This document shows positions 1-64,000 of a stretch of 64,000 bases of DNA, piece after piece. The stretch comes from Amoeboaphelidium protococcarum X5 (lineage: Eukaryota > Fungi > Aphelidiomycota). Below the pieces are notes generated by a model. That model did no database searches. It was not told where the DNA came from and saw nothing but the letters and a program-made list of their open reading frames with translations. Within the stretch, counting starts at the first letter, position 1. Each line of letters begins with the position of its first letter. The DNA lies in NCBI GenBank assembly GCA_023515725.1, contig JALDTO010000213.1:380280-444279 (forward strand). Direction: 5' to 3'. Both the position numbers and the translations under genes were made by a program.

Positions 1-2
1 CA

Positions 3-257
3 GCGTTCCCCTTCAATGTGATGAATAATCCAATGTACAATGGTTCAACTTTGGTCTTTCTAGGCACCGCTCTCTGGTATTAGAAAGTGACTGGCATTTG
101 GTTATCAGTGTTTGTGTTCTTTTTGTACAAAGTTGCTCTATCCTATGAAGAGCCATTCACTGCAATGATTTACGCGTAGAGAGATGGTGGTAAATCGAAC
201 AAGAGTTACTCTAATGGTACCAGACAGTCGCCGCTTTAGAACAAGAAAACGAAATGA
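3..257 (+). CDS. OPI3: Phospholipid N-methyltransferase (PEMT/Opi3), 3' end; runs off the window start
   Basis: Translates as AFPFNVMNNPMYNGSTLVFLG...ALSYEEPFTAMIY, the PEMT C-terminal motifs. Three in-frame TAG read as Gln; ends at TGA 255-257. Confidence 0.9.
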
Positions 258-316
258 TTTATTATTGACATTAATAAATATGGCTCAATGTATTATTAAC
301 ATTCTTCTTAATTCAG

Positions 317-723
317 TCAGTCAGTCATTGCGAATAATGATAATGTGTAATCACATTGTTCCATGTCCATCTTGAACGTCCATCTGTGATTAAACGGATT
401 TGGTGAAGCGACAGTGAACGAACTCCTCTGAACAGCATTCAAACACCAGTCCAGCTCAGAATCTCTATTGGCAAAAAATCTACGCGGAGACTCTTACAAC
501 CATACATACTTACAAGCGGGAAACACATCATTAATCAGCACATTGTACTCTTGTGGGCATTATTCACGGAATTCTGTCAAAATGCTTTTCCTCTCCGCGT
601 CCACCAATTCATATGCTTCAAATGACCACGGAGACTTTAACACCAAGTACGCATCTACATTGCAATATATTTATTAGTCAAATCATCGCTCAAGATATAG
701 TGTATACTGTAGAATCCATACAT
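317..723 (-). CDS. Hypothetical protein, about 117 aa, one intron (655-707)
   Basis: ATG at 723, a GTATAC...ATGTAG intron, then a TGA-free frame to TGA at 317. No family recognised. Confidence 0.45.
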
Positions 724-1033
724 TTGCTTGAATTTACAAGGCTAATCAGTGCCACAATTATCAATAGTAATAGCTACATCTGTTGCATTTTAATAACCAT
801 TGGTACGGAGTTTATTGTTATCTTCGCTGCAAATGGTAAGCGACGCGCGCGACTGGGCGAAAGTTAAAATGTTCGATCTGCAGCCACTCACTCCGCGCTT
901 TTGTCTCCGGTTGAAGTTTGGAGGTGAAAGACCTGCGGATCAATTGCATATTCACTCCATAGCTTTTCAATACTTGAATTGATAATTTCTCTTTAGTAAA
1001 ATAAAGCTAGCTTCTGCACTTGGTATTAGCGAC

Positions 1034-2578
1034 ATGGTGGATAAGTAGTAGACTCCCTCTCCGTCATCTTCTTAATCCTAGAACTATCCGTGGAGTAAGC
1101 CTCAGACAGTGTTCATTGTGGCAAAGCTGAGTGATCCGTCGCTGGTGGACAAGGTGCGTAATGTCGCTGAAATTTTATGTTGCCGTTTTGATTGTATTGT
1201 ATATATTGAAGATGTTCTATATGAGCAGATGCACTCACCGCCGCTGTTGCCTGAATGCAAAGATAAATGGTCATAGAACGTGAAGGCTTGGAATGCCCAC
1301 TAATTGAGAAAGTAAACTTGCCCGCCCAATATTCCACATATTCCTTCTACTGTTATACCATCAAGTCCTGATCATGATAATAATAACAATCAGGATTCTA
1401 TTCCAAATGGCTAATTATAACAACTCAGCGATAGCGATCAAGATCCATGGTAGTAGGAATAGATACAGTAAAAGTACTACTGCAAACATGATATATCGCT
1501 GACTTAGAGTCGGTGTCCGCATGAGATTATAGATCTGATTATTACACTCGGCGGTGATGGAACTGTTCTATATGCATCGTGGCTATTCCAAGATCAAGTA
1601 CCGCCAATTCTGCCATTCCATCTGGGTTCTCTAGGATTCCTGACTGTATTCTAATACTCTGAACTGGAGTGTATACTGGACTGGGTCATGCGTGAACAGC
1701 CTGAACGTGGCTCTATTGGCATATCTTATCGCATGCGATTAACGTGTGAAGTTTATCGTTAAAAGACTGTGCGAACACCTGGTCTTACACGACATGTCAC
1801 TTTAGCTAATCCGCTGGAGAAGTTTGGGTGTCCTGTGAAATAATAATAATCCAGCTCTGATTACTTGCGGTCTTAGGAACAGAATACTTAGGATCAGTCG
1901 CAATGTTGTATACCTCCTATTCCGGATGAATCGTTTTAGATACTGAATGACATTGTAGTTGATCGAGGTCCTTCAGCCTATATATCCACGCTGGAACTGT
2001 TCAGTCAATCACTTGCATCTCAAGATACGGCTCCAATCCATCTAACAACTGTTAAAGCTGATGGTATTGTTATAGCAACTCCGACGGGATCCACCGCGTA
2101 CTCTCTATCCGCTGGTGGTTCTATATGTCATCCGTCTGTGGCTGCATTGCTGGTTACTCCTATATGTCCACATACTCTGAGCTTTCGCCCGGTGATCCTA
2201 CCCGATAATGAGAGCGTCATTGTGGTTGTACCAGAGTACAAGTCTCACTCTTCATCCTGCTCCGCTTGGGTCAGCTTTGATGGTAGACACCGGGTACGAC
2301 TCAGTCAGGGTGATGTGGTTCGCGTATTTGCTTCTAATTAATAGAAACAATAACAAAATCGTTCTCTTCCGATCATCATAAAGGAGGTGAATGTATCAGC
2401 CGACTGGTTTGGTAGTTTAGCGCGGTGCCTGCGATGGAATGAACGTGGAGATTAGACTAAGCGCTTCATCTGGGGACTCGGAGTAGTTCATGATCAAGAC
2501 TCTGCCGATAATAATTCAGACAATGAAGATCTCAATGGCCGACTTGGAAGATCTCAAAGTATCAACAAAGATAATTGA
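1034..2578 (+). CDS. ATP-NAD/NADH kinase (Utr1/Yef1-like), 514 aa
   Basis: [62 protein letters not shown] and [12 protein letters not shown] motifs. One continuous frame with TAR=Gln. Confidence 0.93.
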
Positions 2579-2753
2579 ATTTTTAGCAATCCTTGAAATG
2601 AATATAAATTTGTTAATATACTGAAAGTTACTTTAAAAACTTCATTTAGTGATTGTTCTTACACGTTAACGAGCCTAACGATCTTGGTGAATTTCAACGC
2701 TGAAATTTTACCATCGATTGTCTTATTCAACGCAATCTAAAGCCATTAAAGAA

Positions 2754-4421
2754 ATGTTGACTAAAGGCGCGCAATATCAAGGGGATAAAATAGATTATTT
2801 AAAGCTAATACTCACATCTAAAGTGTATGACGTTGCTCAGGAGACTCCACTGTAATATGCGCATAGCTTGTCTTAAAGATTTGGACATGACATTCTGCTG
2901 AAGCGAGAAGATCTACAGTCTGTGTTCTCATTCAAAATCCGTGGCGCTTATAATAAAATGAAGCACCTGTCACCGCTGGAGCAGGCTAATGGCGTCGTAT
3001 GCTGCAGTGCTGGTAATCACGCTCAAGGTGTGGCGCTCTCTGCTAAAACTCTCTAGATACACTCTACTATTGTCATGCCCGTGAATACACCTTCGATCAA
3101 AGTGAACAATGTGAAACGTATTGGTGGTGAATTCATTCAAGTTATCCTGCATGGCGAAGATTTTAATGAAGCATAGTAGGAGTGTGCGCGAATAGCGAAG
3201 GAGTAATTGAAGGTGCTTGTTCATCCATTCGATGATCCATTTGTAATCGCTGGTCAAGGCACTGTGGGCGTTGAAATTATGAAGCAGGCGCAGTAGATTG
3301 ACGCGTAATGTCAAGTGTTGAGTAAGAGATCTCATGATTTAGAAGATGTCGATGCTATATTCGTTTGCGTTGGAGGCGGAGGGCTTATAGCTGGTATCAC
3401 CGCCTATGTAAAGAGAATTCATCCTTAAGTAAAAGTTTACGGCGTAGAAGCTATTGACGCGTGCTCTCTGCATAAATCACTTGAATTAGGGACACCTACT
3501 GAATTGAATAGTGTTGGATTATTCGCTGATGGTGCTGCAGTTAAAAAGGTTGGATCTGAAACATTTCGCGTATGCTAAGGTTCTGATCAAGTGCCCGGTA
3601 TAGATGGAGTCATCTTGGTGACGAATGATGAGATTTGTGCTGCTATCAAAGACGTGTTTATCGATACCAGAACCGTATTGGAACCTGCTGGTGCTCTCAG
3701 TGTGGCTGGAATGAAAAAGTATTTGCTAAATCTGTAATCTGTACAGTAACCAATGACTAGTAGACCATTACGACTGGTGGGAGTTTGCAGCGGTGCCAAC
3801 ATGGACTTTGATCGATTGCGGTTTGTGGCTGAGCGTGCAAGTCTGGGAGAGCGTAAAGAGGCGATGCTTTTGGTCACTATTGATGAGAGGCCCGGTGCTT
3901 TCATCAAGCTGTATAACGAGCTCTATCCGCGAAGTGTCACTGAGTTTAGCTATCGCAAAAGTAACTCATCCAATGCTCATATTATACTCTCGTTTCAATT
4001 GTCGTAATAAGGATAAGAGAACGACGAAGACTTGATCATAGAACACTTGAGATGTTAGAATATGCGCGCAATTGATATCAGTCATGACGAGGTTGCGAAA
4101 ACTCACCTGCGCTATATGGTGGGCGGAAGCTGTCCAAATGAAGATGCCAGATTATAGGAACGTTTAGTATAATTCCAATTTCCAGAGAAGAATGGAGCTC
4201 TGGGGAAATTTCTGTAATGTCTCAACACTGATTGGAATGTATCCTTATTCCATTATCGAAATTATGGTGGCGACATTGGCAAAGTTCTAGTGGGCATTCA
4301 AGTGCCAGTCGCGCAAGACGATGGAAGCATAGATCTGAAATTTAAGGAGTTTCTCTATAAAGTTGGCTATCCTTATGTAGAAGTTACAAATAATGATATC
4401 TACAAAACATTACTTAAATGA
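2754..4421 (+). CDS. ILV1: Threonine dehydratase (biosynthetic, with C-terminal regulatory domains), 555 aa
   Basis: [18 protein letters not shown] (PLP lysine), [41 protein letters not shown] and [16 protein letters not shown](TAA) corresponds to the conserved TPLQ. Confidence 0.96.
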
Positions 4422-4433
4422 ATTTACATGCGA

Positions 4434-4790
4434 TCACTATTTTTTAACATTGAATCGAATCTTGATCTTCTTTTACTACTCGCTATCATCTTACTAACTA
4501 AGCTCTTCTGATCTGGACTGGTCTTGGATTTTCGCATTAAAGACCGATTTATCAAAAGACACTGAATCTTCACTGAAGTCGCACAATTTAGTCGCCAGTG
4601 CAGAAGGATCATCTTTACTCCAATCGAACTCTGGAAAATCTAGACTGGCCAGTTCAACTAAAGAATACGACACATTTTTATCAAACTGACCGTCTAGATC
4701 TTTAATTAAAATCCCGATACTAGGATCATTTGCAAACTTTTAAAGCTACGAGTCTTCCTTGATCAGGAGTTGTATTTATGATGGATTCAT
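4434..4790 (-). CDS. Hypothetical acidic protein, about 118 aa
   Basis: ATG 4790 to TGA 4434 with no internal TGA (MNPSQIQLLIKEDSQ...KKIKIRFNVKKQ). Convergent with ILV1; the stops are 12 bp apart. Confidence 0.45.
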
Positions 4791-4888
4791 TATTAAACTC
4801 GTTCCTTATTTCTAACACTTTTATAAATTGAGGTTTTGATTTAAACTTATCTATCAAGCACTCGGAGCGTTGACGAAAAAAGAAAGTC

Positions 4889-5331
4889 ATGTCCAATAAT
4901 AGAGACGTTAAGCAGTTGTTGAATTCAAACGTTGATAAAGACGGACTGGTAATAATAACAAAGCTCTGTGGTAAATTGTATTGAATATAATGATTAGCTA
5001 ATAGTACGTGTAGTGTGTCAAGATTATTCGAAAACAACAGCCGGTAACTCAATCTAAAAAGTCGCTATTTTCGTAATGCACTACTACAATTACATAGGCT
5101 GGAGGAGGAGATCTACGGCCATTCTAAATTGACTAATCACAATACAAGGACGTTTAAGGCAATTAAAGACGCGTCGAAGAGTCATTTAATCCGCTCAAAG
5201 ATTTCAGTACTACGCCAGATTTATCTAAAATGAGTGCTAATGATGTTGACAAAGCGGTGAAGGAGATTCATGCCACTCTGTCTCCGTAATCTATCGAGTA
5301 TTTGTAAAGTCGAAAACGCGATTAGCAATGA
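4889..5331 (+). CDS. Small protein with an RPAP1 N-terminal-like motif, one intron (4949-5013)
   Basis: C-terminus LSKMSANDVDKAVKEIHATLSPQSIEYLQSRK resembles the RPAP1_N helix pattern (MS.EEI...EL...L.P..I..L..R). Intron GTAATA...GTGTAG keeps the frame. Confidence 0.5.
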
Positions 5332-5418
5332 AAATTGTTGATACTAAATCTTTAATCTTTATAATTTTAATTCACCTTAACGTCATTAAATTCATCAAAC
5401 CAAGTGTTAAAAGAGTGT

Positions 5419-7716
5419 TCATAGCATGAGCAATGCACAGCTAACCACCGCCATGACCAGAGATGCTGATACAGTTCCAGCACTGCTAGCCTCCAAAGAC
5501 TTACTTGAAGAAGTGTCGATGCTTGATCCGAGCTCACTCACCGCCACAGGGGATGGTGTCTTATATGCAGCTGCATTCTTGGTGGAGGTTGTGTTAGCAG
5601 AAGTGGTTGCATTAGGAGCCTTGGCTTCACTGCCCTTGATTGGTACAGGAGTGTATTTGGTGGTATCAACTTCATCGCAGTATGGAATGTCCTATTTCTG
5701 GGATGGAGCGGATGGCTGACCGTAACCAGGAGTTGCAGGGGAAGCTGCAGGCTTAGGAGCTGGAACTGGAGCGCTGGTAGCTGGAGCAGGTTGTGGACTT
5801 GCAGTCGGTGGACAAGGAGTATTGGAACTTGGTGCATTAGATGGAGCAGGCACTGGATGAGGGGCAGGCACAGCAGGAGCTGGCTATGGTGCAGCAGGTG
5901 CAGGCTTTGGAGCAGGCTATGGAGCTGCTGTTGGTGGACATGGGACAGCCGGGCTTGGCACGTTGTAAGCAGGAGCCGGCTGTGGAGCAGCTGGAGCAGG
6001 CTTTGGAGCAGGAGATGGAGTTGCGGTTGGAGGGCAAGGAGTAGTTGAGGAAGGTGCCTTATATGCAGGAGCAGGTTATGGAGCAGCAGGTGCAGGCTTT
6101 GGAGCAGGAGATGGAGTTGCAGTAGGAGGGCAAGGAGTAGTTGTAGATGGTGTCTTATATGCAGGAGCAGGTTGTGGAGCAGGCTATGGAGTAGCAGGAG
6201 CAGGTTGTGGAGCCGGCTGAGGTGAAGCAGGCTTTGGAGCTGGAGATGGTGTCGGAGTTGGAGGACAAGGAGTGGTTGAGGATGGACCATGAGCAGGCGC
6301 AGGCACAGGATGAGGAGAAGAAGGCTTATTATAAGCTGGAGCGGAAGGTTGTCCAGCAGGTGGTGACTGATAAGCAGGACTTGGCTTCACCTAGGATGGA
6401 GTTGGAGAAGGAGTCTAGTAGGCAGGAGCTGGGCCAGGAGCAGGGGATTTGTACGCTGGAGCATTCGCTTAATTGTCACTGCCAGTTGATGGAGAGGCAG
6501 ATGCAGCCTTGTAGACCTGCGCAGGGACGGGCTGATTGTGAACAGCCTTTGCAGGTACATTGACTTCAGTAGATGGCGGATTGGTAGCAGGAGGAGCAGG
6601 AGCTGCAACAGTGTTATTGATCTTATATACCACCTAGAGAGAGTCAATAGCCTCACCAGCCTTGATGCGGAAGCCAACAATGATTTTCTACTTGGCATCC
6701 TTGCGGTCATCATCGAGAGATGGCCAAGTGTCGGCAGTATGGTCGAAGATGGTACTATCACTCTACAGATAGTGACCAATAGCATTGACGGACTGTATAG
6801 CAGTTAGGACATCACCAGCATAGAACTGAACCTTGTTAAAACCCAACGGAGCGGTCATAATTCTTCTCTGAGGAGAGTCTTATTGCGGAGAGACATCAGC
6901 CATAGGAAGAGCTCTCAAAGGGTCGCAACTACCAAAACACTGAGACATGTAACCGTCAGAACATTTGATCTCCAAGCTTTCGATACGGTTACCAATGTTG
7001 GAGATAACATCAGTTACATAGCCATTGTTCGGGCAAATGAAAGGATTCGAGTTGTCAGCGAATTAGCCACCAGTACCTTTTCCATACACGTGAGTACCAT
7101 CGATTGCAGGACCATCAGCCAGCTTAAATGGTGGCTAAGGCATCTTTAAACCGTGAAACTACTCAGTCTTGTTTTCGCGATACATTATCTGCATCATGTT
7201 GACATCCAGACCACTCTTGATCTTGAATCCAGTGATGATCTTCTATGTACCACCATTAGCTTGCTAATCTTCAACAGATGGCCAGGTCACCTCTGGATTG
7301 CTATTTCTATCGGCAGCCACGAGCTGAGTAGCAGAATTGACAGACTGAATAGTTTCCACCAGGTTGGTGTACTGAAACACCATGGAGTTGAAGCCCTTCT
7401 CGCTGTACATGGTCATCATCAGCGGAGTGTCCTTGTTTGGCTTGGCATCACCCTGAGCAAATTTCCAGTCGTTTGCCTAGCATGAGCCATAGCAAGGAGA
7501 CGCTGTGCCGTCAGAGCAGAAGACGCGAATGTTCTTGATTCTGTCAGCTACAGTAGCGTTTAAACGCGTCACATACGCATCGCCAGGACACTAGAAAGGA
7601 TTACTAGTGGCAGAGAATTCACCCCAAGAGGAGCCATAAGTTTGAGTGCTTTCAGCAGCAAAACTGAACGAGGCCAGGAATGCTCCAATCAATGATATTT
7701 GAGTTGCGACTTTCAT
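5419..7716 (-). CDS. Secreted, probably GPI-anchored surface protein: signal peptide, two tandem jacalin-like (beta-prism) domains, Pro/Ala/Thr-rich stalk; 765 aa
   Basis: Signal MKVATQISLIGAFLASFSFA. Two homologous units: NPFQCPGDAYVTRLNATVADRIKNIRVFCSDG...KIITGFKIKSGLDVNMMQIMY and NPFICPNNGYVTDVISNIGNRIESLEIKCSDG...KIIVGFRIKAGEAIDSLQVVY. C-terminus SSAGTVSASLVMAVVSCALLML then TGA. Confidence 0.8.
5720..6460 (-). repeat. Coding tandem repeats of the Pro-rich stalk (unit TTPCPPTATPSPAPKPAPAAPQPAPAYK..)
   Basis: Near-identical blocks such as ggctttggagcaggagatggagttgc...ggagggcaaggagtagttg recur at about 5999 and 6095, with a variant at about 6230. Confidence 0.85.
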
Positions 7717-8223
7717 ATTAATGGAAGGCTTTTCTATAAGTCTATAGTTGTTGAAAGATTAGCACAAGATATAATGCTTCTTTTCAAAATTAATTGATTA
7801 AAGAAGAAGAAGGAAGCTATCAGATGCAAACTAATAAATTCACTCTTGTTCATATGATTGCAAACTCGAGGTACTACGTGGGCAATCGACGTTACCACCG
7901 GCCCAATCAAACGCTGCCACGCAAAACAACGAGATATGATTGCACGAGGATTGCTTGTTAGCCAATGAAATTTATTACACGCACTGCCTCACGTTTGCAC
8001 GATGTACCTGCTGGATGACTTATGCGAGGAACTGTGTTGCAGTTGACGAAAAATGCAGCTTGTGCGATCAATGTCGCTAGATGCTATCGACATCAAGTGA
8101 ATTTTCTCAAGGGATCGTCATCATATCGATTGTACAATAATAGACCCATTCAGACAGCAGTATATTTATCCAAATACAGATATCAGAATAAGAATCTTGA
8201 TCTACAATTCCAAAAATAGAGAT

Positions 8224-8296
8224 TGCTCCAACTCAGAATTGAACTAAGGACCTCCTCATTACTAGTGAGGCGCAACTACCGCTGTGCTATTGGAGA
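8224..8296 (-). tRNA. tRNA-Thr(AGT), with genomic T1:C72 mismatch
   Basis: Reverse complement TCTCCAA TA GCACAGCGGTAGTTGCG CCTCA CTAGTAA TGAGG AGGTC CTTAG TTCAATT CTGAG TTGGAGC A, followed by a TTTTT Pol III terminator. Confidence 0.88.
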
Positions 8297-9029
8297 CCGA
8301 ATTATCTCAAAAATTGGGGTTTTTGACAGACTATATACATAATAGGGACAGACGGGAAGCTATATACAAAGACTGAGAGTCGGGCAGAGACACCAACAGA
8401 AGTACAGGAAGATAAAATATGTTAATAAGATAAACACTCTATTAACACGTTAAGTGGATGAAATCAATGTTCATAAAAGGCGCGCATATATACAGCAGGT
8501 ACTTGCCGAAATGTCAATGATGACAAAGGCGCGCACTTAAACAATGTTGATCATCTAAGCCCCACAGAGTCATCTGTTGATAATTGATCGACGCGTGTGC
8601 TAACAACGCTAAGAAATTTTCAGGCAAATCATATACGCAATTAGAATAAACGAGAAGATGTACGAGACTTTAAACAGAGACAACAACAGAAGCACAAAGA
8701 AATATGTTTAGGGAATCTGGGATATCACCATTCAAGATAATACTGCAACGCAGGCAGTCAACTCTATCCCCACCTTTTAATAAGTCCTAAATGTTTAACC
8801 TTAATAATTGAGCCCCTTGATCTAACGACTTAAGTTCAGCACAAAACATTAAAAACGATCAGTGATCTCTTTTTGGTTATTGGGGAAAAAAGTATTTGGC
8901 CCGATCGGGCTCGCTTATTCGGCCCAATAAAACAATAGCGATGCGGCCCTTTTATTCAGCACTAATTATTATATACTGTAGTGACATATGAAAAATTAAT
9001 CTTCATCTTTTGTCAATATGAATCTAAGG

Positions 9030-9300
9030 TCGGGTAGATAGTATAATCACTTATGATCCTTTAGGAGATGGTAATTGCTTGTCTAGAATGATATTATACA
9101 GCATGTATGGTACTGAGAAGAAGTGGAAGGAGGTGAAGAACTTGTCATTGAAAAAAGTCAAAGAGAACAAGAGTGTCTATTGTGACATTAGGTATGAACA
9201 CTCGTAGGGGGAATATCTAGAACTAGTGCGTAGTCTTGCAACTGATGGTGTTTATTTTGTGAACTCGTTCGTTTTACTTACCGTATCCTACATTGTTAAG
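9030..9300 (+). pseudogene. OTU-like cysteine protease (deubiquitinase) domain fragment
   Basis: YDPLGDGNCLSRMILYSMYGTEKKWKEVK matches the OTU GDGNC.FR....YG....W..VR motif. The His-box half is not found and no clean start is evident. Confidence 0.65.
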
Positions 9301-9361
9301 AATATCGACAACGAGCACTTTATTCAATATGTGATGATGATCAGACATATGAGGAAATTTT

Positions 9362-9595
9362 GGTGAAGATGTGGCCTGGGCCTTTGCGCATTACTCTTAT
9401 TTTTGGTTTGAGAAGGAGAAGTACCAGTAAATGATTGTCGATATTCAAGGCTTTAAGTGTCATTTTACAGATCTATAAGTATGCACTGTGAATGGTACCG
9501 ATTGCAGTATTGGCAATATGGGTTTGCCAGCTATTGTGAAGTTCTTCGTCATGCATTAATGCAATAAGATTTGTAAAGCTTTGCACTTGGATCTC
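9362..9595 (+). pseudogene. Alpha-kinase (eEF2K/MHCK family) C-terminal lobe fragment
   Basis: AWAFAHYSY...MIVDIQG.....TDL(TAA=Q)V......GNMG..AIVKFFVMH(TAA=Q)CNKICKAL, the alpha-kinase motifs including the Zn-binding H.CN..C. A TGA lies just upstream in this frame. Confidence 0.8.
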
Positions 9596-9916
9596 TATGA
9601 TATTTCACCTATTGTCATGGAAAAGATTGTGGAGAATTCTCTCTTGATGGATAAATTTGAGTTTACTGAGTTTGGATCTCCAGTATAGGTCGCTTCTAAT
9701 TCTCCCAAAAAGTAGAAGACATCATTGAACTCGGATGTCTCCAGAACATCTGTGTCTGAATAGGTAGAAGTTAATAATCTAGCGACGCAAGATTTGCAGA
9801 TCGTAAAGGAGGAGTCATATCTTAGATTGGTGGATCCGACTGTTAAAGACATTCGTCCGTCTAGTAGAAGACCAAATACGCGTGCCAAAAATGATGTCTA
9901 GAAGAAATCGCTGATG

Positions 9917-10084
9917 GACTGGGTCGAAGTTTTTGCTCCTGTTATCAAATTTGTCACTATTCGGATTATGTTGGTCTTAGCAGTGCTGTTCTGTTGGAAA
10001 ATCAGTCAGTTTGATGTAAAGACGGCGTTTCTTAATTCCAAGCTGAGAAAGCCTGTTGACTGCACAACTTTAACAGAGGATTGA
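9917..10084 (+). mobile_element. Ty1/copia reverse transcriptase fragment
   Basis: DWVEVFAPVIKFVTIRIMLVLAVLFCWKISQFDVKTAFLNSKL matches copia RT (FAPV...TIR....QMDVKTAFLNG.L). Truncated on both sides. Confidence 0.85.
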
Positions 10085-11138
10085 ATGTTTTGGAGTTCGT
10101 ATGGAGTAAGGAATTTGAGTAAAGTCAAGATAACAATTGCAATGAGAAGATTTTAATAATTCCAAGAGAGATAGTCCGTCCCGTGCTGAGAACCCGAATG
10201 CGTATTGGCGTCAGCGTCAAGCGTCTACCGACTCTGATGCAGACGATGATCAAGAATCGCGTCTAAGTAAAGTCACTGATTTCTACCGCGAAACAATGGC
10301 AAAAGATGATTACATATCTACTTTAATCCCACATCTAACATGGTCGCGTCGTGATAACCTGGATTTCGATGTCGAAGATTAATCAACACAGGCCATGGAC
10401 TATATGTTAGCTGCCGCCCAATGAAGATGCAACAGAGACATATATGCTGATAACTGGCGTCGTAGACAAAATTGAACCCCAAATGGTTCCTCCAAACAGC
10501 CTGGAAAGTAACGCTTACCGGCACGGATGTGCTGTTCCCTGATAACACTCTTCCTGGTTGGCTTGAATCTCTAGCAGCGCTTCATTCAATACGCGAGCCG
10601 TTTCCGTTGAATCCAGCCAGCTCCTCCCGTCCTTTGTACTCCTTACCTCTGGACTCAGATTTCCCCGTATTTTAGCCGAGTACAAAAGACTCAACTCCTG
10701 CCAATGTTTCAAACTGTTGGAAGTGATGTCCAGAACGTCTTCCGCTGAATCGAAAGGGGAAAGTTTTTGATACTTGAATGATAGACATCAGCCACTCGGC
10801 CTTTACAATTGATATTTCTTTGTTTTACTTCATTGATATACAGTATATCTACAAATATAATAAAAATAAGAAACGTCAGCTTATCATACTGCTGTTGATA
10901 TATATTCGTGTGAAGTGCTTTAAGCAGCATTCATCTGTATTATTAAAATATTATGATAATAGTAGTGAGGAGTAATATACTTACTGCAGTACTGTAACTT
11001 TATAAAAAAATTTCCTTAACGCATTCTACTGTTCAAACGCTCACATCGCACCTATTTTCAATAAACTTCATGATTTTGAATCTTCTACAGTGTCCAAGTC
11101 ACTACAAAAGTACGCGCGCTTTTCGATAAACCACGGAG

Positions 11139-12279
<1,141 letters not shown>

Positions 12280-12491
12280 ATCGCTCCAAATATGAATGTC
12301 GATGGCAGCAATGATGAGACGTTATAGCGATTTTTAAAGACACGATCTTTAAAGCTTTTCGGCGAGCGAATCAGAGCCTTCGGATTTCTCTCTTCCTTGG
12401 ATGTTATCAACGTTATTAAATATCGCTAAAACAAGCAATTAACCATCAGTATTCAAATCTTTGACGTATTGCTATTGTACAACGAATAATA

Positions 12492-13052
12492 ATGATAAAC
12501 AAGCCTCAGATTCGGTATAAACCTTTGGACAGATAGTAATTGAAATAGGCGAATGGTTATCAAGCCCGCCGAGCAATGTATTTGCTGTTGATACTGCTGG
12601 CATTAATCGGTGTAGCTTTGTACGCCACTAGTAGTACTAAGCAAGATAGTCAGTAGGAATTATTGCTGAGCTCATCCGATAAGAAGTCTTCTGTTTTCTA
12701 AGCGGACACTGATGCTGACACGTAATCTTAATCAGGTGCGATGGATACATCACTCGATGGAAACAGTCAAGAATTTAATCAATAGCAGTCGTTCATAGTG
12801 ATGTTTAAATCTGATACTCCTCTTGAAACTGTGAAGAAGACTGCAGAGGAATTGAAAGAGAAATATCAGGTCACTATCACGCACATGTATGAATCTTTAC
12901 TCGGCTTCAGCTATACCATTCCGACATCCTCATCTAACGGTGAAAATGTGAGTGAAAGTGATGATCAAATCGGTATAAAGCTGATGCATTTACTGCAATT
13001 GCGAAGTGACGTGTCTTCGGTTGAACAGGATCAAGCAATGTCAATCAACTGA
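12492..13052 (+). CDS. Stand-alone peptidase inhibitor I9 domain protein with N-terminal membrane anchor/signal
   Basis: Hydrophobic MYLLLILLALIGVALYA, then SFIVMFKSD...ITHMYESLLGFSY...DVSSVEQDQAMSIN, the subtilisin-propeptide (I9) pattern. No protease domain follows. Confidence 0.75.
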
Positions 13053-13389
13053 TTGCTCTCAAGTTTTGTAATTAAAGTATGAAGCGTGGTTTGAATAAAT
13101 TTGTAAAGTGTTTAATGACTCACTATAGTAGGTAGAAGCTCATGTTGCAATTTATTTTAATTTCGTGTATTATTAGCTTCAATTCACTTTCGACACAACA
13201 TTAATCATAGTGTGGGACAGGTGTTCAAACTGGTTAAAGTCGAATGCGGCCTAACCCAAAATGGACCAATCACTTAATCAAATGACTTTGAATCAGAATG
13301 GCTCCTCCTTTAATCTCGTGACCACTTTATTCTTTTCTTTATACTGTAACCACTTTTATCCGATTGAATTTGATTATTTTATTTAGAAC

Positions 13390-13770
13390 ATGATTCACAT
13401 CAAGTCTTTATGCATTTTAGTGCTGATGGTTGTGTCTGCAGTGTATGGAATGGTTGGTTATCCTCCGCGCACATGGACTGAAGAAGATATCAAGTAGAAT
13501 TCTGTAAACAGCTCTTATATCGTGCAATTTCAGAATACCACTCAGTGGACGTATATTGAGTCCTCTCAGTATAATATCACACTGAAGTTTGGTGGCTACG
13601 TGATTAATAACTACACGACGCCGGATTTCTTTTTGGGATACGCGTATGATGTGCCTAAAGAAAATGGCACAGCCTCAGTGATCTACCTGTAGAGTGACCC
13701 GAATGTCTTACTGGTGGAGAACAACTCGATTGTCACTATCCAGAGCACTGGAGTTGAAGCGTATTATTGA
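13390..13770 (+). CDS. Secreted stand-alone I9-like protein, 126 aa
   Basis: Signal MIHIKSLCILVLMVVSAVYG; SYIVQFQN...GGYVINNY...FLGYAY...LQSDPNVLLVENNSIVTI. Confidence 0.72.
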
Positions 13771-13904
13771 GTGATGAATTTGAAGCTGATTGATTGAAAT
13801 GGAATACCTTGTACTGTTCGAGTTTGATTTACTATTTTAGCTTTTGTTTTATTGACTTTCAAATTTTTTAATATACCGCCACTAACATTGCGGTTGTACC
13901 CAGA

Positions 13905-14079
13905 AACGCTCGACATCTATGATAATCCAGATCTTTTTCTGGGAGCTAACTATGATGTGGCCATGGAAGATGGAGCTGACTGTGCCCAATATCTGAAATC
14001 TGATTTGAATGTTGTAGGTTTTAGTGAAAACAATCCAAATCATAGGACTACCAATAGTCGCATGTCTATAACTAATTGA
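13905..14079 (+). pseudogene. Truncated third I9-like paralog
   Basis: YDNPDLFLGANYDVAMEDGADCAQYLKSDLNVVGFSENN aligns with YTTPDFFLGYAYDVPKENGTASVIYLQSDPNVLLVENN of the upstream gene. The N-terminal half is missing. Confidence 0.6.
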
Positions 14080-14262
14080 AAATAAAAATTTTAATTAACT
14101 TTTGAAAGAGTGTTATCTAAGTAGCATTTCAATTACAAGTTCCGCAGTCTTGAAGGGTGGGATATTTTTAACATTTCTGCCGAGATCAAACAATCTCTGT
14201 TTCAACTTCTTTCAGTAGCTTTTAAACTTTTTAAAGCACTTAATAACTAGTGTAAAGTCAAT

Positions 14263-15276
14263 ATGGCACAACAAGATTTCACTTAATAGTCCGATTCAAT
14301 ATTCCAAGATAAATGGTAAAAGCTGTTTGGATAAACTCAATATGACATAATCCATAAACTGCGTCCTTAGATAGATAGAATTGAAGCTTATCTACCAAGA
14401 TTCGGTATTTTTACAGGAGCAGCTGATTAGATAGACTCTGCATATATGCGACACATTGTCAACTAGCTGTGTCTTGATACCGTTGCTAACATTAAAGATT
14501 TGAGTATCAGTGTTATTGATCTCACCGCAATGACTGATGCTCAGTTGGATCTTGGCATTGATGACATGAACAATCTCGATTTTGAGAGCATATCAATGGA
14601 AATCATCTCTGATGATGATCAAGTCTAGCTAACTGATCTCAAAAGCAGCGGGCAGCAAAAGATTACCTTTAGCCAAGATTAACTTGCGATAATACGTAAT
14701 ATTGATCCTCAGCTGATTGATATGAAGAAGCAAGAGCTAAGACTGTCAAAGCAATTTAAAGAGTAATGCGAGCGATTTCAACATTTGAGATTGAAAGTTA
14801 TTGAATAGATTCGTCAACACAAATTGCCGCTATCTGAAGATGAGAGAAAAGAGTAGAGGAGACAGAAAATGTAACAGAGGTAAATCGTTGAGAAGAGTTC
14901 CCACCATTAAGACATTAAGCAAGTGCATATTGTGCAAATGCAGCAGGATTAAGCAATTTCACATGGCATTAAAGCAGATCATAACACCCAGTCAGCTGTT
15001 ACCTTGGTTAATTAAGAAAAGGCCGAGTCTATTGTTTCTGTGAGCCATCATTCAAACGACATTTAGCCGTTGGTGAAGCGTCTCAATCGAATGATGACTA
15101 ACCAGAGAATCACGTTGCACAAGCTTGAATCTGTTCGTGATATCACATGCTCAGATGAAGATTCCACCAAGGCTTGGCGTCGTCCGTGGTATACTCAGAG
15201 ATATTAGCTCACAGCTTTTATTCTAGGAATTATAGTACTGGCATGTATCATCACGGCGCTTGCTTTAGCGCGATGA
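14263..15276 (+). CDS. Tail-anchored coiled-coil protein, probably a divergent syntaxin/Qa-SNARE, 337 aa
   Basis: Continuous TAR=Gln frame. RLSKQFKEQCERFQ resembles the syntaxin Hc helix, and a single C-terminal TM segment (LTAFILGIIVLACIITALALAR) precedes TGA. Confidence 0.55.
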
Positions 15277-15807
15277 AGTCATGATATTCTGACGCGTCTT
15301 TCAATCGTGTCTGCATATGCCTCAACGCGTGGATTAGATCCTTAGTTATACCAAGCTAAAGGGATGATGATGATAAAGAAAATAGAAATGTTTTTGACAA
15401 TAATAATAAAAAAGCTAACTCAAATGCGTCCTATCATACAAACCATTTCTCATCTTCCCAATTTGATTGCGTTGGACCACAAGATCCTGAGATCAAGTGG
15501 GTGGGAGAAATCGAAGAGCTGGGGTTATATGTGTAATCATATAGGAATCTGGCTTTTATCCAAAAGTGCTATGTAATTGACTATAAACTATAACAGTTCT
15601 TGATTAATACTTTTTACGCGTTTTCTTATTGATGATGAATAGAAAAAAACTGGGATCGCTAATTTGGCCTCTGAACCAAAGCGACCGAAAAGCGATAGAT
15701 TTCGTGAATCGCGTTCATCTTTGTTTCTACAGAGTGTGGTAAGAACGTTTCCATCTCCCTACTCATTCTACAGATTTAAAGTAGAGCGTTATTATAATAC
15801 TTCCGAT

Positions 15808-17349
15808 ATGGCCCAATTATTCAATAAGGAATTTATAGCGGAATGGAGACCAGATGATAGTTTGGGCAGATTGTAAGAGTTGGTAAACCGTAAGCTCAAA
15901 AGTCAAAAGCTTACCGTCTCTGGATTCTAATGGTTGTTTCGACTTGTACTTCGAACTCTATAGCTGTTTCTTTATTATCTTACTGGCCTTAGCACAAAGT
16001 AGACGAAGACATAAGGCGATGAGGTGAATATAGCGCGATAGTATGATATAAGTTTGTAAATGGCGCATAGTCTGTGTAATAAAACTTAATGGCAAATCGC
16101 TACGAGTCCTAATGGCTAGCATGTGGCAGTTTTGATGGATGATCATGTCTTAATATGGGATAGAGATAGTGCTCAGAGTTTTGAAGTTAAAGTCCATTCA
16201 CCTCAGCGTAACTTTTTGGAGTTGCGTCGAACGAAATGGTCTTTTGATGGTAAATTGCTCGCCATAAGTTATTGCGATGGCTCTGTCGATATCATCAACG
16301 TTGACCAGTAACAACTGGTGTTTTACCTTTAGCATTCTGATTTAAATGCTCAAGAATAAAGCAAGTCGTCTTCTGATGGAGACAGTTTAATTGTATTTAT
16401 TGACTGGATGGATCCTCACGTTAATGGCAGATCATTGTATTAATCGCGTCGGTTTAGATATGAGTTGATTCTTGGTTCTCTGTCTGGTAAATTAGAGTTT
16501 TACTATCTCTATGCTCTATAAAGCGAGTAATTGGATGGTAAAGCTTCTGTGTTATTTGAAAAGTATTCTAGGCAGTAGGCAGACGCAGGTATTAATATAG
16601 CTTATCACCATTCATTCAATGACTCCTCTCTATCGAATGTCTTGTGCGGACGTGTAATTAAGTCTGAATCGGATTAGCAACTGATTGTTGTAGCTGGAAC
16701 TAGCTATAAAGATCATATTCAAGTGTTCAAACCTATAATGAAAGAGCCATTCTTACAGCCATTGTACAAAGTTAATGGTGATGAAGAAGATGGGTAGTTG
16801 AGAGGTTCACGGTTTCAGTAACTCAATTTAACACTTTTGTTTAGATTAAGGACGAATGACCAAGTTTCTGGTGATGCTAGTTGTGTAATCAGTGTCGATT
16901 ATAGTGATTGTAACTAATATCTACTATCACTCTCTGCTGATGGAAGTCTGCGAGTCTATAATACCAGTTTGAAGCATGAATATCTAGAAGATGCCTTACT
17001 GCAATATATTACAATTGACCAAGTGCAAAGCCTATGTAAAGTTGACAGTTGTATCATTAATGCTAGGTGGTATAGCAAGCAGAAGATACTTTTACAGTTT
17101 AAAAGTGGCCATGTCGTCGTGTTTAAATTACAACAATCTGGCGATCCGTTTGAAGTTGTAGAATAGTTTCGATTTACCTCAAATCAAATGATCGACGTGG
17201 TGATTATCGAAGATCATAGTGACTCGTCGCCCTCAGAGATGTTAGTGCTTGAAATGAGTTCCATAGTTCACAAGGTAAAGACTGACTCACAAGGCAACAT
17301 TGTAGGTGGTCTCTCGAAATCTGCATCAAAGCTGAAGTTGGACTAGTGA
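15808..17349 (+). CDS. NBAS (Sec39/NAG) N-terminal beta-propeller part, 513 aa
   Basis: LCNKTQWQIATSPNGQHVAVLMDDHVLIW...LRRTKWSFDGKLLAISYCDGSVDII resembles the NBAS N-terminus. The frame closes at TGA 17347-17349. Confidence 0.72.
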
Positions 17350-17554
17350 TATATAATTTCAGATATGTTTTCCCACTATTTCTTCCTTTCTTTAATCTTC
17401 ATACCAGGAGCAATTACATTGTGATCACCCTTATGATGCTTTGATGAAACGCGTTTAGTTCGCGCGCGCATCTTTCGCGTTCCCTTCGTCTTCACTTTCA
17501 TTCCTGGTTGGCTTAATTTAGTCTTAGTTCTACGTGATATATTTGCCAGTCAGT

Positions 17555-19601
17555 ATGAAAGGTTAAATTCTTGTCTTTTACCATATTAGTTAGAAAAATT
17601 TATAGTATCATTAATAGTAATGTAGTTGAAAAGAGGCGGAATGAAAGTTTTCTGGCTTAATAATTGCTTTATCCACTGGCACAGATTTTGAACCTTGTCA
17701 CTGGATTTAAGATATTTGACACTCAACTTCCTGAGCGTATAGTCAGTGTTGAGAGTCGTCAGTTTAAACTGACTTCAATTACTGAGACTACGCCGCTGAA
17801 TATTGTGCAAAGTAAATTATAACTCGGTCAGTATGAGGAGGCTCTGAGTATTGCAAAATAGTACAGTTTGAGTTAGGATTTAGTGTTTAAACATTAGTGG
17901 ATGAATACTCGGATTAAAGATGTTGACTTGATCAAGAAAGTGTTGCATAGAATTCAAGATGTTCATTGGTAGATTTAGCAATGTATATCAACTGTATGCT
18001 GCAATGTAGAACCTTAATTATATTTATGCAATTATGGAATCAGTCTTACTAATGTGTTGGATGAACTCTGCTCTTCTGAAGGTGATACAGACTTATAATC
18101 ACGACTAGATAAAGTTGTTCTGACTAAAGATTAATTAGATAATGATGAGCTTAGATTATTGACATTCTGCTAGCAAAGGTTTTGTCTTTTGCGCTGTTTA
18201 GATAAATTGTAAACTTTGGAATGTCTATTGAGATTGCCAGAATTCAAGCTGGTAATGTCCGATTATACATTCACTCAATTGTATGCTGAATGGAGTCAAT
18301 TATCACTGTAAAGTATTGCAGGTTGGATGGCTGAGCGTTAGACGATTGAATCGATTTGCATACTGTTGACTAGACATAAAAGTGATATCTCTGTAGATGA
18401 TTTGCTATCTATTATCGATCACCTGCCAGAGGTTTGCAGTTTTGACTCTTCTCAGCTTCTAGTTGATGCGTACCGAGATGCTCCTCTAAACTTTCGTGAT
18501 AAAGACTGGGTTGAATATGATTAGATTAAATAGTAGTTGTAATTGCAGAAAGATTTAAATGCAGATAATGTATAGTCTAATGGTAATGATTTAGAGGAAT
18601 TGATCATTTAGAATCGTTAAAAGAGAAGTCTGATTGTGGACTTTGTGACTAATTGTACAAGCATTGCTTTGGAATTTGCTGGAGAGTAGAATCAAGATTT
18701 GCGATTAATAGGTGAGTATCTCTATGATATGAATCTTGTAGAGTTTAAAGACGTGGATCTGTTTGAATTGCCTGATAAAAGTCTGTTTTTGTAACTGGAC
18801 AAGTTTTAAAAGTTGCCATTGAAAGACTAAATATCAACTATGCTAGAACGTGGAATAGTGCGTCTTTAAACTTTGTACTATGCTGACTTGCTTGTGAATG
18901 ATCTGCAGCGACATTTGAGTCATCTCTAATTTGATAAAGATGGAATCGAGTATTTAGTAGATCATCTATCGAGTATCTGCTGTAAAGATGTGAAAGCTGC
19001 CAAGTCTTTATTTTAAAAGCTATCTACTACTAACAAGTCAAAGTAATCTTATAGCTTTGAGTTTGGATCATATTCACTTGAAGTGTAGAGAGTGGTGGAC
19101 TAGATTTTGTTCAAGTGCACAGCTGATATTAATGAGCGTAGTGGCCATTTGGCGTATGAATGGCTCGGTGTCATTGATGACTTGATTAATCGTGTGATTG
19201 CTCTCCCCTTCGACAAGCAGAGAATATAGCCAATCAAATTGATACTCACAGGTTGGTATAACGTTTAAATGAAAGATTATGAGTCTGCATCATTAGAAGT
19301 GGAAACACTGTTATAAATGACATTGAAAGGGGATGCAGATTTGCAATATCTGAGTTCTCATCTGGCACTACAGCTAGTAAATGAATCAAGGTATAAGGAT
19401 TACGAGACAAAAGTGAAAATAATTGCATAGTTGATTACCAGTCACACTGCTGATTACTCCAATTACAATTTGAATGAAGTCATGTATGCCTATTAGACTC
19501 TAATGGATCAGTCTCAGGTCATGTATCCTCAATCTTAACAGAAAGCATTGAAAGAACTAAATGCAAGTTCTCTCAAGAGTGCCATATAAATGTTTACATG
19601 A
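17555..19601 (+). CDS. NBAS/Sec39 helical part, about 660 aa, one intron (17562-17625)
   Basis: QFKLTSITETTPLNIVQSKLQLGQYEEALSIAKQYSLSQDLVFKHQW matches the NBAS motif YRLVSL..TTPEEL...K....YEEAL.LA..Y.LD.DLVY..QW. Has its own ATG and a GTTAAA...ATGTAG intron. Confidence 0.75.
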
Positions 19602-19647
19602 ACAATAATGTATATTTATTCATTATCTTATCCTCTTATAACGCTTT

Positions 19648-20224
19648 TCAATCTTCAGAGCTCTCACAATGTTGCTTGTACGCGTCTGCGTCCAACAACT
19701 GATCAAGCTACGATGGATCACTCAACTCCACCTTTGCCATCCAACCTACACATTCTTAGTGAGAAAATGGAAATGAATGTTCGCCCAAATATGTTCTAAA
19801 TGAAGTAGCCTACCTTCACCTTCAGGATCGCTGTTGATCATGGACGGCGATGACTCTAGCTCTGTATTGCTCTCAACCACCTTGCCAGAGACTGGAGTGT
19901 AAATGTCGCTGGCCGCCTTCACAGACTCGACCGCTCCCAAGACGTTCTTCTACTCTAACTGCTTTCCAACAGGCGGAACTTCAACAAACACAACATCTCC
20001 AAGTGCTCTCTGCGCGTAATCAGTAATGCCAATAGTTCCAATCTTTCCGCTCTTGTCCACGCTGATCCACTCATGCTCAAGCGTGAACTTTTTAACACTT
20101 GCTACCTTTACAAAATATATGGCCGGCTTAAGTTTATAGATCAGATAATTAACTTACACATGAAGCGACTATAACCGCGATTGCGGAGAGTCAAAGTTGA
20201 ACGCAATTTAGTAATATTAAGCAT
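19648..20224 (-). CDS. GCV3: Glycine cleavage system H protein, two introns (20102-20157, 19746-19813)
   Basis: Arg-rich presequence, [25 protein letters not shown] and the lipoyl motif [18 protein letters not shown]. Confidence 0.95.
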
Positions 20225-20426
20225 GATGGAGTATATGAGATTTAATTTAGTTGTCCTACTTACTTCAGAAAGTCAAAGGAAGTTCTCTTTTACACAGCGC
20301 GACGAAAAACGATCTCGCCATTCGTAAAGCGCGTCGAATCTTTGTCTTGCCTTCTCTTTATCTAAAGCTTATTACACTGTATATACTGAGCACTTTTTTA
20401 GGCATAAGTTCCCTTTGAAAGATAAT

Positions 20427-21461
20427 ATGACGATGGAATAGTAGATATCAGCTGATGAGGCAGCTCTGTATGATCGATAGATAAGATTGTGGGGACTCGG
20501 TGGATAGCAGAAATTGAGAAGCTCCTCAACATTGCTCTGTGGTGATTTAAAGTCCAACTTGGCTATTGAAACTCTGAAGAATCTTGCACTAGCCGGTGTT
20601 GGGTCTATTACTTTGCTCAGTTAGTAGAAGATTGACGGTTGTGAGTAGTCCACAAGTACTTTTGTTCTGAGTGGTGTCGATGGCCAGGACCGCACGCATG
20701 ATTTCGTTGCTGAATACTTGCAAGATTACTTGAATGAGCTTAACCATCGTGTCAAGTGCAATGTTATCACTGATGGCGCGGACACTTTGATTTATGATGC
20801 TCAATTTGTCGCATAATTTAGTGTAATAGTCTTGGTCGGTTCCACCAATTGGTCCTAGTTGGTGAGATTGGATAATGTGACCAGACCGTTGAATGTGGCC
20901 CTGTATTCTGCTTGCACACTGGGTGATTACGGCTGGATTCTAAATGACTTGGGATCGAGAGAGCATCAATACTACACGACTAGCAAGTAACTAAAGCAGG
21001 ATCAAGAGGCGGTTCAAGTCAACACGAACCATTCAACATAATGGCCGTCCTTGGAGCAGCTCTTGGATTTTTAATTACCATCACAGACAGTTCCTCTATC
21101 CACCAAGAAGGTTTCACGCGTCGTGTCGCCGTTGTTTTGCGCGTTTCAGATTCTGTTTTAAAACGTTCAAGGTGATGATGATGGCGCGTCTTCTTTGCGT
21201 GATTTAGATTAGTCCAAGTGCAACGAGTTCATTGAAGAGTATGTGAAGGCCAAGAATCTTCCTGAAAGTTACATTAATGCGGATCTACTTTTATCTATAA
21301 AGAATAGTGTTGAACGCGATGAACCAACAACTGGTGCAATTCTGGGTGGTATCTTGGCACAGGATTTGCTGAGATTGTTGTCAGGCAAGGATTGTCCTAT
21401 CAGGAATGCGTTTGTCTTTGACGCGAATGCTAGCTCTGGTATAGTTCATTTTTTGAACTGA
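20427..21461 (+). CDS. AOS1: SUMO-activating enzyme subunit 1 (Aos1/SAE1), 344 aa
   Basis: EAALYDR(TAG=Q)IRLWG, KNLALAGVGSITL and AILGGILAQD motifs. Confidence 0.88.
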
Positions 21462-23300
21462 CCCTTTCAATGTTTGATGGTAGTTGGTATATTGTGTGAA
21501 TATTCTGAATGAATAAAGTTGTAATTTGTATATAGTTTTGTGACCACCAAGTACTTTTTGATAAGTACTGGTAGAATTTGAAAAGTCTTTCGATCAGGCT
21601 TAAGTTTCCACCAAGACGTATAATGGCTAAAGTGATATCAGATTGATATTTTTTAGCACACGCGAAAGTATAAGATGCAATCGCAAGGCAACAATGTGTT
21701 TAAAAGCTGAGCATAACAAACAGTTCATTACTCACTGGAAAAAAGATAAGAAGTTCTATACTAAAGTTTAAATCTACCACTTTTTTACTCTATCAACCTT
21801 CTATCGTCCTATTAGCTTTCAACCATCAACGCTCTTGTTGGCTCCAACAAATTCAAACGATGAAGTACCAAGTAAAGCAGTCAGTTTAAAGATGCATCAC
21901 CAGAGTATTCCCCCTAGCGGGCAACAGCATAATAATTGCTGTTTGATTAGTCAGCAAATCATATGTTCCCATCGCACCTGGACAGCTCTTTACGCGTCCC
22001 ACTTGATCATTTTTCGTTCCTGCTACAGCCAGGCTTCTTCAGATTTATTATTCCCTGACGGGCACTCAGTACTGCTTCACCACCTTTGATGGTGAGTTTG
22101 ATCGACTTAATTCTTTTTACGGCATTAATCGCTATATCTCTATTGGCACTGAACTGTCCACCCTAGATACTGTACATTGGATTCAGTAGTAGCCAGTAAT
22201 TTGCAATCAGCTTATACAAAATCTGATCTGCTCATATCTTTGTACTCGGTTAATCCTCGAGCACTATTTAATCGCCAAAAATGATTGATCAGCTTTATTT
22301 CTTAAGCCACAATCTCATTAAACAGCTCCAGTGAATGAGATTTTGTAACTCCAGCAGGAACATCTACTAGTTCCATATGGTTGCCAGGAGGGTGAAGTTT
22401 AGCCTGCCAAAGTGGTGGCGCAGTTCCTACATAATGGTAATATTGTATTTATAAAACGCACTCTTACTCTCATAGTCCATAATCCCTTGTCTCCTGCTAG
22501 CGGGCGTTTTTCCAAGGGAATCAAACTAGATACAGTAGTTCCAGCTCGGACAAGTGCAACGCTACTGATGTTTGCAGCCGTAGACCGGTTTTCCATCAGG
22601 CGCGGCTCATAATAGGATAATCTGCGCAGCCTAGTAATTTGTCCAGGACTTTTCTAATTTTGCAGCCATCATATAAAAGAGGTCTGTCGTGCTTGGCGCC
22701 CTTACAATTTGCCAGCTTAATTAGTAGTTTGTGAGTTCCATTCTTGTAGTACTAAGGCGCCGTCCACACAATTAAATAGCCGCCGAAACCATCAGGAAAA
22801 GGAAGTTGCTAATCAAACTGCACGTAATGATTATTGACGCGTGATGATACATCGCAGCAATCATTTAATGTACAAATGTTTACATCAAGCTATCAAGACT
22901 GATTCTGCAGCATCCTTGTCAAATTAGCTATTTAAATGAACCACGCACAACCACAAGTCTGGGTTCAGCAGATGAGGGGCACACGCGCGTTGTCTCGCTT
23001 AAAGATGTTGCCCGGCATAAATGCTCAACGTTCCCGTCCGCCATAAGAGATATCCCATCATTATCAAGCGGTAAGCAATTTCGCCCATTTACACCCCATA
23101 TGCGAATATACACAGAATCATGGCACATTTTACGATTCATGTTATGGTATTGTTTGAGTTTGAGAGCTCCATCGACAATTTCAGCATGATCTTGTAACAA
23201 TGCCAAACCGTGGGCGACAAATTACTCATTGATCCGATGATGTTGAAAATAATCCGCTAACTAATCCATCATGTTTGATATCATTCTTGCAAAACTATAT

Positions 23301-23346
23301 TAGTATCACAACTAGAGGACTATTTTAGTATTACAACTAGAGGACT
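23301..23346. repeat. Short direct repeat (21-bp unit twice, 25-bp period) upstream of tRNA-Ile
   Basis: tagtatcacaactagaggact attt tagtattacaactagaggact. Confidence 0.7.
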
Positions 23347-23482
23347 TAAGCTGACAAGTGCAATCAATTTCATGAATTACAGTGTGTCTGACGCGTGTTA
23401 TCGCTGTTTGTCAACTCTTTACATACAGTAAATATCTTTAATAATGGTAAATTTTCATCTGAAATGGGATGAACTTCTCATA

Positions 23483-23555
23483 TCTCGGTTAGCTTAGTCG
23501 GTAGAGCGCAGTGCTAATAACGCTGAGGTCCCAGGTTCGATCCCTGTACCGAGCA
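23483..23555 (+). tRNA. tRNA-Ile(AAT), with genomic T1:C72 mismatch
   Basis: TCTCGGT TA GCTT AGTCGGTA GAGC G CAGTG CTAATAA CGCTG AGGTC CCAGG TTCGATC CCTGT ACCGAGC A, followed by a T-run terminator. Confidence 0.9.
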
Positions 23556-24874
23556 TATTTTTTGAATTCTTGATATCCTGATGTTGATAAACTTTTAGTT
23601 GTGTTGTAGTATCAAATTTCAACCTTGGATCCAATTTTTACTGCATTATTGAATGTTTCGCATCAGTTTCCATTCTCGCGAAAGAATGTGAGAATTTATT
23701 TTTGGGAATTTCATGCATTCGTGAAACGGTTGAAAGTGGCTACACGTCCATTTTACAACTATATGTATCAGCATCGAAGGTGGTACTTCCCATGGGTTGA
23801 TGGTTCAGTACTGCTCCCGTGATAAAAGCGAGCCTAGTGTCATAGCGTCGTAGTAAGTGCTTTGCCATCTTCTTCACTCAATACACCTCCTGGACTATGG
23901 TAAATTGAGACGCGACGCGAGTAATAAATTTATAAATATAATGAACGAATAGACTTTATTTTACTGTTCAAGTCAACACTTTATAATGCCATTAAAGTCT
24001 TTCTAATACCTAGAACTCGGTCTATATATCGAGAGGTATGAACGTGAAATGGCATCAAGGAACTCATACATCGTGACATAAGATTAGACTCAACTCAAAT
24101 GAAATGACATCAACTTCTTCAGGGACTCTTCCGCTTTGAATCTACCGCCCTGAATCTAAAGTTTTACAGCGTTTTGTGGACGCTATTTCCCCTTTTCTCT
24201 CTTTCTCTTTCTATTCTCTCAGCGCGTAACCAGCCTGTTTAGACAAGTCGCGGGCGTCTTACAGGACTATCTCCCTAGCTATCAAGCTTGTCATCTATGA
24301 AAAACGAGTACGCTGAACAAACAGCTGGCCAAGTTATTGAGTATATTCAAAGGAACATAACACGCTTTGTATTGTTACTTTCGGTCGGGCAAATTAAAAT
24401 TTGATAACAAGAACATATCAGTCTGTGCAGATGCAGCGTTAAAGGCCTTTGGGATAAGGATGCTAAACTAAGTTTCACGCAAAGTAAACTCAATGAATAT
24501 GAGAATTGAGTTAGGTGATGGAAGAGGAGGATTATCAAACGTAACACTATCGCCATTTAAACACACGATTAATCCTAATAATTGGGCGAATCTAGTCACC
24601 AAAATCGGTATATTTATAAGGTTCAAAGCCAGGTTGGTAGAAATCCTCCACCACCTCCAGTGCAAAAAAGACCTCGTGAGCAAGATGCTGATGATGAACT
24701 TGAGAGACTCAGAGTAATTTGTAAGGCACTGGAGGATCACTATGAATACCTGGAGAAGGAGGTGAAGAAGTGGAGAGATCTATATCGTAAAGGATGTTGG
24801 TTGGCAGAAAGAGAATCCGCATCGCTCCAAGTAAAGATCCAAGATTACTGCAGTGATGGCCAAGATTATATCAT

Positions 24875-24965
24875 GTGCTGCAGCGTTGGATATTGAAGCT
24901 GACTCAAATTCGTGGGTATGTGATAGTGGGTCAACCTCGTTTGTCACTGGTAAAAAGCACTATCC
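24875..24965 (+). mobile_element. Ty1/copia aspartic protease relic
   Basis: ADSNSWVCDSGSTSFVTGKK matches the copia protease W..DSG(A/S)T.H.T motif. The surrounding frames are broken. Confidence 0.6.
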
Positions 24966-26439
24966 ACATTGCAATAAAAAATATGGTTGCATTTAAGGGA
25001 TGAGTACGTATCAATAGGAGCACAGACACATTCGACTTATTGAATAGCCTGAGTCTACAAGTGCAAATATGCGTTCGAAGCAGTGGAGGCAGTGGAGGCA
25101 TATTGGAATGCTAAGTCTCCAAAGCACCCCGGCCTGCTGAGCAACTGGAAAGTCTCACCTACAACTAATCACCGCGATTAATTTTTTATAGCGCCCATTC
25201 CGGACACAGCTGTGTAAGATTCCTCTGTGGTGTCCAAAGAAAAGTCTGCTGTGGTTATGTAGAAAAATCTCAACAATATAGTAGGCCTGTGAACTTCATC
25301 ATCAAGAAGATATTGAGAAGGACAGACTCCAATATGCTCTCTCTATATCTATCGGACTGGAGTGATTTGAATCTGGCCAAGAATCTGATTGCAGAGAATA
25401 TTGGGGGCAAATATAGAGTAGGTTGATTAAAATATTAGAAATTAGAAATAATAGAGGCGTGGTACTGAGATGATTGTGTTGGCGATATTGGTAGTTAGTA
25501 CTTCGCGTTAATCTCAAGTTCATCATGTCGCCCCACCCAAAGCTGCCAGTTCTTAGGAAAACGCGCATAGTTTTAAAGATTTGTCTAGTGTGGCACCGTC
25601 TAAACTTGCGCAAAGAACATCCTCAGGTCAATGGGTGCTGCGTCATGTCTGTACAGCCTAGTTTAGGTTGATCGCTCGCTGGTCCGCAGATCACCACTTT
25701 AGTTTAGACAGCGACACTACTTAATAGTAATATATTGATCATCTAATATTAGTCTTTCACAACCATAGTTCAAAAGGTTAATGGTTCGTTAGATACATAC
25801 ACGTAGTTTGGATTATTCTCCAAATCTGGTAAATGCGATATTTGATATCTGGATAGATTTGCTGGTATTGAAGATTTGAGCGCGAATGTACATAAGAGTG
25901 GAGTGCTATTTATGAAATCTTTGACTGGTTAGGCTCAATCGTTCAAGATCAATAAAATACTTTTTATTGTACTAGGAAGGACGGGTAAAGAATACTATAT
26001 CCGATGTATCGATTCACTCCATAGCAATAGCTCCTAATTATCTGATGCCGAATCCTTAACAAGCTCGGAATTGAGTTTAGATCTGATTGCTCCCAAGTTA
26101 ATTTCACAGTTTGTATGCGACTCTATTCTATAGACTGTGAATACTTAAAGTGAACTGAAGCTATTTCTACATTTTCTTGATACGCAAATCAAGGGTGTTA
26201 GTTAATAAGGTGGTGTTTAGAAGGGAAGGAATATTGATCATCATAAGATGGCCTGCCAAGCAATGGAAAGCGTTAGTTTTTAGAAAGATTGCAGAGTGCA
26301 GTGATTGAAAGTAAGTATCTGATGTATAGGAGTATAACAAATTCAAAGCTGCAAGTCAACACAAAGACAGTAACATCTAGTATCTGAAGTTATATACAGA
26401 GCTTGGTAATAGAAATTTGGCATTGGAACGCGAGTGAGA

Positions 26440-26605
26440 AGTTGTTATGGAGATTGAAAAGATCATGAGATCTCACGAATGTAAATGGGAAAGTAGTCTT
26501 CCCTCTGGCATGTTACCGAAAATCAACCTCTAAGGATCACACCTGGATTTCAAAGGGGTCATTAAAGAAGCGGTTTGCTGATCTGGTGCAAAGATTCAAA
26601 CTTGG
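26440..26605 (+). mobile_element. Possible frameshifted chromodomain relic
   Basis: EIEKIM / VNGKVVF / KDHTWISKGSLKKRFADLVQRFK resembles the chromodomain pattern (EVEKI...GK..Y...TW....L...DL...F) spread across frames. Confidence 0.35.
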
Positions 26606-27176
26606 TTGCCAGATTCTCTTTCCTCCGTAGGCTTTCACGCAAAGCGGCGGGGAGATGTTGAACGAGTGGAGAGTGTCGAAAGTCTTTATGGTTTCATCTG
26701 GGAGTGATCAGGAAGCCGGCCTTTTACAGGGAATGATCAATCAACATAAATTACATGAATATTATGAGTGAAGCTGGCTATAGGACTTGTATGTCCGAGG
26801 GAGCTGAGTTCCTTAATCTTCTGGTGTCATTACTGCTGTGCTTAGTGACCCACCTATCAACTTTACAGCGCATTATGAACTCTAACTTCCGTAACTGTGA
26901 TAATCACTAAGCCATATCACCAAAATCCTCCAGCCATCCATCAATCACTTTGCGATATGTCACTACAACTCATGATCATTAACAATTAAGAGAGTAGGCA
27001 TTGCTGATTGGCTCGATCAACTTTAATCTTTCGCGGCTGTGACCATTTCGCTCCGACGCGCGTTTTCCTTTTTCACTGTTAATAAGTGGAGTTATAATTC
27101 ACCATCAATAATATATTGCTGTAATTCTCTTAATCAAATTTAACAATATTGTACTAAAAATTTTTATTATAGTATA

Positions 27177-29018
27177 ATGTATTTCCTTAGGCTCTTGGTT
27201 AATTTTAGTCTGCTGGATATACTCCTAATTAATGCGTGGTTGACGGGAATGAGTGCTAAATAACGACACTATTTGAATTACATTTAAATTGATGCGTACC
27301 AGAGTACTTAGAATCTGTCGCCACGATTATTTCAGACACCTGCTGTGAAGATTCTGTATAATAGTAGTCAGCCGGCAATTAGTGAGAATGTACTCAATTT
27401 CTAAAAGGGGGTGAATGCTGTCGGATTTTAATACCTGGACGATACCACTGGATGCAGTGTGAACAAGTCATACGTCACACCTTCTGTATTGACAGCGACG
27501 AATGGCAGTGCTAGTCCATCATCATCATAGAATATAAATACACCAACAATTTCGGATAGAAATTAATTTTAGGCTCTAATTCTCTCGCGAGATGGATGCT
27601 CTTTGGAATAGAAGGTCAACTTATCACTATCTCTGGACGTGGATATTGTATTAGTGTATGACACCAAGGATTCAGATAGCCTAGATTTGGATTAGTATTT
27701 AGCATCTAATGGCAGTGTAGGATTTGATATTTAGAATCCAGCTGTGCCTCTGGTATTAGTTGATTTTGAGGTTGGTAATACTATTCTGCAGTATCTCCAA
27801 GTATCAGCCAAGGCTAATCCTGAATTCAGTCCCGGTCTGGTGAAATTGATCATTGCGCAGGACGTGGTGCCTACAAGTCCGTATGGTGTGATTGAGTTTA
27901 CGCTTATTGTGGTCGTTGTACTGCTTGCTCTCAGTTTTGTAGCTTCCATTCTAATGCATTGTCATCTCTACAGGATTCGTAATTAAATGCGTTAACGTAA
28001 TATGGAATAGACTCTGGTGGATAGGCAGAGGCATTTGCTGACGTAGGCTGAATTCAATTCTTTACCAATATTCTTTTATAAGCCATTACCCGGTGATGAT
28101 AATGTTGATTCGAATGTGAATATCAAATAAGAGTCGGGAGATACTGAGCTAATTCCATAGAAATAGTAGCAGTAGAAGTAGTAATTGTAGTAATCTAAGC
28201 GTCCATTATCAGATGGCGAAATTGATCTTGGTGATTATAAAAGTGCAGCGTCTTCCAAAACTGCTTTAGAGCGGTCTTCGTCATTGCGCACCATCCACCA
28301 TAAACCGGATGATATTCGATAAAGTGTACTTAGACTGGCCACCAACTGCTCTATTTGTATTGATGATTTTGAAGAGGGAAATGAGTTGAAGGTGCTCCAG
28401 TGCGGTCACGTCTTCCACTCTGATTGTCTTTAGCCGTGGCTATGCGAGAAGAGCGGAGTATGTCCACTGTGTAAATTGAATATTGCTCAAGAATTTTGGG
28501 CCGTCCGTGATACTGGGGATAAGCAAGATGCTAATGGATTGCCTATTGATGAGAATATGCATCGTGATCGATCTCTTACAGATGTGGAATAGCAACAACA
28601 GCAATTATAATAGGATTATGAATAACATCAGCAAAATTCTTAATCTAATAATTGGTTCGGTCGATCTCTTAACTATGTTTTCCCTGTGGCAAGTCTGCGT
28701 GCACTGCGTCGATAGTCTATATCTACTGCATCATCTCTGTCGTCTTAATCGTAATAGGATTCCCTGCACAGTAATTATGACGCTGATGGTGCATACCGTA
28801 ATAATGGTGCTAATAATGATAATGAAGACGATATGCATTTCACTACAATTGAAATGAGTCAGTTAGAGCATCCTACTGAAGTTACATCTTCATCTGCTGA
28901 TATGGATAGTGATGCTCTTTCAAATAACCGTAATATCAATAAATAGACTATAGGCGATGTTGATGAGATTGTACCTGCAGATGAAGATGTACCTCAGCAA
29001 TAAGATAATCAAGTTTGA
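27177..29018 (+). CDS. PA-TM-RING E3 ubiquitin ligase (RNF13/RNF167/Goliath-like), 613 aa
   Basis: Signal peptide, PA-like SRDGCSLEQKV, TM segment FTLIVVVVLLALSFVASILM, and RING-H2 CSICIDDFEEGNELKVLQCGHVFHSDCLQPWL....CPLCK. Confidence 0.88.
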
Positions 29019-29136
29019 TCATTATGATTTCATTAAATAGATTTTTGTATATCAAGACTATAAAACACTTTAATTGTGAATCTTAAAGCTAAATTGTACA
29101 ATAATAAAAACCAAGTTTATAGATCGATGATCAGTG

Positions 29137-30327
29137 TCATGATTAGGAAGACGATTATGGATTCCCATTCTGAGTCGAGTGATGTAGATGCCTCTGTTCA
29201 CATAACGTCCGTACAGAGTCAAAGTACTTCAACTTCATCGCCTCCTTGGCCAAGTACCTTTCTGCATGATCATACTTTAGCAGTCCATCTAAAAACTCTA
29301 ACGCGTCATCAGTGGCAAACTGTTAATTCTATGCATTGATAAACTTATTCCAAGGCTTGCGAACACATCGTACCAGAAGATTATTGTAATGCGGATCGAG
29401 ATTAATGCTGTACTTGCGAACATAAGAGACCAATTCTTCAGTACCAAGAACTTTGGTAATCTTCACCAGCTAATCATAATTGTCATCGCCCTGAAAGAAG
29501 GGCTCCTTCTTGAAAATGATCGATGCAAACATACAACCAAGAGACCACATGTCCAGTGAGTAATCATACTACTAGAAATCGACAAGTAATTCCGGGCCTT
29601 TGAAATATCGACTAGCCACTCGGACATTGAATAGTACACCTGGGATATAAAAGTCAGCGAGACCCCAGTCGATCAGGCGCAATTCTCGTCGCTCATGATC
29701 AATCATCACATTGTGTGGCTTCACGTCACGGTGCACAATGCCGCGAGAATGACAAAAATCCAGAGCTTTAAGCAACTCATACATGTAGTATCGGATATCA
29801 TCGGGTGAGAGTGTAGGATACAATACTTTGAAATCAGTATTATTGACGTGTTCAAAGATTAGCGATGGTGTCCGCGAAGATCTATCCCGCACCACGTCCA
29901 GCAATCTGATCACATTAGGACCACCAGCAATATTCTAAAGGATTTTAATTTCTCGCTTAATCTTCTTCTTCCTCACAGGCTTCAAGACTTTAATCACACA
30001 TTTCATTTCAGCTGTATCTTCCACTTACTGCTGCAGCTGCTGCTATTGAGATTGCTATAAATTAGCATTCTACAGTTGCAATTACCTATTGGCAGTGTCA
30101 TCATTCTACCTAATCTTTCGAATCACCTCCGGATTGACGCAGACACCTTCAAATACCTCCGAGTACTTTCCACGGCCCAGCTTACGCACAATTTCATAAT
30201 CATCTTGACTTCCCCACTCAATAACAGCATTCTCATAATCCCAATACTCCCGCGCCTATGTCTAATTAACATTGGCATACTCTCTCGCCACGCTCACTAT
30301 ATTCTTTGCAATCTAATATGTACTCAT
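29137..30327 (-). CDS. CKA1: Casein kinase II catalytic subunit alpha, with a Gln-rich insertion
   Basis: [60 protein letters not shown] and [12 protein letters not shown]. Confidence 0.97.
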
Positions 30328-30703
30328 CACTCACTCTCACAATCTAGATATGTCAATCAATCAATTGTCCAACGGAATAATGCAAGCACCAATTATCAGT
30401 TAGAGAAGCTAGTATATTATTAAAGCGAGCGAATAGAATCCACAATAGAAACTATCGCGATTCTTCTCTACACCTTGATGAAAATAATGCGGGGAGAGCC
30501 GTTGTAGATCTTTAACATTTTTCAAGGTTTTCACAAAGCGAACGGTTTTCGGCAACCTTAATGATCCCGACGCCGTTATAATGAGATGGCCGCCTGGTGG
30601 TTTAAAGCTTGCAACAATAAAATAAGAAATTCACTATAAGATTTGCAAAAATGTTTCAATATTTATTAAGCTCACAGATTTCAAATAGTCAGACTCAGAG
30701 AAT

Positions 30704-32287
30704 TCAATTAGCTTTACTTTTGACTTATTTCCTGGCCACCGACGGCGTTCTGGTCTTTGAGCTGCTGCGAGCGCGTCCCTTTCCACTTTTGCTCGCCTTT
30801 GGTGTTTCATCGTTCAGCAGTGAACCATTCTCCTATTATAATGCCTGCGTACGCGATGAATTACCTACTGACTCCTTTCTGCGAGAGGAATTACTTGCCG
30901 CTCTAGATCTACCGCGCACAGGAGAACTTTGAGCATACGGAATAGTGAGGCACTTGATTCCTAGAGTAGTACAGAATCGATCAATCACAATCAGTGCCCA
31001 TCTCAAATAGGCAACCAGGCAAAATAGAAAATAACATTGCAAATACAGAAGCTCACGTTCATGGGTAAACACTGACTAGCCAAACAACTTCTTAGAATTG
31101 GCCAATGCTGCGCCAACAGCCAGAGGTGCCATCATAAAGGTGAACATCTGAAATTGAGATCTGGTGACATAGGCCAGAATAATCTTGGTGGCAATTCTAC
31201 CAAACACCAGGCCAAGAGTCAGGATGAAGACAATCAAGTGGCCACCTCCAATTCCACCAGCATTTATAATCACACGACTTCCAGCCATTCGCCACAGTAT
31301 CCAAGAGTCTTAACCATTCAACCATGCGAATGCCAATCCAAAGTAGGTAAATATAGGAGTCAACTGAAGCAATGCTCTAAAGAAAAGCATATTGGCCTCA
31401 CTCCTCTTTGCCGTGTAATGGCGATCCGTGGTGTATTGAGTAAAAGCGCCCTTAACCGAGATGGCCCTGTACACATTGTACACACTGAATGGGATCTGGG
31501 TGAAGATGAGCAGGGAAACCATTCCAACAGCCAGACAATCTGTCAGTGTCATTGTGAGCAAAGTCTTGTTCAACACTGGGATGGTAAAACTAAACTTTGC
31601 CAACATAGCAGGAGATACGTATTTGGCCAGAGGTGTAAGCCAGAAACCAGGTCCATAGACACCAGACATCAACATCAACCCGCAAGCAATAATCAATCCC
31701 TCAGTAGGACCATTAATGTACCCAAGACAAAGGGTGCCGGTATAGAACTCTTCCCAAGTTGAAAAGTAGAACGCGGCAACAGCCATAGCGGGAATCAGCG
31801 CAGCCGTCCACGTATGACCAAGTCCCATGGCAGAGATCTACAATATGGCGCCCAGAGAGCAATTCAACGCATCGCAGCCATGATCAAACAGTTCACCCAG
31901 TGGAGAACTTGAATTAGTTCTACGCGCCTACTTTCCATCCACATTGTCAAACGTGGAGTACAGCCATAACCCAATGGCAGAGGTGAAGCATAACCAACGA
32001 GGAGCCTAGCTGCTGTTCACATCCATATCCGGGTTCAACATCCAGATTAGAATCACATTGACAATCACAAAACACAGACCGAGCAGGGTAATCAGATTAG
32101 GTGCCATCCACAGAGGGAACAAGTTTACACACCAAGACCAGTATGGTTGCAGAATGTTCTTACTTATAGGCGACAGATCCATACTCGAGTACTTGTACAA
32201 CTTCAAATTGGCCAATCCCTCATCACTTAGTGGATCTTGGACAACATTGGACTATTGACCAACTTTGGACACTTTTCTACTTGACAT
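30704..32287 (-). CDS. Choline/ethanolamine phosphotransferase (CDP-alcohol phosphotransferase), 527 aa
   Basis: WMAPNLITLLG and the signature DNVDGK(TAG=Q)ARRTNSSSPLGELFDHGCD; also TWEEFYTG and GPTEG. Confidence 0.94.
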
Positions 32288-32840
32288 TACCTAATGCTAA
32301 TAATTAAAATTTTATTCACTATATAAGAGGGAATTTAAATGTCAAATAAAAGTCTAATTTCCCGATTTAAATAATGCAGATAGAAGAACGAACGAATGAA
32401 TGAAGACGACACTTTAATGGAAACGCCTCAACGATCGTCAATAGAAGACGACGAGGACGACGACGTGTTTTCATCAGGAATCAATGAACGAATGAATGAG
32501 AAACGGGAATGGATGAACGGCCACACTCTCAATAGTTCTGTTTTGCTGATGAAATGCCTTTTTCGAGCTCTTCCCGCACTATATCACACTCTCGAGATAC
32601 GGTTGGCTTTGATGCGCGTTCTTTCATCTGCCACTCAGAAGAAAATTCTAGTGTGAATTGAATTTTTCTGTATTTTATTCTTATGAACTTATTATTAAGA
32701 GTGTGTGTTATTGACGTGATCAATGAAACTCAACTCGTCTCTCTGAATTGTCCTGTTCCTTCTTCTTTGTTCCGTATTAAACACTTGAATCTATTTTCTT
32801 GTATTACATTTTTTACGTTAAAACATATATATAATTTAGT

Positions 32841-34361
32841 ATGAATAAAGTTTATGGTAATTGGCCGCCTACTTTGACTGAGTAGTAGTTGAGAGAGTTG
32901 AAAGAGCATGCTGTGGATTACGCACTGTCTCATGGATTGGTTATGAAGAACAAGGATCTAAAGAGTATACAACATGCACCCATAGCATTATTTCCCTCTT
33001 CATTCCCACAGTCCGCCTTTGATTATGCATATGAAGTGCAGCCATCTTGGAACAAGTTGGTGGATGTTATCAGTTAGGACCACGAGTTTTTGTGTGGAAT
33101 CTTCTCTAAACTAGCTGCGGCTGATCCATTTTAGGCCAAGCTGTTTCAGATTTATAAAGAATGTTATGATCTTTAACAAGGTGTATAATCTCACACGTAA
33201 ACTGTTAGAATTGGCATTCACCGCTCAGATTATATGTTGCATTGGAGCAGCGCGTCAGATTCTTCGCCTATTGTTTAGCAGGTGGAATTGAATACTATAG
33301 CGTCCTCATTTTCGTCATTGTCCAGTCTGACCAGGGACTTGCACCAGTACCTGGCGCATCGCACTGGCTACTTTAATGATCAAGACGTGAGCACTATGAA
33401 CATTTATGCATCTTCAATGCCGCGCAACTAATCTTTAGAGTCTGTTGCCGCTGGCCTGGCTATGGCTCATTAATTGTATAAAAATTCCAAGGCTGCCGTT
33501 CTGTTTGTGGTACAACCAAATGAGAGGAATATCTTTGATCAGCGCTGGATTGAGTATCAGCTGATGGAGGTGCATCACATTAAAGTTTTGCGGCGTACTT
33601 TCTCAGAGTTGATAAAGCAATGTCAGGTGGACTCCAAGTCTAACGCGTTGTTGGTGGATGGTATAGAATGTGCCGTTGTATATTATAGAGCTGGTTATGT
33701 ACCGCATGATTATCCCACTGACAAGGAGTGGAATGTCAGACTCCAGATTGAAAAAAGTATGGCGATCAAGTGCCCTAATATTGCGTATCATTTGGTTGGT
33801 GCCAAGAAGGTGTAACAAGTACTTGCACAGCCTGGTGTTCTTGAAAGATTTTTAGCTTCTTCTTAATCAGCAGATAATAATGAAATCAGCGTCCATTCAG
33901 CTAAAGAGATTGATCAGTTACGACGATGCTTTACTGGCATTTACTCACTTGATGCGGACGAAGATGGTGATAGAAATACTTAGATGGCTTTAAACGCAGG
34001 CAGTGATCAGCAGTTTGTTCTTAAACCCCAGCTAGAAGGCGGCGGAAACAATTTTTATGGCCCAGATGTAAAGACTCAACTTGCGAAAATGTCCCGGAGT
34101 GAACGCAGTGGTTATATATTGATGCAAATGATACAACCGCCACCGTACAGAAATGTTTTGTTGAAAGATGGAGAGTTGGTGGAGCGTGATGTTGTGTGCG
34201 AGTTGGGAGTATATGGAATCTTCATAAAGTCAGGAGGTGCTGACAATAAAATTCATCTAAACCAGGCAGGTGGTCACTTACTTCGCACTAAAGCATCAGA
34301 TTCCAACGAGGGTGGTGTTGCTGCCGGATTCGCAGTAATTGATAATCCCACATTGTTTTGA
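32841..34361 (+). CDS. GSH2: Glutathione synthetase (eukaryotic type), 506 aa
   Basis: HRSDYMLH, QVELNTIASSF, VYYRAGY, GAKKV(TAA=Q)Q, FVLKPQLEGGGNN and NEGGVAAGFAVID. Confidence 0.96.
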
Positions 34362-34445
34362 TTTACATCATAACTCTATTCTGTAGTTGACTGAAAATCT
34401 TAATAAAAATGAATTTTAACTCGAAATAGGTGTCAATAAAATATT

Positions 34446-36039
34446 TCATAATTTATCATTTGATAAAGTTCTCGTAATGGTTGGTATTGTGGAAGACACC
34501 TTCTTGAGCTCATTCACAAAGGATAGACCCCAATAGGCGGCGGTGTGCTTGTTCACATACTTGAACAACTTCTCGTGATTTCTCTTCTTATCTTCGTCAG
34601 ACATTGTCAGCGCCTTGTGAATAGACTCGGCCAATTCCTCAGTGTTCCATGGATTGACAATGATGGAGCCGTTAAGACTTTAAGCGGCGCCGGCAAATTC
34701 ACTAAGCACTAGCACGCCATGGTTATCTCTCTGACAAGTAATGTACTCATACGATACCAAATTCATACCGTCACGCGTAGATGACACCAGACAAGCATCA
34801 GCGATAGTATACAGAGCCACCAGTTCTTCAAAGTTTACACTCTTGTTCATAAAATGAATTGGCATAAAATCGATGCTACCATACTTACCGTTAATTCTAC
34901 CAACCAATTCATTTACATTAGCCGACAGATTCTTGTACTCTGGCACATCAGTTCTAGATGGAACGGCAACTTGCACCAGCACAACCTTATCCTAGAACTC
35001 CTTATGATTCTGCAGAAAAACTTCTAGTGCATGCAACTTCTACGGCACTCCCTTGATATAATCTAATCTATCAACACCGACCAGTACCTTCAATCCCTGG
35101 AACTTACCGCGCAACTTTTCGATTCTATCAATAATTTTGGAATCCTTAAGGCCATTGGTAAACTTCTCCGGATCAATACCAATCGGGTAAGTGCCCACGT
35201 GCACATGTCTTCCATCAAATTCTACTCCATTGGGAACAGTTGGCAGATCCAAGATTCTAGTACAGCTACTCAGAAAATGACGTGCATAATCATAAGTATG
35301 AAAGCCCAGCAGATCACTCTTCAACACACCCAACAGAATCTCCTTTCTCACCGGCAAGATACGATAAATCTCACTAGAAGGGAACGGGGTGTGTAAGAAC
35401 CATCCAATCTTGATCTTTTTACCCGGATTACTCTCACGAATGAGGGAAGGGAGAAGCATCAGATGATAATCCTGAACCCAGACAATATCATTATCCTGAA
35501 TAATCTCACCCACCGCTTCGTTAAATAGCTGGTTAGCTTCATTATACGCAAGCCAATAATCTTCATTGAAGTTGATCTCACCAGGCAAGTAATGGAACAG
35601 CGGCCATAAAATACTATTGCTGAACCCATTATAATACAACTCGGCAACATCATCGCTGATGAACACTGGCAAGCAATTATATTACTCCTACAAATTCACG
35701 ATAAAACGGCAATTAATTAACAACTCAATCAGCCTGAGTACGGAGATTTAAACATACCATCAAAGACTTGCGCACACCCTCACGCTCTTCCTCTGGAATC
35801 TCAACGCCAGGCCAGCCGATCCAAGTAAAAGACATCTCCTTCTTCAGCCCACTCAATGCACTAACTAGACCTCCGCTAGACATTTTGTACTGCCACTCGC
35901 CGTCTGCATTCCTGGACATGGACACTGGCAGCCTATTACTAATCACTATCAATCTCTCCATATCTTCTTGCGAGCGTCTCTACTATTGCAGTGATTGTTA
36001 AGGTGGGTTGTTACTATCAGACTTTAATAGAACTACCAT
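34446..36039 (-). CDS. TPS1: Trehalose-6-phosphate synthase, one intron (35688-35757)
   Basis: SNRLPV, SSGGLVSAL, YYNGFSNSILWPLFHY, WVQDYHL, VDRLDYIKGVP(TAG=Q)KL, DGMNLVSYEY and LSEFAGAA(TAA=Q)SL. Confidence 0.97.
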
Positions 36040-36647
36040 TTCATCAACAAAAGAGATACACAAAAGTGGAACGTTAATATGAGTATGCAATAAGAGAGCG
36101 AATGAACAGCGAACAAGATTTACCTTTTAATGATCACCAGTATGAGATGGCGACGATGCTGAAGCGATGAATACAGCGTCCGCGTGTGCGTATGTGTGAA
36201 TGACTGACTGTTAAAGAGTCTTCGCGATAAGAGTTGAATCGTGAATGAACAGCAACGATCGAATGAACGAACGAACGAACGAACCAAAACGATGAATACG
36301 ATTTGTTCAAACGGGGGCGATCATCACATTTTCATCGCTGCCGTGATGGTTGACAGATGCGTTCATTAAGAAGACATTTGGACTGGCTAAAAAACAGCTG
36401 TTAATAAGTAAATTTCACACGAATTTCTACTTACAAAAAGTAAATGAATAAGGAACACGTGAGGTATCAACGGGAAAACTTGTTTCATTTGTATAAATTC
36501 TTAACAGAGCCAAGGATTGCGAATTCCGCGACGATGAACTACAGCGTCAATTACTTTTTTTGAAAACTTTAATAAGTGAGAACGAAAGGCGAAAAATTCT
36601 TCTTTGCCAGTCGTGCTTTGGAGAAAAGCAGTGTGTGTGTTTGTGTC

Positions 36648-38534
36648 ATGACGCAGTATGGTCGTGATCAAGTGAAATCGACGTTTATGAAGTATTACAA
36701 GAGGTTGAATCCTAGTAAGAAGGGTGCCCAATCATAATAGCATCAGCTTAAGGATGGCGAAAGATGGAATCTGCTATGGGAATTGATGGCGTATCTAAAT
36801 TTGGCTCTTTGTGAAAGTGCAACTAATCCGCAGTCTGGCGTAGACGTGTATCAAGTCTTGAACTATATCGGAGACGTGTATAGATATGCTGGCAAGAATG
36901 TTGATGCAGTTAGTTTTTACTAGAAAGCTGCTGAGACGTATCCACTATTTTCGCTGGCTTTTTCCAGAATGGCAATGACTCTATTCACCATCATAACTGC
37001 TCACTATTAGTAATTATAATTGAAGTAATCGCGTAGTGATAAAGATGGTTAAAGTGTCAAAAGTATTAAAGCTGAAGATGTTAACGGACCAACTATATTG
37101 GATGTTATATTCTATTCATGCGTTGCCATCAGTAAAAAGTAACCAGCTTCTGACGCGATGTCTAATCTACAAAAGTTTCTGCAATCATATTAAAAGTATG
37201 CTCTGTCTAATATGAACTCTGTAGATGACGTGTTTGCGTTATTGTTTCAATCGCTGGTGTTCACTGGATACGATGATCATTCGCTATTGCAATCATACGA
37301 GTCGCTGCTGCTGGGAGTTCCGTAGTAATCTTTCGACTCTTAGTAGTATGGAAAGTTGTTGATTGCATTGGCCTTTGCTGTGAAAACTGTCTGGGATAAG
37401 ATTGGCGCTAATAATGCGGATACTGCTGCTGATGATCAAGAGGCTCATGGTAAGATTAAGTGGCAATTGATTTGGAACTTTACCACTCTCATCACTACAA
37501 TTCAGCGTTTGATCAAGCGGAATAAATCGTAGAACAGGGATAGCGAAGAGTAATCAGAGCTAGTGCTAATACTTACATGGTTGAATGATAACGTTATGAT
37601 TGTTGAAAAGGTATTGGAGTACATTGCAGCTTTGGCTCTGGCCGATCGCGAGTACTTTAAGCGGCAATTCACTTAGTTCAGCGGTGCTTTATTGGAATTA
37701 GATTCTAAAAGTGTTCGTTTTAGCAAAGATTCTTCGTTATTATGGATGTTGGATGGCGTTGAATTTTTAGAGTCGTAATTGTCTTATCAGATGGAGTAGT
37801 ATCAATAAGCGACAAAAGTATTGAGTTAGAGAATAGCCGTGTTCAATGATGCTCTGTAGAAAAGTGCTTTGAACATTAGTGCCGCTCCATTTCAGCCTTA
37901 GCCTGTAAAAACTGCATCTGCATCATCATCTCGGCTACAAGGATCCAAAATTGTTACATAGTTATCAGGAGATGTTTTAAGCTCTTCTGTTAACTATTAG
38001 TTGAAGCCTGCAACCGCGTAGACATCCGCTGATAGTGAGTCTCAGAGGCAAGGTATCAATTAGCAGAGCACTGCAGCAGCTTTGCGTCTGTTACAAGCGT
38101 CGATCCAGTAGATGAACTAGGATTTCAAGATTGATGATTTAAAAGAGTAGTGCACGCAAGTGGTGATAAGCAAAGAGATGTTTGGCGACTTACCTCGTAT
38201 TCGCGAGTTGATTTAGCAAGGGAAGATTGTACTTACTGTACCTATCGCAGTCTATGAAGATTTGAGGAGGACTCAATTTTAATCTAAACTGTCTTAACAG
38301 GCTTTTGATATTATTGAGGAATTTAAAAGAGGATCTGGAGTGAAAGTATAATCTGCCTATGAAAAGCTCCCTTATAAAGGTGATGTTGCACTACTAGATG
38401 ATTATTCGCGTTCCTTTGTTGAGTGTATGCTTTACGCGGCTGAACAGCATGGTCAAATTACAGTGGCGACTATCCTTCCAAAGATTATTCAGGCGTGTCG
38501 CAAGAACAAGATTTAAATTTGGTCCAGATTCTGA
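36648..38534 (+). CDS. Est1/SMG5-6-7 family protein with a degenerate C-terminal PIN-like domain, 628 aa
   Basis: YIGDVYRY...AVSFYQKAAETYP...DVIFYSCVA....PASDAMSNL matches the Est1 TPR motif. The C-terminal VVISKE...LTVPIAVYEDL...ITVATI has PIN spacing but lacks the catalytic Asp residues. Confidence 0.65.
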
Positions 38535-38841
38535 ATGAGAGCCTTTGAATTTCTGTAGCTTTCGTGGCTGCTGTAAATCATCAGGTAAATTGGTATGCGT
38601 CTGAACTTTGTTCTGATCTTGTTCATTTGCTTCAGACTGCTTAAGCCCAAGTACTGATTATTAGCGCCTTGTAGTGGTTGGGATTTACCACTTCTGTATG
38701 GAATTGGCGTTAATATTAATATACACCTCTAATACAAGACTTATCATCAAGTTTTCTCTTGACTTGATCTCGTTTTTCTCTGCTTTTTATTCTTTATTTA
38801 TTCAAACATAAAGTGTACGCTTTGTAAAGTTTAAATATCAA

Positions 38842-39483
38842 ATGTAAGAGTTGAGGAATCGCGTATTATCACAAGCCGTTAAATTAGTCCCGTAGTATGG
38901 ATGGTCACGTTTAGCATTGGCTGAAGCTGCTAAAATGAATGGTCTGCCTTCCATCGTCGCTGGAATTGCACCTAAAGGGGAATTGAGTCTAGTCAGTTTT
39001 GGCACGGAGTAATGTACTGAAAAGTTTAATCAGAAGTGGAATAAAGTATAGAAGTCTGACAATTTTTACCTTAATCTGGAATAGGCTATATATTAGCGTA
39101 TAGTGATACAAAGAGATATATTACCGCGATGGAGGGATGCTTTGAATATCTTGACGCGACCGAGTAATTTCGTATTTGGATCTCAACAACTTCATGAACT
39201 TAGTACTCACCTCTGTCACATCTCTGGTGATGATTCGTTCAATACTCGCTGGTACACTCGACGGGTGGCTACTAGCACTATATACGCCAGTGCTGACACG
39301 ATGTTTGCGAATATATAAAGCCAATCTGAAGGTGTAAATGCTAGCGATGACGAATATGAGGAAGTTTTGTTGTTTGTTCGCCGAGCGCTTGATGCAGCTC
39401 ATAGATTGGAGGCGACTACTGATTAAAGTTAAAAGATGCTGTAAGTATATGGCACATCTCTCATAAACGCGTTGACCAAGTGA
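38842..39483 (+). CDS. COQ9: Ubiquinone biosynthesis protein COQ9, 213 aa
   Basis: VLSQAVKLVPQYGWSRLALAEAA and SGDDSFNTRWYTRRV....IY motifs. Confidence 0.85.
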
Positions 39484-39573
39484 TAACATACAAAGTGAAT
39501 ATCATTACTTTACTTTCTTTATTACATCACATTAAACCTTCATGAGCACTTTTCATTCATTTACTCATCAATT

Positions 39574-41541
39574 TCATACCTTTGGTGCAGCCTTCTTGTT
39601 GGCATCGTCCACAAACTTGCGCAGAGACTCTTCCATATAGTAAGGCTTTTGAGCAGAGCCATCATTTCTCTCTGAATCTTCACAGAAACACAAGAAAACA
39701 GTGTCAATTGCCATTTCATACACCGCCATGAAGGACGATGCAATCACATAACTCAATATGATGATAATCAGCAGAGACACGGACCAGAAACGACCAATGT
39801 TGAGAGTCTCGCCATCGGGAAGCTGCTCTGGATTCTGCAATAGACTACTACCAATGATGGCAACCACCGCCGTGATTAACACCTTACCAAGGAAGAACAA
39901 AAAGTCAGAGACACGGTCGACTACAATAACGCGGATAGCATTACGCACCAACAGCTCAAATGCCTCCTTGGCAGCGGAACAGAATGAGTATCCATACACT
40001 GCAATCTCAATGTACGCATTCTTGTTGATGAACTTCATAAATCTTTCAAAGCATGCCAAGCAACACTGGACACAAGCAAGACAACACTGAGCAACTTTGG
40101 ATGCCTTCTGCTTTTTCAACTGCTACTGGAAGTAGAACACAATTGCGCGAATCGTCTCGATAATGGCGATAATCAAACTGCCCAATGCCAAAGACCCCAA
40201 GTGATAACGCATAGTTCGCGCAAAAGCTCTCGTGATCACAGCGCTGGGCAAGTTAGCCTTATCACGCGACCAGTACCAAGAGGCAACAGCACCAGCGATA
40301 GTGGTTTAAGCAATGGCAATGATAAAGTTGAAAGTCCAGAAGTATCCCAGAGCATAGTAAATGGTCAGGTAATTGAACGCCTCATTAGGTGTAAATTGTA
40401 CACTAGTTCTATTACTGATCTAATTTCCAATCGTGCTACTAACCTTGGACCCGGATGTTACCAAGCAAGCCCAAACGTATACAATCCATGCAGTAAGGCC
40501 AGCCAGCAGAACATACTTAAACACAGGGAAGAATACGATCAACGGCATCTTCCTGATAGCTTTGCTTGCCTCTCCGATAACGGCAATGGCCAAGTTGATT
40601 CTCGATCTCAGTGTGATAGTCAGTATAACCAGCACGAAGGTCAGGATCGCCGCTAAAATAGAAATAGCTAGCAGTACCTTCTCGTTATTACTAGCAGAGC
40701 CGACAGAACTGTAGGACAGCAACGTGCCATTCTATGTGCGGACTTAATTCCAATAGTTAAAGATCACAGCTGTGAAGGCAATGCTAGCAAAATTAACAAA
40801 GATCACAGTGAACCAAACCATAAACTTGGAAGCGTATTGCATCATGAACATCCAAATGAAAGACATTACCAGCGAAATGGCTGAGCAGATCAGAATAATC
40901 TTCCAAGAATTGTACACATCGCTGAACATCTCCGTGCCTGTGGAGGTGACTTGATCAACTATAGTGCCATTAGCTCCGGTAATGTTGCTCAACGACACCA
41001 ATGCGCTGACATCGGGTAAACACCTGTTCAGCACCATGATAGTGCGGTAAGTGAACGTGCAGTTACCAAAGGTACCATTAGCATACAACTGTGCTAACAG
41101 AGTGAAATCAGTCAAGTTGATGTTGGTGAAAGCAGTTGGGACTGGCACATCATACGGACAGATAGGAGTAAAAGTTTGATTCGGACAATGGGTCACGCAC
41201 TATCTGTATGAAGCCCAATTAGTTGGATCAAATACATACTAGTAAGGGGCGTTAGTGTGATCCCTGCCTCCAGCGTTATTGACACCGCATAGATTGCCTT
41301 CAGTGTCGTTACCATAACGCAAGCGATTCAAGTTACCTTGCTGAATTGCCAACCCAGCAATGACAAACATGCCGCACCAAAACAAGATGAACAGTATCAG
41401 CCAGAATACGTCTCTGCATTAGCGATTATCTTGAGGACCAGGTTGCCCTTTGTACTTTGAGTCGGCAGATGCAGCACGTTTGGAGTCGGGCACAGTTTTG
41501 CTGACCTCATCTGTGTTGTCAACCTCTGGATAGATTCCCAT
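39574..41541 (-). CDS. Choline transporter-like protein (SLC44/CTL family), 655 aa
   Basis: R(TAA=Q)CRDVFWL, RLRYGNDTEGNLCG, RYHLGSLALGSLII, FINKNAYIEIAVYGYSFCSAA and AIDTVFLCFCED. Confidence 0.93.
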
Positions 41542-41826
41542 GTTGTATTACGCGAATATAACACTTGGTCTTAATGAAATACGTTGTCAAATTAAGAGTT
41601 GAGAATACAGAGATATTATTATGAATAGAATTCAATGTGAACCACCCATCTACGCTACTAAGTGGTAACGAGGGGTGCCCATTCCGTTGCCATGGTCTAT
41701 AAATATACACATCGTTGTCACCTGTGCTACGAAATTTCTCCGCGTGTATAACGTAGATGTAGAGTAGGCAAGTAAAAGGAATAAAACATAGATCTAACGT
41801 ACAGAAAAATACACCATCGTATTGCT

Positions 41827-42370
41827 TCAACTAGTTAAGCCTGCGTCATTGCAGTCTGGCGGTGTGCCGTAATCCGTGTCAATAGTCCAATAGGTAGGAC
41901 ACACAAAATTGAGGAAAGACGGACAACTTCGCGCAACGTTGAAACAAACATTCTGACACGGTTTCAAGAGTGTGCTACTGTTATTACCTGAGGAAGCTGA
42001 GCACCGAGGAAACGTTATTGCACATATCCAAGTCTTATAGGCAGCAGTGCAATCCTCGCATGTCTTCAATAGGCTATAGAATAAAGAGGACTCTGAATCT
42101 GAGCATTTAAACTAGTACAGCGAGAACTTGAGAGCACTGTAAGATTAATTCGCAGTCTAGTCCAACGCCGTTAAGTTAGCCGTCGCAGGGAGATATGAGC
42201 TATAATTAATGTGCTGGCAAAATGTCAAATTGCTGACAGATTAGCAAGTGTAGTCTACATGCAATGATATGAATTAATCGAAATACACAATGTGTTTGTA
42301 AAGTATTACTGACTTAGGCACAAGCCTGAGATATAATCCCGGCAAAAATCCACACAATTATCAAAACCAT
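41827..42370 (-). CDS. Mid1/NALF(FAM155)-type cysteine-rich Ca2+-channel accessory subunit, about 162 aa, one intron (42255-42309)
   Basis: Signal peptide; NLTFCQHINY, YSLLKTCEDCTAAYKTWICAITFPRC and KPCQNVCFNVARSCPSFLNFVCP are Mid1 C-terminal motifs. Confidence 0.82.
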
Positions 42371-42455
42371 CCTGTGAAACAACAGTTCCGAAATCTACAA
42401 AAAGAAGAAAGCAGATCAAAAATCTAAATCATTTCATTAAGCAAAGTCAGCCATT

Positions 42456-43578
42456 TCACACTACTTATTTACCATCAGATCCACCCGTTTGTGTCATTTC
42501 TTAGCCTCCCTATGCAGCTGATTAAGACTGACGCCCTCTAGACTGATTGCTGATGTGTTGTTTCAATCCCTTGTCAAAGTTGAGCAGACATAGAACACTG
42601 ATCACCAATGTTATCAGTACAAATAACAGATTAAGCAGAGCAAAGAAAGTCAAAAACTTTCTAGAGTACAAATACTTGAACTCCTGACTCGGAGTATACA
42701 TCCTGACAAGTTTAAATACAAAGTATGCACACGCGCACATACACCCAGCGATGAATATACCCATCACGACTCTGTTCTCTTATCTCAACTACACAAGTGA
42801 CATATATTAAATGATAGCATTCAATATCATAAGAATCAAAACGTATTACTTACACCATAGACTGCAAACATTAGCATAAAGAATATGATCGGCACAGCAA
42901 TGATAGTCAACGCGTACTCAGGATCATTAGGATTCAGCACAAGCACCAGAAACTGAATGGAGAAGGCCAGAAAGAAGAAAAAGTCCAGTTTCAGAATGGC
43001 CAAGAAAATCTGGTAAAGTCTGTACATTTTCTTCATTCGCGGATCAGCTCCGATCTTTTTGTAGATCTTCCAGCCAAACTCCAAGTACAACTTGAACGCC
43101 AAGTACACAAATGCAATTAAACACACACCAAGAACAACACTGATCGCAATCAGCACTCCACTAAACTTGTCCTCTCCGACCACAGTGCTCACAGAAGCGA
43201 AAGCCAGCGCATCTTTCAACTAAAAGTATTAAAAGAGAGAGTAGGCAAATACCAGTGCATCGAATATGACAAACGCAATAATCTGAATAGTATTCTAATG
43301 CAAAACAGCATCAAAACACAAGACAACCTGGAACACTTGGGAGAAGAGAAATATCATTAAATAAACAGGGATGCCAACAGCAGGAGTATTCTCAAATTGA
43401 CTCTGATTAGGCAAAAAGACCGAGGCCACATAAGATTCTAAGACTATGACAATAATGGCTTACAAAAGCACGATTATGAGAGTCAGCTTTCCATAAAACG
43501 AAGCCGGCACTAACTACACTCAAAGATGAATTATCGACATGTTATAAAACTTATAATAAACATTACATTCTTGAACAT
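42456..43578 (-). CDS. Multi-pass membrane protein of a fungal uncharacterised family (UPF0658-like), two introns (43514-43566, 42789-42853)
   Basis: DAVLH(TAG=Q)NTIQII, KLYLEFGWKIYKKIGAD, LKLDFFFFLAFSIQF and CLLNFDKGLK; about 8 hydrophobic segments. Confidence 0.8.
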
Positions 43579-43862
43579 TCTGCAAAATTTCTAATAATTA
43601 ATCCGGCAGTCTTATACACTTGGCCTAGTAGTTGGCTTGAAGATAAAGTATCTGTGTTTCAAAGAGAAAATCTCTTAATCGCCGTCGGCAAGCAAAAACA
43701 CAAAATGGTCGCGACAGATCTAAAAATATCCCACTTTCGTTGCAAATTTTGATATTTTACACATTCTATTACTTAATAATCATCAGCATCATTTATAAGT
43801 CTGCTATAGAAAAGCCTTCACATTAAGAAACAGTAAAGCAATTCGCAAATAGGCTCCGCCAT

Positions 43863-44283
43863 TCAGCTCTTCTTATTAAAAGAGGGAAACACTTTCGATT
43901 TGCATTCATTGCATAGGCGCGTATATTTCACGCTGGCACGCAGATGAGATCGCGATATACAGTTCACTCCATGTACCAGTGTACAACTGCATTTCTGGCA
44001 ATAAATTCTTTTATATGATGCTGTTCTACAGATAGATTATTACAAATAAATTCAAATTCAAATTAATGAGGATTAAATCATACACTTTAGATTGAGTCCT
44101 CAGCGATGTTTTAAACGCCGACTATGCATAGAACGCGCTGAGAGATTACATTTACGGATTAGAAGTGTCAACAGCCGCACATAAGCTCAATTGAGACAAG
44201 TAATTCATCCTATCATGTGACTGCTCAGTTATAAGAGTCTACTTGCTTTTCGCTTTCTACTACGACTTTTTAGTTTTACCCAT
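43863..44283 (-). CDS. RNase P protein subunit Rpp21/Rpr2, one intron (44026-44083)
   Basis: RMNYLSQ...KRIYCQKCSCTLVHGVNC...CNEC zinc-ribbon pattern. Confidence 0.75.
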
Positions 44284-44370
44284 TTTGATATTTGGGAAAA
44301 GATCAGCGTGAGAGAAGCAGAGAAGAAAGATCATGGCGAGTAATTTAATGTAATGTATATACAAAATTCA

Positions 44371-44994
44371 TCAATTCAAGTTTTAGTCAATCCATGATAC
44401 AATACGATCAAGATTGCTGGAAAGATCGCCTTCGTTGTTATTATCTAATTCGACAATTATACAATTATTCGATTCTGAGGCGTCTGAAGATGAAGAACTG
44501 TCGCTAATATCGCTAACATTATCATCATCATCATCATCACGCTCTCCTTAACAAGCTTTACGGCCAAAATATTCATACACTTCCTCTTTGACAACTTGCA
44601 TAATCTCTGCTTCCACATTAGATCGAATTTTCACCTCGCTGTATTTCCTCGCAAGTAATCGATCGTATTGAGTTTCAGTGTTGCAATGGAGTATCACGAT
44701 AAGATCAATCATACTCTCAGGAATAGAGGAGGCAGAGTGGTAATCTACAATAAAACATTTATCCTCTTGCTGCATATACTCACATAGATACTCATATAAC
44801 GCGTCTTCATCAACTACGTACGTGTCTAACTGCTCATCAAACTCTTCATAGAACTACTTTTCAATCGCAATATGTGACAGATTTAGGATTTCATAATCGA
44901 TGCCCAGTTGTGATTTACACAAAATTTACAGCTTTTTAGAAAGCGTAGACTTTCCTGTGCCAACGCTTCCAGTTATGAATATATTAGGCGACAT
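44371..44994 (-). CDS. FAP7: Adenylate kinase 6 / Fap7, 207 aa
   Basis: PNIFITGSVGTGKST, IVDYHS, YDRLLARKYSEVKIRSNVEAEIMQV. Confidence 0.9.
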
Positions 44995-45261
44995 TATTCT
45001 ATCCTTGCAACTATCCTTCTGTGATACGATCAGAATTTGACAGATTTTCACCGCTTTTCTGTCTTTCCTTCTCACACTTCTCAATTCAAAGTTAACGCGA
45101 GAGAGATCAAACGGCGGACGGCTCGTCAACTAACCGACCTTAGATGCTCGTTCAAAATTTTAATCTTTCCTTCAAATCTAAACGTCCGTAGTTGCTCTAA
45201 TTTAATTGCCTTTTAGTACTTTAGCCTAGTTTGCATTAGTTTGTATAAACATAAATAGAAA

Positions 45262-45609
45262 ATGGCTACTGAGAGATCCGCTGCTTAGGACGTTGTATCG
45301 CGCATTTACACAGTCAATCTGCACAAACTGACCTATGGAAAGTAGTTTAAGAAGCGTGCACCTACTGCAATCAAGAAGATTAAATAGTTTGCCACTAAAG
45401 TGATGGGCACCACCGATGTACGTATCGACACATCTCTAAATCAGGCTGTATGGTCAAATGGTATTAAGAACTTGCCTAAGAGATTACGCGTCCAGATGTC
45501 CAGAAAGAGAAGTGAAGAGGAGAATCCTAAAGAGAAGTTGTACGTTGTCTGCAGCTTTGTTCCTGTCACATCTTTCAAAGGATTGTAGACTCAGGTTCTG
45601 GAAGAGTGA
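45262..45609 (+). CDS. RPL31: 60S ribosomal protein eL31
   Basis: YTVNLHK...[15 protein letters not shown]...[21 protein letters not shown]; four in-frame TAG codons. Confidence 0.96.
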
Positions 45610-45759
45610 TCATTGACTGAGCAGATGTCATCATGTCTACTTGAATAAAAGTATTACAATCTTACTCTATAGTCTTGATTACTATTATTAATTGTCATTT
45701 TTTGTTTCTTTGCGCATAGTGTTGCTTTACGATCTGACACCTAGCTCCTGTTACGATTC

Positions 45760-46683
45760 ATGTCCTCATCAAAGTCCTCAGCAGTCAAACGATGGATCAG
45801 AGAGCACTTTAATCATGATCGATACCAGGGTGGTTCTAGTATCATGACTGTAGCATAGCGCCTAAAACTCGCGGAATATCAGCATTTTGTCAAGGATAAA
45901 CCGCTTGCATATATACTCAAATCACAGCCATTTGGAGAGTTGCCATAGGATCTGATTATGCGATCTGATGTTCTCATTCCACGTCCAGAAACGGAGTAAT
46001 GGTCACTGGTACTTAGAAACATTATCTAAATGGATTTTAAGCTCCACAACAGACCGAAGCTAAATATTTTAGATATATGCAGTGGAAGCGGATGTATATC
46101 GCTCCACCTGGCTCATTAAATACCTCAAGTGCACGTAAAAGGAGTTGATGTATCACGACGTGCTGTCCAAGTTGCTAATTTGAACGCGCGTAAACTTGGT
46201 CTCGATTAAATGGTGCGGTACTGCGTACAAGATATCTTCACGTCATAACTCGATGATCTCAGCGGATAATCTGATTTGATAGTCTCTAATCCACCTTACA
46301 TATCAGACAATGATTTCGTCGCCTCGGACGTACGTGATGGTGGTGTTTAGTCTAGTGTTAAATTATGGGAAGATAGACGCGCTCTTACTGGTAATGTGAG
46401 CAATCTGGATGGATTGTCTTATTATCGTCGTTTACTGTAATTGATGAAATAGTCAGTGTCAGAATATGGTTCCAATCTCGCAGTAAGATCAATGACAGTA
46501 TAAAAAGTTGACTTGGATAATCCCCTCAATGACATTTATAACGGGTAAATCCCTAAACTTGTCCTGGAAATAGGAGGTGCGCATTAAACCGAGTAGATTC
46601 TAGACATGTTCCGACCTCTGTTTAGTACAGCGCAGATCTGGATAGACTTTGGTTAGAAAGAACGTGCCATAGCATTTTACTGA
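45760..46683 (+). CDS. HemK/PrmC release-factor glutamine methyltransferase (Mtq1-like)
   Basis: PLAYILKSQPFG, VLIPRPETE, ILDICSGSGCI, DLIVSNPPYI and DGLSYYRRL. Confidence 0.88.
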
Positions 46684-46749
46684 TTGAAATACATAAATAT
46701 TATGTATATATAACTATACTGTACTTTAAAACACAAATCAACTTTAATA

Positions 46750-48194
46750 TCATCGGTCCAATTCAATGTCTTCCTTTTCCAATGGCTTAAACAAGTTAAT
46801 CGCCTGCATCAAACCACTCTGGTCAGATGAGGATTCACACGCCAAAATCAAAGTCAACTGAGTAAACATCTACTTTGACGGCTTGCTCGATCCATAATCT
46901 GCAAAAGTAATCGAATTCCCACTTATGTTCAACACGAAACCATTAGCTTACTACTTCTGTTTCCTAAGTTATTACAGCAAGTCCTAGCTGACACCATACG
47001 GGGATAGTTATTATAGATCAGAACCTTCAGAGTTAATCGAATCAATGGACTCCTAAGTGTCGGCAATCCATCGATCTAATGGTACAACTTATAGTCGGCA
47101 ATCAGAGCTAAACTCTATTATTGCTTAGGGATACTGACTGAGGTATGTCCTTTTAAATAAAATATGATCATTATCTAAAGATGCGTAATAGGACTCCCAC
47201 TTTACCTTTTTCGAAGACTTGAAATTGTACCATTTATCAGTGGATGAAGCGTGACTATTATTACCAGTGTTATCCTCAGACATGGACAGTAGAGTATTCA
47301 ATTTGATCAATGGACCTTAATGCTAATAATCAAAACGAATATGCTAATATAAAGGCGTGCTTGCAGCAGCTTAATCTTTAAATCTGGCCAGTCGAAATAG
47401 ATTGAGCCATTCAAGAACAAGTTGCCCGCTATCTGCTGATAAAAACCAACTCTCTGCAGGAATATTGTCCTAACCACTCTACTGCAATTCTGGAGTATTA
47501 ATACCAGCAACCAAGTGAATTGAAAATTTTCGCCCGCATAACTCATCAGCAAGGTAAATCTTGGCGTCATTCAGACTGAACTCTCCTATCGGCTTCTGAA
47601 TATTATCCGGCGATTTATAACACACCAGACGCGATCCACTAAGCATAAAGAACTTTTGTGTCCATTTACCACTAGAATCCTGATCTTTGCTTGACTTTTT
47701 CCACAAGAAGCCGCCCTTAACAGGTACCATCTCTGGACGCGGACTAGATGAATGGAATAACCTTCGCTTGTATTTGTTGATAATAAACTCTTCGCGCACA
47801 TACGCAGGATCATTCACACCCACCTGAGGTCTCTTCCAGTACGGCGGTAGATTGCATAGAAACTGTTCATTCACCGCCGTATTACCACCGGCCAGTTCAA
47901 CCTTTTCCACAAACTAATCAGTCCAATCATCCAACTTTATCGATTTGATCCTACTGACATGAGTGCCCAAGTGTCTATGCGTACCACAACAGTTGACACA
48001 TATAAATGCACCGATATTAACACTAATCCAATCTGGGTCTACACACGTATAATGGTTTTGAGATAATACTTTTATTGACGCGTCAATGTGATGAAAATCT
48101 TACCGCTTTGACCACAATCAGCGCATTGATCATTACCCAGTCCGGGTTGACTTCTCAATTTCAAGAGCCTTGCACGTAATTCGCTCTAATCCAT
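46750..48194 (-). CDS. ArfGAP with PH domain(s) (centaurin-alpha/ADAP-like), one intron (48039-48103)
   Basis: NDQCADCG.SDPDWISVNIGAFICVNCCGTHRHLGTHVSRIKS, REEFIINKY, and a PH domain KGGFLWKK...W...FFMLSG; a second PH-like region follows. Confidence 0.88.
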
Positions 48195-48434
48195 ACGCTT
48201 TATTTAAATGGCGATAGCTTATTACTGAAGACAATTTAAAAGGATACAACAGCGATTAATAAATCACTAAAGATAGTTAAAAAGAGAATAAGTTGGACGG
48301 CGGAGGTTGAAAGGAGACATTATAGGGGCGGCGGCAGTGCCAGTTTAAATTCATTACGCTTTCACTCAGAGCACCCCTTAAAGTAAATATTAAATGTTGA
48401 ACATCAACAGTCTATTTTATTATTACGCATTTCG

Positions 48435-50447
48435 TCACAACATCAAATGACGTTTCTATGGCAAAATTACAGACTCTTCATCTTCAAATAACGCGACATG
48501 AAGCTAATCATTAAACGTGTACTTGACATAGAGTTGTTTACGTTAAGATTTAGCATACCACGGGCAAGGATCAAACAGTCCCATAAGCTTTGACTTTGAT
48601 GCGCCACTATCCAAGACCAATTTGGAGTCTTGAACGAGTAGTTATAACATCACAGTGCAATCGATATACTTTTATTCGTCGACACTGCTAGGACTTTATT
48701 CACCACCTAGTTGAAGTTGTTGATTTAAACCATAGCCGTATAGAGACATTTCAATGATCAAACCACTATTCTTGCGCTCTTATTCCACAATACTTTCATA
48801 CTTGGACTTCATTGCCTCCACGGTTAACTTTAGATCATTAAACTTTGACGTCACTTATTCTTGCATCTACCTCTTCTATTCCATAATCTTCTACTATTTC
48901 TGCTTTCTTCTACGAGGCTAAATGTACAATTACCTTACTAAGCCACTTACTAATAAAGGAACTCCAGCAGCGATGAGCAATGCTGCGACATTTAGTTCAT
49001 CACTCACAATAATTGGCAGCCCGAAAGATTAAGCATAACGCGTAAACTTCAACTTTATCATGGATAATCCATCCAACTGCTGCGAAAGACTTACGCTTAC
49101 TGAGTGATATCGATCCCACACAGTTTGCCGGTATCCGATAGATAACGACGACGAACTCAAAGAGGATACTTTAACAGACGTGTATATGGATGACTACTAG
49201 GCAATCTTTACAGAATATCTACCACCAACTTCCATTCCAAGCATCCCCAAAGTCACGTACGAGTTCCATGTAGACCCAAGTTACGGAACAGATCTTTCGA
49301 TAGAAGCAGTGATAGAATCCTGCAATTGATGATTATCACCAAGAAACTCTCTGCCCCACTAGCCAAGAATCCAGTCACCAGACTTGTATGTAAGACTTCC
49401 GACTAGTCCACGTTTTACACTGATGGCTCGACTAAGAGTAACTTCCACCTGAGGAGGACAATCCAAGATCCAATGATGAAATTGCAATCCACAATTAATC
49501 ATCACCGGTATTTGCATCTAATTAGGACTGACTTGTGCTGAAGATTTACTTACATTTAATACACCGCCAAATCCTAATGAAAGCAGAGACTAAGAACCTA
49601 ACTACAATGTACTTTCCACAAACCTCCCGTGTAACATCTACCGCCTCCAAGATAGCAGAGAATATCCACCACCACGAATACCTTTATTCAACAGAACACC
49701 GCCCACACTTACAGTGTCCGAGTCTGAAAGAGAAATTTCATTATTGGACTATAAGACTATGCTTTCAACTTTAGGCGTTAAACGTTAAATCAGATCATTT
49801 GCAGATTCCGAATAACTTCCTTACCATGGTAAAGACGATTAATATCCATCCATATCATCATCCGCATCAGTGGAACCAGATAGAAATTTGAATACGCGTT
49901 TAGCATCAACAGTCATCTCCACCTGTCCTGCGATGGTCGAATTCAGCTGCTCAACTTCTTGTTTCTTCTGCTCTAATCGCTTGTACTCATAATAGTTCTA
50001 TAGCTCCTATGCAGTCTTCAACTAAGGGCCCACTTACCAATCTTTCATCATATGCACGCCTTCCATGCCGCGTAGATCATACATTTGTCTCATCTATTGG
50101 TCACTGAGGATCTCATAAGCAGTATTGACTCGCATAAATTGGTCCTCAAGTACATGCACTTACTATTCCGTGTCAATCTACCCATCGTATGACTTTCGAT
50201 GATGTTTATCTGGATGATACAGCATGGATAGACGTTTATAAGCAGCTTTGATCTAATCAATTGACGCGTCGCGTGGAACATTAAGCACCGCGTACAAGTC
50301 CATTTCATCATCAGTATTGCTGTTATGGCCATAACCAAATTCTTCATCATTGTCCAAATTCTACGGCTGATCATCGCTTATAAATTCCCTAGCAAGCTTG
50401 TCTTCCGCCAGCTATTATCTAACTTGTTATATATCCTCTGGATCCAT
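48435..50447 (-). CDS. DnaJ homolog subfamily C member 11-like, 670 aa
   Basis: J-domain DLYAVLNVPRDAS...YHPDKH and C-terminal IDCTVMLQLLVQDSKL...SKSKLMGLFDPCP...LYVKYTF. Confidence 0.87.
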
Positions 50448-50711
50448 AATTGTACACTAAGAATTACCAATACTAAACTTAACTTGCCGAATGCGGATCA
50501 AATTGAAAGTTTATCGACACAGAAGTGAGAAGAGATAAGAGTTTTAAGAGAACGAGACACAATTGTCCAAGGGAAAATAAAAGAATGAAGTCAAACCTTT
50601 ATTAAACGAAATTTCTATATGTATATAACTACAAGCATTACAGTTAAGAGTAAATGTAAATCAGGCATAACCAGATTGGCAAATTCACGCGCTAATACAA
50701 CGGGAGGACTA

Positions 50712-51104
50712 TCAATTGTAATAGTTGAATGCAGAGCCAGAACCTTTCTTCTCGTAAAAGTAATCTTTATAAGAGGTACTGATATTGACAACCTTTGGAC
50801 AGCCATCGCGGTCTCTTTGCAACATGACACAACTCCGACAGTAATACGCGTCTGATACTCCACGCCCATTGCAAATGATACACTTCCCACCGCTACTACT
50901 TTAATCAGATGCAATTGATGTTGAAGTCTCTCGTTACTACTGTTACATGAAATTACATTCATCGCATATCCGTACAGGAGTATTCGCGCGTACATAGGAA
51001 TCACACATTACACATTTACCCTCGCATCTTGCACACAATCTACCAACACTAATTCCAGTTTATTTTCTACAGAGAACCAACTCTGGATTATATCTTGCAC
51101 TCAT
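50712..51104 (-). CDS. PHF5A: SF3b spliceosome subunit PHF5A/Rds3, with a loop insertion
   Basis: CRK(TAA=Q)[22 protein letters not shown]....VRICDECN...[17 protein letters not shown]....[11 protein letters not shown]. Confidence 0.95.
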
Positions 51105-51441
51105 ACCAATCAATTAAGACTATCGATAATTAATTGTACACTTAATTAATGACTCTAAATATATACGCGAGGCAAATCTCTTCCAGAACTATGCTGGATC
51201 AATTGGAGGCAGCGCTCAGCAAAGTTACTGTTTCGATCGCGAAGAGTTTCTCTGTTAAAGAGAGGGAGAGAGATGGAGCTCCGCGCGCTTCCGTTGTAAA
51301 AACCGCTACTCCTTCCTTGTGAACTGCAACACACACTCTACCTGTATCTGTTCTCCAAGTAGAAAACTGCACTATTGTACATCTCGCTTTGTTGTTGAAC
51401 AATATCATAGAGTAGATAAGATTGAGTTTCACAGCTATAAT

Positions 51442-52086
51442 ATGGACTTGAATAAATTATTGGGAACAAAGAGCTTGCGGTAGACTTTGGTTCAATTTGT
51501 CAACTTATTACTGGTTGTGAGTGGAGCGTACATGGCGTGGAAAGGCGCATCCGTTGTGCTCAACACTGAAAGTCCAATTGTGGTTGTTCTGAGTGGATCT
51601 ATGGAACCGCTATTCTATCGTGGGGATATTCTGTTTCTGCACTTGCCTAGACATAGAGATATAAAGTTGGGCGATGTTACAGTGTACAAGCTACATGGAA
51701 AAGATATTCCGATTGTGCATAGAGTAGTGAAATTGCATAATCAGTAGCTAAACTTTACTGGAAGTGCTGTTGAAGATAACAAGGCTACTGCTGCTACTTC
51801 ATTAACTGATTTCCTATCGCTAAGACACGCTACACCCAAAAATGGTGGGGATAAGAGTATAAAGCAATACATCCTCACCAAGGGAGACAACAACCCGGTG
51901 GATGACCGCGGACTGTACAATGCCAAGTAAGAGTACTTGCACCGCGAAGACATGATGGGAATAGTTGTTGGATACATTCCATACGCGGGTATGTTCACCA
52001 TCTGGATGAATGACTACCCAATGCTCAAGTTTGGTCTACTGGCCATTCTTGGACTTTATACTCTCACATCGCGTGAAGGAACTTGA
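51442..52086 (+). CDS. SEC11: Signal peptidase complex catalytic subunit
   Basis: [43 protein letters not shown] and [12 protein letters not shown]. Confidence 0.96.
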
Positions 52087-52406
52087 TTATTTGGAATATA
52101 CTAGTATCGTTAAGTTTTAACTTTAATATTATTTTACACATATTTAGAAAAGATTAGCTGTGAAGTAGCGCGACTCGAATAGATTTAATGTTCTAATAAC
52201 TCATAAGAGCAGTCAGCTGGATTGATCGAGTTTGGATTTGGATCTTCGCATTCTATTCAACGGCCATCCGCGTTAGAACTTTCTTCGCGTTAAACATCGT
52301 CATTGTCGTTGTGTAAACAGTAAGTACAATCTGTCTTACTGTTCGGGTAACTATTACTGATTTACTGATCAATTTTATCATTGAAATAATAGTAAGGATA
52401 AGTGAA

Positions 52407-53072
52407 ATGTTGAGAAAAATGTCCAAGCTGTTACCGCATCATTCTAATACAGCTGTATTGATTTGTGACATTCAGGAGAGATTTAGATCATCTATAGTGA
52501 ATTATGACAGTATGATTTATAATGCATCTAGGATGGTACACGCTGCGAATGAACTCAGTATGCCTGTATTTGTAAGCGAACAATATCCAAAAGCATTCGG
52601 TAATACAGTGGGTGAGTTGAAGCAGATAATGGAGTAGAGCAAGGACACGTTGCAAGTGAGAAACTTTGAGTAGAAATCGCTCTTCTCCATGGTCACTCCG
52701 CAGTTTGTACATGAATTGCAGAAGATGAAAAATATCCAACATTTTATTCTGACTGGAATAGAGGCTCACGTCTGCATACTGTAGACCACGGTTGATCTGT
52801 TTGAATTGGGATACAATGTGAATCTGGCTCATGATGCCATCTCCGCCTCCTCCCTGTATGAGAAGGATATCGCCTTGAAGAGATTGAGTCAACTTGGTGG
52901 ATCCTCGGCGCAGAACGGATCCAATCGCGTCACTGTGAGCACGACTGATTCTCTCTTGTTTCAGCTGGTGCGTGATGCGAAACACGAAAAGTTCAAGGCC
53001 ATCAGCAATTTGGTAAAGGAAGGCTTGGAGAAAAAGTAAAAGTCATAGTCCTCAGAGTAGTCCAAGATGTGA
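52407..53072 (+). CDS. Isochorismatase-domain protein (ISOC1/2-like) ending in PTS1-like SKM
   Basis: LICDIQERFR, SEQYPKAFGNTV, FSM and GIEAHVCIL(TAG=Q)T; C-terminus ...SEQSKM then TGA. Confidence 0.9.
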
Positions 53073-53342
53073 ATTTTGTTAATATTCTAGCATCATACTT
53101 TGAAATTATATGAATACGTTGCTTTGAGAAAGTTGAAACTTTTAACTAAGTTTGTCTGTAATTGATTGGACTGACCTGGTGTGTTGAGCCTGGTTTGTAG
53201 TCGCGCTGGAAAATGAAAATCTTTCTTGAGCGGCGTCGAAACACAGTTAGTTACGTTGTCCATTCTCTTTCTTTATTGTTAACGCTCTCGTAGAAATACT
53301 TGTCAACAGTTTTATATACTTTATACTTCAACAAGATTTAAG

Positions 53343-54725
<1,383 letters not shown>

Positions 54726-55054
54726 TGATTCACTCTCTCTCTTCTGTGCTAATAATTTGAGTGTGTGTGCATCTGTGTGATACAACTATAGTTGCATGGA
54801 ATGAAGTATCTTTGTCGATTTTACTACGGCTTTTTATTATTTGATTTAGTTTTCAATAATTTCAAGCTTTACAACTATAAAGATGCTCAATATCATTCCA
54901 CTCTTTACCCAATCGCTATTCAGTGAACGTACGCGAGCCGTGAGATTTTAAAGCCTCTATGCTCTGAGGTGATATTTTCTCTTTCGCTTGGTCAACTGAG
55001 CGCGTTCGTTTCCTTCTTTTACTTCTTTTACCATTCACAATTCGTGAAGTAGAA

Positions 55055-58000
55055 ATGGACACTGTACAATAGTTTGTATAAGAGATAGTGTAAAAATTGC
55101 AGGAATGTCCTCATAGAATTGTATGCAGTTTGTAGGTTAAACAATTTTTGATTGCAGTTCTGTGTGAGCTGTACTCAAAATCTGTCGTTATCTATGGTAA
55201 TGCCGGTGATTATGTACATTACATTGACACTTCTCTGGTATCTTTCAATTCAACTCCTTCTGACTTGGATCACAGTGTCAAGTGTATAATTATTGATGAT
55301 GATGAGTCTGCTGTTGCTGCTAATGTGCTTGGTGGAAAGTATGTGTCATAGTAGCAAGTAATAGTTATAAATTTCACTTCATCCTCTCTGTCACAATAGT
55401 CTCGTTTATTGTACATTGATGAACCCATCACGCGTTCTGTTTAGCTATACTCTCCCAATGGTGCTGGTTAATAGTCTCCCTAATTGCAATTAAAATCTGA
55501 TTGCGATGTGGATGTCGCGTATAGTCATTATATGTCCTTGTTGGTCAATTTACATAATTCTGCACGCGATACCTCTGCCGTCAATAAGATGAGTAAAATG
55601 ATCAAGATGGTTCAAGATATGAAAGAGTTGGGTCTATATTTTTAGGCTGTGTTGGCACTGGAGTATATAAATACTTTGAAGCGATCTGTGCCTAAAATAC
55701 ATTTAAAGAGGAGTCACGGTGATGAAAATGGTGGATTCCAATTAGTGGCTATTCCTCAAATGGTGGAGTTTTCTCATTAGCAGTTGGGTAATAGCGGTGG
55801 TAGTGTGGATTAGTTGATGCTGTTCAAGACTACTCTACCTGAACTTAAATCGTTTTAGTCTATTAATGATTTAGATCGGAGACTCATCAGTGATAAAGTC
55901 TTCTCTCTGCTCAATATCTTATAATCGTTCATAAAAGATAGAGTCGAGATGAAGTAATCTGCAGTGATTACCGTGAATGATAATATTGATACAAGTAAAG
56001 TTCCACCAAGAGTGTTAATTGCTGTAGATAGGAAGGCAACGGCGAAGCTGTTATGTGATTTTTTTAATGGCCTCAAGTTGGATTAGATTAAGTGCAACTA
56101 CAATGGAAAGAATCAAGATTGTAATATTGTTATATCCACTGAGCCTCTTCTAAGTCATGTTGATCTATTGGTCATATTTGATGAGAGTGTGAACATGAAC
56201 AAGTTTTAGAATGTCATTACTAATCAGCAATGCTTTTTTATTAAGGCTGAGAATGTAGATGATCATTCATCATAGACGTAGTCACCTTTAGTTGAATATC
56301 TGTTGCAATAGGAGAGTTAGACATTGTAGTATACTCGTAATGGCTTGTTTTTAAAAGTGGACACAGAGCTATACTCTTAAATCTTCTCACTGATGGGATT
56401 TGCCGATTTGAGTTTAGAATAGTCAATGTAGATTGTACAATAACATTGCTCCAGTCTTAGTCTGGACAATTATCATCGACGGTAAAGTATATAGCCGTTG
56501 CAGTATAACGCTCACAGTGATCTTTTATAACATGAGATAGCTCTCAAGTTGCCTCAGCCATCCCTATTGTCTACTAGGGAAATCTTGGGTGGATTGAGGT
56601 TGAATAGTTTGATTGCTCGTAGAAGCGTGTACCACTAGGCTGCCATCTAGATTCAATAACTAGAGTAGTAAGCTAAGCTCACCATAAAGTCGGAGAAGAA
56701 GGTGTTTATGGACGTTAAAAAGGTGAAGTATTATAGAAAAGTTGTGGCATAGAGTTTACACGTTGAAGTCGACTTTGTCCAGTATCTCAGTCTAAATGAA
56801 ATTCTATCTGGTATCGTTCATGGTCGTCCACTGATACATTACGATGTTCCTGAGTGCAGATGGCTCACTGTAATTAAAATTGATTAAGATTAGGATTATG
56901 ACTAAGGTTTAGATAATGTGAGTTGTCGCGTATTTGGACTGTTAACTCTTGCAAAAATTGATGCCGAACTTTGTGACTTTAGTATCTACATAGATGGTCA
57001 GGTTATATAATGTTCAGTGGTCAAAGATTGTAGTGGCCAAGAGTTGACATAGCTTTCGCCTACGTAGTTTAAGTAAATTCTGGAATTTGATCTGAAAGTA
57101 TTTACTCTGCTCATTAATAGTGTTGACACCTAGTTTAACAATGTCAATAGACTATCTACAGCCTTGCCCACGCATGGTAAGAAGTGGTATTATGTCGCTC
57201 CTTTGTTCTTATAGTAAAATGGTGACAATGATGATTAATAGCGATATTCTATAGATTTTGAGATGATTGATAAGGTGTGCAGTTACAAAGCGTCTGACCA
57301 CCCACTATCCGAATGCGTTGAAGACTGTACGCAAGATTAATACATTATTGCACAGCATACAATGAACAAGTATATATCATGTGGCAAGAGTGACTTTACT
57401 TAAAAGTCCAAGCTGTCTGACTCTTTGGAAGATTAGTCTACCGTGTAAACTGGTGTCGATGTCAACTAGTTGAAGAATGATGGTGTGGAGGAGGGAGAGA
57501 TTGACGATCAGGATAATGCGGAATAGTAAGAGGATCTTAGCAATGTCGATGACAGAACATTCGAGTAGTATTACATGGACAAGTATAAGATTAAGTTAAA
57601 GAGGCCAGATCTAAATCTTATCCAGGCACATTATGCTCCAGGACTGCGGAACCTTTCGCGTCCAAAGAGATTAGTGTAGCGTCAAGATGAACGGCGCTCA
57701 CATGTCTATCTTCCTCCAGAGTTGTGCTGTATGGTCCAATTCTATGATGATTTGCAGCGGTTATTCTCATTAGTGCCTTCAATTTTACACAAGATTGAGA
57801 GCCAACTGATAGTTTAAGAATTCAAGTAGAAGTTTGATTGCACTTTATCCATAGAGTAGTTATATCCTGCTTTCATTGCTCCTAATGCAAACGAGGATGT
57901 CAATTATGAACGCTTAGAGACATTGGGAGATTCTTACTTGAAGTACATTGTCACTGCGATTCTGTACGTGATGCAGCCTCAACTTGATGAAGGCGGACTC

Positions 58001-59164
58001 AGCACTCTGCGTGCTAATAGAGTTAGCAATGCCAAACTGTATGAGCTATCAGTTTAAAATGAACTGCCAGGCTATCTCATTGCATCTCCCCTAAATTTGA
58101 AAACTTGGAGATGGTGCGGTATGAAGAGAGCCATGGGCAGAGATGATCGCCTCCTTGTTGAGAATCAGTTGAGTAGTAAGATGATTGCTGATTTCTTTGA
58201 GAGTCTAGTAGGTGCTCACTGTTCTACATTTAATGACGATAATATGGGTGTTGGTGTTGGAAATGCTGATGCAGTGAATAATTATTTGGTTCGAATTGGA
58301 TTCATTTAGTAGCACGAGCTGGATTCTATTGCTTTAGCTGCGTAGTAACAAGTAATACATAAGGTGAATGGTGGAGAGTATGGTGCGTTAGAGTAGCAGT
58401 TGAACTTTGAGATTATTAATGTCAATATCTTTGCTGAAGCTTTCACTCACTTATCCAAGAATAATAGTAGTGTGCTGTCTTATTAGAGATTAGAGTTTCT
58501 TGGAGATGCTGTATTAGATTGGCTTGTCACCAAGTATATTCATGATTAGTTCCCCACGGCTTAATCTTCTGAGATGAGCGACATTCGTCAAGTCATAGTG
58601 AATAATACTTCGTTCGCTAGATTGGGATGTCAGCTAGGATTGCACAAGTACATCAGGCATGAAACTCAGCAACTGCAAACGGATATTGATCTGTTTACTC
58701 AGTGGTTGGTGGTTGAAGCTAATTAAAATATTCACCCCAATATGATGCCATTTGAGGCGCCTAAAGTTCTTGGAGATGTTTTTGAAAGCTTTGTCAGTGC
58801 ATTGTATCTAAATTCTGGTTGTAATTTGCACGCTGTCTGGAAGATTATCGGTAATTGTGTCTTGATTCCATTTATCAAGCGGCATTGCATTGAATCTAAC
58901 CGTTCAAAGTTGGCTAATCCCGTACGTGATTTTAGTGAAGAATGTTCCAAGCTCGGTATAGCTTAGGATAGAGTGAAGATTATATGTAACGAAAGTGGTG
59001 TAAATTAGGCCATATGTAAAATTTACTTGGATAACGACCAGTTGTGTCAAGCTTATAGTAACACTAGTGCTGCTGCCAAGAGACTCGCCTGTATCCAAGC
59101 TCTTGCAAGCATCAAGTAGCGTTACGCCTACTATGACTAGCAGACTAATTTTGAACAGGATTGA
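55055..59164 (+). CDS. Dicer-like protein: degenerate helicase-like N-terminus, DUF283, PAZ, two RNase III domains, dsRBD; 1369 aa, intronless
   Basis: RIIIa NYERLETLGDSYLK...IADFFESLVGA; RIIIb SY(TAG=Q)RLEFLGDAVLD...PKVLGDVFES; PAZ TFEQYYMDKY...YLPPELC; dsRBD NPVRDFSEEC. Confidence 0.92.
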
Positions 59165-59295
59165 ATTCAATTGAAATAGTTGAAACATTGACTTTGTATA
59201 AAGATCATATACTTTCTCTTTTACTTTCCTACATAGCACTTTTTATTGATTTCACAATTTGCGTCTTCAAACTACATTTAATCAACATCCGTAAA

Positions 59296-60773
59296 ATGAA
59301 GTTCTTAATAAGATTTTAGAATGCTGATTAAGTAGTGACTATATGCAGCGATGGAAAATAATATAAGCGCGGTAAAGCAGAGATGAATGATGTATGTTTA
59401 TTGATGTGAATTGTATTGGCGAATTGAATCCATGGAACCTTAGTTGATGTAGGTGGGCCTGCTTTTGAATGCAACTGTGGTGGTGGACAATGATGGTAAG
59501 ATTTTCGCTGTGGACACTGAAGCCAATCTGCAGCAGTAAGACTGGTACATGAATGCTGTTTTTGAATAGACGGTGGATATGCGAGGTAAAGTTCTCATGC
59601 CAGGCTTGGTAGATGCTCATACACACCCCGTTTTCGCTGGTGATCGCGTTCATGAGTTTGAGATGAAGATTGCCGGTGCGACTTATATGGACATACACAA
59701 GGCTGGTGGTGGCATTCAATTCACTGTTGAGAAGACTCGTCAGGCCACAGAGGATTAATTGCTGCAACTGCTCATGCCACGACTGGATCGAATGCTGAAG
59801 CAGGGCACTACGCTGGTTGAGGCGAAGAGTGGTTACGGTCTGGAGACGGAGACTGAGCTTAAGATGCTGCGTGTCTTGACCAAAGCTAATCAGTTGCATC
59901 AGATTGCAATATCTCCTACATTTCTTGGTGCTCACTCTGTCCCGAAAGGATCGACTAGTAAGGATGCCACGCGCAATGTCATTGAGAAGCAACTCCCGGA
60001 ATTGTTGTCTCAGATCAAAAGCGGTGCTGTACAATGTGACAACTTTGATATCTTTATGGAGCGAAATGTATTTGAAGGCGACGAAGCTAAGTAGTTATTG
60101 CTTGCTGGTAAAGAAGCTGGTCTGCAGTTGAACTTTCACGGCGATGAGCTCAACTATGTTGGTGCCGCTGAATATGGAGTTTCCATCGGTTCTCGTGCCA
60201 TTAGTCACTTGGAGGAGGTAAGAGCTTTTGAAAGAACACCCATTTTATTTAAAAGGTCCGTGTTATTATTATAATGTAGATTAGTGAAGATGGTATTTAG
60301 GCAATGGCAAAGTCTGATTGCGCCGCCGTACTTTTACCAACTACGGCTCATATACTGCGGATTACACCACCTCCTGCCAGATTGATGATTGATCGCGGTA
60401 TCATTGTAGCTCTGGGCAGCGACTTTAATCCCAATGCGGTAAGCTATGCATAAAATCTAATTTATTAATTTGAAATGTCTATTATATGTAGCACTGTTTG
60501 TCGATGCCGTTTGTGATGAATTTGTCTTGTGTAATTATGCGAATGACTCTGGCTGAGGTGTTGAATGCCAGCACTATCAACGCTGCATACGCGCTCAATA
60601 AAAGTGACTTGCATGGTTCAATTGAAAAGGGTAAATGGGCTAATCTTATAGTTGTCAATCACTCAGATTGGCGTCATGTTGTTTATGAAATGGTCGATCC
60701 TCCAATACAAGATGTGTACGTCAGGGGGCAACTTGTAAGTTATAGATAAGCAATCCATTTGTCCACTTAATGA
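59296..60773 (+). CDS. Imidazolonepropionase (AMDHD1/HutI), three introns (59392-59452, 60218-60279, 60439-60491)
   Basis: PGLVDAHTHPVFAGDRVHEF, GTTLVEAKSGYGL, NFHGDEL, ISHLEE and ALGSDFNPNAHC. Confidence 0.95.
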
Positions 60774-61149
60774 GCGTTCAACTTATCAAGATCTTCACTG
60801 TTTGAACCATGGTTTCTGTAAATGACCATTTGCATTGTGAGAACTTTCGAATTTATTATACTGTTCATCCACGGGTTTACATAGTTAAATTTGCGTTTAT
60901 CAGTATCGACTATTGTACCTGAAAAATGTGTATCATTAGGCGAAACTTTGAAATAGCGAACGATGACGTGGAAGTGTGAACTTTGTAGCAGTACTCATAA
61001 AGACATTTCAACGCGCAATCTTTTTGAGTTCTAGAGTAATACAATAGTAGTCAATACAATAAATAATTAAAAGTCTAAAAGAAAACCTCACTGTTGGGGT
61101 TAAAAGTATAATGTTTAACTGATATAAAGAAAATGTGAAGGTATCGTCG

Positions 61150-61725
61150 CATAATTAACCTGACAGGACGCGACGAAAATGAGCACCTTCTCTATATGGC
61201 CCGTGAGAGAGGCATAAATGGAAATCAGCTTTCTTCTAGATTTGTGCCTGACGCTGTGTCACCGAGTTAAAGACATTCAAATTGGGAAAGTTATTTGTTG
61301 GCGCAAGTGGAGATTGAGCCGATTAGACAGTTACAGCGATTTGGTGCCCACAAAGATCTGAAACAGATTTCCGTCATTACTCGGCAATCGTTGTTGAAAC
61401 GACATATCTGCATTTTTAATGATAAGAAGCGGGCAGAGATAGGATATCCTCCACTTTGTTTGAAGAATATGGTGTGGTTGAAGGACCTGTCACGCGAAAT
61501 TACAAAGCTATTTAATCGTGTTCAGAGCCATTTGGCGGTGCTGCAAGAATGTGGAGGACTTTCACATGATGAGTAGCGTGTACTGTCCATATACCAATCA
61601 ACCTGATTTTATGCTATCCTGAGTTGGAGTCAACTAGGTTATTGGTCTTTCAGGAGAAGTGAAGAAGGATAATCTGCGGAGACATGATAAGATCGTACTT
61701 CCAAGATTATTCGGTATGATCCATC
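61150..61725 (+). pseudogene. Degenerate accessory ORF, possibly a PD-(D/E)xK-fold effector relic
   Basis: About 150 TGA-free codons, then a frameshifted QPDFML*..VIGLSGEVKK resembling a PD...ExK motif. No clean start. Confidence 0.3.
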
Positions 61726-62030
61726 TAAAATGAATGTTAATGATATAAGTTAATACATAATCAAAAAGCAATTTTAGTTTATCTCTTTTCCCATTAATCA
61801 ACTCTACTTTAAATTGCAGTTATATCATGAACGAAAGTTCGCGCAGATCGGAATGTTTTTACGGTGACTGTAAATTATCTCGATCCTGCAGCGATCATTC
61901 AGGTAAACTTTAGGAAGCCCGTATTACGGTGTCATGTGTCGTGCGACTAAACTTACCATCGATTGATTTGTTAAAACGCGAAACTAAGAATGATTTATTA
62001 AATTGATATAGCTAGACGAAGACAGTAATA

Positions 62031-64000
62031 ATGGAGTAGGAGCTGATGGAATTCCTTATGGAAAATTAGACGGAGTAGCCAGAACTGCTTATAAAATTTA
62101 AATGTAAACCGGAGGCGACTTTAAAGGCATGGGCATATTACACTGAATCTCAATGGATATCTCTCTACGGCGCGACAGGTATTGGTATTTTCAATGTTTT
62201 AAACAAGTATCGTAGTGATCCGTCAAAATAAGTCATTACTAAATTCCCGACAATCCAAAACCCTCTAGTCGATGCTGCATATGAGTAGTATATGGAAGAT
62301 GCATCTCGCTTGGCGTAGTATCCATAGGTAGATAAGGTCGTGTCGATTATGCACGATGTAGAGCTCAAGTATTTTGTGACTAAGAAAGGCTTTCCTCCGT
62401 TCATTTTTATTGATGGATCTTCTGGTGTTGGCAAGACTCAGATGGCATTTACACTAATGAATAGGCTGAAGGCTGAGCGCAGCGTGTATTATATGCTTGC
62501 GTCTGATGTGAATTAGTAATCGTAATTGATATACTAACGATACTAGGGCGTGTCATATGCTCTGACCATGTGCGTTGAGAAGGATCTAACGACTCTCTCC
62601 GAGAAGAAACTGTCATGTAATAACTTTCTGAATGAAAAGCTCTATTGCTTTGGCTTTATTCTCCAGCTGCTTCAAAAAAGTGTCGACTCCTATCACGTCG
62701 ACTTAAATCAAATTTCAATTGATCCTTGCTGGGCCCTAGATGTGTTGGATGTTCTGAAGCGATTCAAAGCATTGCCTGTGATAATAATTGATGAATTTTT
62801 TACTGAAGACCGCTCGATTGACGATCAGTATTAGAAATGCCGTTTACTGCTCAACATGCTCAGGTCTCTTGCTATGTGCGTGGTAATTATGGGAACTAAC
62901 ACATCTGCCACTAATATGCTTGATTCAAGCATTCAAAACCGAAACAGTGGATTAGAAATTGAATGGTGTCACCTGGTTACCGAAATGCCTCCGACGCATC
63001 CGTCACTTATAGATCAACTGCCTGGCTGTATCTCTGATTCTATTAAAAATCTCGTTGTTAATTCTAGGCCTTGGTTTGCTAGGTTGGCTCTTAGCTTCTT
63101 TAAGTAGCAGTGTGAAGATGAGGTTTTTTAAAAGTTATCTGATGTCGACAAGTGTGATTCAATGTGCAAGTCTCTATTCGCAGCTGTCACTTAAGCGAAA
63201 AGTGTATTCAGAGACGCGTCGAGGTCACATGGACAAGTTTGTATGCTGTTTGATATGTTTTATGCTCTGGATATGGAACCTGAATAGACTATTAGGAGTT
63301 CTCTGGTACATCATCATTTTGCACTCAACTACCCTTTACATAATACCCTTTTATTGCTTGGTGATGAAGAACTGCTGTGTGGGACAGAAAGATGGAGATC
63401 TTTGGAGAAATATCCAGTCATTGATCAGGACTTGCTGCTTTATCTCTGTATGTCTGGTGGAAAAGGCTTTTCCCCTTTCATGTCTTTAACCCGAAGATGT
63501 GAGGAGCAGAGAAGAGTGTCATATCAGACATTCAGAGAGACTTTGCGCGATTTAGATTAACGTCGTGGCTTTGCTGTTCACTCTAACAATTCGGTGCAGT
63601 AGAAACCCAATTTTCATGACTTTGAAGGAGATTTGGCTGCAGCAATTGTTGTGTCTTCCCACGTGGGTGGGGTTGGTGGAGTTGGAATTGAAATATTCTT
63701 GTCCAATGTTGTTTATGAACTGAGTTTAGGCCAGAGTGAGTATAAATTATTGGAATTTGGTCCATCGCTGAAATTGAAAAATAATCTCAAAGAGCTGTTG
63801 ATACCTTTCATGGCACCTCCAAATTAAATATGGCCGCGGAGCATGTTGTAGAATCAATCAAATAGATTCAGATTTGCCAATTGTACACAACCTCGTGATA
63901 GTGCACAGGTAGACTTTGAATGCACTGACGGCAAGGTATCTGGGGAATGTAAAGATCGTTAGAAAGTAGATTTTAGTTTGTGTATCTCCTTAATTTAGGA
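62031..64000 (+). CDS. Crinkler/RHS-type (CR) effector-like protein: P-loop NTPase plus REase-fold domain; runs off the window end
   Basis: Walker A FIFIDGSSGVGKTQMAF, Walker B PVIIIDEF, VVIMGTN, and near the window end VDFECTDGKVSGECKD (D...ExK). One frame of more than 650 codons with TAR=Gln. Confidence 0.72.

Follow-up and report, generated by a model that had tools for sequence, protein, structure and literature searches.

Can a tRNA gene whose first nucleotide has no partner at position 72 still supply a working tRNA, and by what route? The question is raised by a tRNA-Thr gene in a 64-kb stretch of DNA (referred to here as the window, meaning the whole stretch analyzed) from an organism that we take to be the aphelid Amoeboaphelidium protococcarum, a parasite of algae. 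The genome comprises 23.6 Mb in 346 contigs at ~40% GC, with most loci present as two diverged copies and with open reading frames that are full of in-frame TAA and TAG codons. One of the encoded proteins, compared as a stop-free piece, is 98% identical to the A. protococcarum GenBank entry KAI3649278.1. Genome-wide duplication has been reported in A. protococcarum (PMC10608142), as has a genetic code in which UAR codons specify Gln (PMC5304391).

The tRNA genes of the window

Two tRNA genes, Thr and Ile, were identified in the window by both ARAGORN and Rfam RF00005. The tRNA-Thr(AGU) gene (73 nt, positions 8296..8224, minus strand) scores 47.8 bits against the full RF00005 model and the tRNA-Ile(AAU) gene (73 nt, positions 23483..23555, plus strand) scores 49.6 bits; both lie above the gathering threshold of 29 bits with model positions 1-71 covered, and both are full-length cloverleaves. 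Each is followed by a Pol III terminator visible in the sequence, T5 at 8212..8216 (minus strand), 8 nt past the 3' end of tRNA-Thr, and T6 at 23558..23563 (plus strand), 2 nt past the end of tRNA-Ile. The tRNA-Thr acceptor stem is composed of UCUCCAA / UUGGAGC followed by A73, in which pairs 2-7 are intact and U1 (position 8296, minus strand; A on the plus strand) stands opposite C72 (position 8225, minus strand), the presumed template for a repaired G1. In tRNA-Ile the stem is UCUCGGU / ACCGAGC followed by A73, again with pairs 2-7 intact and with U1 (23483) opposite C72 (23554) on the plus strand, and in both tRNAs 1:72 is the acceptor pair flagged as non-standard in the Infernal alignment. 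The preliminary description of this sequence had noted the U1:C72 mismatch beside a perfect 2-7 stem in tRNA-Thr, an identical defect in the only other tRNA of the window and a somewhat irregular D arm in tRNA-Thr, and all of these observations hold: the first is confirmed by the Infernal alignment, and the second concerns the Ile(AAU) gene found by ARAGORN and Rfam. The D-arm irregularity is real and consists of a 1-nt T insertion relative to three other Thr(AGT) copies, seen as a TT at 8274..8275 (minus strand) in the 3' strand of the D stem, where the extra T forms a 1-nt bulge. When contigs of other Thr copies are aligned to the window, one base is missing at 8274, and the bulge is found in the window copy alone. 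This insertion explains why the window gene scores 47.8 bits as compared with 56.8 bits for its duplicate copy.

A 281-bp repeat (window 8325-8605) lies upstream of tRNA-Thr, at a distance of 28 nt from the 5' end of the gene, and is covered at very high depth in the source run. At least 44 genomic copies of this element were found, at 71-100% identity, nearly all of them located a few tens of nucleotides upstream of tRNA genes included in the census described below, and some of them are paired at a distance of ~5.2 kb. The element resembles the LTR of a retrotransposon, one that would insert selectively at Pol III start sites.

Position 8296, whose reads the preliminary description had marked for checking, was examined in assembled contigs, not raw reads, from four runs, which were compared with window 6500-10500. 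Three of the four runs (X1, X5 and X8) provide a contig over 8225-8377 with zero differences from the window, and the letter at 8296 is the same in all three, with no alternative. These runs derive from different studies: X1 is probably the source DNA, X5 is a biofilm metagenome of 2013 and X8 belongs to another study. A sequencing or assembly error at 8296 is ruled out by the identity of the contigs of these three runs across the gene. Run X8, which has very uneven depth and is likely to be RNA, shows only the genomic sequence across the tRNA-Thr gene. Its depth is 290-430 over window 6500-7700 and 4-10 in the intergenic stretch before tRNA-Thr, a contrast which indicates that X8 is probably RNA-seq and that the gene at ~5400-7700 is highly expressed. 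One of the X5 contigs departs from the window at 64 of 1219 positions (window 9049-10267) while the adjoining contigs are identical; it may represent a second strain in the sample or the duplicate copy of the locus.

The 1:72 pair in nuclear tRNA genes

A genome-wide census of 96 distinct nuclear tRNA genes, representing 39 anticodon families, was assembled from the best 63 Infernal matches, five pattern searches based on the A box, B box and terminator, and the short stretches of sequence around the matches. Acceptor stems were parsed by a script anchored on the T loop, the register of which agreed with Infernal in the twelve genes checked. The 1:72 pair is Watson-Crick in 54 genes, G:U in none and mismatched in 42 (44%). 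At pairs 2-7 combined, 545 of 576 pairs are Watson-Crick, 30 are G:U and a single one is mismatched, a contrast (42/96 versus 1/576) with a Fisher p-value of 1e-38; positions 2 and 3 are never mismatched in the 96 nuclear genes. The mismatches at 1:72 comprise U:C (18 genes), A:A (7), C:C (6), A:C (6), A:G (3) and C:A (2). The defect first described in two genes is thus present in 42 of 96 when the 1:72 pairs are tabulated across the genome.

Mismatches are distributed by family. Fifteen families are always mismatched, namely the three Thr families, Phe, Tyr, Trp, both Glu families, Ala(AGC), Arg(ACG, UCG, UCU), Ile(UAU) and both readers of UAR; four are mixed (Ile(AAU), Lys(CUU), Ala(UGC) and Asn); and 20 are always paired, these being all Leu and Ser families together with Gly, Pro, Asp, Cys, His, Gln, Met, Lys(UUU) and Arg(CCU). 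All nine Thr genes are mismatched, with U1 or C1 opposite C72, and these include all four AGT copies, none of which has the G1:C72 pair that the preliminary description had considered as evidence against its proposal. Likewise, all six Glu genes and every Phe, Tyr and Trp gene found are mismatched, and therefore, as far as the genes found can tell, the cell has no paired version of these tRNAs. Introns are present in the nuclear Tyr and Ile(TAT) tRNA genes.

The census is incomplete, as no tRNA-Val gene was recovered among the top 63 Infernal matches or by six pattern searches, one of them aimed at Val; the Val genes may have unusual A and B boxes or T loops. The collection favors genes whose A and B boxes are canonical, and the part of it ranked by Infernal is biased against mismatched genes, so that the figure of 44% is not inflated from that side. 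Because tRNA gene finders and pseudogene filters penalize mismatched genes, annotation of this genome may under-call them.

Four tRNA genes with the anticodons CUA and UUA are similar to tRNA-Gln and are located at G000:C158:362956-363027 and C200:31431-31502, and at C158:383536-383608 and C200:16432-16504. They decode UAR as Gln, and each of them places U1 against C72, in contrast to the G1:C72 pair of the ordinary Gln(UUG/CUG) genes.

Variation on the two sides of the pair

A comparison of 68 gene pairs matched for anticodon and length shows a difference at N1 in 16 of them and at N72 in none. Positions 2-73 are invariant across the four Ile(AAU) genes, whose N1 is G, G, U and U, and the two Ala(UGC) genes likewise differ only in N1 (G and U). 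The Asn genes have A72 throughout, and their N1 is U (paired), A, A and C. The 3' side is equally stable in families that are mismatched in every gene: C72 is invariant in the nine Thr genes, N72 is constant at A72 in Glu, and Tyr has G72, the value expected of the canonical C1:G72 pair. Between duplicate loci, N1 differs in three of 27 pairs, which is approximately the rate of the flanks and roughly ten times that of the gene bodies, and which rests on only two or three independent events.

This asymmetry between N1 and N72 is a prediction of a model in which base 72 is a template and N1 a placeholder, and it is the main argument against an end that is simply unpaired. Two features of tRNA 5' editing are present here: an encoded 5'-strand mismatch among the first three acceptor pairs, found at position 1 only, and a conserved 3' strand with a free 5' nucleotide, for which the N1 and N72 comparison is indirect evidence. 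The 20 families that are always paired indicate that N1 is not drifting freely everywhere, and constancy of N72 could also result from other constraints, for example if synthetases or end-processing enzymes recognize this base.

Function of the mismatched genes

The mismatched genes sit on nuclear contigs of ~40% GC and have Pol III terminators, with a run of four or more T residues within 20 nt in 41 of the 42. In an alignment of eight Thr genes, compensatory double changes occur in 12 of 21 stem pairs and 94% of the cells pair, with the 1:72 position unpaired in all sequences. Structural selection and Pol III signals are thus both found for the tRNA genes of the window. At duplicate loci the tRNA bodies differ by 1.1% (22/1982), as compared with 13% (72/540) in the 20 nt upstream, and the mismatch is usually common to both loci; the mismatched state therefore predates the genome duplication and has been carried under purifying selection. 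The census, the covariation and the terminators rule out pseudogenes as an account of the class, and the reservation in the preliminary description that the tRNA-Thr gene might be a pseudogene is contradicted by its structural selection and terminators. Both window tRNAs are functional nuclear genes belonging to a genome-wide mismatched class that makes up ~44% of the genes examined.

A Thg1-like protein as candidate enzyme

A six-frame search of the genome with PF04446 identified four loci of two types, Thg1 and a Thg1-like protein (TLP), each present in two copies. The preliminary description had suggested that extra Thg1 or TLP paralogs lacking a mitochondrial presequence might be found, and a single TLP type, in two copies, does accompany canonical Thg1. 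The TLP loci (G000:C154:724033-725280 and G000:C205:152063-153319) score 47.6 + 20.7 bits against PF04446 and 52.8 bits with the neighbors in frame, against a cut-off of 29.2 bits, and the stop-free pieces of the protein score 23.8, 33.6 and 20.6 bits. Each copy is an intact single-exon open reading frame, 415 aa long in one case and 418 aa in the other, that contains 20 in-frame TAA/TAG codons. Their identity is 93%, and a dS of 0.37 with a dN/dS of 0.084 indicates purifying selection. The RLDG and SDE catalytic motifs are retained, in alignment with relatives and with Thg1, and the Thg1-specific HINNLYN motif is absent. A 49-aa stop-free piece of the TLP detected 75 relatives among 1.8 billion representative proteins, none of which contains HINNLYN. 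The nearest named relatives are TLPs of Polyrhizophydium, Cladochytrium and Gonapodya (chytrids and a monoblepharid). In a quick tree, the aphelid TLP groups with three metagenomic or run-assembled proteins beside the Polyrhizophydium/Cladochytrium/Gonapodya clade, so placed with the chytrid TLPs, and Thg1 forms a distant long branch. The chytridiomycete fungi, the group of these genera, are known for mitochondrial tRNA 5' editing (Laforest et al. 2004, cited in PMC4284800). Contigs carrying TLP homologs from two chytrids and two other relatives contained no tRNA gene, and a search of solved structures with two stop-free TLP pieces gave no meaningful match.

The Cladochytrium homolog has an arginine-rich N-terminal extension of ~95 aa that is free of acidic residues and resembles a presequence. 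TLPs of the aphelid clade, like Thg1, start ~25 residues before the catalytic aspartate, and an upstream in-frame ATG is absent; the contig of one relative extends only ~230 nt upstream of the TLP gene. The TLP thus lacks an N-terminal presequence, which is weak evidence for a non-mitochondrial or dual location. The aphelid TLP also has a Ser/Gln-rich insertion of ~37 aa directly after RLDG..F and further insertions that are absent from its relatives, and its GenBank model is partial (196 aa).

The canonical Thg1 type contains introns and has the HINNLYN motif, and the tRNA-His genes have A73 and no encoded G-1, consistent with the presence of Thg1. The Thg1 gene at G000:C154:17455-18406 (plus strand) has at least two introns, and a stretch of ~19 codons within its reading frame resembles a third, in-frame intron.

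Mitochondrial tRNAs

Contig C346 is mitochondrial, with a length of 28.4 kb, a GC content of 23% and a bacterial-type LSU rRNA, and is separate from the nuclear contigs that bear the tRNA genes discussed above. With only four tRNA genes detected on it by ARAGORN (Trp, Gln, Asn and Tyr), the organelle must import most of its tRNAs. The first three acceptor pairs contain mismatches in three of these genes, namely at 1:72 and 3:70 in Asn, at 1:72 in Trp and, according to our own script parse only, at 2:71 in Tyr. There is also an overlap of a few bases between Tyr and Asn. Judging from these gene sequences, mitochondrial tRNA editing of the chytrid type is likely to operate in A. protococcarum as well. 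Such editing would be sufficient reason to keep a TLP, which weakens the case for the TLP acting on nuclear tRNAs. It is also a system from which a repair activity directed at nuclear tRNAs could have arisen.

Templated repair and its alternatives

The best explanation for the mismatched class, which we put at roughly even probability, would be that N1 of nuclear tRNAs is replaced by templated TLP repair. The encoded first nucleotide would then be a placeholder in ~44% of the tRNA genes examined. Pol III would transcribe a pre-tRNA with a leader, and the unpaired N1 would be removed, either by RNase P cutting one nucleotide further in, at the first real pair, or by a 5'-3' exonuclease trimming the frayed nucleotide. 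The TLP, the sole type here, would then add one nucleotide pairing with N72 (G with C72, U with A72 or C with G72) and so restore the standard 7-bp acceptor stem. With repair in place the encoded N1 would be free to drift, and the pattern seen is the drift expected under N1 repair. The nucleotides that repair would need to supply are G in 30 genes, U in nine and C in three, and since all three are needed, only templated 3'-5' addition, among known mechanisms, can supply them all. The preliminary description had proposed that G1 is installed opposite C72, and this interpretation is partly supported: G fits the genes with C72, but U is also required for those with A72 (Glu, Asn) and C for those with G72 (Tyr). 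Templated 3'-5' addition by Thg1-like proteins is the established mechanism of mitochondrial 5' editing (PMC5041481, PMC3061083, PMC4284800). In its full form the proposal is of a cytosolic pathway in which N1 would be discarded in ~19 anticodon families and rewritten from base 72 by a presequence-less TLP, a scheme as likely to prove wrong as right on present sequence data. The pathway would have been recruited from mitochondrial editing of the chytrid type and fixed via neutral decay of position 1.

Two other ways of mending the pair were considered and rejected. Deamination of C72 (C-to-U) would restore pairing in no more than six of the 42 genes, those with A:C. If the 5' end were shifted to include the -1 base, G-1 would be available in most of the Thr genes with U1, but the other families mostly have A at -1. 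A search of the genome for retro-copied mature tRNA-Thr with CCA found none, and when metagenome contigs were scanned twice by exact pattern for the bodies of the Thr and Ile genes, no match was obtained.

The principal competitor, a serious though somewhat less probable one in our judgment, is that the mismatch is tolerated: mature tRNAs would keep an unpaired N1, or lose N1 and use a 6-bp stem, with synthetases, eEF1A and the decay machinery adapted to this state and no editing involved. Only the terminal pair is affected (positions 2 and 3 are mismatched in 0/96 genes), and this is the pair least needed for helix stability; the confinement to position 1 is accounted for about equally by editing and by tolerance of fraying at the terminal pair. 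Tolerance would also agree with the genomic base being the only one in the likely-RNA run X8, and the single TLP type may serve only the mitochondrial tRNAs, which are mismatched at positions 1-3. There is a precedent for a functional 1:72 mismatch in the bacterial initiator tRNA, in which C1 is opposite A72. Unpaired ends should, however, vary on both sides, and here only N1 varies (16/68 versus 0 for N72), with N72 held at the canonical G72 in Tyr and at A72 in Glu and Asn. What is known of tRNA function also speaks against tolerance, in that the C1:G72 pair of tRNA-Tyr is a synthetase identity element, an exposed 5' end exposes eukaryotic tRNAs to 5'-3' decay, and elongator tRNAs with an open 1:72 pair bind elongation factor poorly in the systems studied.

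Templated TLP repair shares its prediction of a corrected N1 with a further scheme, which we consider unlikely, in which the correction is made by an enzyme other than the TLP, either canonical Thg1 through templated addition of G or C, or some other enzyme. Thg1 is present in two copies, and G opposite C72 is what 30 of the 42 mismatched genes would require; against this, Thg1 selects tRNA-His via its anticodon. Addition of G opposite C is within the in vitro capacity of yeast Thg1 (PMC8127993), but the nine genes that need U opposite A72 fall outside the reported G/C preference of Thg1, and repair of truncated 5' ends has been shown for TLPs and not for Thg1 (PMC3061083, PMC5041481). The idea that the mismatches are base-call errors, pseudogenes or retro-element debris lying beside real genes is very improbable. 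It could draw on the 1-nt bulge in the D stem of the window Thr copy and on the mobile-element remains beside both window tRNA genes, but the same mismatch occurs in 42 genes at separate loci, three assemblies agree at 8296, whole amino-acid families are without a paired copy, stem changes are compensatory, terminators follow 41 of the 42 genes, and gene bodies are 1.1% apart in duplicates whose flanks are 13% apart. For the class as a whole, artifact and decay are refuted.

Templated repair of N1, if true, would be without precedent as tRNA end-editing outside organelles, G-1 addition to tRNA-His excepted. The proven tRNA-repair job of templated 3'-5' synthesis has so far been a single one, mitochondrial 5' editing, and the aphelid would add a cytosolic tRNA function for TLPs, whose cytosolic role stayed unclear after the study of the Dictyostelium protein DdiTLP4. 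It would also be a clean natural case of repair letting genes decay into dependence. If the tRNAs are not repaired, whole families, including Tyr with its C1:G72 identity pair, would function with an open acceptor end, which would be unusual too.

Comparison with known systems

In the literature searched, which did not extend to the aphelid genome paper of 2022, no report of nuclear tRNA 5' mismatches was found, in aphelids or elsewhere. The closest known system is the 5' editing of mitochondrial tRNAs in Acanthamoeba, Dictyostelium (DdiTLP3), Physarum and chytrids such as Spizellomyces. There, as here, the non-pairing nucleotide is encoded in the 5' strand and the 3' strand keeps the correct partner, matching the conserved 3' strand of the aphelid genes; the enzyme belongs to the TLP family, and A. 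protococcarum encodes a TLP whose nearest named relatives are those of chytrids. Mitochondrial editing spans positions 1-3, whereas the nuclear mismatches of A. protococcarum are limited to position 1. It also acts on organelle tRNAs by means of an imported enzyme, whereas the genes described here are nuclear and transcribed by Pol III, the candidate TLP is without a presequence and the editing is putative. As the compartment differs, the nuclear tRNAs of A. protococcarum are not classed as a member of this system.

Addition of G-1 to tRNA-His by Thg1 is the only accepted 5' nucleotide addition on nuclear-encoded tRNAs (PMC4284800). It resembles the proposed repair in adding a single nucleotide and in using an enzyme of the same superfamily, but it places an extra, non-templated G on one tRNA, and the process proposed here would be a templated replacement of position 1 in ~19 anticodon families, with G, U or C. 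A cytosolic TLP, DdiTLP4, is known from Dictyostelium and carries out robust templated repair of 5' ends in vitro (PMC5041481). The substrates found for it in that study of 2016 were 5S rRNA and class I non-coding RNAs and not tRNAs (PMC5041481), and a review of 2019 still gave its function as unknown (PMC6471195). DdiTLP4 is thus a cytosolic TLP with non-tRNA substrates in an organism where 5' editing has been described for mitochondrial tRNAs only, and Dictyostelium was not among the 20 matches of the aphelid TLP for which source names were checked.

The bacterial initiator tRNA-fMet has a functional, conserved 1:72 mismatch that is kept in the mature tRNA, and it is the model for a tolerated mismatch. 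It is a single specialized tRNA in which the mismatch is itself a signal that keeps the molecule away from the elongation factor. In A. protococcarum, by contrast, the mismatch extends to nearly half of the elongator tRNA genes, with an N1 that is not conserved.
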